A DNA stretch of 64,000 nt from IMG/VR virus record IMGVR_UViG_3300037453_000171, positions 35,881 through 99,880 of that record; one strand, 5' to 3'. A program made the position numbers and the translations under genes. The notes beneath the pieces are model-generated. The model did no database searches and had not been told where the DNA came from. It worked only from the letters and a program-made list of their open reading frames with translations. Each line of letters opens with the position of its first letter. Positions within the stretch are counted from its first letter, which is position 1. The stretch comes from a virus (Duplodnaviria; Caudoviricetes). This document shows positions 1 through 64,000 of the stretch, piece after piece.

Positions 1-1
1 A

Positions 2-1171
2 CTTGATGTTGACACTACGCTTGAAGCATTGAAACATGAGGTGCTTCATGTTGCGTTCGATCATTTTAATTTGTGGGAAGTAACCGATGTCGATGACGAT
101 GAACAGTTTATACGAAATGCAGCGGCTGACATGGAAGTGAACGGTTATCTTAATATCGCTAATTTCCACGACATAAAACCGGTTCTCGCATCGAGCATGG
201 GTTGGGAAGACAAGCTTGGAACGCGTGAGTATTATGACAGGCTTAACCAGGCCAATCAGCAGAAACAACAGCAAGCGCAGGCGCAACAGCCGCAGATGCC
301 TTGTAATGGCGGTAAAGGAGGTCAGCAAGGACAGCCTCAACCTTCCCAGGGTAATCAGACACAACAGCCCGATAATTCCAACAATCAAGGACAGAATCAG
401 CCTCAACAGAGCAATAATCCGCAGCCTAATCAGGGTAATGGCATCGACAAGGAACTCGAGCAGAAACTGCAAGGGTTCGATGACCATTCTCAATGGCCCA
501 AGTGCGAGTCTGAAGCAGAACGCGAGATGATCCGTCAGGCTGTCGAGGATATGATTGTCTTTGCGGCGGAAGAAGTGGAGAAATCCTGCGGTACTGTTCC
601 GGAAGAAATGCTTGTCAGAGTCAATGCGATCCGCAAAAGAAAGCCGAAGCCGGTAGCCGATTGGAAGCGTTATTTCAGAAGATATCTGGGCAATGAATTC
701 ACGGAACTAATCCGTAAATCCAAGAAGCGTGAATCCAGAAGGTTTCCTGATGCGGCAGGCAACCGTCATCAGCGAAAATCCCATATTCTTGTCGGTATCG
801 ACACTTCTGGTTCTGTTTCTATGCCGGAATATAACGAGTTCTTCGGACAGATTGGAACGCTTACTGCGTCCGCTACATTCCATGTGATTGAATGCGACAG
901 CATGATTCACTACGAATACGATTTCAAGGGCCATCCGAACCAGACCCTGCACGGCGGAGGAGGAACATCCTTCCAGCCTGTCATAGATGAATTCATCAAG
1001 AACAGGAAGAAGTATGATGCTCTTGTTTATTTCACTGACGGCTATGCGCCTATTCCGAGGAATACCCCGAAGGAAACCTTGTGGGTTATCTCGTCCAATG
1101 GCGACAAGGACAGGCAGAAGTATAAGGTGAACAATGCATCTGTAGTATTTATTCCAAAACAAGAAAAATAA
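2..1171 (+). CDS. Metallopeptidase-like (HExxH) + vWA domain protein (DUF2201-like), 5'-truncated by the window edge
   Basis: KHEVLHVAFDH zincin motif; Q/N-rich linker; MIDAS motif IDTSGS, GGGTSF, YFTDG; frame open to window start; lies near a MoxR ATPase. Confidence 0.85.
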   Translation, partial: LDVDTTLEALKHEVLHVAFDHFNLWEVTDVDDDEQFIRNAAADMEVNGYLNIANFHDIKPVLASSMGWEDKLGTREYYDRLNQANQQKQQQAQAQQPQMPCNGGKGGQQGQPQPSQGNQTQQPDNSNNQGQNQPQQSNNPQPNQGNGIDKELEQKLQGFDDHSQWPKCESEAEREMIRQAVEDMIVFAAEEVEKSCGTVPEEMLVRVNAIRKRKPKPVADWKRYFRRYLGNEFTELIRKSKKRESRRFPDAAGNRHQRKSHILVGIDTSGSVSMPEYNEFFGQIGTLTASATFHVIECDSMIHYEYDFKGHPNQTLHGGGGTSFQPVIDEFIKNRKKYDALVYFTDGYAPIPRNTPKETLWVISSNGDKDRQKYKVNNASVVFIPKQEK

Positions 1172-1178
1172 AAACATT

Positions 1179-1721
1179 ATGCACGAATGGCATACTAACA
1201 ACAGTACTAATATTCTCAGCCTTATCAACGAATTCACCGGATATGAATATGACACGGACTATGCCGGTAGACAACAGGTCGAGAAGGTCAATATAACCAA
1301 CAACATATTCTCCACCCATGAGGGAGCCGTGAACTTTGTAACTCGCAAAAGTTATTACAGCGATATGGCTTTTCTGGCTGCGTACACCTCGAAGAAACTG
1401 TCGAAAGGTTTCCAGAACGCCTTTGCCAATTTCCTTGCGAAGTATAACGAGTACATGAATTTCAAGGATAATCTGACCATCGCTTACGGAAGGACTTCGA
1501 GCAAGGCGACTTGCCCGGAATGCGGTTCTTCCATCAACCTGAAATATGGAAGAAGATTCAAGAATTGTCCCGTATGCGGAAGCAGAAAGATTATTTCCGA
1601 TTCCAACTGGAAAGCGCTCGAAACGAAGAAGCGCATGTCGGAGAAGGCTGCGGAGAACTTGAGCAAGGAAGCCGAGAAGAACGGCGTTATGTTTGTTTGC
1701 GGATATGAATGGCATTGTTAA
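1179..1721 (+). CDS. Zinc-ribbon protein
   Basis: CPECG and CPVCG pairs; 180 aa. Confidence 0.7.
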   Translation: MHEWHTNNSTNILSLINEFTGYEYDTDYAGRQQVEKVNITNNIFSTHEGAVNFVTRKSYYSDMAFLAAYTSKKLSKGFQNAFANFLAKYNEYMNFKDNLTIAYGRTSSKATCPECGSSINLKYGRRFKNCPVCGSRKIISDSNWKALETKKRMSEKAAENLSKEAEKNGVMFVCGYEWHC

Positions 1722-1722
1722 T

Positions 1723-1902
1723 ATGACTGCAAAAGTAGGAGACAGAATCAGGATCATTCACATGGAAGATCCGTACGCCCTTCATTACGACGGGCAGGAA
1801 GGTATCGTTGAACATATCGACGATATCGGTCAGTTACATGGTACATGGGGAGGTCTGGCTATCATCCCCGAAGAAGACGAGTTCGTAATCATCAGCAAGT
1901 AA
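1723..1902 (+). CDS. DUF4314-like small protein
   Basis: VGDRIRIIHMEDPY...GIVEHIDDIGQLHGTWGGLAIIPEED; ATG at 1723 preferred over the track start. Confidence 0.7.
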   Translation: MTAKVGDRIRIIHMEDPYALHYDGQEGIVEHIDDIGQLHGTWGGLAIIPEEDEFVIISK

Positions 1903-2136
1903 ATGGAAAACACCTTGAAACAATTACAGGAGTTGCAGCTTGAGGCGCTCCAGAACAACATCACCTATCAACTTTCAATAGGTAACAGTCACATGCGCAT
2001 TGAGATGTATTATACGAACGTTTCCGAAGAGATGGTTGACAACCGCAACTTCTCGGCAACATTCAGCAATGACGATTCTCTTGCGGAGATCAAGCTGGAG
2101 TGCATCAAGAAATTCATTGACGATATAAAGAAGTAA
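1903..2136 (+). CDS. Hypothetical protein
   Basis: 77-aa ORF tightly packed in the operon. Confidence 0.7.
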   Translation: MENTLKQLQELQLEALQNNITYQLSIGNSHMRIEMYYTNVSEEMVDNRNFSATFSNDDSLAEIKLECIKKFIDDIKK

Positions 2137-2138
2137 TC

Positions 2139-2354
2139 ATGACGAATAATATCAAAATGGACGATGTGAAGCGCCTCGTCAACTACACCATCGACAACAA
2201 CATGACGCTTCAGGAGAATGGCGAAGTTCCTATCGCCATTTCCCTTGAAGCCAACGCAGGTATCGGAAAGACTTCTATTCTACGCCAGATCGCAGAAGAG
2301 AGAGGGATGAAGGTAACCAAGCTGGATCTGCATCAGATGGAGGAAGCGGGAGAT
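2139..2354 (+). CDS. MoxR-like AAA+ ATPase, exon 1
   Basis: Walker A ANAGIGKT; ends ...MEEAGD at the intron 5' splice site (GAU). Confidence 0.85.
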
Positions 2355-2627
2355 TAACTTGCTTTTTTGAAAAAGTACTCAAATCACGTGAATCTTGGGA
2401 ACTCCGCCAACAGACGGAAGACCATAATGGAAGCGCTTCGGAAACGGAGTGAACCATCAGAGACTAGTACATACCTTCTGACCGGATGGCGCCGAAGAAG
2501 ATGAAGTACCACGAGTGCGTGACATCGCCTTTTGTCTGCCAAGGCTGAACGGGTGATGAAGAGATAGTCCGAACTGCATAGTAATATGCAGAAGCATGGG
2601 ATAAAGAGCCCTTGCGATAACATAATG
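2355..2627 (+). ncRNA. Group I self-splicing intron (IA-like, no homing endonuclease ORF)
   Basis: Exon ends in U and intron ends in G; R element CAUCAGAGACUAG 2455-2467; S element GAAGAGAUAGUCC 2558-2570; P7 GACUA/UAGUC; P3 UCACGU 2384-2389 pairs GCGUGA 2517-2522; P9 CUGCAUA-GUAA-UAUGCAG; removal restores GD/LIGFP in frame. Confidence 0.9.
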
Positions 2628-3692
2628 CTAATCGGTTTCCCGCAAGTAGAGTACGAGTGCCAAGTGGCACAACTTATTAAAACTGAAGATGGTGAAACAA
2701 AATTAAAAGTCCTTCCTAATACCGTCTGGTTGAATGCGAAGCAGTTTGATGCTCCGGCTCCCGGAATGAAGTATCGTCAGACCGGTAAAACCAGAATGGG
2801 TTATGCTAAGCCCGCATGGGTCCCGGAATATAACGAGAAGGGAAATCTCGTCATCCTTGATGACTATGTGAGAAGTAACCCGCAGCTCCTGCAGGCTTGT
2901 ATGGACCTGATTCTGGAACAGGAATATGTTTCCTGGAAGCTCCCGAAGGGAACCACCATCGCGTTGACCAACAATCCGGATGACGGCACGAACAACGTCA
3001 ATTCTCTGGATGAAGCCCAGCGGACCAGATTCATGAACTACACGGTCGACTTCGATCTGGATTCCTGGATGAAGTGGGCCGAATCCGTGGGTATTGACGG
3101 TCGCTGCATCAATTTCGTCGCCTCCTATTCCGGGGAGCTGTTCAACGCGGATGACGAGGGCAATCGCATCTGCAATCCGAGATCCTTCGTCATGTTCGCC
3201 AACATGATCAAGGGTATCAAGGACTGGGATAACCCCGATAGCCTTGCATTCATCTCCATGATTTCCAAGGGATGTTTCAAGGATGAAGGCGGTCGTTTCT
3301 CCGCTATGTTCACATCCTTCATCCGTAACAAGATGCACCTGCTGATCCAGCCGAAGGACATGCTTCTCGGTGGATGGGATCGTATCAAGAAGATCCTGGA
3401 GGATACACTGTACGATTCCAACAACCAATATCGCCCGGACATCGCATCCCTGCTGGAGCGCCGTTTCTCCAACTATGTTCTGGCATGGCTGGATTCCAAG
3501 GAAGATACTCCTATCTCCAAGGTGAAGGACAGAATCCTCGATTTCATCGATTGGAAGAGCACCGATCCGAACCGGAAGTTCCTGTTCAACAAGGATCTGT
3601 TCTATAAGATGGTCAAGAGCATCACTTCCGATCATATCAACCAGACCCGGAAGCTGCTGTTCGAACCGAAGATCGCTAAAATGATTTCCTAA
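2628..3692 (+). CDS. MoxR-like AAA+ ATPase, exon 2 (spliced product ~426 aa)
   Basis: LIGFP; Walker B LVILDD; sensor-1 TNNP; arginine finger SLDEAQRTRF; CNPRSF. Confidence 0.85.
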   Translation, partial: LIGFPQVEYECQVAQLIKTEDGETKLKVLPNTVWLNAKQFDAPAPGMKYRQTGKTRMGYAKPAWVPEYNEKGNLVILDDYVRSNPQLLQACMDLILEQEYVSWKLPKGTTIALTNNPDDGTNNVNSLDEAQRTRFMNYTVDFDLDSWMKWAESVGIDGRCINFVASYSGELFNADDEGNRICNPRSFVMFANMIKGIKDWDNPDSLAFISMISKGCFKDEGGRFSAMFTSFIRNKMHLLIQPKDMLLGGWDRIKKILEDTLYDSNNQYRPDIASLLERRFSNYVLAWLDSKEDTPISKVKDRILDFIDWKSTDPNRKFLFNKDLFYKMVKSITSDHINQTRKLLFEPKIAKMIS

Positions 3693-4765
3693 TGATTCCT
3701 AATGTAATTCATTACGTCAACGCTTCTGCCGCCGTATACAGATACGATGTACTGCATTCCAATTTCCTTTACTATGGTGCGAAGTTCAATCCGATCGCGT
3801 ATACTACCGGCAAGGATCTGTATGTTTCGGACAACGATTGGAATAAGCCACATCGAATGATAGAGAGCAACAGCTGGGTGCATATAAGTGCCAACAATGC
3901 ACCCAAGCTGTTCATTTCTTCGGCCTGTAAACTCCCCCGTGATCTGGTACGGAATTCCGGATACCAGATCACCCGGGATAAGGATAAAGCGGATTTCATC
4001 ATTATTCCCAACTGCAACGCTGCGAAGATTGCAACATATAAATACAATCTTGCGTTCAAGCGTGACGGATCGGATGACATCAATCTGATAGTCATCAACA
4101 GGACCGATGGTGGAAACAAGTTTTCCGAAGATGATGTAAACATCATTCTTAATAACGTAAAGGATAATGAGGGTGATGTTGAATTCTTCTACAGGAATAA
4201 TTTAGAACCGTTCTACTGTTCTTTCCTTCCGAAGTGCGACGAATACGTGGAGATATATGAGAATATCCTTTCGAATAAATCTACGCTCAAGTATGTCCGA
4301 GACAACATGATGCAGCTTACCGGCTCGAATACGATATCTATCGAAACGCTTGAAGTATGGAGCAGAATAGGAGACAGGCAAGTTCTGGAGAAGTCGGTCA
4401 TCAACAGCGACTGGTCAAAATATCCGTGCACCATGGCTGTCTTTCTCGCTGCAGAACAGTCCATCTACTGCAATTATGCAAGCGGACAATGGAAGTGGTT
4501 GTTGAATCAGATCGAGTATTCTAAATTCGACACATACAGATCGCTTGATGATCGGGTCATCACTCCGGAAGATTGGAATATGCTCCAGAAATGGATTATG
4601 TACAAGCTCGGTCTTCCGGAGAATGGCGGCTATCTCAATCTGAACATAAGCAATATAGATCCGAATTATCGTCCGTTTATCCGCACCAGGGTTTGCTGCA
4701 TGCCGTATAAGATCTCGGAAGAGATGACATTCGATAATATTGCGGCAGCTGCACAAAATTCCTGA
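3692..4765 (+). CDS. Hypothetical protein (paralog of 6024-7052)
   Basis: 357 aa; TAATG coupling to the ATPase; shared motifs DWxKYPxT and YxIxRxxDKxD. Confidence 0.8.
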   Translation: MIPNVIHYVNASAAVYRYDVLHSNFLYYGAKFNPIAYTTGKDLYVSDNDWNKPHRMIESNSWVHISANNAPKLFISSACKLPRDLVRNSGYQITRDKDKADFIIIPNCNAAKIATYKYNLAFKRDGSDDINLIVINRTDGGNKFSEDDVNIILNNVKDNEGDVEFFYRNNLEPFYCSFLPKCDEYVEIYENILSNKSTLKYVRDNMMQLTGSNTISIETLEVWSRIGDRQVLEKSVINSDWSKYPCTMAVFLAAEQSIYCNYASGQWKWLLNQIEYSKFDTYRSLDDRVITPEDWNMLQKWIMYKLGLPENGGYLNLNISNIDPNYRPFIRTRVCCMPYKISEEMTFDNIAAAAQNS

Positions 4766-4795
4766 CAGCCTGTTGTAAATTATTAACATTTTTGT

Positions 4796-4803
4796 TATAT
4801 TTG
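4796..4803 (+). promoter_or_regulatory. Bacteroidota sigma-A -7 element TATATTTG
   Basis: Matches TAnnTTTG in an intergenic AT-rich region. Confidence 0.6.
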
Positions 4804-4809
4804 CTGTGA

Positions 4810-4975
4810 ACTAATCACTTACGGTAAATGTATTTCACCAAACATAAAGGGAAGCCAGCGATGCGATATCGCGGGGAGGGTTCGGCGCGTCTGCCAGATT
4901 CTTAGTCTTTCTAGTCATGTCATTGGGTTGTTTAATTCTATACTATCTTCAACACCTTCGGCTTCCCTTTTTCTT
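4810..4975 (+). ncRNA. Candidate structured sRNA or leader RNA
   Basis: Perfect 11-bp inverted repeat AAAGGGAAGCC 4846-4856 / GGCTTCCCTTT 4960-4970 followed by a U-tract, downstream of the promoter. Confidence 0.4.
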
Positions 4976-4995
4976 TTAACAAAACACCAAGCAAT

Positions 4996-6024
4996 ATGAA
5001 ACACTCATTAAAGGATTATTCACTTAATCTTCCGGAGCAGGAATATCACGACAGACCATCCTGGTCCTATTCCGTCATCGCAAAGTATGCACGGAACGGA
5101 TTTGACGCCATATCTACGCTTCATGATAAGGTAGTACAGACTCCCTCGATGGCTTTCGGCTCGCTCCTCGATAGTATCCTGACGAAAGGAAAGAAGACGC
5201 TGGATGAATATGCTGTGGTTGATTTCAATGTTCCTGATGCGGAAAAGAAGGTACTTGACGCACTCCGCGCCGTTCCTTCGGCTCCGGCGAAATTCGAGGA
5301 TATCAAGATGGATGATTTCTTGATCGTATCCGATTCCGTAAGCTATCAGATGAGGCTGAAGCCGGAAACAAGATATTCCAAAGTATCTGCGTTCAGCAAC
5401 TACTACGATACGATGATGTCCGGAAAGAAAGTTGTTTCTACGGCTGACTGGAACGATGCAGTTGAGATGGCTAAGATTTTCCGAAGCGATCCGTACCTGA
5501 AGACGCTGTTCGGAACCGTAAATACTGGAGATATCGAATATATCTACCAGGCACAGTTCGAAGCATCATGGGTGATCGAAGGAGAAATTGTCACGACCAA
5601 GATTATGCCGGACCTGATGGTGGTGAATCATAAGGACAAGACCATCCGTTTGGTTGATCTGAAGACCAGCTCCGTTCCTGCATATAACTTCTCTGAGAAC
5701 TTCCTGAAGTATCGTTATGATATCCAGGGCGAACTGTATTCCGATGTGGTGAAGAAGATCATTTACGCCGATCCGTATTACAGTGATTTCACGGTCCTTC
5801 CGTATCTGTTCACCGATATATCCCGTTCCGATATGGTTCCGGTAACCTACGAGATCGATCTGTCCAACGGTTTCTCCTTCAGCAAAGGAGATAAGGTATA
5901 TCAATACAAAGATTGGAAGCAGTGCCTTGCCGAGATCCTCGTATATGAGGCGGAAGAGGCAAAGGTTCCGAATTATATCACCACGGAAGGTCCGAATGAT
6001 CTTCTCGATATTCTTTCCCGGTAA
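4996..6024 (+). CDS. PD-(D/E)XK exonuclease (RecE/ExoVIII, DUF3799-like)
   Basis: SYS...FGSLLD N-terminus; MPDLM...LVDLKTS; YRYDIQGELY. Confidence 0.8.
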   Translation: MKHSLKDYSLNLPEQEYHDRPSWSYSVIAKYARNGFDAISTLHDKVVQTPSMAFGSLLDSILTKGKKTLDEYAVVDFNVPDAEKKVLDALRAVPSAPAKFEDIKMDDFLIVSDSVSYQMRLKPETRYSKVSAFSNYYDTMMSGKKVVSTADWNDAVEMAKIFRSDPYLKTLFGTVNTGDIEYIYQAQFEASWVIEGEIVTTKIMPDLMVVNHKDKTIRLVDLKTSSVPAYNFSENFLKYRYDIQGELYSDVVKKIIYADPYYSDFTVLPYLFTDISRSDMVPVTYEIDLSNGFSFSKGDKVYQYKDWKQCLAEILVYEAEEAKVPNYITTEGPNDLLDILSR

Positions 6025-7052
6025 TGAAGCTATACATTGAATATGATGGAGTGCAGTATTACGATTATGATCTGCACTTCATCAATCCTCCATATTGGGT
6101 AGAAAAAATGCCAGTTGTCATTGACGATAATGTGCTTTGTAAACTTCGCACAATGATTTCTTCGTTGAAAAGCAATAACAAGTTGGCAAAAGGTAGTGAA
6201 ATCTGTGTTATTCCAGATTGTAAGTACAACCTGGAAGATGTCAGGAAGAACTACAAGATAAAGAGAGGACATGATAAAGGAGATGCCAATGTCTTTTCTG
6301 AAGAAACGATCGGCAAGTTACATTGTACTACATCTGTTATGCTTGCCGTTATCCCTTCATGTAGGGCGGCTGTAACTAACTTTTACTTTCGAGATCATGC
6401 TGATTTCATATCCGAAATCCATGCGCTGTTTCCAACAGTTAAGGATAATGAAATCATTCGTGTGAAAATTCAGAACGCTGCCTTCTATACCGTTACCGCC
6501 TGCAATCTCCCCGAAGCCTACCTGAAACTCCTGACGGGTCAGCTGACGAAACCGTGCGTCCACATAGACGATCTCGACCTGAACACCGGAGAGGAACTGA
6601 CGGTCGACTCCCTCCACATCGTCTACAAGCTGTGTTCGGAGGAACACAAAGGTTCATATCTTCCCGACGGATGGGACGAGAAGCTGAAGATCCAGCTGGC
6701 TGCTTTGAATAACCTCGACTGGCGGAAGTATCCCGGGACGATAGATGTACTGATGAACGGTTTCGAATGGAAGCGGGATTCGGTCATGTACCAGATGAGA
6801 TGCAACTCGTCGAGGTATCCGAAGAACGTGAGGAACCTTCTCCGTTTCCATGCCGACGGTTTCGCGTCGAAGGAGGACCTTGACCTCGCCTGCGGTTTCG
6901 TCAGGACGGTGATGAAGGTGGAGGGCGTGCAGTTTACCAGCCTGGGCGATATTTGGAAGAAGATGGAGGACAGCCGCCTGAATCCGCTGACTTTCCTGAA
7001 GCTGTTCGACAACATGGTCCGCCTGAAGGACAAGGAGTGGAAGGATGAGTAG
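6024..7052 (+). CDS. Hypothetical protein (paralog of 3692-4765)
   Basis: 342 aa; TAATG coupling; shared motifs. Confidence 0.8.
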   Translation: MKLYIEYDGVQYYDYDLHFINPPYWVEKMPVVIDDNVLCKLRTMISSLKSNNKLAKGSEICVIPDCKYNLEDVRKNYKIKRGHDKGDANVFSEETIGKLHCTTSVMLAVIPSCRAAVTNFYFRDHADFISEIHALFPTVKDNEIIRVKIQNAAFYTVTACNLPEAYLKLLTGQLTKPCVHIDDLDLNTGEELTVDSLHIVYKLCSEEHKGSYLPDGWDEKLKIQLAALNNLDWRKYPGTIDVLMNGFEWKRDSVMYQMRCNSSRYPKNVRNLLRFHADGFASKEDLDLACGFVRTVMKVEGVQFTSLGDIWKKMEDSRLNPLTFLKLFDNMVRLKDKEWKDE

Positions 7053-7497
7053 GATGACGATACCGCTGTATTACTGCAAGTCCCGGGTTCCGCTGGTGAT
7101 GTTCCGGATGTCTGACGGACAAGTCCATGTCGGCATAGTCGATACGGGTTCGGAGGTCAGCATGTTCGACGCTTCGTTGATCGGACAAGGGATGCGCGTC
7201 ATAGACGATGAAAAGATGACGAATTTCGTCGGAGTGAACGGAGATGGCGGGACGAGCAAGGTGACGCAGCTTGAAGGAACCATCGGCTTGAAATCGAAGG
7301 ACGGTGAACTTCATGATGTTCCGGTTTCCGGCGTAACCTATGATTTCACGAATCTCACGGCTGTATTCAGGAACAGGATCAAGAAAAATATTACGATATC
7401 CGCGATTCTTGGCGCTGACTTCCTGAAGGAATATAATGCGAAGATAGATTTCAAGAACAAGACTTTGACGATAGACTATGAACAAGCAGCTGATTAA
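7045..7497 (+). CDS. Retropepsin-like aspartic protease
   Basis: IVDTGSEVS catalytic motif, flap GVNG, ILGADFL. Confidence 0.85.
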   Translation: MSRMTIPLYYCKSRVPLVMFRMSDGQVHVGIVDTGSEVSMFDASLIGQGMRVIDDEKMTNFVGVNGDGGTSKVTQLEGTIGLKSKDGELHDVPVSGVTYDFTNLTAVFRNRIKKNITISAILGADFLKEYNAKIDFKNKTLTIDYEQAAD

Positions 7498-7687
7498 AAT
7501 CAAGTATATCAAGAAACAGATCCTGTCCAAGAACTACAGGGAGTATCGCGCCGATGTGATGAATGACAAAGTTCATTACTGGATCGATTCCTATAATCAT
7601 GCAACCATGGAACGGACAAGACAGTTCTGCAATACCATGATTGACATGTATTTGAAACGGTATGGTTATTATTGCAAGACGAGATGA
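7478..7687 (+). CDS. Hypothetical protein
   Basis: 69-aa ORF overlapping its neighbours. Confidence 0.6.
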   Translation: MNKQLIKIKYIKKQILSKNYREYRADVMNDKVHYWIDSYNHATMERTRQFCNTMIDMYLKRYGYYCKTR

Positions 7688-7848
7688 ATTTGAAGGAATA
7701 TCTACGAAGAGAGTTTACATACAACACAATTCCGAAGTATTACAAATACTTTGAGGAGTGGTTTGATAACTTGACGGAAGAACAAAAGTTATACTACGAA
7801 TGTTATATGAACGGGCAGAAATCCCCGTTCACTTCCGGCCCCAATTGA
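7684..7848 (+). CDS. Small hypothetical protein (MNLKEYLRREF...)
   Basis: 54-aa ORF read manually; ATGA overlap; fills the gap. Confidence 0.6.
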   Translation: MNLKEYLRREFTYNTIPKYYKYFEEWFDNLTEEQKLYYECYMNGQKSPFTSGPN

Positions 7849-7855
7849 TTGACTT

Positions 7856-8203
7856 ATGGACTACGAGCAGAAATACAACGAGGCCAATAAGATATATCAC
7901 TTGTGTTTCAAGGAGAGCATGATTCCTCAGAGTTTTCAAAGTCATAATCTTCTTCTCCATAAGGCGGGAGCGATTATATCGCTTAAATATCGTCGTGGGC
8001 CTCTCGTGGATTTGCGTGACACATATCTGGTATTCTGGCACGAAGAAGGCAAGGTCTGGTGTTCCCGCGTAAACACGAGACTTTACGGTCTTGACTGGCA
8101 GTTCTTCAAGGATGGACACGAGATGGTCGAGTGCAAGGACTGGGAGGAACTGACCGGGAAACTGAAAGAATTTAACGAGAAAGGATATTGCTATGGGAAT
8201 TGA
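7856..8203 (+). CDS. Hypothetical protein
   Basis: 115-aa ORF in the operon. Confidence 0.65.
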   Translation: MDYEQKYNEANKIYHLCFKESMIPQSFQSHNLLLHKAGAIISLKYRRGPLVDLRDTYLVFWHEEGKVWCSRVNTRLYGLDWQFFKDGHEMVECKDWEELTGKLKEFNEKGYCYGN

Positions 8204-8960
8204 ACAAAAAGCAAAAGCCTACGATGAGGCTCTTAAAAAAGCAAGAATGTATCGTGACAATGCAAAGGCAGTTGAAGAATATGCTGCTGTTGCGAGATAT
8301 GAAAATATTTTCCCCGAACTCCGCGAGAGCGAGGACGAGAGGATAAGGAAATGTCTCGCTGATTGCGTGAGTTGGTTTGGCGAAGATAGTGATTTCTTTG
8401 CCAAGCATAATTTAACAAAAGTGCAAGTTCTCGCCTACCTCAAAAAGCAGAAAGAGCAGAAGCCTACGCTTGTTGATAAGTTGCGTTCAGTATCAACTCC
8501 CGCCGAAGAAAATTGGTTTGAAATCCAAAAGAAATGGGAGAAGGAAGATGAGCAGAAGCCCGCAGAGTGGAGCGAGGAGGATGAGAAGATGCTGAATCAA
8601 ATCCTTGGCGACCTTGAATGGGCCAGACTTAAAGCAATTCACATTGAAGATAAGAATAGGATTCCGTATGAGAAAAAATCTGCTTGGCTCAAATCCCTCC
8701 GTCCCCAACCAGACAAATGCAATGGTTGTTCCCAGCACCTTGACGGATATATCTCCGGAAGACGCGATGCTGAAAACAAGTTGCTTGCAGACTATGGTAT
8801 CTTGATTATGCCAGACCACGAACTGCGGATGAAACCAAGATGGAATCCCAGCGAGGAGCAGATGGAAGCGCTTGCCGATGCTATCGAAGATATGCCAGAA
8901 TATTACAAGCCGAAATGTACGCTTGAAACATTACTCCATGAACTCAATAAACTACTGTAA
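8193..8960 (+). CDS. Modular hypothetical protein of Bacteroidales phages
   Basis: Blocks ESEDERIRK, EQKP (twice), WSEEDEKML, WNPSEEQMEAL. Confidence 0.75.
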   Translation: MGIEQKAKAYDEALKKARMYRDNAKAVEEYAAVARYENIFPELRESEDERIRKCLADCVSWFGEDSDFFAKHNLTKVQVLAYLKKQKEQKPTLVDKLRSVSTPAEENWFEIQKKWEKEDEQKPAEWSEEDEKMLNQILGDLEWARLKAIHIEDKNRIPYEKKSAWLKSLRPQPDKCNGCSQHLDGYISGRRDAENKLLADYGILIMPDHELRMKPRWNPSEEQMEALADAIEDMPEYYKPKCTLETLLHELNKLL

Positions 8961-8963
8961 ATA

Positions 8964-9080
8964 ATGAAAGAAGAAGATTTCAAAGCCTTGCGTAACTGGC
9001 TTGTAGAACACGGATATTATGTTGGAAATCACGCAGTAGCGGAGGCGCTACGGAAACTTGCCGACGCTTGGGATGATTAA
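8964..9080 (+). CDS. Small hypothetical protein (MKEEDFKALRNWL...)
   Basis: 38-aa ORF read manually; fills the gap. Confidence 0.5.
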   Translation: MKEEDFKALRNWLVEHGYYVGNHAVAEALRKLADAWDD

Positions 9081-9092
9081 ACTGAAAAGCCT

Positions 9093-9701
9093 ATGACAAC
9101 CATCGAAAAGATACGGGCCGAGATTCTCCGGCTAATTTGCCCCTATGAAACTATGGCTGAAGTGATAGCATATAAAGAAGCCATCGATGATGTTACACTC
9201 ATCCTCGACACCCTTGAAGAACCCGTCTGCGATGACAAAAAAGATTTATTTCCAAGTGATGAGTTGGAATTGGAAATCATACGGTGGATGAGTGACGAAC
9301 TAAAACAGTCACCGCAGTTCCTGGAAATACCAATGACAGCCCGCCACTTCGCAGAATGGCAGAAAGCCCAAGATGACAAGATGGTTGACATCATCTACCA
9401 GCAAGGTATAGAAAAGGGGAAGGATGAAATGCGTGAACAGCAACCCGCCTGCGAGGATCTGGAAAAAGAGGCGGTAAGTTACTGCTTTGACAACGGACTA
9501 AACCTTTCTCCCAGAGTTGCAACTGACTTTGCCCGTCACTTTGCAAATTGGCAGAAGGAGCAGATGATGAAGGAGGCGGTGGAAGGAGAGTATGATTGCC
9601 AGTATGCAACTCCGGCTGTATTTCTGGACAAATATCTCGACGATGTTAAGGATGGCGACAAGGTTCGCATCATCATTTTACCGAAGGAGGACGAAGAATG
9701 A
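9093..9701 (+). CDS. Modular hypothetical protein with an internal repeat
   Basis: ARHFAEWQK / ARHFANWQK duplication. Confidence 0.75.
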   Translation: MTTIEKIRAEILRLICPYETMAEVIAYKEAIDDVTLILDTLEEPVCDDKKDLFPSDELELEIIRWMSDELKQSPQFLEIPMTARHFAEWQKAQDDKMVDIIYQQGIEKGKDEMREQQPACEDLEKEAVSYCFDNGLNLSPRVATDFARHFANWQKEQMMKEAVEGEYDCQYATPAVFLDKYLDDVKDGDKVRIIILPKEDEE

Positions 9702-9949
9702 AACTGACAAAAGAAGACTACATGAGACTGCCCAAGGAACGGCTTGCGGAACTTTTGGTAGAATTGCAGGAGACTCCGACCATCACTACACCAGACCCGT
9801 CGCCGATGCCTTATACTCCGCCGCCTTCTATTCCTTATGACCCGTGGAGAAATCCTTATAATCCATATCCGTATGGCCCAACTATTACCTACGCAGATTC
9901 TCCGAATACCAACGAGACGAAAGGAGACGATAATCTACACGCGTATTAG
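9698..9949 (+). CDS. Pro/Tyr-rich hypothetical protein
   Basis: 83 aa; ATGA overlap. Confidence 0.65.
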   Translation: MKLTKEDYMRLPKERLAELLVELQETPTITTPDPSPMPYTPPPSIPYDPWRNPYNPYPYGPTITYADSPNTNETKGDDNLHAY

Positions 9950-9960
9950 GAGGATGAAAT

Positions 9961-10140
9961 ATGACACTTGCAGAATTAATCGGGAAAGTCACGGCTATCC
10001 AGAATCAATTCAATTCAAGTAATATCAAAATCTACCACGGAGATCAAGAGGTGTGGTTTGACCTTGATGTTGTTTCACCAAGAAGTATGACAGATCCTTG
10101 GAAAATCAAAATCATAAACTATCGGGAGGACGAGAAATGA
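9961..10140 (+). CDS. Small hypothetical protein (MTLAELIGKV...)
   Basis: 59-aa ORF read manually; stop overlaps the next start. Confidence 0.55.
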   Translation: MTLAELIGKVTAIQNQFNSSNIKIYHGDQEVWFDLDVVSPRSMTDPWKIKIINYREDEK

Positions 10141-10304
10141 AAGACATTGATCTCTGTCCAGGAACAAACTGTCCGCTTGCATCTACCTGCCTTCGCGCTA
10201 TCTGGTATGACGAACACGACAAGAACTTGCCGTATAGATGGGAGATAGATCCGCCGGAAAAACCTTGTAAGTTATTTATTGCCAGAGAATACTATGGCGG
10301 ATGA
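10137..10304 (+). CDS. Small Cys-rich protein
   Basis: MKDIDLCPGTNCPLASTCLR...C; ATG at 10137. Confidence 0.6.
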   Translation: MKDIDLCPGTNCPLASTCLRAIWYDEHDKNLPYRWEIDPPEKPCKLFIAREYYGG

Positions 10305-10725
10305 CATCCTACAGGAAGCATTGGCTTTACCTCCGAACAGAAGGGCTAACCTGATCGCGGAGATAAGAAACAGTATCGAACAGGAACGGATTCAGCGGTA
10401 TGAAACGGTAAAATCTATCGTTGAATCTGTTGTCTGCCATAAGATAACCGACAGCAGGAAGCGAATGAATGTACGGTGCAGGATGTTCATCTGCTATATA
10501 ATGCGGAAAGACGGATACACGCTCGAGGAAATCGGGAAACTGATGAAGAAGAATCATGTAACCGTTCTGTACAGCATAAGAAGAATGGAAGATATGCTGT
10601 CGTTGCCAAGATTATATAAGGAGGAAATCGAACAACTAAAACAAATAGAAGAACTGGTCTATGAAACTGAAATTCAAGAAACTGACGCCGGATGCGGTGA
10701 TGCCGATGAAGGCGCATCCGAGTGA
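10294..10725 (+). CDS. DnaA C-terminal (domain IV) HTH-like protein
   Basis: SRKRMNVRCRMFICYIMRKDGYTLEEIGKLMKKNHVTVLYSIRR resembles the DnaA domain IV signature. Confidence 0.7.
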   Translation: MADDILQEALALPPNRRANLIAEIRNSIEQERIQRYETVKSIVESVVCHKITDSRKRMNVRCRMFICYIMRKDGYTLEEIGKLMKKNHVTVLYSIRRMEDMLSLPRLYKEEIEQLKQIEELVYETEIQETDAGCGDADEGASE

Positions 10726-11089
10726 TGCCGGATTTGATTTGACGGCAGTATCTGTTGAGGAGGACAGGAAACGGAATATCGTTACCTACCATACGGGTAT
10801 TTCCGTATCGTTGCCCGAAGGATACTTCGGTCTGCTTTGCCCTCGTTCAAGCGTATATAAGCATCAGCTCCAACTGGCGAACGGATTAGGAATCATCGAC
10901 CAAGGTTATCACGGAGAGTTGATCTTCAAGTATCGTATCGTTCAGCCACACATCAGCAGGTATCCGGTAGGAGAAAGGGTGGGACAATTGGTTGTCGTTC
11001 CTTACCCGGAATTGGAACTGGAAGAAGTGGATGAATTTGAAGATTCCGACAGGGGTACCGGAGGATTCGGATCTTCTGATAACAAGTAG
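10661..11089 (+). CDS. dut: Trimeric dUTPase
   Basis: Motifs AGFDL, PRSS, GIIDQGYHG, ERVGQL, RGTGGFGSS. Confidence 0.95.
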   Translation: MKLKFKKLTPDAVMPMKAHPSDAGFDLTAVSVEEDRKRNIVTYHTGISVSLPEGYFGLLCPRSSVYKHQLQLANGLGIIDQGYHGELIFKYRIVQPHISRYPVGERVGQLVVVPYPELELEEVDEFEDSDRGTGGFGSSDNK

Positions 11090-12306
11090 TCTATTACTCT
11101 GCGATTAGCGACATCCACGGCTTCCTGATTAAACTTGACATAAATGAGAGTGGTCCTGTTGCCTGACGAATGGCCCAGTGCCTGCGAGATAACATCGAGG
11201 GAGATGCCTACTTCATAAGCAAAGGTAGCCCAGCAATGACGAGCATAGTATGTGGAGATTTCCGGGATGACCGGCGTAATGGTTTTTAACAGTCGTGGTG
11301 TACCAAATAAATCCTCCGGATCTGGAACCATCTCCCATCTTACGTCTCCTATCTCCTTCAGCTTGTCGTTCATCTCGTGTACGAAATTCTTGTAGTGCTT
11401 GCAATGGTCCATTGCCTCCAGCAGATACCGCTCTCCTCTGTATTTTTTCAGCAGTTCCTCAGCCTCCGGTTCAATCTTGATTGAATATTTCTTATGTGTC
11501 TTCTCCCGGATATATTCGAGCCTACCATTAACAATTCGTTTCTCACTAGCCAACAACAGGTCTTTCGAGTTTATTCCGATGAGATAGAACATGAGGAGGA
11601 AATAGTCGCGATACCTGCATAGATTTGCTGGTGCCGGATGGTTGAGGAACTTCCTGAAGATTTCTATGGACACGGACCGTTTCTTCGTCGGTTCATGCTT
11701 GATCGAGAAGTTCTCGAACGGATATGTCGATACGGCTCCGGTGTGTTTTGCGTAATTGCACACAGCCCGGAGACTGCGGAGATAGATGGCCCTTCCGTTT
11801 ACCCCCTGGGTCCTCGCCAGAAACCTTTCAAACTGATGCAACCATTTAAGATTTATGTCTTCCATCTTCAGCGTCTTGCCTCCGAACGCAAGAACCTTCG
11901 AGAGCGTAGTCCTGTAGATTTCTTTCGTTCCTTCCTTGATATCCCGGACAAGATATTCCGTAAACATATCTGATACGAGATGAACTGGCTTGACAACTTT
12001 CTTTTCCGCTATCGCCTGCTTGATTTGCGGAGCAGTCATAGAATCGAATCTATCCGATCTATCAGGATCTATTGATAGATACGCAATAGATCGATCGACA
12101 GAAGATTTCTTCTCCGCAAGCCTTGCGTTCAAGGCGTCGGAACCAGGAACGCCCTTGATATGATTGCCATCCCATTCATTCGGAGCCACACGGATACCGG
12201 TAGGAATCATAGCCGTTGTCCGGTTATGATAGATGGTGATGACGATGCTGCCTTTCCCGTCTTTCGCTCTACCGCGAAGATCCAGGTAAAACCTTGTTGT
12301 TGCCAT
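11002..12306 (-). CDS. int: Tyrosine integrase (Bacteroidota arm-binding + SAM-like + catalytic domains)
   Basis: N-terminal arm domain MATTRFYLD...IPTGIRVAPNEWD; YIREKT; YYARHCWAT; ISQALGH; TTLIY catalytic Tyr; start at 12306 lies downstream of a TAnnTTTG promoter. Confidence 0.92.
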   Translation of the reverse strand: MATTRFYLDLRGRAKDGKGSIVITIYHNRTTAMIPTGIRVAPNEWDGNHIKGVPGSDALNARLAEKKSSVDRSIAYLSIDPDRSDRFDSMTAPQIKQAIAEKKVVKPVHLVSDMFTEYLVRDIKEGTKEIYRTTLSKVLAFGGKTLKMEDINLKWLHQFERFLARTQGVNGRAIYLRSLRAVCNYAKHTGAVSTYPFENFSIKHEPTKKRSVSIEIFRKFLNHPAPANLCRYRDYFLLMFYLIGINSKDLLLASEKRIVNGRLEYIREKTHKKYSIKIEPEAEELLKKYRGERYLLEAMDHCKHYKNFVHEMNDKLKEIGDVRWEMVPDPEDLFGTPRLLKTITPVIPEISTYYARHCWATFAYEVGISLDVISQALGHSSGNRTTLIYVKFNQEAVDVANRRVIDYLLSEDPNPPVPLSESSNSSTSSSSNSG

Positions 12307-12322
12307 GTTGAAGTATTTACTA

Positions 12323-12330
12323 CAAATATA
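12323..12330 (-). promoter_or_regulatory. -7 promoter element for the integrase (TATATTTG)
   Basis: caaatata on the + strand, just upstream of the int ATG. Confidence 0.6.
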
Positions 12331-12336
12331 TGAATT

Positions 12337-12358
12337 TGTCTGCATACGATTCCGCATA
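12337..12358 (+). repeat. Putative integrase arm-type sites (left pair)
   Basis: TGTCTGCATA 12337-12346 and ATTCCGCATA 12349-12358, 12-bp period. Confidence 0.55.
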
Positions 12359-12466
12359 GCGAATTATAGATGTAGAATAGCGATTTTAAAGGCAAAAACA
12401 AAAAGGCTTCAAAAATCCTTGCGGGAGATTGAAGCCAATCAATTGAAAATTAAAGAGTTACTTATG

Positions 12467-12512
12467 TGGAGATAAGGGGATTCGAACCCCTGACCCCCTG
12501 CTTGCAAAGCAG
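12467..12512 (-). mobile_element. attP core: 3' half of tRNA-Ala(UGC)
   Basis: Reverse complement CTGCTTTGCAAGCAGGGGGTCAGGGGTTCGAATCCCCTTATCTCCA = anticodon arm (UGC), T arm, acceptor strand; no D arm or 5' half; adjacent to int. Confidence 0.88.
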
Positions 12513-12554
12513 TAGATTTCTCCGCTTAATCACATGACAGTCACATAAATAGAT

Positions 12555-12794
12555 ATGAAAGAAAATAATTCTGCAAATGATTCTGCAAAAATGCAGCAAG
12601 AGTTTTATACCGAAGCGCCAAAATGGAAGTGGCAGATTTTAGATTGGGAGAGAGCTAAAGAAGGGAAAATTCAGGTCATCGATGTTAATAATACTCCGCT
12701 TCTTGAAATAAAACTGAGCGATATACCAAAGCACATGAGCGTTGTCGTTTGGCTGACTATTCTGATAAATACTGGAATTATACTTAAACAATGA
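12555..12794 (+). CDS. Hypothetical protein adjacent to attP
   Basis: 79-aa ORF; ATGA overlap with the next gene. Confidence 0.5.
   Translation: MKENNSANDSAKMQQEFYTEAPKWKWQILDWERAKEGKIQVIDVNNTPLLEIKLSDIPKHMSVVVWLTILINTGIILKQ
12568..12589 (+). repeat. Putative integrase arm-type sites (right pair)
   Basis: ATTCTGCAAA twice (12568-12577, 12580-12589), 12-bp period, same orientation as the left pair. Confidence 0.6.
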
Positions 12795-13261
12795 ACTACG
12801 ACTTAACCAACAAGGAGAACAGACTTCGGTTTATCCGTCGATGTAACTTCCTGCTGAAGAACCAGCGGAACAATGTTTCGTTGGTGGATGAATCGAACCG
12901 AACCCTTAACCAGAACAGTTATATCCATGTATTGTGCAGAGTGCTTGCACAGGACATCGGTGTAACTGAACGGTACGCCAAGCAGGTTTATTTCAAGGAA
13001 CTGGCTAATCCGGATGTGTTCGTCACCGTTACGAAAGATCCGCTTACCGGAGATATGATGAAAGTAATCCGAAGCACCTGCGATCTTACCATCCAGGAAA
13101 TGCGTAATGCCATTGATGGGTTCATCAAATGGGCGGCGGATAATGGTTACGATTTACCGGAGGCAAACATTAATGATGACGGCACGATGGAGTTTGCATC
13201 TGAAGAAGATCGGCAGAAATTCCATCAAGCAGAAATTGAAACAAGTAAAGTTGAACTATGA
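12791..13261 (+). CDS. NinB/DUF1367-like recombination protein
   Basis: RTLNQNSYIHV...IRSTCDLTIQEMRNAID pattern. Confidence 0.65.
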   Translation: MNYDLTNKENRLRFIRRCNFLLKNQRNNVSLVDESNRTLNQNSYIHVLCRVLAQDIGVTERYAKQVYFKELANPDVFVTVTKDPLTGDMMKVIRSTCDLTIQEMRNAIDGFIKWAADNGYDLPEANINDDGTMEFASEEDRQKFHQAEIETSKVEL

Positions 13262-13404
13262 CAAAGAAAGATAAAAAACAATTCCTAAAGGAGATAAAAA
13301 ATCTTCTCCAGGAATCTTACGAAGATGACGGCAATTCCTACGAACTTGAATTTCGCGGTATGCTGGAAGAAATCGTATCCGTTTGGAGCGAATTGACATC
13401 ATAA
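13258..13404 (+). CDS. Small hypothetical protein (MTKKDKKQFLKE...)
   Basis: 48-aa ORF read manually; ATGA overlap; stops at the terminator. Confidence 0.55.
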   Translation: MTKKDKKQFLKEIKNLLQESYEDDGNSYELEFRGMLEEIVSVWSELTS

Positions 13405-13434
13405 AAACAGGGGTGCATCACTGCATCCCTGTTT
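13405..13434. terminator. Bidirectional intrinsic terminator between the two convergent genome arms
   Basis: AAACAGGGGTGCA-TCAC-TGCATCCCTGTTT; GUGA tetraloop on the - strand. Confidence 0.8.
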
Positions 13435-13478
13435 CCTCCTTTAACAAAACCCTCGATTATGAAGTAAAAACACCATAG

Positions 13479-13486
13479 CAAAGATA
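13479..13486 (-). promoter_or_regulatory. -7 promoter element TATCTTTG driving a ~70-nt candidate sRNA
   Basis: caaagata on the + strand; no ORF between it and the terminator. Confidence 0.5.
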
Positions 13487-13529
13487 TCGAAAAGAACAAG
13501 TCGAATTCGATATGTAAGTCAGTTTGTTA

Positions 13530-16500
13530 CTAATACTGAGCGTCATTCTTGTAGTAGTTGATGAGTGGCTGAGGATCGAGGAAGTTATCCACTTTCTTAG
13601 CCATCGAGATGATAGGCAGTTCGCGGAAGTACTTGTAGGCTTTCTTGTGTCCACGATATCTTCCGGACTTGACAGTCTGCATGTAGTTCGACGGAACAAG
13701 AAGTTGGAACGCATTAATCGTGTTGGTCAGCGGTTCGATAGCAGCGAACGGAGATTTCAGGATATGCATGGCTTCATCTACCAACATAGGAGTAGGAGCC
13801 ATTGCGCCGATTTCCGTACGGAGCCTCAACATCTGCGACATCACCGTCTGATCCCACCACTTCAGAACCTTTCCACGGTCATCGCCCTCATATTCAGGCG
13901 GCGGTATCTTCCCAAGCAGGGCACAGGCAAGATACAATCCAACAACAGTGGCAAGTTCAATCATGGAACGATGAACGTTGGATTTCTCGTAATCGTTCAT
14001 CTTGTTCCAGTTGAGTGAGATGGATGTACGGAGAGCCTTCAAGTCATCGACGATATTCAGCATCGACTTAGCACTCTCTTCTTCGCTCACCTGCTCCTTG
14101 GTCGAAACAACGATATCGTGGAGAAGTCTGAACATCGTAGCGTGATATCCTTCCTCGTGTCTGCCTTTCAGTGCATTGTAATGGACGCCTGCATATCTTC
14201 TCTTGAGTGAAGGAGCGATCCATTTACGATACATGATAAGCAGGGCGCCGAGGGCATATTGCTGGACTGCGCTTCTGTCATCCAGATTGTAGATACCTTG
14301 CAGTTCGAAGTTCAGTCCGGCAACGGCTTTCGCAAACTTGATCTCGTCATCCTGCGTCAGTGCAGAACCGTCAGCTTTCGTGTACCCATCCTTCAGTTGC
14401 AGATAGGCTCCAGTCTTTCGAGCCGGATCGGTATACTTGACCTCGTAGGCATCCCACAGATTAGCATCCTCTCCGTAAGGGCCCCTCATCTTGAAGTTCC
14501 TCGCAACAGACAGAGCAGTAGTGGAAGCAAGCAGGTCTTCACCCATCGTCAATCCGGCATACAGAAGGCTGCTGTTGAATATCTTCGAAAGCCGGGATCT
14601 CTTATAGCTCAAGTTCTTATATTTCCGTCCGTTATCCTGATGGACATCGAATTTGTCGAGCCACAGGGATAGTTTGTTATCATAGTCGGTCTTACCGGTT
14701 TCAGCAAGACGGTCTCCAGATTCCTTCATATACAGACCAAGCGCCCATTTCGTATCTGCAATCGAGAAGGTCTTCGCTCCAACAGTTTCAAACAGGATCT
14801 GAGTAAGGCCGACACTGATGTTGGCGATACGTTGTGGAATATTGACTGCCATCTGGGAGTAGGAGGTGATTGCATTCAGCGTATCGACAGCTTTTCTCTT
14901 GGAGATCTTCGTATTTCCGATCGTTCCTTCGTTAGCCTGGATATGCCCGTAGATATGCATCTGGAAGAAATCTTCCAGTGCTGCAGCGATATTGGTTTCA
15001 GCCTGCTTCTTTGTAAACGGATTATGGAAGATAGCGTTTTCGGTTTCGATCGTTTCCCGCTTCGTCTTCTTTCCGGCGTGTTGTCCGACTTCTCTCTGGG
15101 ATGACATGAATTTCGCATTCTCGAGAATGCCGATAACGTTGTTCAGTTCACCATATTCATAAGCCATACCGGCATATGCGAGAATAGAGGCGGCAACATC
15201 GTCAATCATATCGTCGAAGGATTCATTCTTGCCCTTTGCGAGATAATTGACCGGAAGCATATCTACCTGATTGCCCTCGAAGTCCACGCGGATCTCGTAG
15301 TTGTCATAATCGATACTGGAAGATGTGTCAAGAATACTGTTGCGAACTCCTTCCCAGACCTCCATGGTCTTCTGCTTGATACCTTCTGATTCCTTCACGC
15401 GATCCCAGGTGTACTTGCGAAGCATGACGATCTTGCGTTCTCCAGTGAGAGAGTCGGGAAGATATCCGTCAGCGTCCTTCTTGATTTCCATCATCGTCTG
15501 ATAGAATCGATACTTCGCACCGCCGAGCTCCTTGGCCTTGTCTTCCGTGATGTATTCGCCAGACTTGTGAAGCTTGCCATCATCCTGTCTTCCGTCGCAC
15601 CACTTGCCGCCGTCATACCGCTTCCACTCGAACATCCAGCTCTGGTCATTCGAGCCGGTTTCCTTGATGAGTTCGGCAACAGCCTTTTCGATACGCGGCT
15701 TGATGGACAAGGTGCGGCTTCTCGCCTTATACTTCGCGCTTCTGGTCAAGTCATCGATTGCGTTCAACGCATAGTCGTTACAGTCGGCAATAGCATGGAA
15801 CCAGCGGGAGGCAAGCGAGATGTCTCGGTCTGCGCGATGAGCCATCTCATCAATCGTGATGACTCGCCCTTTCTCCTTGCCGATGTCAATAGTAACTCCG
15901 TGTTCTCCGTATACATTCGACAGCATTTCCTTGAAGTAATGCATCGCCTGCATATTGTAGTATTCGAAGAATCTACGGAGAACACCAGCGGTTTCATTGA
16001 TGGCCTGTGACAGCCCGACGGAATCCTTGACTTCGCCTTCCGCAATGGCCTTGCTGACATCATCGAGAACAGCGGAGAAACCATACAGCGTGTCACGAAC
16101 CATATTAAGTTTACGACAGATTTCATTCGCTTTGTACTTACCGGAATCAATATCGCTCGTCAGTTTCTCCTGCGTTTTAGTCAAGAAATCCAGCGAATCG
16201 TTCATATAAGTAATGATCGCATCTTCTGTCTTGTAATTCTTGATGGAATTCTCCAACTTCTTAATCTGAAGTTCAACGGCGGCAATGGATTTGCTTTCGC
16301 GCATCTTCTCCTTGTCGTATCCGATACGGCGCTGAAGAATGTCCAGACGCTTCAGTTCGTTCTTGAGAATCCGATGAAGGACATCTTCCTTTCCATCAAG
16401 ATTCTTCTTGACCTTCTCTGCCTTTGCGTAAAGCTGTCCGTTACGGTTGATATCCTGTAGCGTCTTATCGTCGAGAATCTTTCCGCCGAGAAGTTCGCGT

Positions 16501-19500
16501 CCTATCTTGGAAGCGATATCATTAGCTTCGAAGATGGCGTTCTGAATTTCATCACGGCGGAACCTGCGCAGGAATGACTTGATAGCATCAACAACACGCT
16601 GCAGAATCCGTCTGACAGGACTGGTGCGAATCTCCTCCTGCCTGAACATCTGCTTGGCAACCAGTTTACCGGCAGCTTCAGTGACGAGTTTCTCGCGGTC
16701 ATTGCCGTATGATTTTACATAATCATCGTACTGACCTTCGAACGCTTCACGGAGCGCATCGTCGTTGTTATTCAGGACATCGAGCAACCGCTTCACGAGA
16801 GGATTGTCGTGACCTATCATCTCGATACCGAAGTGAGCGAATTCTTCCGGCAATGCACTCTCTCCGAGATAGCCTTCAGCGATACGAATCATCTCCTTCA
16901 GACCTTCGGCGGTTACCATAGCGGTATCGAAATCAGTGACACCGGCGAGCGACATTCTCGCTTCGAGTTCGTTCAACGCACCGACAGCGACGCCTTTCTC
17001 GCGAAGTATCTCACGAAGTCTTGCATTCAATCTGGAATAGACACGCTGCTTTCTTGCTTCACGGATGTTTGCTGGAGTAGCAGGAACACGTTCCGTTTTG
17101 ATTTTACCATCAGGCTGGCGACGGGCAATAGACAGATAGTTTCCTTTCTTGACAGTAGTTTCAGCTTCGGGATTTGCACCGACTTTCGCTTTCTCGAGAG
17201 CAGCCATATCTACACCGGCAAATCCAAGCCCCATCATCGGAGTGTAATTGGCAAGTATCTCGTCTTCTGCAGTAAGCGGTGGAGGAGTTTCATCCATCTG
17301 CCCATTTTGCTGCGATGCGGCTTCTGCCTTCTGTTCCAGTTCTTCCATTGAATTGGCTTCCTGCTGTGTTGGAATAAGACCAAGCGAAGCGGCAAAGCCG
17401 GTTCCAATTTTAGTCTTATCTACCTCACCGTTTCTTACGGCACCAATCGAATTGACATATCCGTGAGTATAAGTTGAATTCTCAAGCCCGGCTTCGTAGT
17501 TGGATTCAGCAAAATGATTCTCCTCAACATCATCACGAACACCCCACGCGCTGTCGTTACCGGCAACAATGGGATGAACCTCCCAGAAGTTCAGTCTTGG
17601 ATTATATTGAAGCGTCACCTGATTACCTTGAAGTCTTACGCCAAGTTTTTCTGCGACAACGGGATGAATTGCGCCATTGCGATCCTTGTCGAGACGATAC
17701 AGGATTTGCGTGCGATGATCCGGATCTCCTGCATTTAGAATAATATATCTCTCATCCTTGATTCGGTCATACAACTGTGGATTCAATTCTCTGGTAATAG
17801 AATCGACACCAATCGGGAATGTCTTGTCGGTTACATTAAGAAGGAACTTGGAATCTCCCCAGTGGTTCAGGATATACTGATTGATAAAGTTCTCCTCCTC
17901 GACAGAGTCACTTGTCCAAGTAGATCTCTGAACTTCACGAAGCGCATCGATGTATCCTGGAGTTTCCATCAGGACGGAGAACGGAGCGAAGTGCGCGAAC
18001 TCGTACATACCGTATCCGAATCCGCTCGTATACATATTGTACTTGAACAGATCGACCGCAAGCTTGCGGACGCTTTCATCACTGCTCTGCAGCATCTCTC
18101 CCCAGTAAGCACGGATACTGTCCGCCATGCCTTCCACGGCAGGACCGTTGAGGCTGAACAGGATTCGCGGCCTGTCCTTGGTCTCTTCCGGAGAAGTAGT
18201 CGTGAACTTATCAAGGAAGGCGTTGTCGATCAGGGCTTCAGCCGCAGGATCTTTTCCAGGATTCTGTTTCGCGTTTTCAATACGCTTCTTCAGCATCCTC
18301 AAGTCATGCGGGACATCGACAATGATGCGTTTTTGTTCCTCCTGCGGGTCTCCTTGGATAAATTTCTCGTTATCAAGAAGTTTCCAGAGGATCATTTCCT
18401 GCGTGATATGCTCGATGATGGACCGCTTCGCATCCTTACTGTTGACGTGATACATCTTGAATATCTTCCTCGCGGTACCGATCCAGTCGGCACGAGCCTG
18501 CGGGAAGTATTCCTTGAACATATCAAGGCTGGAATCCATCATCAAGGAATTCAGAGCGACAACTTCCGTCAACTTATCGCCGAGTTGTTCCATGATAAAT
18601 TTTGGATCCCATCCTTCGTGAACATCTCGCTTCTTCAATACATCACGCATTCCGGAAATATGAATCGAGCTGTCGGGGTTCTTGGCAAGTTTCTCGCGGA
18701 AATCCTCGAGTGCGATATGCTTCAGGATGATATCCGAAATGCTCGAACCGATGGAGCCGGAATCAGACTCTGGTCTTGTAAGCCGAATGAAATCAGCGAG
18801 CGTCTTCGCGCCGGATGACAGATGAGATAAGATATAAAGGATACCCGTCTGCTGATTGATGAGAGGAATGTCTTGCGAATTCTTGATTTCTTCAAGTGAC
18901 ATCTGAAGCGTACCGATATAGTCTTCTTCTTTCATCGCGCCAGCTTTCTCGATGGCGTCAGAGAAGGAAACTCGCTTGTCATTGAACTGGGATTGAAGCT
19001 CCTCGACCAACTTTTCGGCTTCTTTGCGAAGTCCTTCACTGTCGCGCCCTTTCAGTCTATTGATAAGTTCGATGACAACCGGCTGGTTCATGATAAGATG
19101 AACCTGCTCCTCGTCGATACCAGCAGCAAACAGGAAGGATGTCATCTCTGCCATTTCCTTGGTCTGATTCAAGTAGCCGAGAATAGGATCCTTACCATTA
19201 TCAACGGCGGCGTTCAGAAGACGGGCAAGACCGAGTGAAGCAAATGTACCTTCACGGTTCTCGACACTGAACAGCTCCTTAATAGGTTTACCGAACAAAT
19301 TGATAACGGTCCTGTAACCTTCTGCGTTTTCGGAAGGAACATATTCCATGTCAAGACGCTGAAGCATCTGTTGGGCGGAATTATACAATGCATAGATACC
19401 GATCATCTCCGCACCACCCATCAGATAGTCATAGGCGTCAAGTGAGTGGGTCAACGTATACGGAGTATCTGCGTTGCTGACGGCACGGACAAGAACAGTT

Positions 19501-22500
19501 AGATCGTCATCGTATAAATCGGTAAGAACCTCATACATACCGACAACGCTTCCAAATGCTTTCGCTGCTTTTTCGTTTTCCAATCCGAGACCGCCATACT
19601 TCGTATCAAGAACCATGGTGTCGCAGATTTTCTTCTTCAGTGTCGGATCTTTCGCGAGTCGTACAAGATGTAACGTCTTCGCATATATCTTAGATTCCTC
19701 ACAACCACCAGGAATAAGAACACGACGGCTTCCTTCGACAGAAGTCAACTGACCGCGAGTCAAAGCAATCATCATGTTATGCCTTGCCCTTGCACTGTTC
19801 TCAAGTGGAGATTTACTGGAATCATAAGACACAACTCTGACCTTCCGGAATTTACTTCCGCCAGGAATATCGCCATTGATAACAGCTTCCCTCCATTTCT
19901 TGAATCCGTTCAGCGCGGCATTAACATCCTTGTCCTTGATGTTTCCGATAGCAAGATTAGCAGCACCGGCATCTGTTCCAAGACCAAGAAGACGATCGTA
20001 TTCCTCGTTCAGTTTATCTTCATCCCAGACAACATCGTATTCCGGAAAATCAGCACGAAGCTTATCACCATCAAAGTCCTGACCAGTAGTAACCATCGCT
20101 TCCTTGGCGACCTTCATGTTACTTCCTTCCAGCCTTGACGAGAACCATTTGACACGACAAGGAACCGTGGAGTGTTCCGCATCGGAAGGCGTACGAGATG
20201 CATCAAACAGGAGGGCTTCCATAGGAATAATTCCATTCTCCACAAGGCCCTTGATGTGATTGCCATCCTTGTCTTCATATCCCCATAGCATCTCCGGAGT
20301 AATCTCGCCATCTGCATTAGCAAACTCACGAAGCGCCTCCGGCAAAGGAAGACCAGCATCAAACCATTTCAATCTCTGATTCTTTCCTTCTCCCTGGAAT
20401 TCAACACCGAGTTTATAAGATTCCGGGAAACCACCCATGTACGGATCGACATCGGCTTCCATTCCAACTGCGGTCGTTACAAGAATATTCGCACCCTTCG
20501 TCTTGATCTTCGTCATCCGTTTCTTGATGATGGACGCAAGCAACTCCTGAACCTGATGTGCTACATTAGGTGAGAACATCGGGAGGGCAAAAGTTCCGTC
20601 GGCAAGATGAGTCAAGGCAAACTTCAGTTCCTGCGGCTGATAGGATTTATTAGCAAGCTCCTCCTTAAATATCCTTTCAAGCTGGTCAGTATCCGTGAAG
20701 ACCTCGCGGATTTTCTTGTATGCTTCAACGATATTAGCGGACTTCAGCTTGTAGTACAAATCTCTTGCTTCGGTGGCCAGCATCGGAACGCCGTTGACTT
20801 CTATCATATCGCCGGGCTGGATATTAGCCCAGACGGTCTTCTCCTTCTGCGAAGCACGAGCAATCTTGTCATCAACACCGTGAGGAGGAGTAGCTGCAGC
20901 GATGCCGTAATACTTATACGGGATCGTATGTATGGACCACTTATTTGCTTTCACGGAAGACACGAGATAATCCGTGATGGACTTCTCGTCCTTCAGGATA
21001 TGCTCGTTCAGTTTCTGACCCTTCCAGCCATGCGCTTTCCTTTCTTCGTCATCCTTGAAATCGCTCCAGCGCATCAAAGGCTTGACAAGTGAATGAGCGC
21101 CTACCTTCGCACCGGAATGGAACAGGAACAAGTCAACCGGCTTTCCTTGCTTCTTCAGTTCTGCCTGTGCCGCATCAAATGCGCGAAGCGGAACGGACTG
21201 CGCGGAAAGACAGTACTTAGACAAAGCAACCGGGAGAAGAACAGCTTCGGAATACTTGTGCAGGAAAGTAAGCTTGACGGGTTTCTGGAGTTTGCCTTCT
21301 GCGGCATCGATATGTTCAAATCCAGTAGCAACCGGCTTGATATTCTGCATGAAAACATCAATGTCGCCCTTCAGCGGTTTACCGGCAATGATTCTCTGAT
21401 AAGCAGATTCGTGTCTGTCATCCCACTGGTCAGACATAATCATCACGTCACGATACGACTCGAGTGTACGGAATCCTTGACCGTCAGTAGATTTGATCTT
21501 CGAGTAAGCCTTCTTCATCCCGCGATACTGGACCGGAGTGATAAGTTCTTTGTCCAGTAAATCTTTCAACATCCCGAGAATTGACTTCAAGAATGCAGAC
21601 TCGGAAACCTCATCGCCAACATACATCACATTCTCCGACTCCTTTCCAACCGGTTTCCCGTTCCAGGTAGCGTTGGTATAAAGCGAAGTACGAGTGGCAT
21701 GAAGCAGCATGTTTCGCTTCTCGAAATCAATCAAGCCGTCAAAGTTCTGAAGACCGCCATCCCAGAGCTTGACCATCTGAAGACGGGCATAGAAGGTATT
21801 ATAGAACCATTCATCCAGCTTCTTTCTGGAGGACTCCTTCAGAGAGCTGACTTTACCGTCCTTTGAATATACTCCGAGATCGCGGAGATATCTATTCGTA
21901 AGAATTCCTTCCTTCTCGACGGTTTCGATATCCTTCTGCCTGATCTTCTCGAGCTGTGCGGCAACTTGCTCTTTAACGAACTGTCTCGCATCATTCGGAT
22001 TCGTTCTTTCCTTATATGCCTGACGAAATCCGTTGTCATTGAACTCAGGGAATATCTGGAATTTCATTCCCTGTCTTTCATAAACGGACAGAACCGGTCT
22101 GTTCTTTCCGTCTTTGTCATTCTTGACACGTTCCTCGATTGCTGCGATACGTTCTGTTTCGGCAAGAACTTCATCGGCAATAGCCTCGACGAGATCGGAA
22201 TCAACCAGACTGACAGGTTCGTTCCATTCCTCTACTGGTTTAGTCTCATCAGTAAACGTATCGATGCTTAACTTCGGGCAGTAACAGAAGTTATAAGCAG
22301 TGGAATAGTCTGACTGGATCGGGAATTCCACGGCGCAGAACGGTTCCGTTCCCTGCGAGAACATCCTCGACGCCTTGAAGAACTGAACAAGTGAGTTGGT
22401 CAGCTTCTGCGGACGAGTCAGCTTCGCATATTCGACATGATTGAATGTCGGCATATCCGTAACGCGCATCGCTTCACGGATGTCAGTCTGTCTGTACTTG

Positions 22501-24482
22501 CCGGAAGCAAGCCACTTCAACCAACCTATAGCCCTTCTGTCTGCTCCATATCCGAGAGACATCCCTTCATATCTCAGGAATTCGTTCTCAAGGCGTTCCT
22601 GATAGCTGCCGGGACCAGGACCTTCTTCCAGATGATCGGCATTCGTCAGAAGATCAAATATCTGATGAAGAAGATTGACATTGTTATAAGCCGACATCGA
22701 CTTGCCGTCCATATTCGTACGGGGTTCGACCTCGTTGTATTTTGCAAGAGCGATGCAGTTGTCTATATGACGGTATTCATCAGCGCAGGTGTTGTAGAAA
22801 TACTGTCCCGTTTTCGGACCTGTTCCTTTCCAGATTTCTTCTGCCCTTTCATATGCGGCGTCCATCCAGGCAACAAGACGGTACAGTTTATTGCGCCCCT
22901 TCGTAGCTTTCCAGTCCTTCCATCCTGCAACATATCCGAAACTCTTCGGGTCCATCTGCTGAAGGGAGATAGTTTCAACTTCGTCAGGTGTGATGGAATA
23001 TCCAAGTCCACGAAGATAATCCGATACCTGCTTTGGAACATCCGGATTCAAGCGGAAGAATTCCTTCATCGCATCGACGGGTTCGAGCTTCTCATATTCC
23101 TGCGTGACATTCTTGGGCTTCTTATCGCCCTTGACCATGCGGATATTCTGCGTGCCATTGATGATTCTGTCTTTCAGCTCCGTAAATTTCTTATGAATTT
23201 CCCGGATCTTATCAGCATCTCTCAAGCTTCCATATCCGACATAGATGCTCGTATCTTCATCAAGGACATAACCGGCGGAGACATTGCTTCCCGCGTCACG
23301 CATCAGGGCATGACCCTGAGAACGGGAATTGGCGATATGCGGAGTGTAAGAATTCCCCTCGATATTCGTATAGATAAACAGAGTAGCGGCTTTCTTGAAG
23401 TTGCAATACACCGTAGTCTGCTTATCCGGATTCTTTTCCAGCTCATTGATGACACCTTTCATCCATGGATTGTTGTCGGAAGCAGCACGGAGATCATCCA
23501 TCATCGTCGCCGGATTGGAATTGATGAGAGCTGTTGTTAAACCAATGGCGGCTTGTCTGCTGTCAAGATATCTTGTCCGCCCAAGATCATCCTTTACGAC
23601 ATTCCCGGTAGCGTCAGTTTTTGCAATCCTGCTGATCAGCCTTCTCGCACGAGGACCAAGCGTTTCCATCATCTTGACAATTCGGAAATCAGCGTAACGC
23701 TCTCCCTTGGAGGACTCGTCTGCATCTGTTCCATCTTCGTTCCGGACATCTTCCATCGGAGAATTCAAATCCTTCACATCCTCGAAACTGATTTCGAAGT
23801 CACGGACATTGACAATGAACCCTTCTCCTTCACCGATAGACGAAGCGGCAAGGGCAGCGAGTCTTTCCTTGTTGGCAAGAACAGTGTTGTATTCTTGGGA
23901 AAGATACTCAGACTTTCTTCTCGCTTCAGCCAGTTCTTCTTCCGTAGCATCAGGATACTTCGCCTTGTAGCGATTCATCATATCTTCAACATTGCCATAC
24001 AGTCTCTTGAGCTTATTGAAGACTGTATTCATGATGACAACATATCCGTTATCCTTTCCGTCTCCCTGCGCTTTCAGTAGTTCTTGACGGGAACGTCCGG
24101 TTTTATCAGCAGCAACAATCTTATCCAGCTCCTTCCTGAACTCATCATTCAGCATTCCGATACGGTCAGCAAGAACCTCCGGAGTATAGGTTGAATACAA
24201 TGTACTGTACAGACGAGATATATCATCACGCTGCATCGATGCGGATGTCTGAGAAAGTTTGACGCGCTTCAGCTCATGATTCATGAACCGCGTGAACACG
24301 CCTTTTCCCGCAGAATCTTCCGGGAACCAGTCGAACGGATATTTATCGCTGTGTGTTTCTCGGAACAGCTGCAACGCTATGGCAAGATGATGGTCGTTGT
24401 AATGCCGTGGTGCATAGTATTCCTTCATCCTCTGGAATTCAGGAAGCGCTTTCAGCACCTTCATGTTAGGACAGAATCTCAT
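13530..24482 (-). CDS. Virion-packaged crAss-type DNA-dependent RNA polymerase polyprotein (~3650 aa)
   Basis: Catalytic DFDGD at 20064-20078; STDGQG; RTP motif; zincin-like LPEEFAH at 16833-16856; position after the cargo genes; ATG 24482 (MRFCPN) preferred because the promoter abuts GTG 24500. Confidence 0.9.
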   Translation of the reverse strand: MRFCPNMKVLKALPEFQRMKEYYAPRHYNDHHLAIALQLFRETHSDKYPFDWFPEDSAGKGVFTRFMNHELKRVKLSQTSASMQRDDISRLYSTLYSTYTPEVLADRIGMLNDEFRKELDKIVAADKTGRSRQELLKAQGDGKDNGYVVIMNTVFNKLKRLYGNVEDMMNRYKAKYPDATEEELAEARRKSEYLSQEYNTVLANKERLAALAASSIGEGEGFIVNVRDFEISFEDVKDLNSPMEDVRNEDGTDADESSKGERYADFRIVKMMETLGPRARRLISRIAKTDATGNVVKDDLGRTRYLDSRQAAIGLTTALINSNPATMMDDLRAASDNNPWMKGVINELEKNPDKQTTVYCNFKKAATLFIYTNIEGNSYTPHIANSRSQGHALMRDAGSNVSAGYVLDEDTSIYVGYGSLRDADKIREIHKKFTELKDRIINGTQNIRMVKGDKKPKNVTQEYEKLEPVDAMKEFFRLNPDVPKQVSDYLRGLGYSITPDEVETISLQQMDPKSFGYVAGWKDWKATKGRNKLYRLVAWMDAAYERAEEIWKGTGPKTGQYFYNTCADEYRHIDNCIALAKYNEVEPRTNMDGKSMSAYNNVNLLHQIFDLLTNADHLEEGPGPGSYQERLENEFLRYEGMSLGYGADRRAIGWLKWLASGKYRQTDIREAMRVTDMPTFNHVEYAKLTRPQKLTNSLVQFFKASRMFSQGTEPFCAVEFPIQSDYSTAYNFCYCPKLSIDTFTDETKPVEEWNEPVSLVDSDLVEAIADEVLAETERIAAIEERVKNDKDGKNRPVLSVYERQGMKFQIFPEFNDNGFRQAYKERTNPNDARQFVKEQVAAQLEKIRQKDIETVEKEGILTNRYLRDLGVYSKDGKVSSLKESSRKKLDEWFYNTFYARLQMVKLWDGGLQNFDGLIDFEKRNMLLHATRTSLYTNATWNGKPVGKESENVMYVGDEVSESAFLKSILGMLKDLLDKELITPVQYRGMKKAYSKIKSTDGQGFRTLESYRDVMIMSDQWDDRHESAYQRIIAGKPLKGDIDVFMQNIKPVATGFEHIDAAEGKLQKPVKLTFLHKYSEAVLLPVALSKYCLSAQSVPLRAFDAAQAELKKQGKPVDLFLFHSGAKVGAHSLVKPLMRWSDFKDDEERKAHGWKGQKLNEHILKDEKSITDYLVSSVKANKWSIHTIPYKYYGIAAATPPHGVDDKIARASQKEKTVWANIQPGDMIEVNGVPMLATEARDLYYKLKSANIVEAYKKIREVFTDTDQLERIFKEELANKSYQPQELKFALTHLADGTFALPMFSPNVAHQVQELLASIIKKRMTKIKTKGANILVTTAVGMEADVDPYMGGFPESYKLGVEFQGEGKNQRLKWFDAGLPLPEALREFANADGEITPEMLWGYEDKDGNHIKGLVENGIIPMEALLFDASRTPSDAEHSTVPCRVKWFSSRLEGSNMKVAKEAMVTTGQDFDGDKLRADFPEYDVVWDEDKLNEEYDRLLGLGTDAGAANLAIGNIKDKDVNAALNGFKKWREAVINGDIPGGSKFRKVRVVSYDSSKSPLENSARARHNMMIALTRGQLTSVEGSRRVLIPGGCEESKIYAKTLHLVRLAKDPTLKKKICDTMVLDTKYGGLGLENEKAAKAFGSVVGMYEVLTDLYDDDLTVLVRAVSNADTPYTLTHSLDAYDYLMGGAEMIGIYALYNSAQQMLQRLDMEYVPSENAEGYRTVINLFGKPIKELFSVENREGTFASLGLARLLNAAVDNGKDPILGYLNQTKEMAEMTSFLFAAGIDEEQVHLIMNQPVVIELINRLKGRDSEGLRKEAEKLVEELQSQFNDKRVSFSDAIEKAGAMKEEDYIGTLQMSLEEIKNSQDIPLINQQTGILYILSHLSSGAKTLADFIRLTRPESDSGSIGSSISDIILKHIALEDFREKLAKNPDSSIHISGMRDVLKKRDVHEGWDPKFIMEQLGDKLTEVVALNSLMMDSSLDMFKEYFPQARADWIGTARKIFKMYHVNSKDAKRSIIEHITQEMILWKLLDNEKFIQGDPQEEQKRIIVDVPHDLRMLKKRIENAKQNPGKDPAAEALIDNAFLDKFTTTSPEETKDRPRILFSLNGPAVEGMADSIRAYWGEMLQSSDESVRKLAVDLFKYNMYTSGFGYGMYEFAHFAPFSVLMETPGYIDALREVQRSTWTSDSVEEENFINQYILNHWGDSKFLLNVTDKTFPIGVDSITRELNPQLYDRIKDERYIILNAGDPDHRTQILYRLDKDRNGAIHPVVAEKLGVRLQGNQVTLQYNPRLNFWEVHPIVAGNDSAWGVRDDVEENHFAESNYEAGLENSTYTHGYVNSIGAVRNGEVDKTKIGTGFAASLGLIPTQQEANSMEELEQKAEAASQQNGQMDETPPPLTAEDEILANYTPMMGLGFAGVDMAALEKAKVGANPEAETTVKKGNYLSIARRQPDGKIKTERVPATPANIREARKQRVYSRLNARLREILREKGVAVGALNELEARMSLAGVTDFDTAMVTAEGLKEMIRIAEGYLGESALPEEFAHFGIEMIGHDNPLVKRLLDVLNNNDDALREAFEGQYDDYVKSYGNDREKLVTEAAGKLVAKQMFRQEEIRTSPVRRILQRVVDAIKSFLRRFRRDEIQNAIFEANDIASKIGRELLGGKILDDKTLQDINRNGQLYAKAEKVKKNLDGKEDVLHRILKNELKRLDILQRRIGYDKEKMRESKSIAAVELQIKKLENSIKNYKTEDAIITYMNDSLDFLTKTQEKLTSDIDSGKYKANEICRKLNMVRDTLYGFSAVLDDVSKAIAEGEVKDSVGLSQAINETAGVLRRFFEYYNMQAMHYFKEMLSNVYGEHGVTIDIGKEKGRVITIDEMAHRADRDISLASRWFHAIADCNDYALNAIDDLTRSAKYKARSRTLSIKPRIEKAVAELIKETGSNDQSWMFEWKRYDGGKWCDGRQDDGKLHKSGEYITEDKAKELGGAKYRFYQTMMEIKKDADGYLPDSLTGERKIVMLRKYTWDRVKESEGIKQKTMEVWEGVRNSILDTSSSIDYDNYEIRVDFEGNQVDMLPVNYLAKGKNESFDDMIDDVAASILAYAGMAYEYGELNNVIGILENAKFMSSQREVGQHAGKKTKRETIETENAIFHNPFTKKQAETNIAAALEDFFQMHIYGHIQANEGTIGNTKISKRKAVDTLNAITSYSQMAVNIPQRIANISVGLTQILFETVGAKTFSIADTKWALGLYMKESGDRLAETGKTDYDNKLSLWLDKFDVHQDNGRKYKNLSYKRSRLSKIFNSSLLYAGLTMGEDLLASTTALSVARNFKMRGPYGEDANLWDAYEVKYTDPARKTGAYLQLKDGYTKADGSALTQDDEIKFAKAVAGLNFELQGIYNLDDRSAVQQYALGALLIMYRKWIAPSLKRRYAGVHYNALKGRHEEGYHATMFRLLHDIVVSTKEQVSEEESAKSMLNIVDDLKALRTSISLNWNKMNDYEKSNVHRSMIELATVVGLYLACALLGKIPPPEYEGDDRGKVLKWWDQTVMSQMLRLRTEIGAMAPTPMLVDEAMHILKSPFAAIEPLTNTINAFQLLVPSNYMQTVKSGRYRGHKKAYKYFRELPIISMAKKVDNFLDPQPLINYYKNDAQY

Positions 24483-24501
24483 ACTCTTGTTATTAAACAC
24501 A

Positions 24502-24509
24502 CAAATATA
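24502..24509 (-). promoter_or_regulatory. -7 promoter element (TATATTTG) for the vRNAP gene
   Basis: caaatata on the + strand, ~20 nt upstream of the ATG. Confidence 0.6.
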
Positions 24510-24567
24510 TGTAAAAGGAAAGCCGGTTTGTTGAAGATAAATGAACCGCTTATATAGAAGAAATGCT

Positions 24568-24575
24568 TATATTTG
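24568..24575 (+). promoter_or_regulatory. -7 promoter element (TATATTTG) for the moron gene
   Basis: TAnnTTTG 26 nt upstream of ATG 24602. Confidence 0.6.
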
Positions 24576-24601
24576 CCACAACCAATAAATTCCAAATTAT
24601 C

Positions 24602-24808
24602 ATGGGAAACAAAAACTTAGAAAATCCGCCTACTGGCGGTATCATCCTTACAATGATTCTATTGGCAATATTTGCCATTGTGGTCATTGTCGGACTGATC
24701 AAGGGATTCGCTGCATTTATCGAAGACGGTGGATGGATCTGGCTGCTTGTTGTCGGAGGACTTGCGCTTTTTGTCTTCCTTTTATCAAGAGCGAACAGGA
24801 ATCATTGA
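24602..24808 (+). CDS. Small two-TM membrane protein (moron)
   Basis: 68 aa with two hydrophobic helices; opposite strand to the virion operon; own promoter and terminator. Confidence 0.7.
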   Translation: MGNKNLENPPTGGIILTMILLAIFAIVVIVGLIKGFAAFIEDGGWIWLLVVGGLALFVFLLSRANRNH

Positions 24809-24812
24809 AAGA

Positions 24813-24839
24813 AAACCGCCCAGGTAATCTGAGCGGTTT
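24813..24839. terminator. Bidirectional terminator
   Basis: AAACCGCCCAG-GTAAT-CTGAGCGGTTT between convergent genes. Confidence 0.7.
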
Positions 24840-24843
24840 CTTG

Positions 24844-27800
24844 TTAACTGTCTGCACAGGCTATTGCGTATTCTTGGACTTCCGGCTCTGCAGCATCAAA
24901 CTCTTCTTGCGTCCAACCATTCGCTGCAAGTTTTTCACTTACTTCTTTTGGTAGCGTATCAAAATGATATCTACCATCAGAACCTTTCTGGATAGCCGGT
25001 TGGTTTTCTTCGGCACTTTCTCCTTCTTTCTTTTCTTCCTTCACCTCGCGCCTGCCGGTTTCTTTTGCGCCGATCTTCGCATCGGTTCTCATCCAGGACT
25101 CGTCTTCTTCCGATATTTCCGCCTCACTTAAAGAAGATTGTGATGCAAGGTATTCTTTCAGTCTATTTATGCTCGGATCTGTCTCCTCGTATTTCGAACC
25201 GATCAACGAAGCGTTCAAATAATATATTCCGTATTTGTCAATCAGCAACTTCTCGAAACGATCTTCCCGTTCATCTACGGTTCCGTTCTCGTCGTGTTCA
25301 AATGCATTAAGATCGTCGACAAAAGATTTCGGAAGATATGTATTTACCGCTCTTTGAAGCTGTTCTTCATTTACTTGATCCGGATCAACGACATAATATG
25401 CGTCGCGCTTCTCGTCATATAGGCGCAATACAGGATAGACATTTCCCTTCGTATTGACGGCAAAGGTAAACATGAATTTATTACCCTTGTGTTCAAATCG
25501 TACTACAGGAAATTTATCCTGATTAAAATAACCAACTTCCGTTACTCCGGAAGGGAAATTCTTGAAAGTATGCCAAGCGGCTGTAACGAGATCCTGTTCA
25601 CCTCCTTGCGAGACTTTTGGAGGTTTGTTTTCGGCTTCGTTCTTTTCAAGTTCACGCTGGACTTTCCTTTGCTCCTCTGTCATCGGATGGAAAGTCTTGG
25701 TTGCGCCATCCCACGGATCGATATAGAAATCAACGCCCTTTGCGCGAAGCATCTTCGCATTGGTGGTAAGGATATTATCATCAATCAGTCCTTGAATATC
25801 AGCCCCGGGACCGACATGGAATGAAACGCCCATTGCAGCAATCTTCGATAGAAGCCAGTCATCGGTTAACTGCGAAGCCTGACCGACACTTGCAAGCGTA
25901 CGGAACTGGACATCCTTGTTGATACGGTTGCCGTCCTCATCACGCTCCCAGGTAACGACCATCAAAGCCGGGCCGATGTTGTTGAAGTTGCCGAGTTCCA
26001 TATAAACATCGGAAACATCAAGAACCTTCGTAAGCTTCGCAAGCTTGTCGTGCAGTTTCTGGTTCTCCTCTTTGTAATCAGTAGTTGCTTTGTTAGCATT
26101 GTTTGCCTGACTTACGATGGAGCTGATGATACTCCGAGCCTTCACGAACATAGGCGAAGGATTCCCCTTCGTTTCTTCCGTGAAATGCTGGACATACAGG
26201 CGAATTGGAATATATCCATCATCTCCGTTTTTGGCAAGATAATAGACAGAGCCTTTTCTCTTGGAACGGAAAGATGCAGGGAAAGAATCTGGAGGAAGCT
26301 TTTGCACCGCATCAGCTTTTCCTTTGACTATTTCCAGATCGCCGTTCTTGTTGATGAACATGATGGGCGCATTCGAATCGTAAGCTTGGATATCTTTCAA
26401 TCCCTTGTCGTTTGCAAACGGATCAGATAACGAATAATCATATTCAATCTGCCCGGCTCTTTTTGCCCAGACCTTAGACTTCTTGCTGAACACGAACAAG
26501 TCATTCGGCGTCTTGTTTACATGCTTATTGTATTCAGCCATGATGGCCTCGCGGAGTTTTCCAAGACCGAGATACTTTGCTGTCTGGCGCGAAAGAATAT
26601 TCAGAACAAGCGGCTCACCATTCTTAACGGTCCGCATCAATATCTGCGGTTCATCTTTGTATTTCGGGAAGTTGCTGTCAATGACAAATTCAATCTCGTC
26701 ACCGACAGTCAATAATGTAGCAGTGTTCGAAAAACCATGTGCGTTATAAAGCGCCGTCCAGATTGCCTGAGATTCCGGATCGTGCTTGAACTTCCGATCT
26801 TGTTCACTCAAATCTTCATCTTTAGTATTCTGAAGATATGTAAGAAAGTCAGACAAATCGGCATCTTCGCGGCTTATCGAACCATCTCTTACTCCGTTAG
26901 CCTGTCCGGTAGATATCTCCGGATCGCTTCCACGATAATATGCTATCAACTCATTGCCGCCTTCTTCAACAAGCTGTCCGGGAATGGATTCTTCCTTCGC
27001 GGCTTCTTCCGCATCATCGCCTATATCTTCCTTGCTTGCCGGTTCAGCCATCGGAGTGACACCATCCTGTTCGGCTTGAGGGATTGGGTCTTCTGGAGGA
27101 TCAACAGGAGTAACTTTTTCTTGCTTTTCTTCTGGCTGCTCCATCATCCAGTCGGGAAGCGTAGTGGGAGCAGGAGCCGCACTTGCTGCCTGCGACGCAT
27201 CCTGACCAGTAGGTTTTTCTTCCGTTTCCTGCGAAACCGTAACTGGTTCTTCTGCTATATTATTTCTTGAAGCAGTGGCAGAATCTGCTCCACGGTAATT
27301 CTTCATCGACTCGCGTATAATGCGCTTCAATTCGGAATAGATTCCATCCGGCATCGGATAGATGCCCTGACTCTGCAACCTGAATTCATCCAGCGGAGGG
27401 AATACGCGGTCTGGAAGAGTCTGGAATTCCGCTTCCGAACTTGCTCGATGGAATATGTCGGTAATCATACTTCCGACAGAAGTCATGCGTATTGCCGGAT
27501 TACTAGTAGAGATACCGTTGCTCATGACATAATCGAAGAACGAATCGTATCTTCGTTTCAAGTCCATGAATTTCTTGACAGCTGGATTCTTTCCTTCCGC
27601 CGCTTCGAGAGTATTGTAGAAATCTACCTGATCCTTCGCGTTTTTTCTGAGGTATTCATCACGAACAGCCTCCATCGTGGTAAATCCTTCGGTTTCTGCG
27701 TCAACTGCAGCCTCTTCGGCTTTCTCATTTATCTGTTCCTGGGTAACAGCTTGCTTCGTGTATTCCTGCTGTCCGGTTTCACCTTGCAGGTTGATAAGCT

Positions 27801-30381
27801 TCTGGTAGAAAACAGCACGACTGTTGGCAAGCTTCCGCATATCCTGAATTTTACCGACAAGTTCCTGGTCTTGAAAAGTATCCGCATAGCTTTCCATGAA
27901 GTCAAGAATCTGGTCGGTTTGATCTTTTAGGACTTTAGGAATCTTGACAGGAAGACCTATCATACTGAACAGGCGTTCATACGAATGCTTGATCTGTTCA
28001 AATCGTTTCGCCTGCTCCTCTTTATCGGTAATGGCTTTTCCTTCTTCATTGAAGAAAGACTGGACTTCGATGATGGGTTCAATCGCGTCCATGGTTTCAC
28101 CGAACATGGTCAAGAATCGCTGCTCATATGCCTTGATCTGCTGGGCGGTGAATACCATCTCTTTGATCAGGTCATCCGACGCACCTGCAGGAGCGCGTGA
28201 TTTCATATCCTGATAGAACTCACGATACTGATTGATTGTGGTTTGGATCCGTGTCGCCTGCTTCTTTACTTTATCGACGATCATCTCCGGAGAAAGACCT
28301 TTCGTCCAAGCATAATCAGTTACGTCGCCTTTCCCGTTTTCTACCGCCTCCTTGATGCTCTGTGCTTCTTCTGTTGACATACCGCCGTAATAGGAAACGA
28401 CGCTTTCAAGATCGTCAAGTTTACCGGCATCGGCAAACATCATGACATCGTTGATAAGTTGCTTATCGTCTTCGGTGTGCCATGCATATGGATCATCCCT
28501 CTTGACGGCTTGATTCATTCCATCATCATATTTCAAATGACGGATATAGCCGCGCCATTGTTTCTGGAATTCAGGAGAATTAACACGCTCATTCAATGCA
28601 GCCGCAGTAGCGCGATCGGTTTCTACGCTGTTCTTCGCATCACTGTAAGCACCGACAACACCGCCGCTCCATTGTCTTCCAGGAATACCGAACAAACCAG
28701 TCAATGCGCCGATTGCGCCTTCCTGCCAGTTCTTTGGATCGGCAAGATATTCTTTTCCTCCGGCATACATTCCGGAGAACCAGTCACGCACGGAATTAGT
28801 CGCCTTCTCGTCGAAACCGTCATTGGTAAACGTGGCAAGATTCTTATTGGCAACTGCTTTCGCTCCACTCGAAACGGTACCCTGCGCCATTTCCTCGAAA
28901 GATTCAGAACCGGCAACCTTCAATGAGCCGAGAACGGTCTTACCGGCTACAGTACCAACAGCGCGATAATCACCCTGAATCATACCATCGGCAAGCTGAC
29001 GAAGCGAACCTTTGATACTGTTCGCCGCACTACGGGATGTCTTCCATCCTCCGGAAAGCATACGACCAAACTGAATTGCATTTGACGCGGTAAGGATAGG
29101 AAGATTCAGAAGGAATGTGGTTGAAGAAAGTCTATTGCCTTGTTCTTCAGCATAATCCTTCGCAGCCTGATAATCAGCAGTTACTTTCTGCTGTCTCTTA
29201 TATATTTCATTCCTGCCTTCATCGGTAAGCGTTCTTGCTTTCTGCAACCCCTCCGGTGTTTCATATACAACGGTCTGAACCCAGTCGCGGTTGCCACTGT
29301 TCAAGACATCATTCTGGATATTGTTGTATTCCTGCGCATACTGCTGCTCCCAGTTCCTGTTGTATTCTTCCAAGAACTCATTCTTCGCCATGATACCTTC
29401 AACGGTTCCTTCACCCATAGCGCCTACAGCAGCACCATAAAGCTGTAGCTTCGATCCGTATTTGTTAATGGCCTTTGCCGCCCTGCCAATATTAGCAACA
29501 ATCTTGTCGGCGTCTATACCAACTGCGGTACTCCTCGCAATGGCTTCACCTGCACGGGCAAGTGCAGTCTGCGCTTCCGTAGCGGTTCCGGCTCTTACTG
29601 CATCGGCGGCAGATTTCAATAATGCGGCGGCTTCGGTATCTCCCTCTGCTGCAGCAACGGCACCCTTCATAATGTTGTTGGCGAGCTGTTTCGAAAGACC
29701 CGCTCCAATCAGTTTGGACCAAGCCATACCGCCAACCATCGCACCGACTGTAAATCCGAAGTTCTTCAGGATAGAATCACCGATGAAGTTCGCCGTTCCC
29801 ATGTGCTTCCACCATTCGCGTTGATAACGCTCGGAACGCTCCTCTGCGGTACGATAGTTCGGCATTGCCGTTTCAGCCCAGTTCTGAATCTTCACGAGCT
29901 GATTGGAAAGCCAGTTGTTGACACCAGCATCCATCGTATCCATGAAACTTCTGCCGTTTCCATTAGCGTCAGCGGCGAGTTCATACAAAGCGGCGCCAAG
30001 ACCGAAGACGGTTCCAACTGTTGTATTAACCGCTGTCGTTGCAGCGGTCACGCCACCCTTCATCAATCCGGTCCCGATCTTCGCAAAGCCGCTCTGCTCG
30101 ATTGCGCGGCTTTCTTCCAGATCCATTTCCGGATAAAAGTCCGTATCGTATCTCGACAAACCGAATCCGGCTTCTTTCGCCTCCTCGGTATAGTCGCGCA
30201 TCCTCGTGTTGGACAAGGATTCGCTGCGAAGGATGTCGCGGTAAGAACGATTCTGCGGCTGCGCCGTACCGCCCTTGCCTACTTTCGGCTTCTCGTCTTC
30301 GGACAGAACCTGCTCTCCGGACTGATATTCCTGAAGGAGATCTCCAGGCTTTTCCATTCTCATATTGTTGTCAAGTGCCAT
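24844..30381 (-). CDS. Large virion cargo/ejection protein
   Basis: 1845 aa; N-terminal Gly/Ala-rich amphipathic segments; crAss gene order upstream of the vRNAP. Confidence 0.75.
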   Translation of the reverse strand: MALDNNMRMEKPGDLLQEYQSGEQVLSEDEKPKVGKGGTAQPQNRSYRDILRSESLSNTRMRDYTEEAKEAGFGLSRYDTDFYPEMDLEESRAIEQSGFAKIGTGLMKGGVTAATTAVNTTVGTVFGLGAALYELAADANGNGRSFMDTMDAGVNNWLSNQLVKIQNWAETAMPNYRTAEERSERYQREWWKHMGTANFIGDSILKNFGFTVGAMVGGMAWSKLIGAGLSKQLANNIMKGAVAAAEGDTEAAALLKSAADAVRAGTATEAQTALARAGEAIARSTAVGIDADKIVANIGRAAKAINKYGSKLQLYGAAVGAMGEGTVEGIMAKNEFLEEYNRNWEQQYAQEYNNIQNDVLNSGNRDWVQTVVYETPEGLQKARTLTDEGRNEIYKRQQKVTADYQAAKDYAEEQGNRLSSTTFLLNLPILTASNAIQFGRMLSGGWKTSRSAANSIKGSLRQLADGMIQGDYRAVGTVAGKTVLGSLKVAGSESFEEMAQGTVSSGAKAVANKNLATFTNDGFDEKATNSVRDWFSGMYAGGKEYLADPKNWQEGAIGALTGLFGIPGRQWSGGVVGAYSDAKNSVETDRATAAALNERVNSPEFQKQWRGYIRHLKYDDGMNQAVKRDDPYAWHTEDDKQLINDVMMFADAGKLDDLESVVSYYGGMSTEEAQSIKEAVENGKGDVTDYAWTKGLSPEMIVDKVKKQATRIQTTINQYREFYQDMKSRAPAGASDDLIKEMVFTAQQIKAYEQRFLTMFGETMDAIEPIIEVQSFFNEEGKAITDKEEQAKRFEQIKHSYERLFSMIGLPVKIPKVLKDQTDQILDFMESYADTFQDQELVGKIQDMRKLANSRAVFYQKLINLQGETGQQEYTKQAVTQEQINEKAEEAAVDAETEGFTTMEAVRDEYLRKNAKDQVDFYNTLEAAEGKNPAVKKFMDLKRRYDSFFDYVMSNGISTSNPAIRMTSVGSMITDIFHRASSEAEFQTLPDRVFPPLDEFRLQSQGIYPMPDGIYSELKRIIRESMKNYRGADSATASRNNIAEEPVTVSQETEEKPTGQDASQAASAAPAPTTLPDWMMEQPEEKQEKVTPVDPPEDPIPQAEQDGVTPMAEPASKEDIGDDAEEAAKEESIPGQLVEEGGNELIAYYRGSDPEISTGQANGVRDGSISREDADLSDFLTYLQNTKDEDLSEQDRKFKHDPESQAIWTALYNAHGFSNTATLLTVGDEIEFVIDSNFPKYKDEPQILMRTVKNGEPLVLNILSRQTAKYLGLGKLREAIMAEYNKHVNKTPNDLFVFSKKSKVWAKRAGQIEYDYSLSDPFANDKGLKDIQAYDSNAPIMFINKNGDLEIVKGKADAVQKLPPDSFPASFRSKRKGSVYYLAKNGDDGYIPIRLYVQHFTEETKGNPSPMFVKARSIISSIVSQANNANKATTDYKEENQKLHDKLAKLTKVLDVSDVYMELGNFNNIGPALMVVTWERDEDGNRINKDVQFRTLASVGQASQLTDDWLLSKIAAMGVSFHVGPGADIQGLIDDNILTTNAKMLRAKGVDFYIDPWDGATKTFHPMTEEQRKVQRELEKNEAENKPPKVSQGGEQDLVTAAWHTFKNFPSGVTEVGYFNQDKFPVVRFEHKGNKFMFTFAVNTKGNVYPVLRLYDEKRDAYYVVDPDQVNEEQLQRAVNTYLPKSFVDDLNAFEHDENGTVDEREDRFEKLLIDKYGIYYLNASLIGSKYEETDPSINRLKEYLASQSSLSEAEISEEDESWMRTDAKIGAKETGRREVKEEKKEGESAEENQPAIQKGSDGRYHFDTLPKEVSEKLAANGWTQEEFDAAEPEVQEYAIACADS

Positions 30382-30384
30382 AAC

Positions 30385-32694
30385 CTATAAAAGTTCTTCT
30401 GCTTTCTGACTCTGGTCGCCGATATACTGCTCGTGATTCTGGCCTATCGCCTGACGAATTCTCTGCGCCGAAGGATTGGCGATGCTGTTCATGACGGATT
30501 CGCGCAGCCATTCCTGGAGATCCTTGTCGCGAAGTATCTCTCGTGGCGTCGCAAGCCTTGCGGTTCCATTTGCTCTGTTGGCTATGACCGGGAAATCCTC
30601 AACATATTTGTCACAGGTTCTGCTCCATTCTTCGGCGGCTTTCTGCGACATGGAATATACGGCTTCCGGATGAAGGATAGGAAGAAGACAGTAATCGATC
30701 ATCTCGCTGTTACTCATGCCGGTTTCACGAACCATATCAGTGAAGTTGTTTTCAAATAACGGCCCGAGCAATGTCGCATCGACAAGGAAGGTCTTGCCGG
30801 GATTAACAGAGGTCTGGATACGGATCATCGGTCTTTCGGCTGCAAGGTCCTCAAGCGTAGCAGAGATGTTTGTCAGCGTATCATCGCGCAGTTCTGTTCC
30901 GCTATTCTTCGTTCCGAATATCTGCCTGATATCCGTCACTCCTTCTTTCTTCCGGCCAGTATTACCATCGGTTACCTCATAGAAAGCGAATCGGGAAGAC
31001 TTGCCGTGCTTGTCCGTGGAATTGCTGTTATATTCACGGATGATTGCTCTGGCCAGGTTTTTCTTCGCATAATCATGAGAGGAGTCATTGGCTATCGAAA
31101 CCGAAGAGAAATCACCCTTCGTCGCCTTCGTCGCCATGTAGGAATAGAAGTCTTCCCACGGAGCGGTAGCAGGATATTCGTATCTTTCACGAAGCTTCTT
31201 CTGCTCCTTTGGATCGATTGCGTATTTCTCGATATCCGGATTAGCTTCCTTATACTGCTTGACATGCTGAAGCCAGTCCTCACGCGCAAGAGTAATCTGC
31301 CTGGAAGCAGCTTCCTGTAACGTTCCATTCTTGTTCTTGACGGCAACGGCGTGTTCCGGATCAAGACCAAGACGTCTGGCTTCCGCTTCTTCCATCTTCG
31401 ATATATTAACAGTTACTTCTCTGCCGTCTTTCAGCCGAACAGAGTAATCTTCTCCCTTTTTCTTCGGATCAAACGCGATATCATATCCGCCATAACCTGC
31501 ACGAATTTGGGTGCGACCATTAGTTTCGTACAAGTAATTGGACATTTCGTACTCATTATGAGCAGTCAAAGAACGACCGCCGTTCGTCTGTATCGTATGT
31601 GTCTGACCGTTCTCGTAATGCTTTGCCTGACCACGAGTAGCCTTCACCCATTCCTGGTAAACCGGAGATTCCATTGAAATGGTTTCTCCGGTGTTCGTTT
31701 TAAGCTCTTGCTGTGCAGCTGCTGCTGCTTCAGCCGACTTATATGCGGCATCAATCGCTTTCTTTCTCCCATAAGTCTGAACTTCAAGATTTGCCTTCTC
31801 TCTTGCGGCACGCATCTCCTGATCGTACGCATACTCGTTATCCTTCATGTAGTTAACCTCAGACTTGCCGATGGCCTGCGACAACCCGGCTTTACCATAA
31901 CGGAGAAGCCTTCCAAATTCATTTGTGTCGACTTTGTTTCTTGCTCCAGTAGATTCGATATGAGAAGAAAGAATGTTCGCGAGGATGAGAGAAAGAGGAT
32001 CTCCTTCTGCCAGTGCTTCCAGATAACTCTTGTCTCCGGCATACGCCATCTCGACGGCATAAGATGCGGCTTCAACCTGCTTGCTCGTGAAACCATTCTT
32101 CTGGAGAACCGGGATATATCCCGCAAGTTCAGGATGCTTCTCAAGAATTTCAGGATCGTTGATGAATTCGTTAGCTCTCGCCTTCGCATCAGCTGCGACT
32201 TCATTCATAAACTGCTCGCCACTGTACGAATAATAGTTCTGTCCGAAGGTATCATCGGCAAGATACTTATCAAGCTTTTCCAAACCAGGATCGGAACTCA
32301 TTATCATATCCGGATGTTCATGCTTGATCTTCCAGTATTCATTGCTTCTGTCCTGTCTTGCCTTGATGGCGGTTCCAAGCCTTGTAACATCACTGGCGTA
32401 TCCAGCTCTGGCGGCAGAAAGATCACGGCGAGTTGCAACACTGTATCCGTTTCTCCAAAGATTATCTTGCAGCGCCTGAAGTTTTGCGGTATAGTTGTCG
32501 TACATCCTTCTCGCCTCGGAATTCTCCGGTTCTCGAAGAAGATATTGCCGAAGCGCTTCTGTTTCGGATGTCAGCGTATCATACTGTTCTTGAGCTGCAT
32601 TGTGCGCCTCCACGGTCTGCATGATAGGCTTTGCAAGCTCATCATATGTAAACGGTTCAAAATAAGAACCACTTGTAACTAAGAACTTCGACAT
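30385..32694 (-). CDS. Virion cargo protein
   Basis: 769 aa; N-terminal FEPFTYDELAKP; gene order. Confidence 0.7.
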   Translation of the reverse strand: MSKFLVTSGSYFEPFTYDELAKPIMQTVEAHNAAQEQYDTLTSETEALRQYLLREPENSEARRMYDNYTAKLQALQDNLWRNGYSVATRRDLSAARAGYASDVTRLGTAIKARQDRSNEYWKIKHEHPDMIMSSDPGLEKLDKYLADDTFGQNYYSYSGEQFMNEVAADAKARANEFINDPEILEKHPELAGYIPVLQKNGFTSKQVEAASYAVEMAYAGDKSYLEALAEGDPLSLILANILSSHIESTGARNKVDTNEFGRLLRYGKAGLSQAIGKSEVNYMKDNEYAYDQEMRAAREKANLEVQTYGRKKAIDAAYKSAEAAAAAQQELKTNTGETISMESPVYQEWVKATRGQAKHYENGQTHTIQTNGGRSLTAHNEYEMSNYLYETNGRTQIRAGYGGYDIAFDPKKKGEDYSVRLKDGREVTVNISKMEEAEARRLGLDPEHAVAVKNKNGTLQEAASRQITLAREDWLQHVKQYKEANPDIEKYAIDPKEQKKLRERYEYPATAPWEDFYSYMATKATKGDFSSVSIANDSSHDYAKKNLARAIIREYNSNSTDKHGKSSRFAFYEVTDGNTGRKKEGVTDIRQIFGTKNSGTELRDDTLTNISATLEDLAAERPMIRIQTSVNPGKTFLVDATLLGPLFENNFTDMVRETGMSNSEMIDYCLLPILHPEAVYSMSQKAAEEWSRTCDKYVEDFPVIANRANGTARLATPREILRDKDLQEWLRESVMNSIANPSAQRIRQAIGQNHEQYIGDQSQKAEELL

Positions 32695-32700
32695 ATCTAA

Positions 32701-35352
32701 TTATTTCTTTTCATCGTCCTTCTTCGGCGCTCTCATTTCCCATTGTTTAGTCCACGGGTTGTAGAATATTCCTCCATTAGCACCATAGCCATATCCGAGG
32801 AACGCTGGATTGGTATTGATTTGATTCATGGTGAAATTCTCCTTGCCTATACCGGACAAAGCCTGCAACCCAGTATTGATTTGATTGCTGATTGCATTGT
32901 ACTTATCCGCTTCGGAAGCGTAATTCAAACGCTGGAGCATCAGATCATTATAGGCGTTCTTGTATGCAGTATCATTCAGTATCTGCTTCCGTGCAGCATC
33001 GACGGTCCAATCGAAGTTGGCGCGCTGCGCCTCTGCCTGATTATTAGCAGCAATCACTTGATTCCGTCTCTGGTTATTCGCATCCCAGGTCTGGATAAAG
33101 CCTTGTCCAAGGTTATTGGTATAGTTGTTATCGGCAGCAAGGATAGATGCTGCAGTAGACGGACCAAGGCCAGTATTGCGGAGAATGCGATTCGTTGCGC
33201 TGTTCTGCGCAGAAATCGCGTTGGCAACCATATTCTGGTCCAGCGGATTGTATACCTGATTCTGAAGGTTGATTCTTCCTTCGGGAAGTTGAGGGTTCAA
33301 CCTGCGCTGGACATATCTGTCGGGTTGCTGAAACACATTATACAAACCAAGCAGTCCGGAACCTATAGCTCCGGAATAACGGGGCCATGTAGGAAGAAGG
33401 CTTCCATAAGGATTATAGGAATAAATCTCATCTTCTCCTGATTTTTGAGGAGCCGGAGTAGCACCGTCCTTTGCTTTCAACCCCTGCAATGTCATCTCAT
33501 ACCCAGGATACAGCGTCGGTTCGTCTTCCGGCTTCGGTCTGTAGGCTGCACCTGTAGGATTATCGCGAACCCAGTCATACATCAGTCCGCTGTTCAATCC
33601 GGTAAGTTTCGAATTGACGATAGGCGGGACGAAACCGTTACGAACCGTTTCCGTAACTTGCGGATTCTGAACGGCTACAGCGGATTCGGGAGAAACAGCC
33701 GCAGCAACGGGACGTCCAAGATTATTTACATCTGCACTGAAATGATAGATGCCACCCTTGTGGTCGGTTCTCCTCTTACGATACAAGTCTTCCCATCCTT
33801 TACGAAGCGTATCACCTTCGAATAGTTTGGACACTCCACCATGTGTCTGCGCATCAAGCAGTTTAAGATACGCTTGTACATTCGGATCCTCATAGTTCTT
33901 GATGACATAATCAGTGAATGCCCGATATGCTTCGCTGTTTTCAAGATCTTCGATGGTCCTATAATCTGTTCCAAGCGGAAAGCGGGTATCAATTGCATAG
34001 GTTCCACCTATGCCACCCTGTCTTTCGCTTCGATGATATCGACTAAGTGCATCCATAAATCTCTGCCAGCCACCATCGTCGAAACGATTCACATATCCGC
34101 CATATTTATGTATGAATGGGCCGAAATCTATTTCGTCTATACCGAAACCCTCTTCTTCTGGAATAGCTTGTTTTTGAGCTACCACTGGGGCAGATGACGC
34201 TGAAGCAACTGGTGCCGAAACAGAAGACGTGTCAATCGGCGCTACCATTTGTACGGAATCCACAGGTTCCGCTACTAAAGATTCGGCATTCAACAAAACA
34301 GAAGGAGAACTCGGTGCTTGGGAAAGAAAACCTGTCTTATATCCCTGGTATGCTTGATAAGCGGCGTTGGCGGCTTTTTCTGCATCTCGAACACGCCCTT
34401 CCTCTACAGCAATTCTTGCTTCTGTCTGAGCCTTTTGTTCTCGCAAATCTTTAAGCCCTTCGGCTATCTGATAAATTGACGTTTTAATGCTTTTGGAATA
34501 AGGAGATTCCGGATCAGTATAAATGCCACCCTCGTTTTCAACAAGCGCTCTATATCTCTCCATCAACGCTGCCTCTTGTGCTTTAATGGCGTCATCAAGC
34601 TGCCTTCCATTTCCGCGAAACAGATAATCGCCAGCCCGTCTTCTCCACAACGTCCCACGAGCTTGGCTTAATTTCTTTTGCGATTCATCGTATTGTTGAC
34701 GATAAGCGTTTCCTTCGTATATAGAAGCAAGTATCGCATCAACATCATCTTCTATGTTTTTCTTTGGACCGCCATCGCCAAACTTATGAAGCAGCGTTCC
34801 ACCACATCTCATCATCGGCGTCTGCTCAACAGGTTGCTGCATATCCATCTGTTCAGGAGCAATCTCAGGTTGCACCTGTTCTTCCGGTATCTGTTCCTGC
34901 TGCGCAAGCATGGTTTCCAGCTGATCCAGTTCTTCAGGAGAAAGATTTGCAAGTTCTTCCTCCAGTTCCCGCTGTTGTTCAAGTTGCTTCTGTTCTTCCT
35001 GCGCTTCAGCAGCACGACCAAGCATCGCCTCCAGACCGTTACGAGAAGTAGGATCAAGAGGGCGTTCTTCGGCTTCCGACAAGATATCGTCGGCTATCCA
35101 GGAGTATAACTTATTGGCATACTTCTTTGGAAGATTATGCTTCTCGAGGATACCACCATCTGCATAGATGTTATCCGAGTATACATAATCCTTGTAAACC
35201 GGTTCTCCTTCCTCAAGAAGATTAGGAGTTCCTTCTGGATCAACTCCGATCTGAACGCCACCGTTAGGATTCTCCTCGTGAGATCCTCCCTCATTGACTC
35301 TCAGATAATCTTTCGGCGCAAAATAACCGCCGTGGGTATCAAACTTCGACAT
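32701..35352 (-). CDS. Virion cargo protein (crAss cargo-1-like)
   Basis: 883 aa; GGSHEENPNGGV N-terminus; recurrent xxGG motifs; Q/N-rich C-terminus. Confidence 0.72.
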   Translation of the reverse strand: MSKFDTHGGYFAPKDYLRVNEGGSHEENPNGGVQIGVDPEGTPNLLEEGEPVYKDYVYSDNIYADGGILEKHNLPKKYANKLYSWIADDILSEAEERPLDPTSRNGLEAMLGRAAEAQEEQKQLEQQRELEEELANLSPEELDQLETMLAQQEQIPEEQVQPEIAPEQMDMQQPVEQTPMMRCGGTLLHKFGDGGPKKNIEDDVDAILASIYEGNAYRQQYDESQKKLSQARGTLWRRRAGDYLFRGNGRQLDDAIKAQEAALMERYRALVENEGGIYTDPESPYSKSIKTSIYQIAEGLKDLREQKAQTEARIAVEEGRVRDAEKAANAAYQAYQGYKTGFLSQAPSSPSVLLNAESLVAEPVDSVQMVAPIDTSSVSAPVASASSAPVVAQKQAIPEEEGFGIDEIDFGPFIHKYGGYVNRFDDGGWQRFMDALSRYHRSERQGGIGGTYAIDTRFPLGTDYRTIEDLENSEAYRAFTDYVIKNYEDPNVQAYLKLLDAQTHGGVSKLFEGDTLRKGWEDLYRKRRTDHKGGIYHFSADVNNLGRPVAAAVSPESAVAVQNPQVTETVRNGFVPPIVNSKLTGLNSGLMYDWVRDNPTGAAYRPKPEDEPTLYPGYEMTLQGLKAKDGATPAPQKSGEDEIYSYNPYGSLLPTWPRYSGAIGSGLLGLYNVFQQPDRYVQRRLNPQLPEGRINLQNQVYNPLDQNMVANAISAQNSATNRILRNTGLGPSTAASILAADNNYTNNLGQGFIQTWDANNQRRNQVIAANNQAEAQRANFDWTVDAARKQILNDTAYKNAYNDLMLQRLNYASEADKYNAISNQINTGLQALSGIGKENFTMNQINTNPAFLGYGYGANGGIFYNPWTKQWEMRAPKKDDEKK

Positions 35353-35354
35353 AT

Positions 35355-36173
35355 CTATTTCTTAAATCTTATCGTTAATCCATTCTCTCCTTTAATCCTT
35401 TGAACGCTACCGCCGTATCCATGATGCTCTCTGTACTTCGGGGCCTTGTATTTCTCGCCAAGAACACGGTCAGCATAATCCTTGATAGTCTGGATTCGTC
35501 CGCCTTTCGCAACGGCATTGACCGCATTCTGTCTGTGGATATTATCTCCTATCCTTTCGTGGGCAGCAGCAAAGTTCTGCCGTGCAGCATCTGCGGCTAA
35601 ATCAGCCTGAAGGTTAAGCGAGTCCTGTTTTGCATGAGCAGCAGCATTGCCCGTCATCACTCCACCAAGGCCAGTAAGCAATCCAACTCCACCACCAATC
35701 AGGGCTCCCCAAGGTCCACCTATCTGCAATCCGGTAGCTGCACCAGACAAGGTAGATGTAGCAACTGAACCAACCTGCTGACCTCTCGTCATCCCACGAA
35801 TGTCCTGATAGTTGAAGTTATTATTGAAGTTGGTCTGCGCATAATCGTTAGCCAGCTGGTCGTAATTGTTGTAGTTATAGTTCCCGGCATTGTACAGGTC
35901 GGAGATGATTCCTTCCTGCATACTGGTATCTCGGATCTGCGCATCCTTGTAGGCATTGGACAGAAGAGTGGTAGCACCGGTCAGACCAGTAACGATACCG
36001 CCAGCAATAGCTTGCTGCTGTTGACCACGAAGCATATCTTCATATCCTTCCCGATCAAACCCGTACCACGAATCATTGTCGTTTGCTGCGACTTCCTCAG
36101 GAGTTGGAAGATTCCTTCTTCTTCTCGCAGCGTCCTGATACGAACCTATGAATGATTGATCTATCCAGCCCAT
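35355..36173 (-). CDS. Glycine-zipper membrane-spanning ejection protein
   Basis: GAATGLQIGGPWGALIGGGVGLLTGLGG. Confidence 0.7.
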   Translation of the reverse strand: MGWIDQSFIGSYQDAARRRRNLPTPEEVAANDNDSWYGFDREGYEDMLRGQQQQAIAGGIVTGLTGATTLLSNAYKDAQIRDTSMQEGIISDLYNAGNYNYNNYDQLANDYAQTNFNNNFNYQDIRGMTRGQQVGSVATSTLSGAATGLQIGGPWGALIGGGVGLLTGLGGVMTGNAAAHAKQDSLNLQADLAADAARQNFAAAHERIGDNIHRQNAVNAVAKGGRIQTIKDYADRVLGEKYKAPKYREHHGYGGSVQRIKGENGLTIRFKK

Positions 36174-39100
36174 TACTCAAAATATTTTACAACAATGTCG
36201 TGCAGTTGCATAAGATTTCTACCATCCTGGTTCTCCTTTCTAAACAAAATGTTAATCCAGGGATTGCGAATGCGGTCCATACCATGACGGTTTGTTCCTT
36301 CCTTGATCGCTCTCGGAATAGCCAGACGCCAGATACGGAACTTCTTCCTGACATCATCGCGGTCGAACTTCTCATGCGTGAACGGAACATAACCGGTAGT
36401 CTGGTATTCGTTCCAGACACGATAGTCGGTGAAGGTTTCCCATTCCTTATACTGATCGACTATCTCGCCGGATCTGTCGCCGTTAATCAGTTCTTCTTCG
36501 GGGACAACAGCAGTTCCGTAGTCATCAAGCACCTGATAAAAGTCGGCACGATAGTCTATATTCGTCCAGATCTTGTCAAGATACGGATCGGGAGTTACAC
36601 GATACCAAGTCCAGAAACCATACTGGTAGCCGAAGAAGTTGCCGTACAGACCTTCGTTCTGTTTCCACAGATGACCGTCACGGAACGAAACGAACCGGTC
36701 CTTGACATTCACCATCATCGGAACCTTGCAGTAGTCGAAGAAGCTGGTGAACGCACCGAGCGCTTCGTTGTACACAAGGCAAGGCTGGTTCTCGCTGTCA
36801 TTCCTCTTGACAAGATAGACATCGGAATGAATCCTGTCGTAGAAGGAAACGATATTGTTGAACCTTACAGGATTCCAGGATTCCAGCGTATTGTTCCTCT
36901 TGAACCAAGTACTGAATCCAAGCGTGTCGGACAAAGGCTGAATACCTTGACCTCCGAAAGCACAGAACGCCTTGTTGATGTTGTCCACGAAATACAATGC
37001 AGACTTACCTTCGACGATGGACCACTTGTTCGTACATCCGTAGTTGTTGGTGATGTACCGCTTGCCATCTACCTTGCCGGAGTTGGCTATCTCCACAGGA
37101 ACACCGTCGGCAGTGGTCAACTGCGTCCTCGAGTTGAACAGTATCTCGGATATCGCGTGATCCTGGAAGGCGATGATGGTATTGTTGAACCTCCTCAACG
37201 CCTGACACTCTCCCTTGTCACCATCCAGCTTCAAGGAACTGGCAAGCGTGATGTGAGTCCACTCATCTACATCTTCCGAGTCGTGCTTCTCCATCGTCCA
37301 TGTTATCGAGGAACGATAAGAATCAAGGTTGAAATCCTCGTCAAGATCACGCTGAGTGATGAAGTTGTTGTGCTGGGAATAAACAGGATTCAGCTGACCG
37401 AACTTCTCGGCGTCAATCGACGCAATATAACTCGTTCCTCTCTGGAGATCGGTACGACCATCAATGTTGATGTGGGTTTCCAGCATCACGGAAGTAATGT
37501 CAATGACATTGTTCACCGCACCGGTAGAATACGGCTTGGTCTTCAGGCAATCCCAGCGCTGGATGTAGGTGTCAGCCTGGTTGGCAATCATCACATCCGA
37601 ACCGTCGCCAACCATATCAGAAATAAGATACTGTGGACCGGCAACCAGGAAACGATTATTCTGGATCGCGGCATCAGTTGTTCCACCATAACGGATTTCA
37701 TCATCGTCATTAATGGGGAAATATATTTCTCCAATATATAGATACTTCGGAGAATCACCGCTAAGCGTACCATCCGGGATATCTAATTCGTCCTGAACAA
37801 CAGAATAATCCTTATATGGATATGAAGTTGTCGCCTTGTTATCTATCCAGGGTATAAGTGCGCCAGTGTCACTCTCGGACGCTGTCGCTACAGAAACGAT
37901 TTCGCGATCAAGAATTCTTGGAAGAATAGTCTGCTGATAATAATTCTTTCCGCCATCAGGTTTTATTTCCGTTGGCAAAGAAATGACAACATGCGGAGTT
38001 GAAGAATATGTTATCGAAACAGGATCGGCAAGATACAAGTCGGAATCATCCGTAATCTTGATGGCCTTTGTCGGATCTGGTATACCAAGAGATTTAAGTA
38101 CAGGATACTTATGCTCGCCAGGCAAAGACAGGGAATCATTCAGTATACCGTCATAGTACTTCGTATCAGAATCTATTTTGATTCCAACATACTGACTTGA
38201 AGTATAATTGAAGATACGAATAGAATCCGGTTCCACGCTCCAGCGATGACTATTTTTATAGACATCATAGCATGTCTTGTTTGAATATCTGGAATTGGCA
38301 AAGACCTTTCGTATCAATCGGGAATAATCATTATTTTCGATATCAGTGAATCCAATGATCTTTCCGGAATGATTCCACATATGGAGCCAATATCTTGCAT
38401 ATCCACCACCCCACTTATAATCATAGGAATCACGGAAACGAGGATCTTCTTCTACATCCCGTGGCTTATCGCTATCGTCATCTTCAAACCATTTTTCGTC
38501 GAGAGTATTTTCTTTCCAAAGTGGCCACGAGATAAGCGTATTGCCCAACTGCTCACGAACCAAGTTTTCTCCTGCATATTTCCCTGGTGTTGCATCAACG
38601 ACATAATCGCTATAATTGCTGTTTATTGCAGCAACACCGACAATTCTGAAACGATACTTGTTTACCTGATCAAACGAAACCGCTTCATATTCGATCTCTG
38701 GAGAATTCAGCGTAATGACATTCTCGTCGATAAATTCCAAATGTTTCTTATAATATGACGGAGCGTAATTATCACCATCGCCAAAAGCGCTTTCTTCACC
38801 AAGTGGATACCATCTCGTAATTGAATTGCCGCCATTATCGCTTACGGCGTTTTCTATAGATGTATAAGATGAGCTGCTGAGACTGTTATTAAAGAACCAC
38901 CATTTGTTCGTATTGCCGGTATCGGCAGCAACACTACACCAAGTATTTCTGAACGTGGAAAGGGATACAAGCTCATTAACATCGAAGAATTCATAGTTCT
39001 TATGTATTTCTTCGACTATGTGGGTATACGCAGATTCCTTTCTTAAATTCACATCAAGAGGCTTATCGTTGTGCCAGCTCTTAAGATTATGAACCAATAC

Positions 39101-41017
39101 GCGAAGAGATGCAGATGAATCCGTGAATATCAATTTCTGCTCATCATTATCCGATATAAGCGCATTAAGCGAATACAGAATCCGATCCGAGAATTCGTAA
39201 TTGAGAGGGAAGCTTCCATCAAGCGCCTTTGCAAGAATAACAGTAGCGCCAACAAAGTATCGATTTGGTGCAAGAGTTGTATCGCACCAGATGCGATATA
39301 TAATCATCGCATAATCGTACTCGTTAAGACCATCAAAATCCTCCTTATACTTCTTGTCAGAGGCATAATCTTCAAATACATAATATGGATGAGGAGAATT
39401 CTCGGTCTCCCAATAATTGCAATCTATTTCTCCAGTTGATGATGTCGAATTGTGAATTGGTTCGAAGTGCTTCCAGGCGTACTCGGAATTCCTCGGACGC
39501 ATCATCCAGGAAGAAGCAGAGTATAGCCGATTCATATATCTGTTCCAGACATTGAACACGGTAGGACAAACGATGCCTTGAGCTTTGATCGCACGATCGG
39601 CGTAGGTTGCTTCGGCAATCATCAGCTGCGCAGTGCTGTATTCCTTCGTACGCATCATTCTGACCACCTCAACAGGAAGCGTACATTTGGCGATGATTCT
39701 CGTGATGGAATCATCCGTCATCTCCGGATACAGAGGATTAACCTTGTCTCCGATCCAGAATGCATCCGTCATCGTGCCGTCCTTTTTATGGAACGTCAGG
39801 GCGAACCGGTACTTCTCTCCTCCCTTGAACGAAGTTATCTCGGACGAGGAATAGACAAGCTGGCTGTTATACGAATAGTTTCCTCCACCAGTTTCGTTCG
39901 GAATCTTGTTGTCCGTATCGTATACGAATTCGATATACGCGCACTCCCAAGGGGTCTTGCCGTCTTCGACATTATGATCGAACATATACTGTTTCAGTAC
40001 GCTCTCGACAGCATCATAATCCCGGTCAACGGAAGACAAGTTACCAAGAAACAACGTCTGGTCCTTGTGCGCAAGCGTATTAGCCACAACATGCTGGCTT
40101 CCGAGATACAGAAGCTTCGAGGAGTCTACGGCGGTAAGATGAGAATTGTTGTCAACGACAGTAGCGGAACCTCCGTCAGTCTTTCCGTCGAACACGATAT
40201 AGGCAACAGTAGTTCCGTTCAGTGCGCTGCGGAAAACGGAATAGACGCGGAAATAAGAAAAGCGCTGATCCAGATTGCTGATGCTGAGCATGACGGAATT
40301 GTTGTTCGTTCCGTCTGCTGCTCCACCGGATGCGACAGGAGAAAGATAAACCAGATCGGATATCCAGACATAGCCAGACTCCTGACCATGCTTGTTATAA
40401 TAGGTCAGAAGATACTGAACGACACCATTCGCTCTTGTATTACCGGAGTTATCTTTCGATATCTCTACACCGACATCGAACTTGGCTATACGATTGGAAT
40501 CGAAGTATGTTTCATCGTAGACATTCGCGCTTATCTGCCAAGGATATAATCCATTCACCGGTTCAGCTACGAAGTTCATGAACCGGAGGACGTTCTTTCC
40601 GTCTACCCAGTAGATCTTCTGGATCTCATCCGTTTCATGATAGACAACGGACTCGATAGGATTTTCAGTAGATAGGTTAAGATTACCGCGGAAAAGAACA
40701 ACGGCAGAAAAATCAGGGCTCTTGGCCTTGTCGTACTCGATCCGATAAATTCTGTCAACGGAAGGGTCTTCATGGGTGAAAAGTATGATGTATTCGTTGA
40801 GGACATTCCATCCGATCAAAACCTCTTCCGGCTTGATGATGACATTCAGCGGAACTTCCTTGTTGCCTCGCTCGTTGGTGACGGACAGAAGCGTATCATG
40901 ATCCCGGGCAAGGATGCGGATGTTATGGTTTTCGTATGCAGAAGACTCGCCCACCTTGGAGATGGACGTATCCCGGTTCATGCCTTTGTTCTGTAAGACG
41001 AATGCCTTCTGTTTCAT
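36173..41017 (-). CDS. Tail stabilization/muzzle protein (P22 gp10-like)
   Basis: 1614 aa; GMNRDTS...YENHNIRI N-terminus; KIYWVDG; KKFRIWR...DRIRNPW C-terminus; gene order. Confidence 0.82.
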   Translation of the reverse strand: MKQKAFVLQNKGMNRDTSISKVGESSAYENHNIRILARDHDTLLSVTNERGNKEVPLNVIIKPEEVLIGWNVLNEYIILFTHEDPSVDRIYRIEYDKAKSPDFSAVVLFRGNLNLSTENPIESVVYHETDEIQKIYWVDGKNVLRFMNFVAEPVNGLYPWQISANVYDETYFDSNRIAKFDVGVEISKDNSGNTRANGVVQYLLTYYNKHGQESGYVWISDLVYLSPVASGGAADGTNNNSVMLSISNLDQRFSYFRVYSVFRSALNGTTVAYIVFDGKTDGGSATVVDNNSHLTAVDSSKLLYLGSQHVVANTLAHKDQTLFLGNLSSVDRDYDAVESVLKQYMFDHNVEDGKTPWECAYIEFVYDTDNKIPNETGGGNYSYNSQLVYSSSEITSFKGGEKYRFALTFHKKDGTMTDAFWIGDKVNPLYPEMTDDSITRIIAKCTLPVEVVRMMRTKEYSTAQLMIAEATYADRAIKAQGIVCPTVFNVWNRYMNRLYSASSWMMRPRNSEYAWKHFEPIHNSTSSTGEIDCNYWETENSPHPYYVFEDYASDKKYKEDFDGLNEYDYAMIIYRIWCDTTLAPNRYFVGATVILAKALDGSFPLNYEFSDRILYSLNALISDNDEQKLIFTDSSASLRVLVHNLKSWHNDKPLDVNLRKESAYTHIVEEIHKNYEFFDVNELVSLSTFRNTWCSVAADTGNTNKWWFFNNSLSSSSYTSIENAVSDNGGNSITRWYPLGEESAFGDGDNYAPSYYKKHLEFIDENVITLNSPEIEYEAVSFDQVNKYRFRIVGVAAINSNYSDYVVDATPGKYAGENLVREQLGNTLISWPLWKENTLDEKWFEDDDSDKPRDVEEDPRFRDSYDYKWGGGYARYWLHMWNHSGKIIGFTDIENNDYSRLIRKVFANSRYSNKTCYDVYKNSHRWSVEPDSIRIFNYTSSQYVGIKIDSDTKYYDGILNDSLSLPGEHKYPVLKSLGIPDPTKAIKITDDSDLYLADPVSITYSSTPHVVISLPTEIKPDGGKNYYQQTILPRILDREIVSVATASESDTGALIPWIDNKATTSYPYKDYSVVQDELDIPDGTLSGDSPKYLYIGEIYFPINDDDEIRYGGTTDAAIQNNRFLVAGPQYLISDMVGDGSDVMIANQADTYIQRWDCLKTKPYSTGAVNNVIDITSVMLETHINIDGRTDLQRGTSYIASIDAEKFGQLNPVYSQHNNFITQRDLDEDFNLDSYRSSITWTMEKHDSEDVDEWTHITLASSLKLDGDKGECQALRRFNNTIIAFQDHAISEILFNSRTQLTTADGVPVEIANSGKVDGKRYITNNYGCTNKWSIVEGKSALYFVDNINKAFCAFGGQGIQPLSDTLGFSTWFKRNNTLESWNPVRFNNIVSFYDRIHSDVYLVKRNDSENQPCLVYNEALGAFTSFFDYCKVPMMVNVKDRFVSFRDGHLWKQNEGLYGNFFGYQYGFWTWYRVTPDPYLDKIWTNIDYRADFYQVLDDYGTAVVPEEELINGDRSGEIVDQYKEWETFTDYRVWNEYQTTGYVPFTHEKFDRDDVRKKFRIWRLAIPRAIKEGTNRHGMDRIRNPWINILFRKENQDGRNLMQLHDIVVKYFE

Positions 41018-41020
41018 ACA

Positions 41021-41758
41021 CTAATGTCTTTTCCAGATTTCCTTTGCACCAGTATCGAAGAACGACTTCCAGTGTGCGTTGTTCCTCGGGAGCAAGGTCT
41101 TGAACGAATTGAACAAAGTTTCCGCGTGGTCAAGATCCAGACGGGAGAACTCGTTCTGCGCATCACCTGCAGACCAGCAATACTCCTGCTGCGCATTGGC
41201 GAACACCTGCGCTGATATCTTGCCCATGTCGAACTGGATGGTGAACCACTGAAGCTTGATGTAGTTCTCCAGACCACGGAGGAAACTCGCATTGTCCGGA
41301 AGCAGCGGATAGCCTTCATCGTCTACGGCGAAACCACGATAGGCGATCTCGACGTCGACATCCTTGGTAGAGGTGAAGATGACCATGCCCTGCGTCTTGT
41401 AAGTCAGCTCACCGGTAATGAACTCGCTCGGCTTGATGTCGGACATATGGAAGGAATGACCGGAAGCACGATAGACAGGACCGACAGGCTGGAACCTGTG
41501 ACAGCAGTCAAGCCAGCGCTTGGCGTGCTGGGAACCAGCCATCCTGACCTGGATCATCTGCTCGAAGTCGCAAGGCAGCTGACCACGCCAGTTATGTATC
41601 TCGACGATCGCCGTCTTCTCCTCGTACAGTCCTGGAGTACCCATCAGTCCGATGAAATCCACGGCGTATTCAACCGCAGTCTCGAACGGGATGTCCCGCA
41701 TCATCGGATGACGCATCACCCTGTCGAGTATCCTTCGTATATTGGTAGTCTGATTCAT
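41021..41758 (-). CDS. Tail ring / tubular protein (P22 gp4-like)
   Basis: IAYRGFAVDDEGYPLLPD; gene order. Confidence 0.75.
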   Translation of the reverse strand: MNQTTNIRRILDRVMRHPMMRDIPFETAVEYAVDFIGLMGTPGLYEEKTAIVEIHNWRGQLPCDFEQMIQVRMAGSQHAKRWLDCCHRFQPVGPVYRASGHSFHMSDIKPSEFITGELTYKTQGMVIFTSTKDVDVEIAYRGFAVDDEGYPLLPDNASFLRGLENYIKLQWFTIQFDMGKISAQVFANAQQEYCWSAGDAQNEFSRLDLDHAETLFNSFKTLLPRNNAHWKSFFDTGAKEIWKRH

Positions 41759-41759
41759 A

Positions 41760-42218
41760 TCAAATCATCTTGTCGTTAAATTCCATCGTGTACCACGGGT
41801 TCGTACCCTCATCATACTTCTTCTTCATCCTCTTGAACAGTTGCCTGTTCGCCACGAAACCATAGCATCTCAGGTTGCTGTTCTTGTCCTGGTTCGGAAG
41901 GAACGTTATTCCGAAAGCAATCGGGCTTCCGTCATACCGCTGATACTTCCAATCCCACTTGCCGTACCCGATGAACTTCTTCTTGCGGTACTTCGCCTTT
42001 CTTTTCATATACACAGGAGCGATTGAACCAAGCCCGGAAGGCAAGTCAACCATTCCCTCGCTTTCCATACATTCAGCCAGCATCTTGCAATAGTCCTTCA
42101 CCACCTTGGTGTAGGTCTGTATGTCCACGGGTTCGTTCTTCCTTGCCCTGCGAACATACAGTTCGTAACCGTCGGTGAAATCAGGATACCGCGCCTGCCC
42201 GCTGAACGCCAGTGTCAT
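41760..42218 (-). CDS. IHF/HU-like DNA-binding protein (crAss-type)
   Basis: Basic; VDLPSGLGSI; lies between ring genes as in crAss-like phages. Confidence 0.65.
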   Translation of the reverse strand: MTLAFSGQARYPDFTDGYELYVRRARKNEPVDIQTYTKVVKDYCKMLAECMESEGMVDLPSGLGSIAPVYMKRKAKYRKKKFIGYGKWDWKYQRYDGSPIAFGITFLPNQDKNSNLRCYGFVANRQLFKRMKKKYDEGTNPWYTMEFNDKMI

Positions 42219-42976
42219 TCCTCAACCTCCTGCTGTCTCGGTTTGTAACTACTGTTCTCTACGGGTCTGGGATGACGCTGCTGGGTAACTGATACATCTG
42301 CAAGACCATCCTTCGCATCGTTCTGCTTGTCCTGAGGAGCGTATCTGGAACCCATCAGTTCCTGGACCGTCAGTTCAATGCAGGAAGGAATGAGGGCCTG
42401 CTCCAGCGGAAATTCCATTTCCAGGATGTTGCACTTACCGGCACCGTCTCCGTCACAGGAAAGTTCAGCAGCCTTCTGCGGATCAGTGAACACCGCACTC
42501 ATCTTCAGGTTGCTCAGATACATGAACTGCGGATTGCTTCCGGTGACATACAGATGACCGTCATCGCTCTTGGCGGCATACAGGATCTTCTTCAGCCATT
42601 TGTTGTATCCGACATACGGCATCCGTTCCTTCGGAATGAAAGCCACGGTGCACTGAAGCATATCGCTGACGGTGGATATCTTCGCATTACTTACTCCGAT
42701 GGTATCCGGAATCTCCTCGATTGAACGGAGCCACATACCGGAACAACCAGCGGGAGACATCTCGTTCGGTTCGAGATGCAGGCAGATCTCCTGCGTGTTC
42801 TCGTCGGACATCTCCGTGAAGGTCTGGTTACGGGAGTTCTTATACTTCCGTTCCAGGAGAAGAGCCCGCATCTTCGAAGCAAGGAAGATGATATGTTCTT
42901 CGGTATAGTAGGCATCGTCATGAAGTTCTTTCATCATGTCGAGCACCATATACACGATCTGTCCAAAAGTAGTCAT
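42215..42976 (-). CDS. Tail ring protein
   Basis: RALLLERKY, RMPYVGYNKW, PQDKQNDAKD; gene order. Confidence 0.7.
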   Translation of the reverse strand: MTTFGQIVYMVLDMMKELHDDAYYTEEHIIFLASKMRALLLERKYKNSRNQTFTEMSDENTQEICLHLEPNEMSPAGCSGMWLRSIEEIPDTIGVSNAKISTVSDMLQCTVAFIPKERMPYVGYNKWLKKILYAAKSDDGHLYVTGSNPQFMYLSNLKMSAVFTDPQKAAELSCDGDGAGKCNILEMEFPLEQALIPSCIELTVQELMGSRYAPQDKQNDAKDGLADVSVTQQRHPRPVENSSYKPRQQEVEE

Positions 42977-42977
42977 A

Positions 42978-43340
42978 CTAAATCACTCTGATTATATCAT
43001 CCTCGGTATACCTGTCATCGTTGCCGGACCGGTCTTCGGTGATCCTGTTCTTCAGCGTACCCATGTATTCGTTGCGACCAAGAGTAACCTTCTCGACGCA
43101 GAACACGGAGTAAGGAAGCAGACAACCTCCACCGGCGAACAGCTTCCTCAACGCGTTGTCCAACACGTCATAGTCTTCCTCCGTGAAGAACCGGTGCGTA
43201 TAGTCCACGAAATCCAGAAGGAACATATACAGGAAGTACCGCTGCATCATGCTCGGCTTGATGTATCCCGTGTTCTTCAGGATATCGAAGTATTTGCCAG
43301 TCGTTTCAAGGGCCTTGCCCTCGTCAATCACCTGAATCAT
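42978..43340 (-). CDS. Putative tail hub protein
   Basis: YFDILKNTGY, GGGCLLPY; gene order. Confidence 0.55.
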   Translation of the reverse strand: MIQVIDEGKALETTGKYFDILKNTGYIKPSMMQRYFLYMFLLDFVDYTHRFFTEEDYDVLDNALRKLFAGGGCLLPYSVFCVEKVTLGRNEYMGTLKNRITEDRSGNDDRYTEDDIIRVI

Positions 43341-43347
43341 AACATTA

Positions 43348-43971
43348 CTATCTACAGCCGCAACCGGAACTTACAAGAGAAATGGAGCCGTTGATGGAAA
43401 CATCCGCCGGAGCGAGAAGGAACTTATCCCACAGATCGGAGACAAGGTTCCAGTCGCAGGTGGCCAGAGCCATCTTCAACGCGTTCCACAGCACGGCGAA
43501 ATGCTCGAAACCGGTCAGGTCGGGACAGGGATTGCATCCGTTGAACAGAGCGTTGACATAGTTCATTCCCCTGTCATAGAATGCCTTCCAGTCAAGGATT
43601 GCACCAATGCGGTAAGGGTTGTCCGAACCGCAAGGCATGTTCGTAATCTGGTAGGTAGGCTCACCCGCACACTTCACGATGACATAGAACAGTCCGTTGT
43701 CGAACGAATGGACACCCATCGTAGCCGCATCGGAATCCTTCAACCGATAATAGATGCGCTTCGCCTTGACCGTAGTGTCATCGTTCGTATTCTCCCAGAC
43801 AACGACGGCCTTCTCACCGGGAACTCCGGATGCCGGATTGGCGTTCTTGTAGTAATCCAGATAGACGGCTTCCACATACATATTCTTGAAGACATCGACG
43901 CGCTCGACCTCGAAGTCGATTATCAGGCAGCTCCTGTCATCAGATATCCTCAGTTCGTTGAAAGTAACCAT
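43348..43971 (-). CDS. Putative tail hub protein
   Basis: MVTFNELRI...PCG...C-terminal GCGC; gene order. Confidence 0.6.
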   Translation of the reverse strand: MVTFNELRISDDRSCLIIDFEVERVDVFKNMYVEAVYLDYYKNANPASGVPGEKAVVVWENTNDDTTVKAKRIYYRLKDSDAATMGVHSFDNGLFYVIVKCAGEPTYQITNMPCGSDNPYRIGAILDWKAFYDRGMNYVNALFNGCNPCPDLTGFEHFAVLWNALKMALATCDWNLVSDLWDKFLLAPADVSINGSISLVSSGCGCR

Positions 43972-43987
43972 AACATATTTATTTGTC

Positions 43988-43995
43988 CAAATGTA
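43988..43995 (-). promoter_or_regulatory. -7 promoter element TACATTTG for the tail genes
   Basis: caaatgta on the + strand upstream of ATG 43971. Confidence 0.55.
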
Positions 43996-44033
43996 AAAAG
44001 AAAAGGAGCTCGGACTTCAACCCAAACTCCTTT
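43996..44033 (-). terminator. Intrinsic terminator after the glycosyltransferase genes
   Basis: AAAGGAGUUUGGG-UUGAAG-UCCGAGCUCCUUU plus U tract. Confidence 0.7.
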
Positions 44034-44054
44034 AGTTATCAGACACAAGCATCT

Positions 44055-44810
44055 TTATTGTAAGCCGTAATGCTCGCGGAGGATCTTCTCCATCTCCGGC
44101 TTCCAGCCCTTGACGGAATTGGATATCCACATCTTCTTATCTATCATCTCCTTCAATACGTCCATATCGCTCTTCCTCTCCCACACTTTATACTGATAAT
44201 CATTCGGCTCCTCTTCTATCACAACATAGTCTGAATCAGCGAAATAGGTATTGAAGTACAACTGTTCGACAACGCGGCTGTGGTCATCGCAGTTGTATTT
44301 GTCATAGATATCCAGAAGCTTATCCCATTCATAATAGACGGGAAGGTGGCATACCCAGTTCATCGTAGGAAGCCGATGCTTCATCAGGATTTTCTTCGTC
44401 CTGTAGTTGTCGACCACCCACGCATTGGCAGATGTGAACGAACCTTCTATCTGCATTTTCCTGACCTTCGGCTTCTTGACATCTTCCAGCGTGAAATCCT
44501 TCACGGCATAGATATCATCACAGGTATAGATGAATCCTTCAGAATCAGGATAGGCGTTGAACACCGTCCTGAACTTATTGACGTGATCGATATGAGCCCA
44601 GTAGTTTCCCTTGCCGGGCCACTTGACCCTCGGGCATTCGATAAACACGATGTCGTCGCCCGTATCGACTACGGGATGGCGGTCTCCGACCACGACAATG
44701 AAGAAATCCTCCTTGAAATGCTTCCTCCATCCGGCGACGGCAAGTTCGAGTTCCGTACCCTGGGCGTCCTTGGCCAGATACGGTATCACGACCATTACCT
44801 TGCTTTCCAT
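44055..44810 (-). CDS. GT-A fold / Stealth-like sugar(-phosphate) transferase
   Basis: VVIPY; ELELAV; IVVVGD; FIYTCDDIYAVK; CHLP. Confidence 0.55.
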   Translation of the reverse strand: MESKVMVVIPYLAKDAQGTELELAVAGWRKHFKEDFFIVVVGDRHPVVDTGDDIVFIECPRVKWPGKGNYWAHIDHVNKFRTVFNAYPDSEGFIYTCDDIYAVKDFTLEDVKKPKVRKMQIEGSFTSANAWVVDNYRTKKILMKHRLPTMNWVCHLPVYYEWDKLLDIYDKYNCDDHSRVVEQLYFNTYFADSDYVVIEEEPNDYQYKVWERKSDMDVLKEMIDKKMWISNSVKGWKPEMEKILREHYGLQ

Positions 44811-45496
44811 AATCTCTTGTATATCTGCGGATTCATTTTCTTGATCTTGAGGACTTCGAGCGCGCGCCTCTTGTCGGCTTCATGTACGCGGGAATCCTTA
44901 CGGACGCGATAGTCGACAAGAACTTCGTCTATGTTTACGACGTGTGCGTTTCCGTGCAGAAGCCTCAACCAGAATTCCCAGTCCTCGTACATCGTTCCGT
45001 CGCGATAGCCGCCGACCCTCTGCCAGTCGCTTTTCCTGTAGCAGGACGTATTCTGCGGAGTGCATTGAATCGTCAAATTGACGAACCCCTTCCACTTCCG
45101 CTTCTGTATCTTGATCGGTCCGTCCTCGTCGAAGTTCTGTCTAGCGGGAACGAGAAGCGAAGCGTCGGGATGTGCGTACCAGAACTCGAAGAACCTCTCT
45201 ATCGCCTGCGGTCTCAACTTGTCGTCCGCATCGAGGGGAAGGATGTATTTCCCACTGGCAACGAGTATTCCTACGTTCCTCGCGTTGGCGACTCCGCCGT
45301 TTTCTATATGCCTGACAATGAATCGCTTGTCTCCATCCGTCTCATTATCTATGATGCTTCCAGATTCGTCGGTACTACCGTCGTCGACGATGACACACTC
45401 CCACTTGTCGGAAGTCTGCGCCTTGACGGAATCGATCGCCTCCTTAACGAATGCCTCGCCGTTATAGCACGGAATGATGATAGATATGATATCCAT
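44795..45496 (-). CDS. Family 2 glycosyltransferase
   Basis: ISIIIPCYN, IVDDGSTD, NGGVANARNVG, LDADD, EDWEFWLR. Confidence 0.92.
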   Translation of the reverse strand: MDIISIIIPCYNGEAFVKEAIDSVKAQTSDKWECVIVDDGSTDESGSIIDNETDGDKRFIVRHIENGGVANARNVGILVASGKYILPLDADDKLRPQAIERFFEFWYAHPDASLLVPARQNFDEDGPIKIQKRKWKGFVNLTIQCTPQNTSCYRKSDWQRVGGYRDGTMYEDWEFWLRLLHGNAHVVNIDEVLVDYRVRKDSRVHEADKRRALEVLKIKKMNPQIYKRLWKAR

Positions 45497-45505
45497 AAAT
45501 TGAAA

Positions 45506-45529
45506 TGGGGCGAGATATCTCCCGCCCCA
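45506..45529 (-). terminator. Hairpin/terminator after the auxiliary capsid gene
   Basis: TGGGGCG...CGCCCCA inverted repeat. Confidence 0.55.
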
Positions 45530-45536
45530 AATTCGT

Positions 45537-46643
45537 TCAACCAAGACCTGGCGTTATCGATGGAAATGCCACCGTGCCAACGGCGGAAGCTGACTCAGAC
45601 ACACCAGCCATGGCGGCGGCGATGGCATCGTAGAGGTCATCGGCATCGCTGGTAGCCTGGGAACCGGAACCGGAAACCTCGCAGGCGAACTGGATCATCC
45701 GCGGGCTCTTCTGGATGTTCTCGGCGTTACCCTGCCAGGCGAACTCGACGCTGACGATATCGTAGGACTTGGTGAGGTCCACGAGATAGGTCGGCTCGTA
45801 GTTGTGCGGATACCAGTAGCCACGGAACTGGTCGCCGCGCTCACCAAGAGCGAAGTGCTCGAGGTCGGCAATGGTATAGACGCTCGGGATAGCAGCCGGA
45901 GCAATCGAAGTGCCCAAGTAGCTATTAACAGCAGCGACAGTGTGCAGCGGAAGACTGCCAGAGTCAACCATCTCCTTGGCCCAAGCCACATCGTCGTCGT
46001 GAAGACGAGAAGTGAAGGTAAGGTCAAAGACCTCCTTGCTCATGATACCACGACGATAGTCACCGGGAGCCGGAACGATAACGATACCCGTAGCGCTGGA
46101 AACACTGTTGTTAGCAGCAACGGCCTCGGTAGCAGTACCGCTCTTGACGAGATACACCTTATACGGAGCCTTCTTGGTGAACTTCGGCATATTTTTCACG
46201 ATTTCGCCAGCAAGCGCATTCAGGAAAGCGGAAACGCTGGCAGTGTTGGTAGAAGTGCCAACCAGAGAAACCGTGACGGGATAGAAGTCGTTCATATCGT
46301 AAGACATCACCTGATGAAGATTGATCGTCAGGGTGAAAGTCTTGTCGACAAGAGCATTGGAAGTAACGAAATCCGCAGCATCTGTGTCAACCGTAAGAGC
46401 AAGAGCCTGAAGCGGAATATCCATCTCAGCGGCCTTCGTCTTCTTGAGGCTGATGATGCTCTCCGGACGGATGAGGTCAGTCCGGGTCAGCTGCTCGTCA
46501 CCATTGAAGTACTTGAAGAAGATCTCACCGTTATCCTTGGCGGTGCCCATCGCCAGTTCACCAGCGGAATCGGGCTCGCCGGAAGCCAGGAAGTCCTTCA
46601 CGACGTACAGGTTGCGAGTCTGATAAGTGTTGAAATTTGCCAT
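45537..46643 (-). CDS. Auxiliary capsid protein (crAss-type)
   Basis: QTRNLYV; IADLEHFALGERGDQFR; strong codon bias; start MANF at 46643. Confidence 0.75.
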   Translation of the reverse strand: MANFNTYQTRNLYVVKDFLASGEPDSAGELAMGTAKDNGEIFFKYFNGDEQLTRTDLIRPESIISLKKTKAAEMDIPLQALALTVDTDAADFVTSNALVDKTFTLTINLHQVMSYDMNDFYPVTVSLVGTSTNTASVSAFLNALAGEIVKNMPKFTKKAPYKVYLVKSGTATEAVAANNSVSSATGIVIVPAPGDYRRGIMSKEVFDLTFTSRLHDDDVAWAKEMVDSGSLPLHTVAAVNSYLGTSIAPAAIPSVYTIADLEHFALGERGDQFRGYWYPHNYEPTYLVDLTKSYDIVSVEFAWQGNAENIQKSPRMIQFACEVSGSGSQATSDADDLYDAIAAAMAGVSESASAVGTVAFPSITPGLG

Positions 46644-46672
46644 AAGCTTATGAGTTTTAATTGATTCGATTA

Positions 46673-47362
46673 TTATGATGTCCAAACTGCCTTAGCCATC
46701 CTGACCGCTTCCTCGAGGATCGCCTGATGGAGATACTCGTTCAGCTTGCAGGTCTTCGCTTCGGTTTCGCCTTCGATGGAAAGTCCGTCCTCCAGGTCAC
46801 AGAGGATGATGGGTTCCGGCTTGCGGAGATACCGCACGACATACTTGACCACCTCGTTGTCGCTGATAAGTTCAGAGAAGTTCTGATGGTACAGGTCGTT
46901 TCCGTCTGCATCTGCGGAACCGTAGGACAGGCGAAGCACCCTGTCGTTGTTCTGCCGCTTGAACGGATTGCGGTAAGTGCGCCAGAATTCATCCTGCGTG
47001 ACCGGAACGACAATCGCCTGCTTCGTTCCACAACCCGCCACGTTCACGGTACACATCTCGAGCGTCCTGAACAGAAGGTCTTCGGGGAGTTCGAACACCG
47101 TTGAATTATCTACGATCTTGGGAGCACAGGTTAACTTCTGGCATTCGTGCTGGCAGACCAGGGCGTTGAGATATGCAGTCAGCTCCTCGGTCTCCTCGAA
47201 CGAATGCTTGAAGGTCCCGTTGTACAGTCCTATCACGACAGCGTACTCGGCTTTCGTCAGGAACACGCTCTTTTCGTACGCGTTCAATCCGGGGGCCTGA
47301 TTGCTCGTTATGTTCTGGTACAACAGGTCAAACCCGTTCTCCCATTCTTCGCAGTTTTTCAT
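46673..47362 (-). CDS. Tail ring / head-tail adaptor protein
   Basis: NITSNQAPGLNAYEKSVFLTKA; YLRKPEPIIL; LHQAILEEAV. Confidence 0.75.
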   Translation of the reverse strand: MKNCEEWENGFDLLYQNITSNQAPGLNAYEKSVFLTKAEYAVVIGLYNGTFKHSFEETEELTAYLNALVCQHECQKLTCAPKIVDNSTVFELPEDLLFRTLEMCTVNVAGCGTKQAIVVPVTQDEFWRTYRNPFKRQNNDRVLRLSYGSADADGNDLYHQNFSELISDNEVVKYVVRYLRKPEPIILCDLEDGLSIEGETEAKTCKLNEYLHQAILEEAVRMAKAVWTS

Positions 47363-48270
47363 TAGGCATTCTTGTTCTTTCCGACCTCGCTTTCAAGGAT
47401 GAACTTGATATCCTGATGCGACGGAAGGTTGATGTATCTTGCGGCGATGGACAGCGTAGGATCTTCGCCACCGTCACAGAGCGGAGAGTTGTCGGACTTC
47501 AAGTAGTAGTAATCACCACGCTTGGTAAGTACTCCGACCTCCGTTCCACGGCGGAGAAGGACCTTCGCGTGAAGGAGAGGATCCGTGATAGTATTGAGGA
47601 ACTTCTTCGGATCGTTCTGGATGAGCTGGCTGATGCGGGACTTCAGGAACACGGCCTTCTCGTTAGGCGAGTAAGGTCTGGCATCGAGCAGTTCGACAAG
47701 GACGCGCATGGTGTCCAGGTCGTTCTCGATCTTGCCGAATTCCTTGTAGCTCTGCATCGTAGCATCCATCTTGCTGGTCTCGATGGCGTCCTCTTCGCTT
47801 TCGCGGACAAGTTCGAACTGGTACGTGTTCTTCGGTCTGTCAAGCCTTTCCTGTACGGAAGGCGCGATGAACTCGGAGTTCGCAAGAAGCACCTTGTACT
47901 TGATGTAATCCTCCGGGTCTGCGAGGTTGAGGTGAAGACCTTCCTTCGCGTTGTCGATGCGGACCATGTAATTGTCCCAGTAGTTGTTCTCCTTCTTATA
48001 AACGGACAAGGCGTTGTAGTCAAGGCCAAGGGCTTCCTCGAGGAAATCCTTCTCCGCATTGGTGAGGATATTCTTATACTGTCCCGTGGACCGGAGAGTC
48101 GGAACCACGAAACAGACATAAGCCCCGTCCACCTTTCCGCCGGAACAGACGTGGTTCTTCGGAAGACCGTTGTCCTTCGGCACAAAGCGGACGTAGATTT
48201 TCTCGTTCCTCAGCGGATTGACCTTGACTTCGCTCACCTCTTCTTTGGTTTTGGCAGTTTTTCTTTCCAT
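47362..48270 (-). CDS. Conserved crAss-like protein downstream of the MCP
   Basis: LNLADPEDYIKYKVLLAN; gene order. Confidence 0.7.
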   Translation of the reverse strand: MERKTAKTKEEVSEVKVNPLRNEKIYVRFVPKDNGLPKNHVCSGGKVDGAYVCFVVPTLRSTGQYKNILTNAEKDFLEEALGLDYNALSVYKKENNYWDNYMVRIDNAKEGLHLNLADPEDYIKYKVLLANSEFIAPSVQERLDRPKNTYQFELVRESEEDAIETSKMDATMQSYKEFGKIENDLDTMRVLVELLDARPYSPNEKAVFLKSRISQLIQNDPKKFLNTITDPLLHAKVLLRRGTEVGVLTKRGDYYYLKSDNSPLCDGGEDPTLSIAARYINLPSHQDIKFILESEVGKNKNA

Positions 48271-48295
48271 AATTATCTTCTCCTATTGTTACAGA

Positions 48296-49828
48296 TTAAG
48301 CCTGAAGGATGGCGGGGATAAGGGAGATACACCGGGTCGGGTCGTAGATGACCAGACCGAGGGTAGCCTTGTAATGGACCACCGCGCTGTCTTCATCGTA
48401 GGAAGCGGAGCTGTTGTTGGTCTCGCCCGTGAACGGGTTGGAGAACGGACCCCACTGATAGCCACGCAGTTCGGGCATGCCCTTCACCGTGCACTTCTGG
48501 ACATTCGGCTGCTCCTCGTCGGCGGCATAGAAGATGTCGAACCGATAGGACTCGGCGGTACCACCCAGCGGGTGCATGATCTTGTTGGTCTGCATGTCAT
48601 CCTTGGAGGAATCGATCATGACGGTAACCTCAAGACCATTGGCGGAAAGCCAGCGGGTAACCTGGAAGTCGGCGATGGTAGCGGCGTTGCCGTTGGTGAA
48701 GTTGGTCTCCGGGCCCTTCGTCATGTAGGACGGAGTGGAAGCGGAATACAGAGGAATCCAGCCGGACATCTCCTTCTTGGCTTCCTTGCTGAACAGGATG
48801 GCGCCACGCTCACCGGTACGCAGGACGAACTTGCGCTTGTTGAAATCGAGCTTGCCAGCGGAGATACCGTAGAGGGCGTCCTCGACAAGACCGATGGTGA
48901 ACTTGTTGTAGTACATCATATTACCCTGAGCCTGCTGCTGGCGGAAACCGGCACCCTGCTCATTGGGCAGACCAGACAGACCGAAGTTGGAATACTCGCC
49001 GTTCTCCATCCGGGTGCTGACACCGCGGTCGAGGGCGTTGTTCTTGTACTCGCTCCAGGTCTCCTCGATCTTCCAGGTCACGTTGTAGATCCAGCGATCG
49101 ACGGTGGTGTGCTGGATCTTGCCGTTGACTTCCTTGGAAACGGGGATGCGGCAGCAGAGACGCTTGCCAAGCTCGCGACCACCGATCTTGTGCTGGATAC
49201 GGAGGCGGCTCCAACCCTGACGCATGGAAACGGGGGTGCTGAAACGGACGTCACCGACCTTGCGGGAGAAGTCCTTCTCGATAGGAGCATAGGCCCAGCT
49301 GAAACGCTCACCGGGGAGAAGGCGGTCCTTCGGGATACCACCGGCAAGGTGAGCACCGAACGGCTCGACGAGATACACGGTGTTGGTACCTTCGGCGTGA
49401 CCCATCTCCTTCACGATGACGGGATACTCTTCATTGAAATTGCCCCAGAGGACTTCGCCGAGAGCGAACCAGTCGACAGGGAAAACGAGATAGAACGGCT
49501 CGAAACCACGACCGATGTTGTGGTCGGTAGCAGCCGTGATCGGAGTGCCGTCGCACTCACGGGCCTCCACCAGAGGAATGTTCCGGCGGGAGGAGGACAC
49601 GACATCCCAGAACAGATCGGTATCATCTTCGTATTCACGGACGGGAACCTCACGGGAGAGGTAGGTGTCCAGAGTCGGAAGATGCATCTGGCTCATGAGG
49701 ACGGTCATGACATCGCTGGCCATCTGAGGGTTGGAACGGAAGATGTTATAAAGGTGGTTGTCCTTCGTAACGGTTCCTCTCCAAGCGGTGATGCCAACAT
49801 TAGTGGAATTGACTAAAGGTCCTGGCAT
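48296..49828 (-). CDS. Major capsid protein (crAss-like HK97 fold)
   Basis: 510 aa; FVLRTGERGA; HPLGGTAESYRF; YDPTRC; strongest codon bias; follows the acidic scaffold. Confidence 0.88.
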   Translation of the reverse strand: MPGPLVNSTNVGITAWRGTVTKDNHLYNIFRSNPQMASDVMTVLMSQMHLPTLDTYLSREVPVREYEDDTDLFWDVVSSSRRNIPLVEARECDGTPITAATDHNIGRGFEPFYLVFPVDWFALGEVLWGNFNEEYPVIVKEMGHAEGTNTVYLVEPFGAHLAGGIPKDRLLPGERFSWAYAPIEKDFSRKVGDVRFSTPVSMRQGWSRLRIQHKIGGRELGKRLCCRIPVSKEVNGKIQHTTVDRWIYNVTWKIEETWSEYKNNALDRGVSTRMENGEYSNFGLSGLPNEQGAGFRQQQAQGNMMYYNKFTIGLVEDALYGISAGKLDFNKRKFVLRTGERGAILFSKEAKKEMSGWIPLYSASTPSYMTKGPETNFTNGNAATIADFQVTRWLSANGLEVTVMIDSSKDDMQTNKIMHPLGGTAESYRFDIFYAADEEQPNVQKCTVKGMPELRGYQWGPFSNPFTGETNNSSASYDEDSAVVHYKATLGLVIYDPTRCISLIPAILQA

Positions 49829-49877
49829 AATGCTATAAAATTTAGTTAAACAAAAGTTGTCTGATGGTCCCCGGCTC

Positions 49878-51002
49878 CTATCCCATGTCCACCTTCCATC
49901 CGTCGTTCAGAAGGGTATCTGTATCCATCTGACCTCCGGACACATATTTCAGTGAACCGTCGGAATCGAAAGCCGAAGAATTGATCTTCCTTTCAAGTTC
50001 GCGGATGCCCTTATTCTTCTCTGCGATGACCTGAGCCTTGGCAAGACCGGAGAAATCCTTTCCTCCGTTGGTCAGCACGTACCACATGCCGATCTGCTTG
50101 AGAAACTCCATCGGGTTCTCCTTCTGGAACTTCTGAACCTGCGTAAGCAGCTGACCCGTATCAGGATCCTTGTACACAGGTTTCGATACAGCGTCGAATA
50201 CGCTCTGTCTCGTTTTCTTGTCAAGTTTCGTTTCACCCAGAACAATGTCATCCTCGAGGATCATCTTGCGGAATTTCGCCTCGTCCTGCTGACGCGCCTT
50301 CTTTGCGTTCTCGACTTTCTCCTTCGCATCCTGCTGGATCTTCGTGTAGCCTTTCTTGTAGAAGTTGCTCAGGGCATCAAGGGCATCTTTGGCATCTTCC
50401 AGATCCGATCCAGACTTGAAGGACTTCTCCACTTCCTTCACCGCCTTCTCCTGCGAGAAACCACGGTTGATCAGATCGTTGTAGATGAGCTGCTTCCTGA
50501 TGTTCTCTCCCTGTTCGCCTTCGTCGTTCAGGACATCGTCCGTGATGGAGTCGAGATACGAGATGGTCTGCTCGTACATCTTGACGGTATCGGGAGCGAT
50601 CCCGTTGCCAAGAGCCTCGTCAATCCTCCTCTGTCTCTCATCCAGTTTGGACGCAATGGCCTTCTCGAACAGTTCGGCGAATGCTTCGGGCGTAGACACC
50701 GCATTCAGTTCCTCATCGCTGAACTCGGGGAATATGCCATCATTCTTCAGAGCAGTGGCTATGGAAGAATAGATGGATGGAGAAGAACCATCGCCCTTGG
50801 GACTGATGGCATTTTCCACGTGTTCCTCTTCCGTACCTACTTTCTCCGAAGGACCATTGTCCTCCTCGGTCGGCGTTTCTTTCTGTTCTTCTTCCTTTAC
50901 AGGTTCATCCATCTCCTGCAAAGGTTTCGTCTCGTCAAAGAGCTTTTCGGCTTCCTCCGCAGAGAGAAGACCGCTTGAAATGTCAAAACTAAAATCTTCC
51001 AT
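49878..51002 (-). CDS. Acidic scaffolding-like protein
   Basis: D/E-rich N-terminus, coiled coil, immediately upstream of the MCP; start MEDF at 51002. Confidence 0.7.
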   Translation of the reverse strand: MEDFSFDISSGLLSAEEAEKLFDETKPLQEMDEPVKEEEQKETPTEEDNGPSEKVGTEEEHVENAISPKGDGSSPSIYSSIATALKNDGIFPEFSDEELNAVSTPEAFAELFEKAIASKLDERQRRIDEALGNGIAPDTVKMYEQTISYLDSITDDVLNDEGEQGENIRKQLIYNDLINRGFSQEKAVKEVEKSFKSGSDLEDAKDALDALSNFYKKGYTKIQQDAKEKVENAKKARQQDEAKFRKMILEDDIVLGETKLDKKTRQSVFDAVSKPVYKDPDTGQLLTQVQKFQKENPMEFLKQIGMWYVLTNGGKDFSGLAKAQVIAEKNKGIRELERKINSSAFDSDGSLKYVSGGQMDTDTLLNDGWKVDMG

Positions 51003-51023
51003 TTTTTCTCCTTTTGGTTTGCA

Positions 51024-51031
51024 CAAATTTA
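51024..51031 (-). promoter_or_regulatory. -7 promoter element TAAATTTG for the capsid operon
   Basis: caaattta on the + strand upstream of ATG 51002. Confidence 0.55.
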
Positions 51032-51219
51032 TTGAAAGTCAATATGCAAACCCCAAGCATAACTATTTCGCTTAATGGTAATTAAGAAAGTTATTTGCAG
51101 TAACAGGTTTAGTAATAAATATCGAAAACGAGATGTTGTCACTCCTGGAAAACCCGTGAACGAAATCGCATATCGTAAAAATCCTCCGCAAGATATTGTC
51201 TTACAGAGGATTACGAGAT

Positions 51220-51501
51220 TTATTTCTTCGCTTTCTTCAAGTCTTTCTTCTCCCACATAAGCTCCTTGAACCCAGGAACCTTCCTTCCTTTCGGTATCTT
51301 GCCTTGGCGTACAAGGTTGTCGAATGTAGCCCTGCTTATATTCAGATAAGTATATGCCTGATATTTACTCATCGGAATATCTGTTCTGGTAGTCTCCCGG
51401 AGGAACTTCGCAATCTTGATGGATTCTTCTTCATCGATGTTGGAGTTGCCCGCATCGATATCGTCTATCATCTTTTGGAGGTACGGTTTTAGATTTTTCA
51501 T
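51220..51501 (-). CDS. Small winged-HTH DNA-binding protein (Xis/AlpA-like)
   Basis: MSKYQAYTYLNISRATFDNLVRQGKIPKGRK...LMW. Confidence 0.7.
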   Translation of the reverse strand: MKNLKPYLQKMIDDIDAGNSNIDEEESIKIAKFLRETTRTDIPMSKYQAYTYLNISRATFDNLVRQGKIPKGRKVPGFKELMWEKKDLKKAKK

Positions 51502-51871
51502 GACGGTAACAGTAAAGTACAAGGATGGACAGAAGGAACAACAAGAATACGTGGATGTCGAATATCACAAGGTCGGATACGGGGATGCCTATCTCAAGGT
51601 CAACCAGACCGAGGATGTTCGATACGACTACATAATGAAGAAACATCCTATGGTATGCGCAGAAGCGGAACACATAGGATGCAAGATACAGGAACGTCAA
51701 TGTAAGGAACGATACGCCGCCGAAATAGGACAGCCAGTAGGATTGTATACCGAAGATACACAGGAAAGTATTCAAGGCGCTGGACAAAGCAAGCAGGACG
51801 GGGATGAACTTCAGCAGAATGATCACCGCCTTGTACAGCATCTTACTTCTTAATCCTTCCTCCTTTGTCAT
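51431..51871 (-). CDS. Multi-TM membrane protein
   Basis: About 4 hydrophobic helices; FRFCAYHRM. Confidence 0.65.
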   Translation of the reverse strand: MTKEEGLRSKMLYKAVIILLKFIPVLLALSSALNTFLCIFGIQSYWLSYFGGVSFLTLTFLYLASYVFRFCAYHRMFLHYVVVSNILGLVDLEIGIPVSDLVIFDIHVFLLFLLSILVLYCYRHEKSKTVPPKDDRRYRCGQLQHR

Positions 51872-51983
51872 ACGGAGATTTGTCAAATCTTCCAGCTCTC
51901 GTGATATTCGGATGCTTGACACGGTTGTTACCGGACAACCTGGTTTTCAGTTTGCCGATTGCTTCTTTTACTTTATTAGCCAT
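51843..51983 (-). CDS. Small basic peptide ending YDKGGRIKK
   Basis: 46 aa from ATG 51983; K/R-rich. Confidence 0.55.
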   Translation of the reverse strand: MANKVKEAIGKLKTRLSGNNRVKHPNITRAGRFDKSPYDKGGRIKK

Positions 51984-52261
51984 AACGCAATGGTTCCAAC
52001 AATAGTATACATCAATCTGGTATACCACGGCTGTTCGAAGTTCAGATCACAGTCCTTCGTCTTCTCCCGCTTGATGCCGAGATTGTACGCAAGATTGTGA
52101 GAAGCCCATTCGCGTATCAAAGACCTCTCGCTGCGCATCCAAAGAAGGCGTGTCGGATGCAGGTTCATCATCTTCGCCAGCTCGTAATCGAAATCAGATT
52201 TGGAGACCAGGTAAGAATCCAACAGTTTTACCCGGTCTCCGTAAATCTTGTACTTCATCAC
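51968..52261 (-). CDS. Hypothetical protein
   Basis: RSERSLIREWASHNLAYNLG. Confidence 0.65.
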   Translation of the reverse strand: MMKYKIYGDRVKLLDSYLVSKSDFDYELAKMMNLHPTRLLWMRSERSLIREWASHNLAYNLGIKREKTKDCDLNFEQPWYTRLMYTIVGTIALWLIK

Positions 52262-52500
52262 TTCTCGATTTCCTTGTCCTTCTTATCGTAGATCCAATGC
52301 CAGAAGAATGGTGCAAGGATATAGGCGAACACCTCAAGGATTCCGATGATAACGAGGGTCATCACGATCCACTTGGCGACCTCCTCGAAAAGATTAGCCT
52401 CCACGACCTTGCCGAAGCAGAGGCCGCAGATGGCGATGATGACGACAGCAAAGATAGCCGTCCAAAGCATTACACGCTTGCAGAAAAGTTTCTTCTCCAT
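52258..52500 (-). CDS. Two-TM membrane protein (holin-like candidate)
   Basis: 80 aa, two TM helices, charged C-terminus. Confidence 0.55.
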   Translation of the reverse strand: MEKKLFCKRVMLWTAIFAVVIIAICGLCFGKVVEANLFEEVAKWIVMTLVIIGILEVFAYILAPFFWHWIYDKKDKEIEK

Positions 52501-52511
52501 AATATTATTGG

Positions 52512-55500
52512 TTAAACGGTTTCTTTATACGGGCCAGAATAATTGCTCCACAGATCGAGTTTGGATATATAACTTGTGCCTCCCTGAGTCTGGTCATTCC
52601 ATCCACCAGAGCCCGTGTCGGCTGAGTACTCGGCAAGTATATCTGCGCTATCCACATATATCTTCGTAAGCCTCGTAAATGACGCACACAGAACATCCGG
52701 AGTTCCGGTCATATGGTTATGTTTCAGATGGATTATACAACCGTTTGAAAGACCTTTTGCGGAATCCTCATATAGCAGCCTACCGCCAGTAACCGTTCCG
52801 CCTATTTCTATGAACGAAAGCTGGCTTGTAATTAAAGCATCATATGTATCGACAATTCCAGACTGACCGCAAATCAAATTCCCTCCAACTTTTACGACTT
52901 CTGTATTTGGATTATGCGAAAGGAAGTAGAGTGCGTTTTCCTCGTTAAGATCCCCACGTATATATATATACCGAAAATCAAGTTGCCATCCATTTATTCT
53001 CCTTACGCTTCCATAACATTCAAATGTTCCGGTCCCGTTTCCAAATGTGACGGTACCGGCAGTATTGCCCGTTCCAGCATTAATGGTTGAAGTTCCAGAA
53101 TATGTGAAGTTGACTATGCCAGAACACCCGTTGAATGCGGACAAGTTGATATCCATAACAGTAGCCGGAAGGCTTACGGATGTAATTTGCGTACATCCAT
53201 TGAAAGCATACTTACCTATCGAGGCCAGCTGCGACATAAATGCGAACGACGATATGCTCGTGCATCCTTCGAAAGCCGACTCGCCGACGGAACGGACAGA
53301 CTGCGGAACGGTTATGCTCGAAAGTGAAGAACAACCCTTGAACGCATTGCTCCCAATGGACAGGAGCTGGTCCGGAAGAACAACGCTCGTAAGGCTTGTG
53401 CATCCAGTGAACGCATCTTCAACGGAAAGCAATCCGGTGAAGTACTGTAGTTCGTTGAACCTCGTTATGGAAGTGTTGCCCTTGTATACATCCGCATCGT
53501 TCACTCCCTTCAACGCGGTAACAGCAGCAGCCTGCGTGAACTTCACATAACCGTTCGAGCCAAACGCAGAAACCGAGAGGCTTTCTACGGTGCTGTCGTA
53601 GAAATCAATGCAGGCATTGTCTGGATTATATGTAATGTATAACGCACCGAAGTACGGAGCCTGTATCCGTTTCATTCCGGGATGTTCCGTAGAATTAGTA
53701 GGGGTTCCACCATTGGCAAGCAGTTCCATATCAGAACGATAGAACGTTCCTGCCAGCAACTTGCCCTCAAGGGAAGGATTCAGTGAAGAACTTCCGGAAC
53801 CGGTTTGGTCAACTCCATTATACGGATGCGATACACCATCTTTATCTTTGTTCTGCATGATATGCGCAAGCATCCGAATCTGCTTTCCGGTAGCCGACAT
53901 TTCGCTGCCCCAAAGAAGTCTTATGTAAGACAAACTCTGATCTTCGGTGTCATAAATTTCCTCCAGCGTAGACATACCGTCCAGCGCATCACATTCCTCA
54001 AGATATAGAAGAAGTATTCCGGATGGATCTTCCGGAAGGACAAGGTCATTCAAATATCTGATGACCTGATAAGACAGCGTAGTCACATCTTCAGGAAGAT
54101 GTAGTTTTTCAATCTTACTTCCACGAGGAAGAATGACGGCACCGATACTCGTTCCCTCGGCATAGACTTCCTTGATACGTTTGCAGTTGGACAAGTCAAG
54201 AGAACCCGTCATATCCTCAGCATTACGAACGTCAACAACCTCAAGACAAGGAAGACCGTTTACAGAATCAATGGAAATAGTAGACACGTTAGTGGTTACC
54301 GTCTGCGTAGCATCACCAAGCTTCAGAGTACGTAGTTTCTTTCCGGATACCTTGAACGTGCCACCGTCGAGCGGTCCGAGCTGAAGGTCCTTCAAGTCCC
54401 CAAGGCTCGTAAGATTGTCGACGGCCTGGATGGTGTACACGGTCTGGCCATCACCAACCAATGAGCCGAAGGTATAGGAAGCGCCAGCCATCCTTCTTTC
54501 AGTAGGACGGATATCGTTGTCGCCGATAATCAGGCAAGGATACATCGCGGTAGCCGGAGTAAGCGTCATCGAGCCGAGCGATATCGGTCGGAACTGAATT
54601 CTTCCGAGATAATCATGTTCGTAGTTTCCAAATGCACCGGCACCGAACAAAGACATGCAGTAAAGGGCACGATGCTGAACCCACCTGCGCTCCGCCTGAT
54701 AATGGTCACCAAGCGATTGGCGAAGCGGATCGGCGGAAAAGCTTCTTCCCGTCAACCACGCCGTTTCATATTTGATGTTCCCGTCAATATTATACGCGGT
54801 CTGCGGGAAATACTTCTGTGCATTCTTCCAGAAATATTTCTCAAAGAACTGGACGAATCCGTCATAGGTATTGTCTCCGCCGGAAAGTTGCGCCATCAGT
54901 TCAATGGTTTTCTTGCCAAGCGACTTGATCCCGTCATAGTTCACGTTACCGGAAGTATAATCAGACCACATGCTTTCGTGGACAAGATTCCACAGAACGG
55001 AATTAGATCCGGCGAAATACGGAGAGCCATTGACGGTATCCTCGAATTCTATGTAAGAAGGCTTGGTCTGGCCACCGTTGTTGTCGATATCCTCGATGGT
55101 ATCAAGGTCATCCTGACGGAACCTCCACTTACCTCCCATATAATAAGGATACTGGTTCTTGGCGAAGTTATCCGTTGCACCGAAGATGACAAGGAACACA
55201 TAGTTGAACGCGAGTTCGTTCATATCCCAGTAGGTCGGAGCGTTGGCAAGGAAACGTTCTCGTCTCGCCTCCTTGAACAATTCGTTCTGCTCGTCCAGAT
55301 CAAGATCCGTCAATTCAGAATCGTCAATACCGGTATCCGTACGAAGATCAAGCGCAGTATAACTTCCGCTGCTCTTGTAGCCGGATACATAAGTTCCGGA
55401 TTCATACTCGTAATGGTACAGCTTATACTCATCTTCAATCCAGAACTGGACGTCAGCATAAGAAATCCTGTTCCGAAGCAACCTCGACTGAAATCCTTCT

Positions 55501-58500
55501 ATATCGTCATTGATATTGGCAAGAACAGCCGCGGCGGATGCTCCGCCAAAATCAGCATCGTCCAGGGCGATAGGAACTATCAACGTAGAGTTGTTATATA
55601 CGACATCATATGCATCCTTGAATGTCGCCTCAAGAACAGGCATCGCTTCCGTAGGATCACCCGTGTCTGCGGCTCCGGCATTACCAACCTCGACAGCGTT
55701 CTGATAGTTTCCGGACGGAGCCTTCGTTGCAAGGAATCCATCGCCGCTGCTATTGACGAAATACGCAGCCTGCTCATCCCACGGCACATTGAACTTCGTC
55801 ATCTGAGGGGTGTGGTCAACGCCCTCCAAGGTAACGAGGTCTTCTTCGTCCACCAGATCCCATCCGAATGTAGGTTTATCCCCCTTGTCGGGTCCGATCG
55901 TGAACAAGCCAATGAACTTGTATGAAGCCTTACCTTGCGAATCAACATTCTTCTGGAAGCCGTAAGCCGGATATTGATACACGGCTACGGTAGGCATCGG
56001 AAGTTCTTCCTGTGCGGCTTTCTCCTGAGCCTCATTCAACATCGCGCCCTCAAGAAGGGAGTTATGGAGAAGATTATAAACCTTCGTCGCTCCCATCTTA
56101 TGCGACTGCATGGAAGATGCGAAGTTAATCTTCGCGGTAATGCGCTTGACAGCCGGATGATTATCCTCTCCGTCAAACCAGACCGTTTTGCTGCTGGAGG
56201 CGGGAAGCTCGACAAAAGTACGGACACCGGAAGAAATCACCGGAGCGTCGTAATAAGCAACCTCGCGTTTCTTCGATGCGTCGGTCTTGTCTATTCTCCA
56301 CCGGATATTCCACAGCCAGTAGTTCATGGATGTAGTACCCTGGCCCTTCGTCTCGACGTCATATATCTTCCAGTCCCACGCGGAAAGAGAATTACCATTA
56401 TCGTCAACTCCGTAGTGCATCTCGATATTGGAACGACCACCGTTCGGATAAAGCGTCTGCGGTACATTCGGACTACCGGAAGTCATCTCAACGACAAAGA
56501 AGTTGTACTTGCCCTCGTCCTTGATCTTTTCATAGGAGATGTCACGGGAACTGCTCTTCAGGACTGAATCCATGAAATTCCGGTACAACACCTTCTCGCT
56601 TCGGGTGGCAAGTGAATTCAGCCAGTTGTTCTCCGCGCCAGAAGAAGACAGCGGCTTATTGTATGCACGGACCATATAAAGATACAAATCTGCCGTATCG
56701 GAACCGAAGATAGCCGCAGCGCTGCTGCTGGACCAGATGGTATTCGTGGCATACTCGAACTCGAAGTTCTTGACGCCGTTTACATATCCGGTGACAAGAT
56801 TGAATCCGCTGTGTGTTTCAAAAGCCCTCTGAATAGACAGGACGAAATGAACGACTTCCTCATCAAGAAGATTTGTACCCTGATAGATATCGTTTGCGGA
56901 TGTCGTATCGGAGCCGGAATGAACAGTGATGTTGGCGGGCCTGATACGTAATCCGAGGAAGCCGTTTTCGGTAGGATTCTGCGCTATCGTGATTACATTC
57001 TCATCATAGTCGGAAACATTAGCCACCTTATAGCACAGCTCAATCGTAATGTTCTCGCCAGGCAAGAAGTTATAGCTCGCATTCGGTATCGTCAATTTTG
57101 TACGGGCAGGCAGGTGCAAACATTTTCTTCCATCATCATCCACATCCCAGCCATCCATTCCATCAACCCAGGACATTCCAGTCCATGTGACGGAAGACAA
57201 AGCAACCGGAGTTGATCCCGCGGTATTATACACGACCTCCTTCGTGGTCTCTCCATTGGAACGAAGGCTCGTATTAAGATAGAAGGTGGCTCCATCCTCG
57301 GAAGGGAATATCTCCGTATTGTTAACCGGCGACACGTCTTCCTGATAATTGTCGGTCATCGCCACGCGATAACGAATGGTAAGGTTATCGCGGCTTGTAA
57401 CGACATTGATGCTGTAGTTGAGGCTCTGCTTAGTGCTGGTGAAAATCTGAGATTGGATCACCGTGGATTCCTCCGGCGTTCCGGCAATATACGGAGTAAC
57501 GGTAATGGTCGGAGTTCCGTAGGTTTCGCCAGCATTATAGATGGCATAGTCGCAAAGATGAGCCGCCTCATCATAGTTATTGACTTCCTTGCCGGAGTTA
57601 TTCATGATCGCAAGCCTTGCGGAATACTCGTCTCCGGGAGCAATATACATGATATTGTATGTAATCGCAGTTTCCCTCGTGGACAGATCTCCGGAAGTCA
57701 GCCAAACCTTCACACTGTAGATGCCGGTGGACAGGGCAGAAAGATTATTCCCGTCTTCGTCTTTCGGATGAAGCAGATCAAGCCCCTCACTCCGCGTAAA
57801 GTAATACGGAGTTTCCAATGCTTCCGAACTTCCGATGTCACGACTGTAATACGCTACAGAAGACAGGGCCGTTGATATTTCCATATGAAGTATCTTCGCT
57901 ACGGTACCGACGATCTTGAATCCACCAAGATGGTAATTCTCGTCATAGAAGTTTTCGATCAGCGGTTTATCCCAGGTATTGCCCCACTCTTCGATATACA
58001 TTTCTGCTACCGTGACGGTCCAGATAACAGAAGTGGAAAGCGACGGATCGTCAACAGCATAGAAATAGAAGCGGAAACGGTTCACGCCAACCGGAAGATA
58101 CTGGCGCACATCGACCGACAATCTTCCAACAGAGGAAAGAATCGTCTGCGCAAGTTCCGGTATCTCCTCATAGTTACCGGTATTACGGGCGTCGATATAT
58201 ACTCGGACACCGATATCCTGACCTGTAGGATTCCAGACAGGTTCGCCAAGTTCGCGCTTCTCCGCCTGAACGTCCATCGAAAGAACGACTTGTTCCGCGT
58301 TGACTGAAACATTGATATCAGTCTTCCCGTCCGGGGTGACATGTATCCTGTACTGCGTCGTTTCGAACCGCAACGGAATGGATTCAAGAACAAGACTGAC
58401 CTTGCTGTGGTCAGCCTCGAATTCCTGCTTGTCATTCTGGTCCTTGAACAGATACAGAGTCATATCCGTAGAATCGAAAAGACCAGCTCCAACCTTTGAA

Positions 58501-58616
58501 TTGAGTGTCTGCTTTATATAATTCTGGACAGAACCACCCGAATACGGTAATCCATTTCGAGGATCAAGACCCCAGTCATCTCCAGGGCGTATCGGATTAT
58601 CGCTCTTTCTTGCCAT
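52512..58616 (-). CDS. Large fibre/adhesin-like protein: LamG + CotH kinase-like + BspA-type LRR
   Basis: ITIELCYKV...GYVNGV (LamG); QGTTSMNY, GATDNFAKNQY, WRFRQDDLD (CotH-like); SIGSNAFKGCSSLSSITVP repeats. Confidence 0.75.
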   Translation of the reverse strand: MARKSDNPIRPGDDWGLDPRNGLPYSGGSVQNYIKQTLNSKVGAGLFDSTDMTLYLFKDQNDKQEFEADHSKVSLVLESIPLRFETTQYRIHVTPDGKTDINVSVNAEQVVLSMDVQAEKRELGEPVWNPTGQDIGVRVYIDARNTGNYEEIPELAQTILSSVGRLSVDVRQYLPVGVNRFRFYFYAVDDPSLSTSVIWTVTVAEMYIEEWGNTWDKPLIENFYDENYHLGGFKIVGTVAKILHMEISTALSSVAYYSRDIGSSEALETPYYFTRSEGLDLLHPKDEDGNNLSALSTGIYSVKVWLTSGDLSTRETAITYNIMYIAPGDEYSARLAIMNNSGKEVNNYDEAAHLCDYAIYNAGETYGTPTITVTPYIAGTPEESTVIQSQIFTSTKQSLNYSINVVTSRDNLTIRYRVAMTDNYQEDVSPVNNTEIFPSEDGATFYLNTSLRSNGETTKEVVYNTAGSTPVALSSVTWTGMSWVDGMDGWDVDDDGRKCLHLPARTKLTIPNASYNFLPGENITIELCYKVANVSDYDENVITIAQNPTENGFLGLRIRPANITVHSGSDTTSANDIYQGTNLLDEEVVHFVLSIQRAFETHSGFNLVTGYVNGVKNFEFEYATNTIWSSSSAAAIFGSDTADLYLYMVRAYNKPLSSSGAENNWLNSLATRSEKVLYRNFMDSVLKSSSRDISYEKIKDEGKYNFFVVEMTSGSPNVPQTLYPNGGRSNIEMHYGVDDNGNSLSAWDWKIYDVETKGQGTTSMNYWLWNIRWRIDKTDASKKREVAYYDAPVISSGVRTFVELPASSSKTVWFDGEDNHPAVKRITAKINFASSMQSHKMGATKVYNLLHNSLLEGAMLNEAQEKAAQEELPMPTVAVYQYPAYGFQKNVDSQGKASYKFIGLFTIGPDKGDKPTFGWDLVDEEDLVTLEGVDHTPQMTKFNVPWDEQAAYFVNSSGDGFLATKAPSGNYQNAVEVGNAGAADTGDPTEAMPVLEATFKDAYDVVYNNSTLIVPIALDDADFGGASAAAVLANINDDIEGFQSRLLRNRISYADVQFWIEDEYKLYHYEYESGTYVSGYKSSGSYTALDLRTDTGIDDSELTDLDLDEQNELFKEARRERFLANAPTYWDMNELAFNYVFLVIFGATDNFAKNQYPYYMGGKWRFRQDDLDTIEDIDNNGGQTKPSYIEFEDTVNGSPYFAGSNSVLWNLVHESMWSDYTSGNVNYDGIKSLGKKTIELMAQLSGGDNTYDGFVQFFEKYFWKNAQKYFPQTAYNIDGNIKYETAWLTGRSFSADPLRQSLGDHYQAERRWVQHRALYCMSLFGAGAFGNYEHDYLGRIQFRPISLGSMTLTPATAMYPCLIIGDNDIRPTERRMAGASYTFGSLVGDGQTVYTIQAVDNLTSLGDLKDLQLGPLDGGTFKVSGKKLRTLKLGDATQTVTTNVSTISIDSVNGLPCLEVVDVRNAEDMTGSLDLSNCKRIKEVYAEGTSIGAVILPRGSKIEKLHLPEDVTTLSYQVIRYLNDLVLPEDPSGILLLYLEECDALDGMSTLEEIYDTEDQSLSYIRLLWGSEMSATGKQIRMLAHIMQNKDKDGVSHPYNGVDQTGSGSSSLNPSLEGKLLAGTFYRSDMELLANGGTPTNSTEHPGMKRIQAPYFGALYITYNPDNACIDFYDSTVESLSVSAFGSNGYVKFTQAAAVTALKGVNDADVYKGNTSITRFNELQYFTGLLSVEDAFTGCTSLTSVVLPDQLLSIGSNAFKGCSSLSSITVPQSVRSVGESAFEGCTSISSFAFMSQLASIGKYAFNGCTQITSVSLPATVMDINLSAFNGCSGIVNFTYSGTSTINAGTGNTAGTVTFGNGTGTFECYGSVRRINGWQLDFRYIYIRGDLNEENALYFLSHNPNTEVVKVGGNLICGQSGIVDTYDALITSQLSFIEIGGTVTGGRLLYEDSAKGLSNGCIIHLKHNHMTGTPDVLCASFTRLTKIYVDSADILAEYSADTGSGGWNDQTQGGTSYISKLDLWSNYSGPYKETV

Positions 58617-58627
58617 ATCTGATTATT

Positions 58628-58816
58628 TTAATTTTTCCACGGTTCGTCGTTGAGCCACGGTTTGTCGTTGATCCAGTATCCAGCACCGAAGCAGGACCGA
58701 ATCGCGGTCCATACCAACCTGGCTCCATTGTATATTTCCTGAACTATCTGCCACCTGCCGACTTCAAGCATCCGCTTCTTACCGGCGAGCTGATAGTTGT
58801 TCCTATAAATTATCAC
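58628..58816 (-). CDS. Small conserved protein
   Basis: VWTAIRSCFGAGYWINDKPWLNDEPWKN. Confidence 0.65.
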   Translation of the reverse strand: MIIYRNNYQLAGKKRMLEVGRWQIVQEIYNGARLVWTAIRSCFGAGYWINDKPWLNDEPWKN

Positions 58817-59676
58817 GGCTCTTCAGCTTCTTCGTAGATGTTATATACTTTAGTGATATCCTTTACCGTAAGGGCGTCGAACTCATCTTGCGTCAACCAC
58901 ACCTCGTCATCCTTACGCTGATAATCCTCCAGGTCGACGGACATGCTCCCGGCTTGCACCCAAGAATAGGTACTACCGTCGTATTGCGTGAAATACCTGT
59001 CATATTCATCCGTTTCGTCATTATAGATAAGATATATCTTCTCCGCAGTATATTCACTTGCAGTAGGAAGGCTTTCCACGACGATCATCGTCGCATTGTT
59101 CACGCCGGGATTGCCCTGCATACCCTTCAATCCTGTAAATGCGAACGACAGGACACCATCTGTTATGTTAGTTACAACCCTGGGCGTCCCCTGCGTCCCG
59201 TCAATCGTAGCGAAGGCTTCGGTAACACCGGCACTGCCGTTCTTGACGTAAGCTTTCGATATCGTTCCATCAGCGAGAGTAAACGTAACCTCGTTCCATC
59301 CATCATCTTCGTGAGAAATGACGGTCTGATCTATCCCGATGACAGACGCACCATCCCTTCCTTGCGGACCTTCTGGACCAACAGGGCCGGGAGCACCGTC
59401 ATCTCCCTTCTCGCCCTTCATGTAATTCGCCACTGAAGTAATCGCGTCAAATGCTTCCTTGGCATTGACGAACGATTCAATCAGAAGCCCGAAAGAACAG
59501 TTGGCGGTCATTCCGAGATCACGAATCTGCATCAGCCGATATCCTTCGTGATTTCTACTGCCTCCGTTTTTCAGTATCTGGAATGCGGACTTATCGTCCT
59601 GCGCCGCCACCATAGCCAGACCAGCTTCACTTCCTACCGTAAACGAGATGACGTACAGATGATATCCTTGATTCAT
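58813..59676 (-). CDS. Collagen-repeat fibre protein
   Basis: GEKGDDGAPGPVGPEGPQGRDG; start MNQG at 59676 downstream of the promoter. Confidence 0.72.
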   Translation of the reverse strand: MNQGYHLYVISFTVGSEAGLAMVAAQDDKSAFQILKNGGSRNHEGYRLMQIRDLGMTANCSFGLLIESFVNAKEAFDAITSVANYMKGEKGDDGAPGPVGPEGPQGRDGASVIGIDQTVISHEDDGWNEVTFTLADGTISKAYVKNGSAGVTEAFATIDGTQGTPRVVTNITDGVLSFAFTGLKGMQGNPGVNNATMIVVESLPTASEYTAEKIYLIYNDETDEYDRYFTQYDGSTYSWVQAGSMSVDLEDYQRKDDEVWLTQDEFDALTVKDITKVYNIYEEAEEP

Positions 59677-59703
59677 AAAAATTTCCTTTTGTCTATGCTC
59701 CAA

Positions 59704-59711
59704 CAAACATA
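59704..59711 (-). promoter_or_regulatory. -7 promoter element TATGTTTG
   Basis: caaacata on the + strand. Confidence 0.5.
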
Positions 59712-59777
59712 AACAAAAGGAAAATCAGTTTTACAAAGACAAGTATTTCAGTTACAATAACGAAGGATTTGGGTTTA

Positions 59778-60170
59778 CTACATCCTGACTATCTTGATTG
59801 GTATCCCGTGACGGTATAGCATCAGCTTCTGTTTAAGCCGGAATTCCTTGGTCAACGGAGCAGTCTTACCCTTGACGTCAACTACCTCCTTCTCGCCTGT
59901 AGCGGTTATAACATACACGAAATCAGCATAGTAGTTAGTCGCTTTCTGAACACACCGTTTGACAGTCTTGTCTTTCGTCTTCAAGTGCTTCACTTCATCC
60001 ACGTAGACGGCTGGAATTATCTCATACGGGACCTGAAGCTGAAGATTGGATATGACCCCGCTTTCCTGAAGTTGCTTCAAGTATAGATAATAGTTCGCTT
60101 CCGATTTGGAATCAAATCGAATATCATCCACGTAGGTAATCTTATTTCCGAATTTTGATTTCATTTGCAT
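59778..60170 (-). CDS. DUF1064-family putative endonuclease
   Basis: SKFGNK...FDSKSEA...YYADFVY...VVDVKG. Confidence 0.85.
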   Translation of the reverse strand: MQMKSKFGNKITYVDDIRFDSKSEANYYLYLKQLQESGVISNLQLQVPYEIIPAVYVDEVKHLKTKDKTVKRCVQKATNYYADFVYVITATGEKEVVDVKGKTAPLTKEFRLKQKLMLYRHGIPIKIVRM

Positions 60171-60246
60171 GAAGTCGCAAGATTATCAAGAACGGCCAAC
60201 GCGGCAAGAGAGATAGCCATAGTCAGTCAGTTTTTATTTGTTGTGG

Positions 60247-60771
60247 TCAACCGAGTTCAGCGCCGTAACCACTTTCCCAATTACCCAACTCAAAGAACCC
60301 ATAATCATCATTGGCGGTCAGAAAAGTAATAGAACTAAGGGTGCCATTATAAAAGGCGTAGGTAGAGGGGATAAATAAATAGGAAACAGTACTATTCGAC
60401 TCGTTGATTGCACTCAATTTTATTGTTCTTCCTTGCGAAAAAGCGTCTCTTATATCCTGGATCGATGGCTGACCGACATTGGGCTTAAATTCAGGACTCT
60501 CGAGAGTATACCCAGCATTAGAAAATTTTCCTTCTATAATGAGTTCTTCCGGTTTGTTCTTAATATAATCAACCTTGGTGTTGTCGCTCTGCGCCCAGTC
60601 GGACTGAACCTGGGAGCCGCCACCGCTACCACTATCATCGGAGCTACCGCCACCAGAGATAGTCACCCATTCGCCATTCTGATACTTCTTCAAAGTGGCT
60701 CCATTCAACCACAGGTCATTTTCGTTCGGAGCACCCTGGCTCTCGACTATACGCTTCACATCAGTTTTCAT
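60247..60771 (-). CDS. Fibre-associated hypothetical protein
   Basis: QSDWAQSDNTKVDYIKNKP motif shared with the 62924 ORF. Confidence 0.6.
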   Translation of the reverse strand: MKTDVKRIVESQGAPNENDLWLNGATLKKYQNGEWVTISGGGSSDDSGSGGGSQVQSDWAQSDNTKVDYIKNKPEELIIEGKFSNAGYTLESPEFKPNVGQPSIQDIRDAFSQGRTIKLSAINESNSTVSYLFIPSTYAFYNGTLSSITFLTANDDYGFFELGNWESGYGAELG

Positions 60772-61223
60772 ATCAATGTTTTTATTAAGTTAATAATTGG
60801 TTTCCTGAATATCCACCCGAGGCATCCAACAAGTCCTGCAAGCAACCACCAGAATAATCCGATCTTCGCTTTCTGCATAGACGACAATTCCTTCTCCACT
60901 TCCTTCTCGACGGTCACAGTCGTGGTGTCATGGAACTCCTTGTATATGTACCTATCGTGCCACTTGTCCTTGTAGACATATCTGTCCTTGTACTTCTCGA
61001 CATAGACGGTATCTCCCTTGACGTACTCCTTCATCCAGATTGAATCCCGGAAGAAGATCGAATCCAACTGATGCACGGCAGTCGTGTCGTGCTGAATTAC
61101 AACCTTCTCGATCACCTTAGGCGAGAACAGGGAGCAGCCGGGAAGAAGAAGCAAAGAAGCAACAACAAAACTGATAAATACACTTATTCTTCCCGGTCTC
61201 CCTTTATTTCCGATATTACCCAT
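60768..61223 (-). CDS. Putative unimolecular spanin (lipoprotein with C-terminal TM)
   Basis: Lipobox LLPGC; DS/DT repeats; C-terminal TM GLFWWLLAGLVGCLGWIF; next to the endolysin. Confidence 0.65.
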   Translation of the reverse strand: MGNIGNKGRPGRISVFISFVVASLLLLPGCSLFSPKVIEKVVIQHDTTAVHQLDSIFFRDSIWMKEYVKGDTVYVEKYKDRYVYKDKWHDRYIYKEFHDTTTVTVEKEVEKELSSMQKAKIGLFWWLLAGLVGCLGWIFRKPIINLIKTLI

Positions 61224-61327
61224 CCTTCTAATCCGAAATTTTCGAGTGCGGCATACCAGGCAAACGCGTAACTGTCATACGGCCCGATGGTATATCCGCT
61301 CTCCGTTCTTACATAATATTCACTCAT
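61184..61327 (-). CDS. Small hypothetical protein (MSEYYVRTESG...)
   Basis: 47-aa ORF read manually; ATGA overlap with the amidase stop. Confidence 0.45.
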   Translation of the reverse strand: MSEYYVRTESGYTIGPYDSYAFAWYAALENFGLEGWVISEIKGDREE

Positions 61328-61911
61328 TTTGTTTTCAAGTAGTCCTTGATTCCGGCTACCGCAACCTCGGCACAGGTGGCTTTCGCCAGATCAGTTTTCA
61401 GATAATCACAGTCCTCGTGGTTGTCCATGAAGAAATTCTCGATCAACACGGCGGGACAGTAGGTATGGAGCAAGATGTACAGATCGCTTTCATAATCGTG
61501 CGCATACTTCTGGTTGGAATATGACCTGACGGTAAGCCGCTTGCCGAAAATATTATTCGCCTGATTCCAGATGCATTCCGCAAGTTTGTCGGCTTCGGTT
61601 ATACCCCTCGTGGTGAAGATGCTCCAGCCTCTTGCATTCAACCATCTTCTTCCATCTCCGGCGGCATTCACATGGACGGATACAAGGATAGTATTACGTT
61701 TATCGTATTGATTAGCCCTGCGACATCTCTCATTCAACGTAACGTCATATTCTTCAGGAACAAGCAACGATGCATCATATCCTTCAGCCTGAAGAATATC
61801 GCAGATCATACAAGCAACCTCGCGGTTCCATTTGTATTCCAACAATGAGCTGTCCGGACTTCTCTTGCCTGGAGTTTCCTTTCCATGGCCGTTATCTATC
61901 AATATCTTCAT
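61324..61911 (-). CDS. N-acetylmuramoyl-L-alanine amidase (Amidase_3) endolysin
   Basis: ILIDNGHG, LLEYKWN, VSVHVNA, PAVLIEN. Confidence 0.92.
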   Translation of the reverse strand: MKILIDNGHGKETPGKRSPDSSLLEYKWNREVACMICDILQAEGYDASLLVPEEYDVTLNERCRRANQYDKRNTILVSVHVNAAGDGRRWLNARGWSIFTTRGITEADKLAECIWNQANNIFGKRLTVRSYSNQKYAHDYESDLYILLHTYCPAVLIENFFMDNHEDCDYLKTDLAKATCAEVAVAGIKDYLKTK

Positions 61912-61932
61912 AACAAGCAATATCTTATCAGT

Positions 61933-62922
61933 TTAACTTGATGCTGGCATCTCCACCATCTGCGACGCATAGGTGGACCAGATGTTCGCAGTCTGGTATG
62001 CCGAGAGTTTCCCGTTCGGGACGTGGATGACGCAGGAGGGGTTGATTCCGGCGAATGCGTTCGCGTTCGCAACCGTGGGAGGTGATGCAGGATATACCCA
62101 TAAATCCAACAAAGAGTAGGTGTTTTGGAAAGTTGCGGCTGCAATATCTGTTACATTCGACGGAATTGTAAAGTCTGTCAAAGAATAACAGGTACGAATA
62201 TTAGAGTTTAATGTTGTCCCCCAATCTGGTTTCATTCCACCTAAATCTTGAAGCGAATAACAACCATAGAAAAAATTGTTTCCGGCAGATGTTAGTTTAG
62301 TGGCATCCTCAAACTCTAAATAAGTTAATGAATAGCAGTTATAAAAGACGTTCGTTGAAGCGGTTGTTATGTTTTTCGGTATATAAACTCTCTGCAACCC
62401 TAAACAAGCATAGAACGAATAACTGCGAATTGTATCCATTATACTTGAGCCAAGTTCTGCCTGATATAATGCGGCTATGCGATAATATGCATTATTGCTT
62501 CTTGCTCCCATCACCGTCCAGTTTGTTCCTCCACCTCCAAGAGTAAATGTCCCGCTTGTTGGATGCAAATCTATTCTATATCTTCCCGTGTTTGTATAGG
62601 TATGCGTGAATGTGGTGTCAGATGTCGCATTTGCTGTCTCTATTGTAGTTCCATCCCCCCAATCAATCGTGCCTATCATTCGGATGCGGATTTGTTGCGC
62701 CAACTGATAGTCGTTGACGATGTTCACCCAGAGGTGCGTGTCACCGTCCTTCAACCAATCGTCGAATTCAACAGCAGAGCCGCCCCCAGAAATCTGACCG
62801 ATGAGGGTGGCATAATCGTCGTACCCACTCCCGGAAGGAACAGTCACGCCCTTCGCGGCGATGGCGGATGCAATCGCGGTTGAATCGCTTTGAAGGCGGC
62901 TAATCTCACTGGCTATTGACAT
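61933..62922 (-). CDS. PKD-like + BspA-type LRR receptor-binding/decoration protein
   Basis: IDWGDG...THTY; FYACLGLQRVYIP, FYNCYSL repeats; IHVPNGKLSAYQTANIWS cap. Confidence 0.75.
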   Translation of the reverse strand: MSIASEISRLQSDSTAIASAIAAKGVTVPSGSGYDDYATLIGQISGGGSAVEFDDWLKDGDTHLWVNIVNDYQLAQQIRIRMIGTIDWGDGTTIETANATSDTTFTHTYTNTGRYRIDLHPTSGTFTLGGGGTNWTVMGARSNNAYYRIAALYQAELGSSIMDTIRSYSFYACLGLQRVYIPKNITTASTNVFYNCYSLTYLEFEDATKLTSAGNNFFYGCYSLQDLGGMKPDWGTTLNSNIRTCYSLTDFTIPSNVTDIAAATFQNTYSLLDLWVYPASPPTVANANAFAGINPSCVIHVPNGKLSAYQTANIWSTYASQMVEMPASS

Positions 62923-62923
62923 A

Positions 62924-64000
62924 CTACAATGCGGCTAAAAGGGTTTCAATGTCTCCGACAATATCATAGAGGCACTTGGCGGTGGGTATCTCGTTGTCCG
63001 TGGACGAGGAGGAAACCGAAGTGACCTTGATGGACGAAAGGAGTAGAGTCTTGGAAGTGTTATCCACGGTAAGCGGAACGGTGTTGTTACTCTCGGTTCC
63101 CCAGGTGACCGTGCTTCCCCCTCCGCTTGACGCCGTAGCCGCAGCCCAGTCGCCGGAAACAACGGTGAGAACTTTACCATTGTCAGAGGAGGTTACAGAA
63201 GGAAGACCAGCAGGGATCGTTGGCTTGTTCTTGATATAATCGATAGCAGAAGAATCCGACTGATTCCAATCCGGCTGGTTCTGCGTCATGCGATATTCAA
63301 TGTCTCGTTTAAGTGACGAAGCAGAAACCGTTCTTGCCGTAGTCGCTGTGCCGGTTTGCGCCTCTGAACTTCCAATGACACTATATGTCGTATCAGTATT
63401 CTTATCTTGTTCAGAAGTGATTAGCACCCAATATGTTCCATCATACGTGAACAGATAAGTACAGTTCGCGTAAAGCGTAGAAGAGGAGTAAAGATAAGAT
63501 GGATTAGTACTATTTCCGGGACTATATCTTCTTATGTCTTTGTTGCCGGTAGAATTAACATTTAGTTTTATATCTTCCTCGTCTGCTGTATTCGTATTAT
63601 CAAAAGTAACAAAAATCAAAGCCCCTTTCACAAGATCGGCACTTGTAAAATCCGAACAGGTAACAGTCTTGACATATGTGCTGGAACCTACAGAACAAGT
63701 TCCATAAAATAATCTGGCATTTCCTTTTGATACTGCAGACCATGCGCCACTTGATACCTGCAATACCTTTCCGTTATCAGAGGACGTTACTGACGGGAGC
63801 AGAGAACTGGATGATGGAATCTGGTCAGTAGTGGCAAGAGTATAATCTTCAGTTCCGTCAGCATTATTTGAGCCGAGCGCATATACTGCACCATCATCGC
63901 CTGCTATTCTTACTATGCCATCGCCGTTTTCACATTGAACATCTCCAGAACTATTTACATATAACACATCTGATGGAATAGCAGAAGCAAGAGCGTACGT
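62924..64000 (-). CDS. Tail fibre-like protein, 5'-truncated by the window edge
   Basis: Frame open to 64000; duplicated LPSVTSSDNGKVL; TYDGTYW; IPTAKCLYD. Confidence 0.7.
   Translation of the reverse strand, partial: TYALASAIPSDVLYVNSSGDVQCENGDGIVRIAGDDGAVYALGSNNADGTEDYTLATTDQIPSSSSLLPSVTSSDNGKVLQVSSGAWSAVSKGNARLFYGTCSVGSSTYVKTVTCSDFTSADLVKGALIFVTFDNTNTADEEDIKLNVNSTGNKDIRRYSPGNSTNPSYLYSSSTLYANCTYLFTYDGTYWVLITSEQDKNTDTTYSVIGSSEAQTGTATTARTVSASSLKRDIEYRMTQNQPDWNQSDSSAIDYIKNKPTIPAGLPSVTSSDNGKVLTVVSGDWAAATASSGGGSTVTWGTESNNTVPLTVDNTSKTLLLSSIKVTSVSSSSTDNEIPTAKCLYDIVGDIETLLAAL

Follow-up and report, generated by a model that had tools for sequence, protein, structure and literature searches.

The integrase gene and its attachment site

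The window analysed here, a stretch of 64,000 nucleotides, belongs to a phage record of 99,880 bp with a 127-bp terminal repeat (completeness 100% by CheckV). It contains a tyrosine integrase gene (int) adjoining a 46-nt fragment of tRNA-Ala(UGC), with paired arm-type repeats on both sides of the fragment ( Table 1 ). The cattle gut is the probable source of the phage: a bovine gut run (X1) is the only one in which it is strongly represented, and runs X2 and X3 contain small shares only.

Table 1. Features of the phage discussed in the text, in window coordinates.
Feature	Position	Strand	Basis or remark
HTH protein, DnaA_C/HTH_38-like	10279..10725	+	Pfam/PHROGs; next to int in relatives too
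dUTPase	10661..11089	+	converges on int
Tyrosine integrase (int), 434 aa	11002..12306	-	Pfam, PHROGs, alignment with relatives
int promoter element TATATTTG, Bacteroidota-type -7	12323..12330	-	read from sequence
P-arm pair of arm-type repeats	12337..12358		12 bp apart; abuts int promoter
Variable P-arm spacer, arm repeats to core	12359..12466		diverges among relatives; core and arms stay
attP core, 46 nt, tRNA-Ala(UGC) 3′ part	12467..12512	-	comparison with annotated tRNA-Ala genes
P′-arm block with two TCACAT repeats	12519..12551		alignment of tRNA-Ala phages
Small ORF, 79 aa	12555..12794	+	ORF list
P′-arm pair of arm-type repeats	12568..12589		ATTCTGCAAA twice, 12 bp apart
NinB-like recombination mediator	12791..13261	+	Pfam, PHROGs
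Giant virion RNA polymerase-type ORF, 3656 aa	13530..24500	-	match to crAss001-type phages
Major capsid protein, crAss type	48296..49828	-	PHROGs, BLAST-level comparison

The int open reading frame is listed as 11002-12357 on the minus strand, and the start common to relatives is the ATG at 12306. The sequence-only reading had described a complete integrase at this position, and three domains are found in the protein. Pfam recognizes, above its cut-offs, an N-terminal arm-binding domain (Arm-DNA-bind_5, PF17293, E 3.6e-7) and a SAM-like core-binding domain (Phage_int_SAM_5, PF13102, E 4.6e-12); the match of the catalytic domain to Phage_integrase is sub-threshold (23.4 bits, cut-off 27.1), and PHROGs places the protein in the integrase family phrog_1 (E 1.7e-25). 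Residues K272, R356, H379, and Y389 are present and invariant across 120 homologues, and the active-site columns are kept in 119-120 of the 120. Alignment to XerA (4a8e) places N246 at Arg I and Y353 at His I, so that two canonical catalytic positions deviate. Both residues are retained in 119 of the 120 homologues, among them the integrase of P0113, which has the same active-site residues and whose phage has been seen integrated. Three further arginines (R233, R262, and R267) are invariant in the same set, and one of these could replace the missing Arg I. The last ~26 residues form a Ser-rich extension that relatives lack and that exists because of the adjoining dUTPase gene, which overlaps the int 3′ end by 88 bp. 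In all relatives read on the int-distal side, this dUTPase gene is missing at the matching position.

The promoter element TATATTTG lies 17 nt upstream of the int ATG on the int strand and is nearly unchanged among aligned relatives. It fits TAnnTTTG, which we take to be the Bacteroidota -7 promoter consensus. The attP core is the reverse complement of a tRNA-Ala(UGC) 3′ part that starts in the anticodon stem and ends with the discriminator base; its identity to annotated tRNA-Ala genes of phages is 88-89%. The phage genome has a single copy of it, and ARAGORN found no complete tRNA in the window or in the whole phage genome. Host tRNA-Ala contigs of the source run part from the phage sequence at 12466 and 12512. 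The arm repeats on the int side are TGTCTGCATA (12337-12346) and ATTCCGCATA (12349-12358), and those on the far side of the core are copies of ATTCTGCAAA (12568-12577 and 12580-12589); all four share one orientation. The pattern ATTCYGCAWA has four matches in the 64 kb, with 0.81 expected, and three of the four are at the attP region. The P′-arm pair overlaps the start of the small ORF in the studied phage and is non-coding in relatives; the ORF is not conserved in L003 or L004, two phages with tRNA-Ala cores. The block at 12519-12551, on the other hand, shows no difference between the window, L003, and L004, and few between these and the other aligned tRNA-Ala phages.

This anatomy bears out what had been read from the letters of the window, namely an int gene with its own TAnnTTTG promoter, a 46-bp tRNA-Ala(UGC) 3′ half, and paired arm-like repeats on both sides of it. 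Phage genes, the dUTPase and the NinB-like gene, lie on either side, again as had been claimed, and the layout is supported as a POP′-type attP beside the gene of its integrase, in a crAss-like genome that is complete and not integrated. From its arm-binding and core-binding domains and the repeats flanking the core, the integrase is predicted to be of the heterobivalent type.

The assignment to the crAss-like phages is based on two genes, both of which match such phages, in agreement with the earlier claim that a virion RNA polymerase and a crAss-type virion module share the window. The capsid protein is matched by 86 phage records, of which the named ones are crAss-like and the others uncultured or unclassified. 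Its best matches are Steigviridae (48-51% identity over the full length), and the PHROG major head protein family recognizes the gene with E 4.7e-66. The 3656-aa ORF has its counterpart in two adjacent genes that are annotated as RNA polymerase in crAss001-type phages (E 3e-91, 70% covered), and this homology predicts a virion RNA polymerase. The studied phage also resembles the Steigviridae (crAss001, DAC15/17, Kolpuevirus; Crassvirales) in its genome of ~100 kb and in its opposed early and virion arms. By its capsid and RNA polymerase genes it probably falls in the Crassvirales, in the Steigviridae or a sister group according to BLAST-level similarity. The cultured Steigviridae are described as strictly lytic and as having no integration genes (PMC10136315), whereas the studied phage has an integrase and an attP.

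Lambda-type integrases are heterobivalent, and their attP has a POP′ layout and targets a tRNA gene in its 3′ part. The studied system is like them in its three-domain integrase with an arm-binding N-terminal domain and arm repeats on both sides; in its tRNA 3′ core, so that the tRNA would be restored on integration; and in the position of int, which adjoins attP and, in the attL of relatives, lies next to the intact tRNA. It differs in its carrier, a crAss-like podophage of ~100 kb that encodes a predicted virion RNA polymerase, in the Asn and Tyr at Arg I and His I, and in that neither Pfam nor PHROGs recognized an excisionase or a CI-type maintenance repressor, either in the larger ORFs of the window's early arm or next to int in relatives. 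Proteins of these kinds are short, and libraries cover them poorly. The only candidate that emerged is the conserved HTH protein beside int, which by inference only might be a regulator or directionality factor. IntDOT/NBU-type integrases of Bacteroidota mobile elements, likened here by domains, have the same Pfam set (Arm-DNA-bind_5 and Phage_int_SAM_5), which is typical of Bacteroidota integrases, and the studied integrase has no canonical first arginine at the usual position, as is described for IntDOT; the IntDOT/NBU elements are conjugative or mobilizable, whereas the carrier here is a phage. The best integrase matches in 50,697 phage records are the temperate Bacteroides siphophages BS-TP2 and Bacuni_F1/F2/F4 (34-38% over 94-95% of the length), which are distant, 30-58 kb in size, and not crAss-like. 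No named crAss-like phage is among the integrase matches listed from these deposited records. A 99.8-kb record with a 29% integrase match (MT835494) was considered as a crAss-like relative and rejected, as the crAss capsid gene is absent.

Conservation of the module and integration of relatives

The integrase belongs to a clade of more than 120 clusters with 56-87% identity, several of them on contigs of 93-103 kb. In all contexts read on crAss-sized contigs the gene order is giant RNA polymerase, NinB, att, int, and early genes. The NinB-like gene is the conserved phage neighbour on the P′ side (56-77% identity in relatives), and int and NinB diverge in step (r = 0.61). The cores within the clade derive from tRNA-Ala (three alleles), tRNA-Pro, tRNA-Lys, and tRNA-Val. 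Arm repeats are conserved throughout, and on both sides of the core in the lineages with tRNA-Ala, tRNA-Lys, and tRNA-Val cores; the P-arm pair of the studied phage is present in the tRNA-Lys and tRNA-Val relatives as well. The module is thus conserved and vertically inherited within the crAss-like clade. The core is exactly conserved even though its flanks vary and the integrases of the phages concerned differ by 13-30%. Two T-stem alleles of the core are distributed without regard to the phage backbone, and L003 and L004 are near-identical phages with different T-stem alleles. Core conservation amid variable flanks, together with this allele switching, suggests selection on the attachment site.

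Integration has been captured in two relatives. For the tRNA-Lys lineage, three attP contigs, three attL contigs from three samples, and an empty attB were found, with breakpoints exactly at a 52-bp core. The attL contigs run from a Bacteroidales phosphatase gene through two tRNA-Lys genes to int, and the large protein of this phage matches crAss RNA polymerases only. A look-up by the 146-aa P′-side ORF of this phage found no attR contig. The second case is an apparently intact prophage of ~73 kb at a tRNA-Val gene in a Bacteroidales reference genome (G982). Its contig C5 is collinear with the studied phage over 52 kb (capsid 76%, terminase-like protein 71%, and int 55% identity) and contains attL, where the phage ends at a full tRNA-Val with 56 kb of bacterial chromosome beyond it. 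Contig C19 contains attR with its 50-bp repeat: the host flank leads into a 3′ fragment of tRNA-Val, 50 nt long, and then come NinB and an RNA polymerase ORF of 3649 aa that is intact. The two contigs overlap by 55 nt. Such lysogens are rare in reference genomes (one in ~700 Bacteroidales by integrase search), and no close relative of either the P0113 or the G982 integrase occurs in IMG/VR. Prophage relatives of the studied phage thus exist, in G982 and in the tRNA-Lys attL contigs, and the crAss-like branch that carries the module most likely forms true prophages.

Proposed integration of the studied phage and competing explanations

The sequence-only reading had further proposed that the studied phage can lysogenize a Bacteroidales host. 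This holds for two of its relatives, which are integrated in Bacteroidales; for the studied phage itself only attP was found. Neither attL nor attR of this phage or of any tRNA-Ala or tRNA-Pro relative appeared in eight JGI contigs or in any of the ENA and Logan contexts examined. The eight JGI contigs, retrieved from metagenomes with the P-arm pattern, are all attP, and look-ups with six further integrases and two P′-side neighbour proteins (the NinB of the P0036 phage and the 146-aa ORF of the tRNA-Lys phage) returned attP forms only. The source run is available as assembled Logan contigs; those of the phage are interrupted within the core, and none that joins host to phage is listed, a result to be read with the blindness of contigs to rare junctions in mind. 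A 24-nt P′-arm pattern had no match in genome contigs, where alignment of the integrase, using two peptide patterns, gave a single 38% match beside a tRNA-Arg. The earlier suggestion to look for the core in Bacteroidota genomes yielded no exact copy (0 of 401 Bacteroidales), the best match in 401 Bacteroidota being 94%, and genomes of the family to which the G982 host belongs had no exact copy either, their nearest matches being 84-90% identical.

We nevertheless consider it likely that the locus works as an integration module of the lambda style in a crAss-like phage. The mechanism outlined here draws on the anatomy of the locus and on what is known of the integrase class. Host RNA polymerase would transcribe int from the Bacteroidota-type promoter. 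The N-terminal domain of the integrase would bind the four arm repeats, and its core-binding and catalytic domains the 46-bp core, which would then recombine with a host tRNA-Ala(UGC) gene whose 3′ part is identical to it. After integration, attL would contain a complete tRNA beside int, its 3′ part supplied by the phage, and attR a 3′ tRNA fragment beside NinB. Excision and prophage maintenance would use factors yet to be recognized. Arm binding and strand exchange presumably follow the lambda-style scheme, and we infer that the studied phage itself integrates.

It could instead be that int and attP were inherited from a temperate ancestor and are no longer used in the tRNA-Ala lineage, or in the studied phage, which would live a lytic or persistent life. 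We regard this as unlikely. All tRNA-Ala phages have been found as attP only, the exact host tRNA is absent from the reference genomes searched, the 3′ end of int bears the C-terminal extension and meets the inserted dUTPase gene, and no repressor or excisionase was found. A module out of use, however, is hard to reconcile with a core kept exactly despite diverged flanks and 13-30% integrase divergence, with tRNA alleles switched between near-identical phages, or with active-site and arm elements that are retained. The lack of junctions may also have another source. Of the tRNA-Ala(UGC) genes checked, the nearest lie in the spacers between 16S and 23S genes, where inserting 100 kb would be costly. 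If attB does lie in a repeated spacer of this kind, short-read assemblies would be interrupted at it and the junctions hidden.

We give very little credence to a recombinase that acts on the phage's own genome, circularising it or resolving plasmid-like multimers as Cre-lox does for P1, with no chromosomal integration. The prototypic crAssphage has been proposed to be a non-integrating phage-plasmid (PMC10983915), and the studied phage has been seen in free form only. The site, however, is a single tRNA 3′ fragment with arm repeats rather than a symmetric lox- or dif-type site, the integrase is arm-binding, and relatives that share the module occur integrated at the matching tRNA genes. Least probable of all is that int and the tRNA fragment form a separate small integrative element within the phage, or an assembly chimera, as the strand of int, opposite to its neighbours, and the lineage-specific dUTPase next to it could suggest. 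Because the core occurs once, no repeat brackets an insert, and the module consists of int and att and nothing else. The same locus and junction recur in more than 12 independent assemblies, k141 MEGAHIT contigs included, and one Logan contig bridges the core, which argues against misassembly at 11.0-12.6 kb. Synteny is conserved across the clade and the divergence of int tracks that of NinB, as would not be expected of a separate inserted element.

Probable lysogeny in crAss-like phages

Temperate members of the Crassvirales have already been hinted at by recent catalogue papers. A temperate crAss-like phage was detected by Fujimoto 2020, as cited in PMC8776839; Epsilon-type prophage fragments were described in Parabacteroides (PMC11054128); a pig-gut prophage catalogue contains 12 crAss-like entries (PMC12454387); and a mouse catalogue lists integrase modules in Intestiviridae and Zeta and, rarely, in Steigviridae (PMC13503771). 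The last three represent catalogue-level annotation or incomplete prophages, and the literature searched contained no account of att-site anatomy in temperate crAss-like phages. The order has passed for non-integrating, and the long persistence of crAss-like phages in the gut has instead been attributed to carrier states, to phase variation, or to life as a plasmid-like form (PMC10983915).

In the clade described here, crAss-sized phages of the ruminant gut keep an integrase and a tRNA-matched attP, and two lineages have been caught in Bacteroidales chromosomes with exact att junctions. In crAss-like phages, transcription of the early genes is ascribed to an RNA polymerase that the virion injects. 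If integrative lysogeny is true, a prophage has no injected polymerase, so induction needs another route: host-polymerase promoters could first express the giant RNA polymerase gene, or the early genes could have a second set of promoters. By this reasoning some route for early transcription in a lysogen would be required. A tentative joint reading, to which we give slightly less than even chances, is that true integrative lysogeny occurs in an order of phages with virion RNA polymerases, that induction proceeds by such another route, and that the tRNA-Ala lineage may insert 100 kb between 16S and 23S genes. The attP, candidate attB sites, integrase genes, and lysogen genome now at hand provide experimental material, and with these the induction of a prophage of an RNA polymerase-injecting phage becomes directly testable. 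For ecology and for phage selection, virulence should not be presumed of crAss-like genomes that bear an integrase.

The integrase module and its carrier

The record of this phage (99,880 bp, with a 127-bp terminal repeat), of which the window is the final 64 kb, is 100% complete according to CheckV. The tyrosine integrase gene (int) is flanked by a dUTPase gene on one side and a NinB-like gene on the other.

Coordinates of the integration module and of the adjacent RNA polymerase (RNAP) gene
Feature	Position	Strand	Evidence
int, 434 aa; arm-DNA-binding and SAM-like core-binding domains, weak catalytic-domain match	11002-12306	-	PHROGs: integrase
Ser-rich C-terminal tail of int, ~26 residues	11002-11089		relatives lack such a tail
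int promoter element TATATTTG, 17 bases 5′ of the int ATG	12323-12330	- (int strand)	fits TAnnTTTG
attP core, reverse complement of tRNA-Ala(UGC) from anticodon stem to discriminator base	12467-12512	-	matches annotated phage tRNA-Ala genes
RNAP ORF, 3656 aa	13530-24500		matches a pair of neighboring RNA polymerase genes in crAss001-type phages

TAnnTTTG is the Bacteroidota -7 promoter element. The core occurs once in the genome, and ARAGORN detected a complete tRNA neither in the window nor in the genome as a whole. Each side of the core carries one pair of 10-bp repeats, 12 bp apart, with all four in the same orientation; a pattern uniting three of the four occurs four times in 64 kb, where 0.81 occurrences would be expected. 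The int tail is the antisense reading of the dUTPase 3′ end, the two genes overlapping convergently by 88 bp. In no relative whose int-distal neighbor was read does a dUTPase occupy this position; it therefore looks like a recent insertion by which int lost its original stop codon.

When the integrase is aligned to the XerA structure, K272, R356, H379, and Y389 fall at catalytic positions, and the Arg I and His I positions are occupied by Asn246 and Tyr353. Of 120 homologs, 119–120 retain each of these residues (Y389 in all 117 that reach its column), and R233, R262, and R267 are further invariant arginines in this set. The same catalytic residues are found in P0113, the integrase of a tRNA-Lys relative seen integrated. 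IntDOT is likewise not known to have the canonical first arginine.

Judged by its protein matches, the carrier is crAss-like. Its capsid protein matches 86 phage records; every named record among them is crAss-like, and Steigviridae give the closest matches (~50% identity, full length). The RNAP gene appears to be a fused form, as a single ORF here corresponds to two adjacent genes in crAss001-type phages. In phage phi14:2, early transcription depends on an injected RNAP; a prophage of an RNAP-injecting phage would have to switch on its early genes in another way. The sequence-only reading had described the integrase, its TAnnTTTG promoter, the 46-bp tRNA-Ala(UGC) 3′ half, the paired arm-like repeats, and the flanking phage genes, as well as a virion RNAP and a crAss-type virion module in the same window; the elements of the integration module were all found in place, and the window also has the RNAP-type ORF and the crAss-type capsid gene.

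Conservation of the att site and the locus

Alignments of the int–NinB spacer show conservation of the core, the promoter, and the four repeats, and divergence of the sequence between them. The tRNA-Ala phages carry the core in exact form as two T-stem alleles, whose distribution is independent of how closely the phages are related: the near-identical phages L003 and L004 differ in allele, and the window has the allele of L004 and not that of its closest integrase relative, L079. A third tRNA-Ala allele has a compensated anticodon-stem change. In other lineages the core is the corresponding part of tRNA-Pro(UGG), tRNA-Lys(CUU), or tRNA-Val(UAC), and the arm repeats are unchanged in the tRNA-Lys and tRNA-Val lineages. 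Constant arms with a retargeted core are a prediction of an arm-binding integrase system, and on these alignments the att site behaves like a selected attP.

A foreign inserted element or an assembly chimera could also have brought an integrase and a tRNA fragment into a crAss-like genome. Integrases 81% identical to that of the window occupy the same genomic place in two IMG/VR genomes (79 and 98.6 kb), and a protein search recovered more than 120 integrase clusters at 56–87% identity, several on contigs of 93–103 kb. The order giant RNAP, NinB, att, int, early genes is common to every context read, and in pairwise comparisons int and NinB diverge in parallel (r = 0.61). The module consists of int and att alone, and no second core copy brackets it. 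This shared locus and order, the co-divergence, and the unbracketed single core argue against both alternatives, so that the misassembly or separate element considered in the sequence-only reading gives way to a module inherited with the phage lineage.

In X1, a bovine gut run that is probably the source of this phage, a low-depth contig (2.6x) passes from 12458 through 19 other letters to 13253. This contig, which skips the core, the NinB-side arm, a small ORF, and NinB, may represent a variant or a relative. A Bacteroidales MAG contig (L007) carries a 38%-identical integrase directly 3′ of tRNA-Arg(UCU), which probably marks a different integrated element with an integrase of the same broad family. 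In a tRNA-Lys relative (L013), the RNAP-homologous gene lies on the opposite strand relative to NinB.

Integrated relatives

Lysogens are uncommon among reference genomes: of ~700 searched with the integrase there was one, the 1.8-Mb Bacteroidales genome G982, with an integrase 55–56% identical to that of the window. Bases 1 to 52,215 of its contig C5 are collinear with this phage (capsid 76% identical, terminase-like protein 71%, early genes 40–63%), and the contig continues into a complete tRNA-Val(UAC) and 56 kb of ordinary bacterial genes. Contig C19 begins with 788 bp of host flank closing with a terminator; next come the final 50 nt of that tRNA-Val, then NinB and an RNAP ORF of 3649 aa without interruption. 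Its last 55 nt are the first 55 nt of C5. Together the contigs form one prophage flanked by a 50-bp direct repeat, with both recombinant junctions present. Since both junctions occur and the assembly overlap exceeds the repeat in length, it is unlikely that free phage and empty site were wrongly joined. The prophage (C5:1-52215 plus C19:839-21906) spans ~73 kb, compared with 100 kb in this phage; it lacks a counterpart of window positions 51.0-59.8 kb, including a 2034-aa protein, and one gene remote from the RNAP gene in this phage adjoins it there. All its long ORFs are uninterrupted. Elsewhere in G982, two further NinB-like copies (C25:367-702 and C9:90858-91186; L068-L070) have in-frame TGA or TAG breaks; they may be what is left of further crAss-like elements, or genes that use a recoded genetic code.

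The P0113 integrase (57% identical to that of the window) occurs in two genomic contexts. In one, seen in three contigs, phage genes lie on either side of it and a tRNA is absent; in the other, seen in three contigs from three other samples, the order is phosphatase gene, tRNA-Lys(UUU), tRNA-Lys(CUU), int, phage early genes. Starting at base 23 of tRNA-Lys(CUU) the two forms have identical sequence; 5′ of that base they are unrelated. The phosphatase is 91% identical to a Bacteroidales MAG protein, and in a contig of a related strain the site is empty, the phosphatase gene and both tRNAs being followed by a terminator and a sugar dehydrogenase gene. The host–phage contigs agree at 99.8–99.9% across the junction, and one comes from a k141 assembly, a k-mer longer than the 52-bp core. 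The large protein of the P0113 phage matches crAss RNA polymerases only, and its NinB is 73% identical to that of the window.

Probable integration of this phage, and reports on temperate crAss-like phages

The sequence-only reading proposed that this phage can lysogenize a Bacteroidales host. Integration is seen in the tRNA-Lys and tRNA-Val relatives; this phage, which probably integrates too, was seen as attP only, and the contexts examined gave no attL or attR for any tRNA-Ala or tRNA-Pro phage. Among assembled X1 contigs, those of this phage break inside the core, where much deeper tRNA-Ala-like contigs overlap. The Logan contig of L079 (integrase 87% identical), unlike those of X1, passes unbroken through the core, which suggests that its sample lacks other sequences sharing the core. 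The host match anticipated for the 46-bp core did not appear, no exact copy being present in the sampled reference genomes. Of the Bacteroidota tRNA-Ala(UGC) genes nearest to the core, the four that were checked (L049, L052, L053, and L055; 92–94% identity) all lie in 16S–tRNA-Ile–tRNA-Ala–23S spacers; standalone copies also occur, one (L019) in G007, a Bacteroidales genome of the same family as G982. An attB in a repeated rRNA operon would mask junctions in short-read assemblies and would carry a biological cost. Among the larger early-arm ORFs and the genes next to int in relatives, Pfam and PHROGs recognized no repressor or excisionase.

A 2023 review considers crAss-like phages seemingly strictly lytic, with true lysogeny unsupported by evidence (PMC10136315), and no integration was found for prototypic crAssphage (PMC10983915). 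A passage in PMC8776839, citing Fujimoto 2020, reports a temperate crAss-like phage, and epsilon-type prophage fragments are another hint of temperate life (PMC11054128). Catalog-level temperate calls exist for pigs (PMC12454387) and mice, the latter with Steigviridae rarely carrying integrase modules (PMC13503771). The literature searched yielded no att-site description for temperate crAss-like phages. Taken as a whole, the observation made in the sequence-only reading is confirmed and its interpretation supported: the integration mechanism is conventional, and what is unexpected is its carrier.

What the first reader, a model, noticed from the sequence alone, without database searches (positions are those of the whole stretch)
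12467..12512. Predicted attB is tRNA-Ala(UGC), which usually sits in the 16S-23S rRNA spacer
Seen: the core spans the anticodon arm (UGC) to the discriminator base, and identity stops at the base of the anticodon stem. Established: tRNA-Ala(UGC) genes are commonly located in rrn operon spacers. Inference: integration could place a large prophage between 16S and 23S in a multicopy target. Such prophages would often be missed, because assemblies break at rrn operons.
Basis: inference. Interest (0 to 1): 0.7.

Follow-up and report, generated by a model that had tools for sequence, protein, structure and literature searches.

The report
tRNA-Ala attachment site of crAss-like phage
A 100-kb crAss-like rumen phage carries, next to its integrase, a 47-base copy of the end of an alanine tRNA gene, the ordinary signature of a phage that inserts into that gene; whether the bacterial copy lies inside a ribosomal RNA operon could not be tested.

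Summary
Window 12466-12512 is the reverse complement of tRNA-Ala(UGC) from position 28 of the anticodon stem to one base past the discriminator. It is unique in the window. It lies about 160 nt upstream of a Bacteroidota-type tyrosine integrase, between arm-type repeats. The window is part of a complete 99.9-kb Crassvirales genome from a bovine gut (probably rumen) metagenome, so this is attP.

Eleven related phages keep the same layout. One relative with a 56%-identical integrase was found both free and inserted at tRNA-Lys(CUU) of a Bacteroidales bacterium, so the module works in this clade.

The rrn-spacer idea is neither shown nor refuted. The exact core occurs in only one of 185,579 species genomes and one extra metagenome contig. 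Both are tRNA-Ala genes outside a 16S-23S spacer, but both encode CCA and look Bacillota-like, so they are probably not hosts. No attL or attR for a tRNA-Ala-type phage turned up, and no Bacteroidales genome could be reached with the tools. In the source sample, the assembly graph shows another DNA sharing exactly this 48-nt block.

My estimate is about 40% rrn spacer and 40% stand-alone gene.

This scan had already described the same attP on two sister phages.

The parts
12466..12512 (-). attP core: 47-bp copy of tRNA-Ala(UGC) positions 28-74 (anticodon arm, variable loop, T arm, acceptor 3' strand, discriminator and one more base)
   Evidence: Conserved in 11 related attPs. The Logan contig break in the source run implies a shared block 12465-12512.
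11002..12306 (-). tyrosine integrase, 434 aa from the ATG at 12306 (the frame is open up to 12357)
   Evidence: Pfam Arm-DNA-bind_5, Phage_int_SAM_5 and Phage_integrase. 1439 homologues, the best 87% identical, starting at the equivalent ATG. Invariant R233, R356, H379 and Y389 in alignment A1.
12323..12330 (-). TATATTTG, a Bacteroidota -7 promoter-like motif (TAnnTTTG) before int
   Evidence: Read from the sequence. Present in all close relatives. Function inferred.
12337..12359 (.). P' arm: two ATTCYGCATA-like repeats, candidate arm-type Int sites
   Evidence: Same motif and orientation as the P-arm pair. Function inferred.
12394..12436 (-). 8-bp hairpin (GGCTTCAA/TTGAAGCC, 16-nt loop) followed by a T run on the tRNA/int strand: terminator-like element just after the tRNA copy
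   Evidence: inverted repeat I2. The simple terminator scan missed it because its loop limit is 8 nt. Hairpins at the same place in relatives.
12513..12552 (.). P-arm block conserved among tRNA-Ala-type phages (TCACAT repeats, GTGATTAAGCGGAG on the other strand)
   Evidence: Role unknown.
12563..12586 (.). P arm: tandem AAATRATTCTGC repeats (12-nt period), candidate arm-type Int sites, inside the start of ORF 12555-12794
   Evidence: D1. TTTGCAGAAT pairs in all relatives.
12555..13261 (+). phage genes on the P side: 79-aa ORF and NinB-like ORF. They show that this is the unintegrated form.
   Evidence: The same neighbours occur in all attP contigs of relatives.

Best explanation
The 47 bases are the core of the attP site of a temperate-capable crAss-like (Crassvirales) phage from a bovine gut (probably rumen) metagenome. 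The adjacent heterobivalent tyrosine integrase would bind the arm repeats on both sides and the symmetric anticodon stem. It would then exchange strands in or next to the anticodon loop of a host tRNA-Ala(UGC) gene. After insertion, the host 5' part plus the phage-borne 3' part would rebuild an intact tRNA-Ala, followed by the phage hairpin/T-run and then int. The displaced host 3' part would sit at the far end of the prophage. The host is most likely an uncultured rumen Bacteroidales bacterium. Shown: the sequence identity, the module's anatomy and conservation, and real integration by a clade member at another tRNA. Inferred: the crossover position, the host, and integration by this phage. 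Open: whether the target tRNA-Ala(UGC) sits in a 16S-23S spacer (my estimate about 0.4) or is a stand-alone gene (about 0.4).
For: The core is 47/47 identical to a real tRNA-Ala(UGC) gene and unique in the window. The record is a complete 99,880-bp virus with a 127-bp terminal repeat, and phage genes lie on both sides of the site. The integrase has Arm-DNA-bind_5, SAM_5 and catalytic domains. PF17293 rings only in B. thetaiotaomicron among 14 control genomes. All integrase relatives in the phage collection are Bacteroides temperate phages. The capsid protein is about 50% identical to Bacteroides crAss-like phages. Eleven distinct related attPs share one layout: repeats, tRNA-Ala 3' part, hairpin, repeats, TAnnTTTG, int. 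Their flanks have diverged but the tRNA-shaped block is kept, with paired changes in the anticodon and T stems. More distant integrases (36-40% identical) sit about 130 nt after whole tRNA-Gly or tRNA-Pro genes at provirus ends. Integrase P0113 (56% identical) is found with an identical protein in attP contigs and in three attL contigs. The attL contigs read phosphatase gene, tRNA-Lys(UUU), tRNA-Lys(CUU), int. attL and attP are identical for 208 nt upstream of int and diverge 5 nt before the anticodon stem. The host flank is 91% identical to a protein of an NCBI 'Bacteroidales bacterium' MAG. In the probable source run, the phage's Logan contigs stop at 12494 and restart at 12483. For k=31 this leaves a shared 48-nt node, 12465-12512, so another DNA in that sample carries exactly this block with other flanks.
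Against: No attL or attR of this phage or of any tRNA-Ala-type relative was found among about 45 contigs looked up or by junction patterns in IMG/VR. No contig carrying these integrases exceeds about 105 kb. No Bacteroidales genome with the exact core was found. The commonest T-arm variant among relatives has a C-A mismatch in the T stem.
Confidence: 0.85

Rival explanations
1. One reading: the host tRNA-Ala(UGC) lies between 16S and 23S. A roughly 100-kb prophage would then split one of several rrn operons, and such lysogens would be invisible in short-read assemblies and MAGs.
For: Own knowledge, not tested here: in cultured Bacteroidota, as in E. coli, the UGC isoacceptor is normally found only in rrn spacers together with tRNA-Ile(GAU). 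The exact core is absent from every Bacteroidales genome among 185,579 species, mostly MAGs that lack rrn operons, and from other JGI metagenome contigs. Yet the source sample holds another DNA with exactly this block. tRNA-Ala-type phages gave no assembled junction, and several contigs break inside the core, whereas the tRNA-Lys-type relative gave junctions in 3 of 6 contigs.
Against: No rRNA or tRNA-Ile was seen next to any copy of the core. The only whole genes that match are outside spacers. All clade members with a known target use stand-alone tRNAs: Lys, Gly, Pro. I know of no described large prophage inside an rrn operon, and two literature searches found none. Logan contigs (k=31) break at any shared 31-mer, so breaks in the core do not need an rrn context. 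The contigs I looked up were biased towards abundant free phage.
Confidence: 0.4
2. The target is a stand-alone tRNA-Ala(UGC) gene of an uncultured rumen Bacteroidales bacterium, an ordinary tRNA attB.
For: This is the rule for tRNA-targeting integrases, and it is what relatives do. Stand-alone tRNA-Ala(UGC) genes with this exact 3' part exist in nature (L002, L007). The phage supplies a terminator-like hairpin directly after the tRNA copy, as elements at stand-alone tRNAs do.
Against: If such a gene existed in a rumen Bacteroidales MAG it should have been hit by the exact scan of 185,579 species, and it was not. The two matching loci encode CCA, while the Bacteroidales host tRNAs seen here do not and the phage copies do not keep CCA.
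Confidence: 0.4
3. The host is the Bacillota-labelled lineage that carries the exact match (L002), not a Bacteroidales bacterium.
For: This is the only 47/47 genomic match. The contig starts 626 bp after the tRNA inside a Rep/helicase-like ORF, which hints at mobile DNA at this tRNA.
Against: No homologue of the integrase family was found in that MAG or in 40 relatives. None of 60 relatives, and only 1 other of 150 genomes of the phylum, has a similar tRNA-Ala. The phage is a Crassvirales member with a Bacteroides-type integrase and promoter motifs. Outside the core the contig shares nothing with the phage. In the source run the other DNA shares CA, not CCA, after the discriminator.
Confidence: 0.05
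4. The module is a relic, or serves something other than integration (for example resolving multimers of an episomal phage), and the phage does not lysogenise.
For: Only free or circular forms were seen for tRNA-Ala-type phages.
Against: The core is exactly conserved while the flanks diverge. The integrases are intact, with invariant catalytic residues across 25 sequences. Stem changes are paired. A clade member is integrated.
Confidence: 0.07

Closest known systems
Anticodon-centred ('A' sublocation) tRNA attachment sites of tyrosine-integrase islands and prophages (Williams 2002; Islander database, PMC4383910)
   Same: attP carries the tRNA from the anticodon stem to the 3' end. int lies next to the regenerated tRNA. 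A displaced 3' fragment is expected at the far end. Islander counts 2083 islands of this type.
   Different: The carrier is a 100-kb crAss-like phage. The target isoacceptor, Ala(UGC), is rarely used to my knowledge, and its usual genomic home is an rrn operon.
Bacteroidota IntDOT/NBU-type integrases and integrases of temperate Bacteroides phages (BS-TP2, Bacuni F1/F2/F4, Versailles)
   Same: Same domain set (Arm-DNA-bind_5, SAM_5, catalytic domain). 27-38% identity to the phage integrases. NBU1 and NBU2 also use tRNA 3' ends (own knowledge).
   Different: Identity is 38% at most. These are not crAss-like phages and use other target genes.
Sister crAss-like phages with the same attP (IMGVR_UViG_3300028888_000006, IMGVR_UViG_3300028591_000169, many ENA/Logan contigs)
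   Same: Integrases 70-87% identical, same att layout, and in one case the same 46-mer. Already described by this scan (e1-5866426, e1-5889720).
   Different: T-arm and anticodon-stem variants differ. Other clade members carry Val, Pro or Lys fragments instead.
Mycobacteriophage Ms6, attB in a tRNA-Ala gene (own knowledge, not checked here)
   Same: A phage that integrates into a tRNA-Ala gene and restores it.
   Different: Unrelated integrase and host. The core lies at the extreme 3' end. Mycobacterial rrn operons hold no spacer tRNAs, so the question of rrn disruption does not arise.

Membership tests
tRNA-targeting tyrosine-integrase attP (anticodon-centred type) | A tyrosine recombinase gene next to the site | tested here: met
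   Pfam domains. Invariant R233, R356, H379 and Y389 in 25 homologues.
tRNA-targeting tyrosine-integrase attP (anticodon-centred type) | attP holds the 3' part of a tRNA gene starting at the anticodon stem and identical to a real tRNA gene | tested here: met
   47/47 to tRNA-Ala(UGC) of L002 and L007, starting at position 28.
tRNA-targeting tyrosine-integrase attP (anticodon-centred type) | Arm-type repeats on both sides of the core | tested here: met
   Repeats at 12563-12586 and 12337-12359, same motif and orientation, present in all relatives. Binding not tested.
tRNA-targeting tyrosine-integrase attP (anticodon-centred type) | attL/attR junctions with host DNA | tested here: inconclusive
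   Found for a 56%-identical relative at tRNA-Lys(CUU) and for 36-40% relatives at tRNA-Gly/Pro. Not found for this phage or any tRNA-Ala-type relative.
rrn-spacer tRNA-Ala(UGC) as the target | tRNA-Ile(GAU) and 16S upstream, 23S downstream of the matching tRNA gene | tested here: not met
   For the only matching genes. L002/L009 has pgm-like, CoA-transferase, MATE and NrdG genes upstream, and no rRNA in 11.6 kb. L007 is an array of 10 tRNAs with no rRNA in 3.9 kb. These loci are probably not hosts.
rrn-spacer tRNA-Ala(UGC) as the target | The same test on the true (Bacteroidales) host | not testable with these tools
No Bacteroidales genome handle could be obtained.
Crassvirales | crAss-type major capsid protein and genome of about 100 kb | tested here: met
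   phrog_11589, E 5e-66. 48-51% identity over the full length to Kolpuevirus, DAC15/17 and PhiCrAssBcn. 99,880 bp.

The most novel reading that the evidence does not exclude
This branch of crAss-like phages lysogenises rumen Bacteroidales by inserting about 100 kb between tRNA-Ala and 23S of one rrn operon. That target is multicopy, and short-read assemblies and MAGs systematically fail to show it. This could hide a good part of crAss-like lysogeny.
Probability: 0.35. Interest if true: 0.75.

Novelty: new member of a known kind. Interest (0 to 1): 0.4.

Why it matters
crAss-like phages are the best-known abundant gut phages and are usually treated as non-integrating. A working integrase/attP module shows that a rumen branch can lysogenise. 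A clade member caught inserted in Bacteroidales DNA supports this. If the tRNA-Ala target really lies inside rrn operons, these prophages would split a ribosomal operon. They would also be missed by standard assemblies, which would change how lysogeny is counted in gut viromes. As it stands, the confirmed part is an ordinary tRNA attachment site that this scan has already described on sister phages.

Tried and rejected
- Exact 46-mer scan of genome contigs: one hit, not Bacteroidales.
- Exact scan of metagenome contigs: a sister phage, the same termite contig and one tRNA-array contig. No junction.
- IMG/VR scans for an attR-like pattern (P arm, core, CC) and an attL-like pattern (tRNA 5' extension, core, int promoter): nothing.
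- A relaxed pattern for whole tRNA-Ala genes with this acceptor stem in IMG/VR: only tRNA arrays of large gut phages with tmRNA and HDV-like ribozymes, all encoding CCA.
- Twelve exact-protein look-ups. Nine were on tRNA-Ala-type integrases (P0088, P0002, P0036, P0009, P0056, P0149, P0121, P0137, plus this phage's own, which is not on record) and one was on the P-side 78-aa ORF. These gave only attP forms, or contigs that start or stop in or near the core.
- Cluster members: none on a contig above 104.7 kb.
- Read laying on four bovine runs: no joints. The loose ends are a mixture of many tRNA-Ala genes at 90% or more identity and cannot be assigned. Coverage gaps are not evidence.
- Both core variants against PLSDB plasmids: no Bacteroidales.
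- Literature: no description of this attP, nor of a prophage at an rrn tRNA-Ala, in the library.
- Relatives and phylum of the Bacillota MAG: the tRNA variant is rare and the integrase family was not found. The pgm orthologue check and the Shine-Dalgarno check of the contig did not settle its taxonomy.
- Outward promoter in the P arm that could drive a downstream 23S: none convincing by eye or by scan.

Full report
**What the window is.**
- The window is bases 35881-99880 of a 99,880-bp IMG/VR virus record rated complete, with a 127-bp terminal repeat.
- Its major capsid protein (48296-49828, minus strand) matches the crAss-type head family. It is 48-51% identical over its full length to Kolpuevirus, DAC15/DAC17 and PhiCrAssBcn phages, whose hosts are all Bacteroides.
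- The only run holding the stretch almost whole is a bovine gut metagenome.
- This is therefore a crAss-like phage from a bovine gut (probably rumen) sample, in its free form.

**The observation.**
- Bases 12467-12512 read on the minus strand as a tRNA 3' part: anticodon stem and loop with anticodon TGC, variable loop, T arm, acceptor 3' strand and discriminator A.
- The stretch is unique in the window. No whole tRNA is present.
- The only genomic exact match in 185,579 species genomes is a complete tRNA-Ala(UGC) gene, L002 627-702.
- BLAST gives 47/47 identity, window 12466-12512. Nothing else is shared between that contig and the phage.

**Why it is an attP.**
- About 160 nt downstream in the tRNA sense lies a 434-aa tyrosine integrase with Arm-DNA-bind_5, SAM-like and catalytic domains.
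- Between the core and int there is an 8-bp hairpin with a T run, two ATTCYGCATA-like repeats and a TATATTTG motif. On the other side there is a tandem pair of the same repeat and then phage genes, including a NinB-like one.
- Eleven distinct related phages show the same order of parts. Their flanks have diverged but the tRNA-shaped block is kept.
- Among these phages, two versions of the anticodon-stem 3' strand (GCAG, GCAT) and two T arms (AGGGG/CCCCT, GCCGG/CCGAC) occur in all four combinations. The acceptor strand TATCTCCAC is invariant.
- More distant clade members carry Val(UAC), Pro(UGG) or Lys(CUU) fragments at the same place.
- Still more distant integrases (36-40% identical) lie about 130 nt after whole tRNA-Gly or tRNA-Pro genes at provirus ends.

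**Integration is real in this clade.**
- Integrase P0113 (56% identical to the window's) is encoded, with an identical protein, on two kinds of contig. Three contigs have phage genes upstream (attP). Three contigs, each from a different assembly, read SpoIIE-phosphatase gene, tRNA-Lys(UUU), tRNA-Lys(CUU), int.
- The two forms are identical for 208 nt upstream of int and part 5 nt before the anticodon stem. This fits strand exchange at the anticodon arm.
- The bacterial flank has a TAnnTTTG promoter and tRNAs without encoded CCA. Its protein is 91% identical to one from an NCBI 'Bacteroidales bacterium' MAG.
- The integrase family's relatives in phage records are all Bacteroides temperate phages. 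Its arm-binding domain rings only in B. thetaiotaomicron among 14 control genomes.
- The host of the window's phage is therefore very probably a Bacteroidales bacterium.

**The rrn question: what the matches say.**
- The proposed check, exact matches in genomes, returned no Bacteroidales genome.
- The two whole genes that carry the exact core are outside 16S-23S spacers. L002/L009 has a phosphoglucomutase-like gene, a CoA-transferase, a MATE transporter and NrdG upstream, and no rRNA on the 11.6-kb contig. L007 is an array of ten tRNAs without rRNA.
- Both encode CCA.
- L002 belongs to a termite-gut MAG labelled Bacillota. None of its 60 relatives has the tRNA variant within three mismatches. 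Only one other of 150 genomes of its phylum has a similar gene. The integrase family was not found in it or in 40 relatives.
- I therefore regard these two loci as look-alikes, not hosts. They do not settle the question either way.

**The rrn question: indirect evidence.**
- In the probable source run the phage's Logan contigs end at 12494 and restart at 12483. With k=31 and 30-nt overlaps, this leaves a separate 48-nt node, 12465-12512.
- This means some other DNA in that sample carries exactly this block but differs at 12464 and at 12513. A sister phage would share 12513-12516, so the other DNA is more likely a tRNA gene or a junction. It has CA, not CCA, after the discriminator.
- If that is the host gene, the gene is identical to the core. 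Yet it is missing from all MAG-based Bacteroidales genomes and from other contigs of the JGI collection. This is what an rrn location would produce, but a rare host would produce it too.
- About 45 contigs carrying tRNA-Ala-type integrases were all attP, or broke in or near the core. None exceeds 105 kb. By contrast, the Lys-type relative gave junctions in 3 of 6 contigs.
- That contrast fits an unassemblable target. However, my sample was biased towards abundant free phage, and I could not inspect the many short contigs.
- Against the rrn reading: every known target in the clade is a stand-alone tRNA, I know of no large prophage inside an rrn operon, and I found none in the literature.

**Verdict.**
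- The observation and the attP reading are sound, and they are the ordinary kind of tRNA attachment site.
- The host assignment to Bacteroidales is well supported.
- The claim that gives the finding its interest, insertion into a 16S-23S spacer, remains an untested inference. I put it at about 0.4, level with a stand-alone target.
- Two earlier follow-ups of this scan described the same module on sister phages. The rrn idea had also been noted there without a test.

Noticed in passing
L108 1-1120, L111, L112 versus L107 2650-3003: A crAss-like relative (integrase 56% identical) is assembled both free and inserted after tRNA-Lys(UUU)-tRNA-Lys(CUU) of a Bacteroidales bacterium in three different assemblies. 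All three attL contigs start at nearly the same point inside the upstream phosphatase gene.
   Followed up: partly
L026 5807-5852, L021, L022, L117, L028, L106, L119, L121: Eight distinct phages carry a T stem GCCGG/CCGAC with a C50-A64 mismatch. The two T arms and the two versions of the anticodon-stem 3' strand occur in all four combinations among the phages. This suggests shuffling of att halves or several host tRNA variants.
   Followed up: partly
L002 1-626: The termite-gut contig starts 626 bp after its tRNA-Ala, inside an ORF with Walker A, Walker B and ITTN motifs (SF3-helicase or Rep-like). This may be the edge of another mobile element at this tRNA.
   Followed up: no
L007 1712-2529: In a ten-tRNA array, the 0.8-kb gap between tRNA-Ile(GAU) and tRNA-Ala(UGC) is filled with pieces of tRNA-like sequence (decayed tRNA genes or insertion scars).
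   Followed up: no
L123-L139 (IMG/VR, human gut): Large phage contigs (up to 389 kb) carry dense tRNA arrays, a tmRNA gene and HDV-like ribozymes of the F. prausnitzii type. Their tRNA-Ala has the same acceptor stem and anticodon arm as the core, but with CCA.
   Followed up: no
window 13530-24500 (minus strand): A single 3656-aa ORF begins about 1 kb from the att site. Relatives have 3570-3867-aa versions, and one carries a cpYpsA Pfam hit.
   Followed up: no
window 12513-12552: The P-arm block next to the core (TCACAT direct repeats; GTGATTAAGCGGAG on the tRNA strand) is conserved in most tRNA-Ala-type phages (absent in L028 and L113). The Lys-, Val- and Pro-type attPs inspected do not show it. 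Its role is unknown (operator, Xis or host-factor site?).
   Followed up: no
L141, L142 (G199 C13 and C30, positions 9-54): In one genome of the MAG's phylum, two contigs both begin 8 nt after a tRNA-Ala(UGC) 3' end. This is the pattern expected when a repeat such as 23S follows the tRNA.
   Followed up: no
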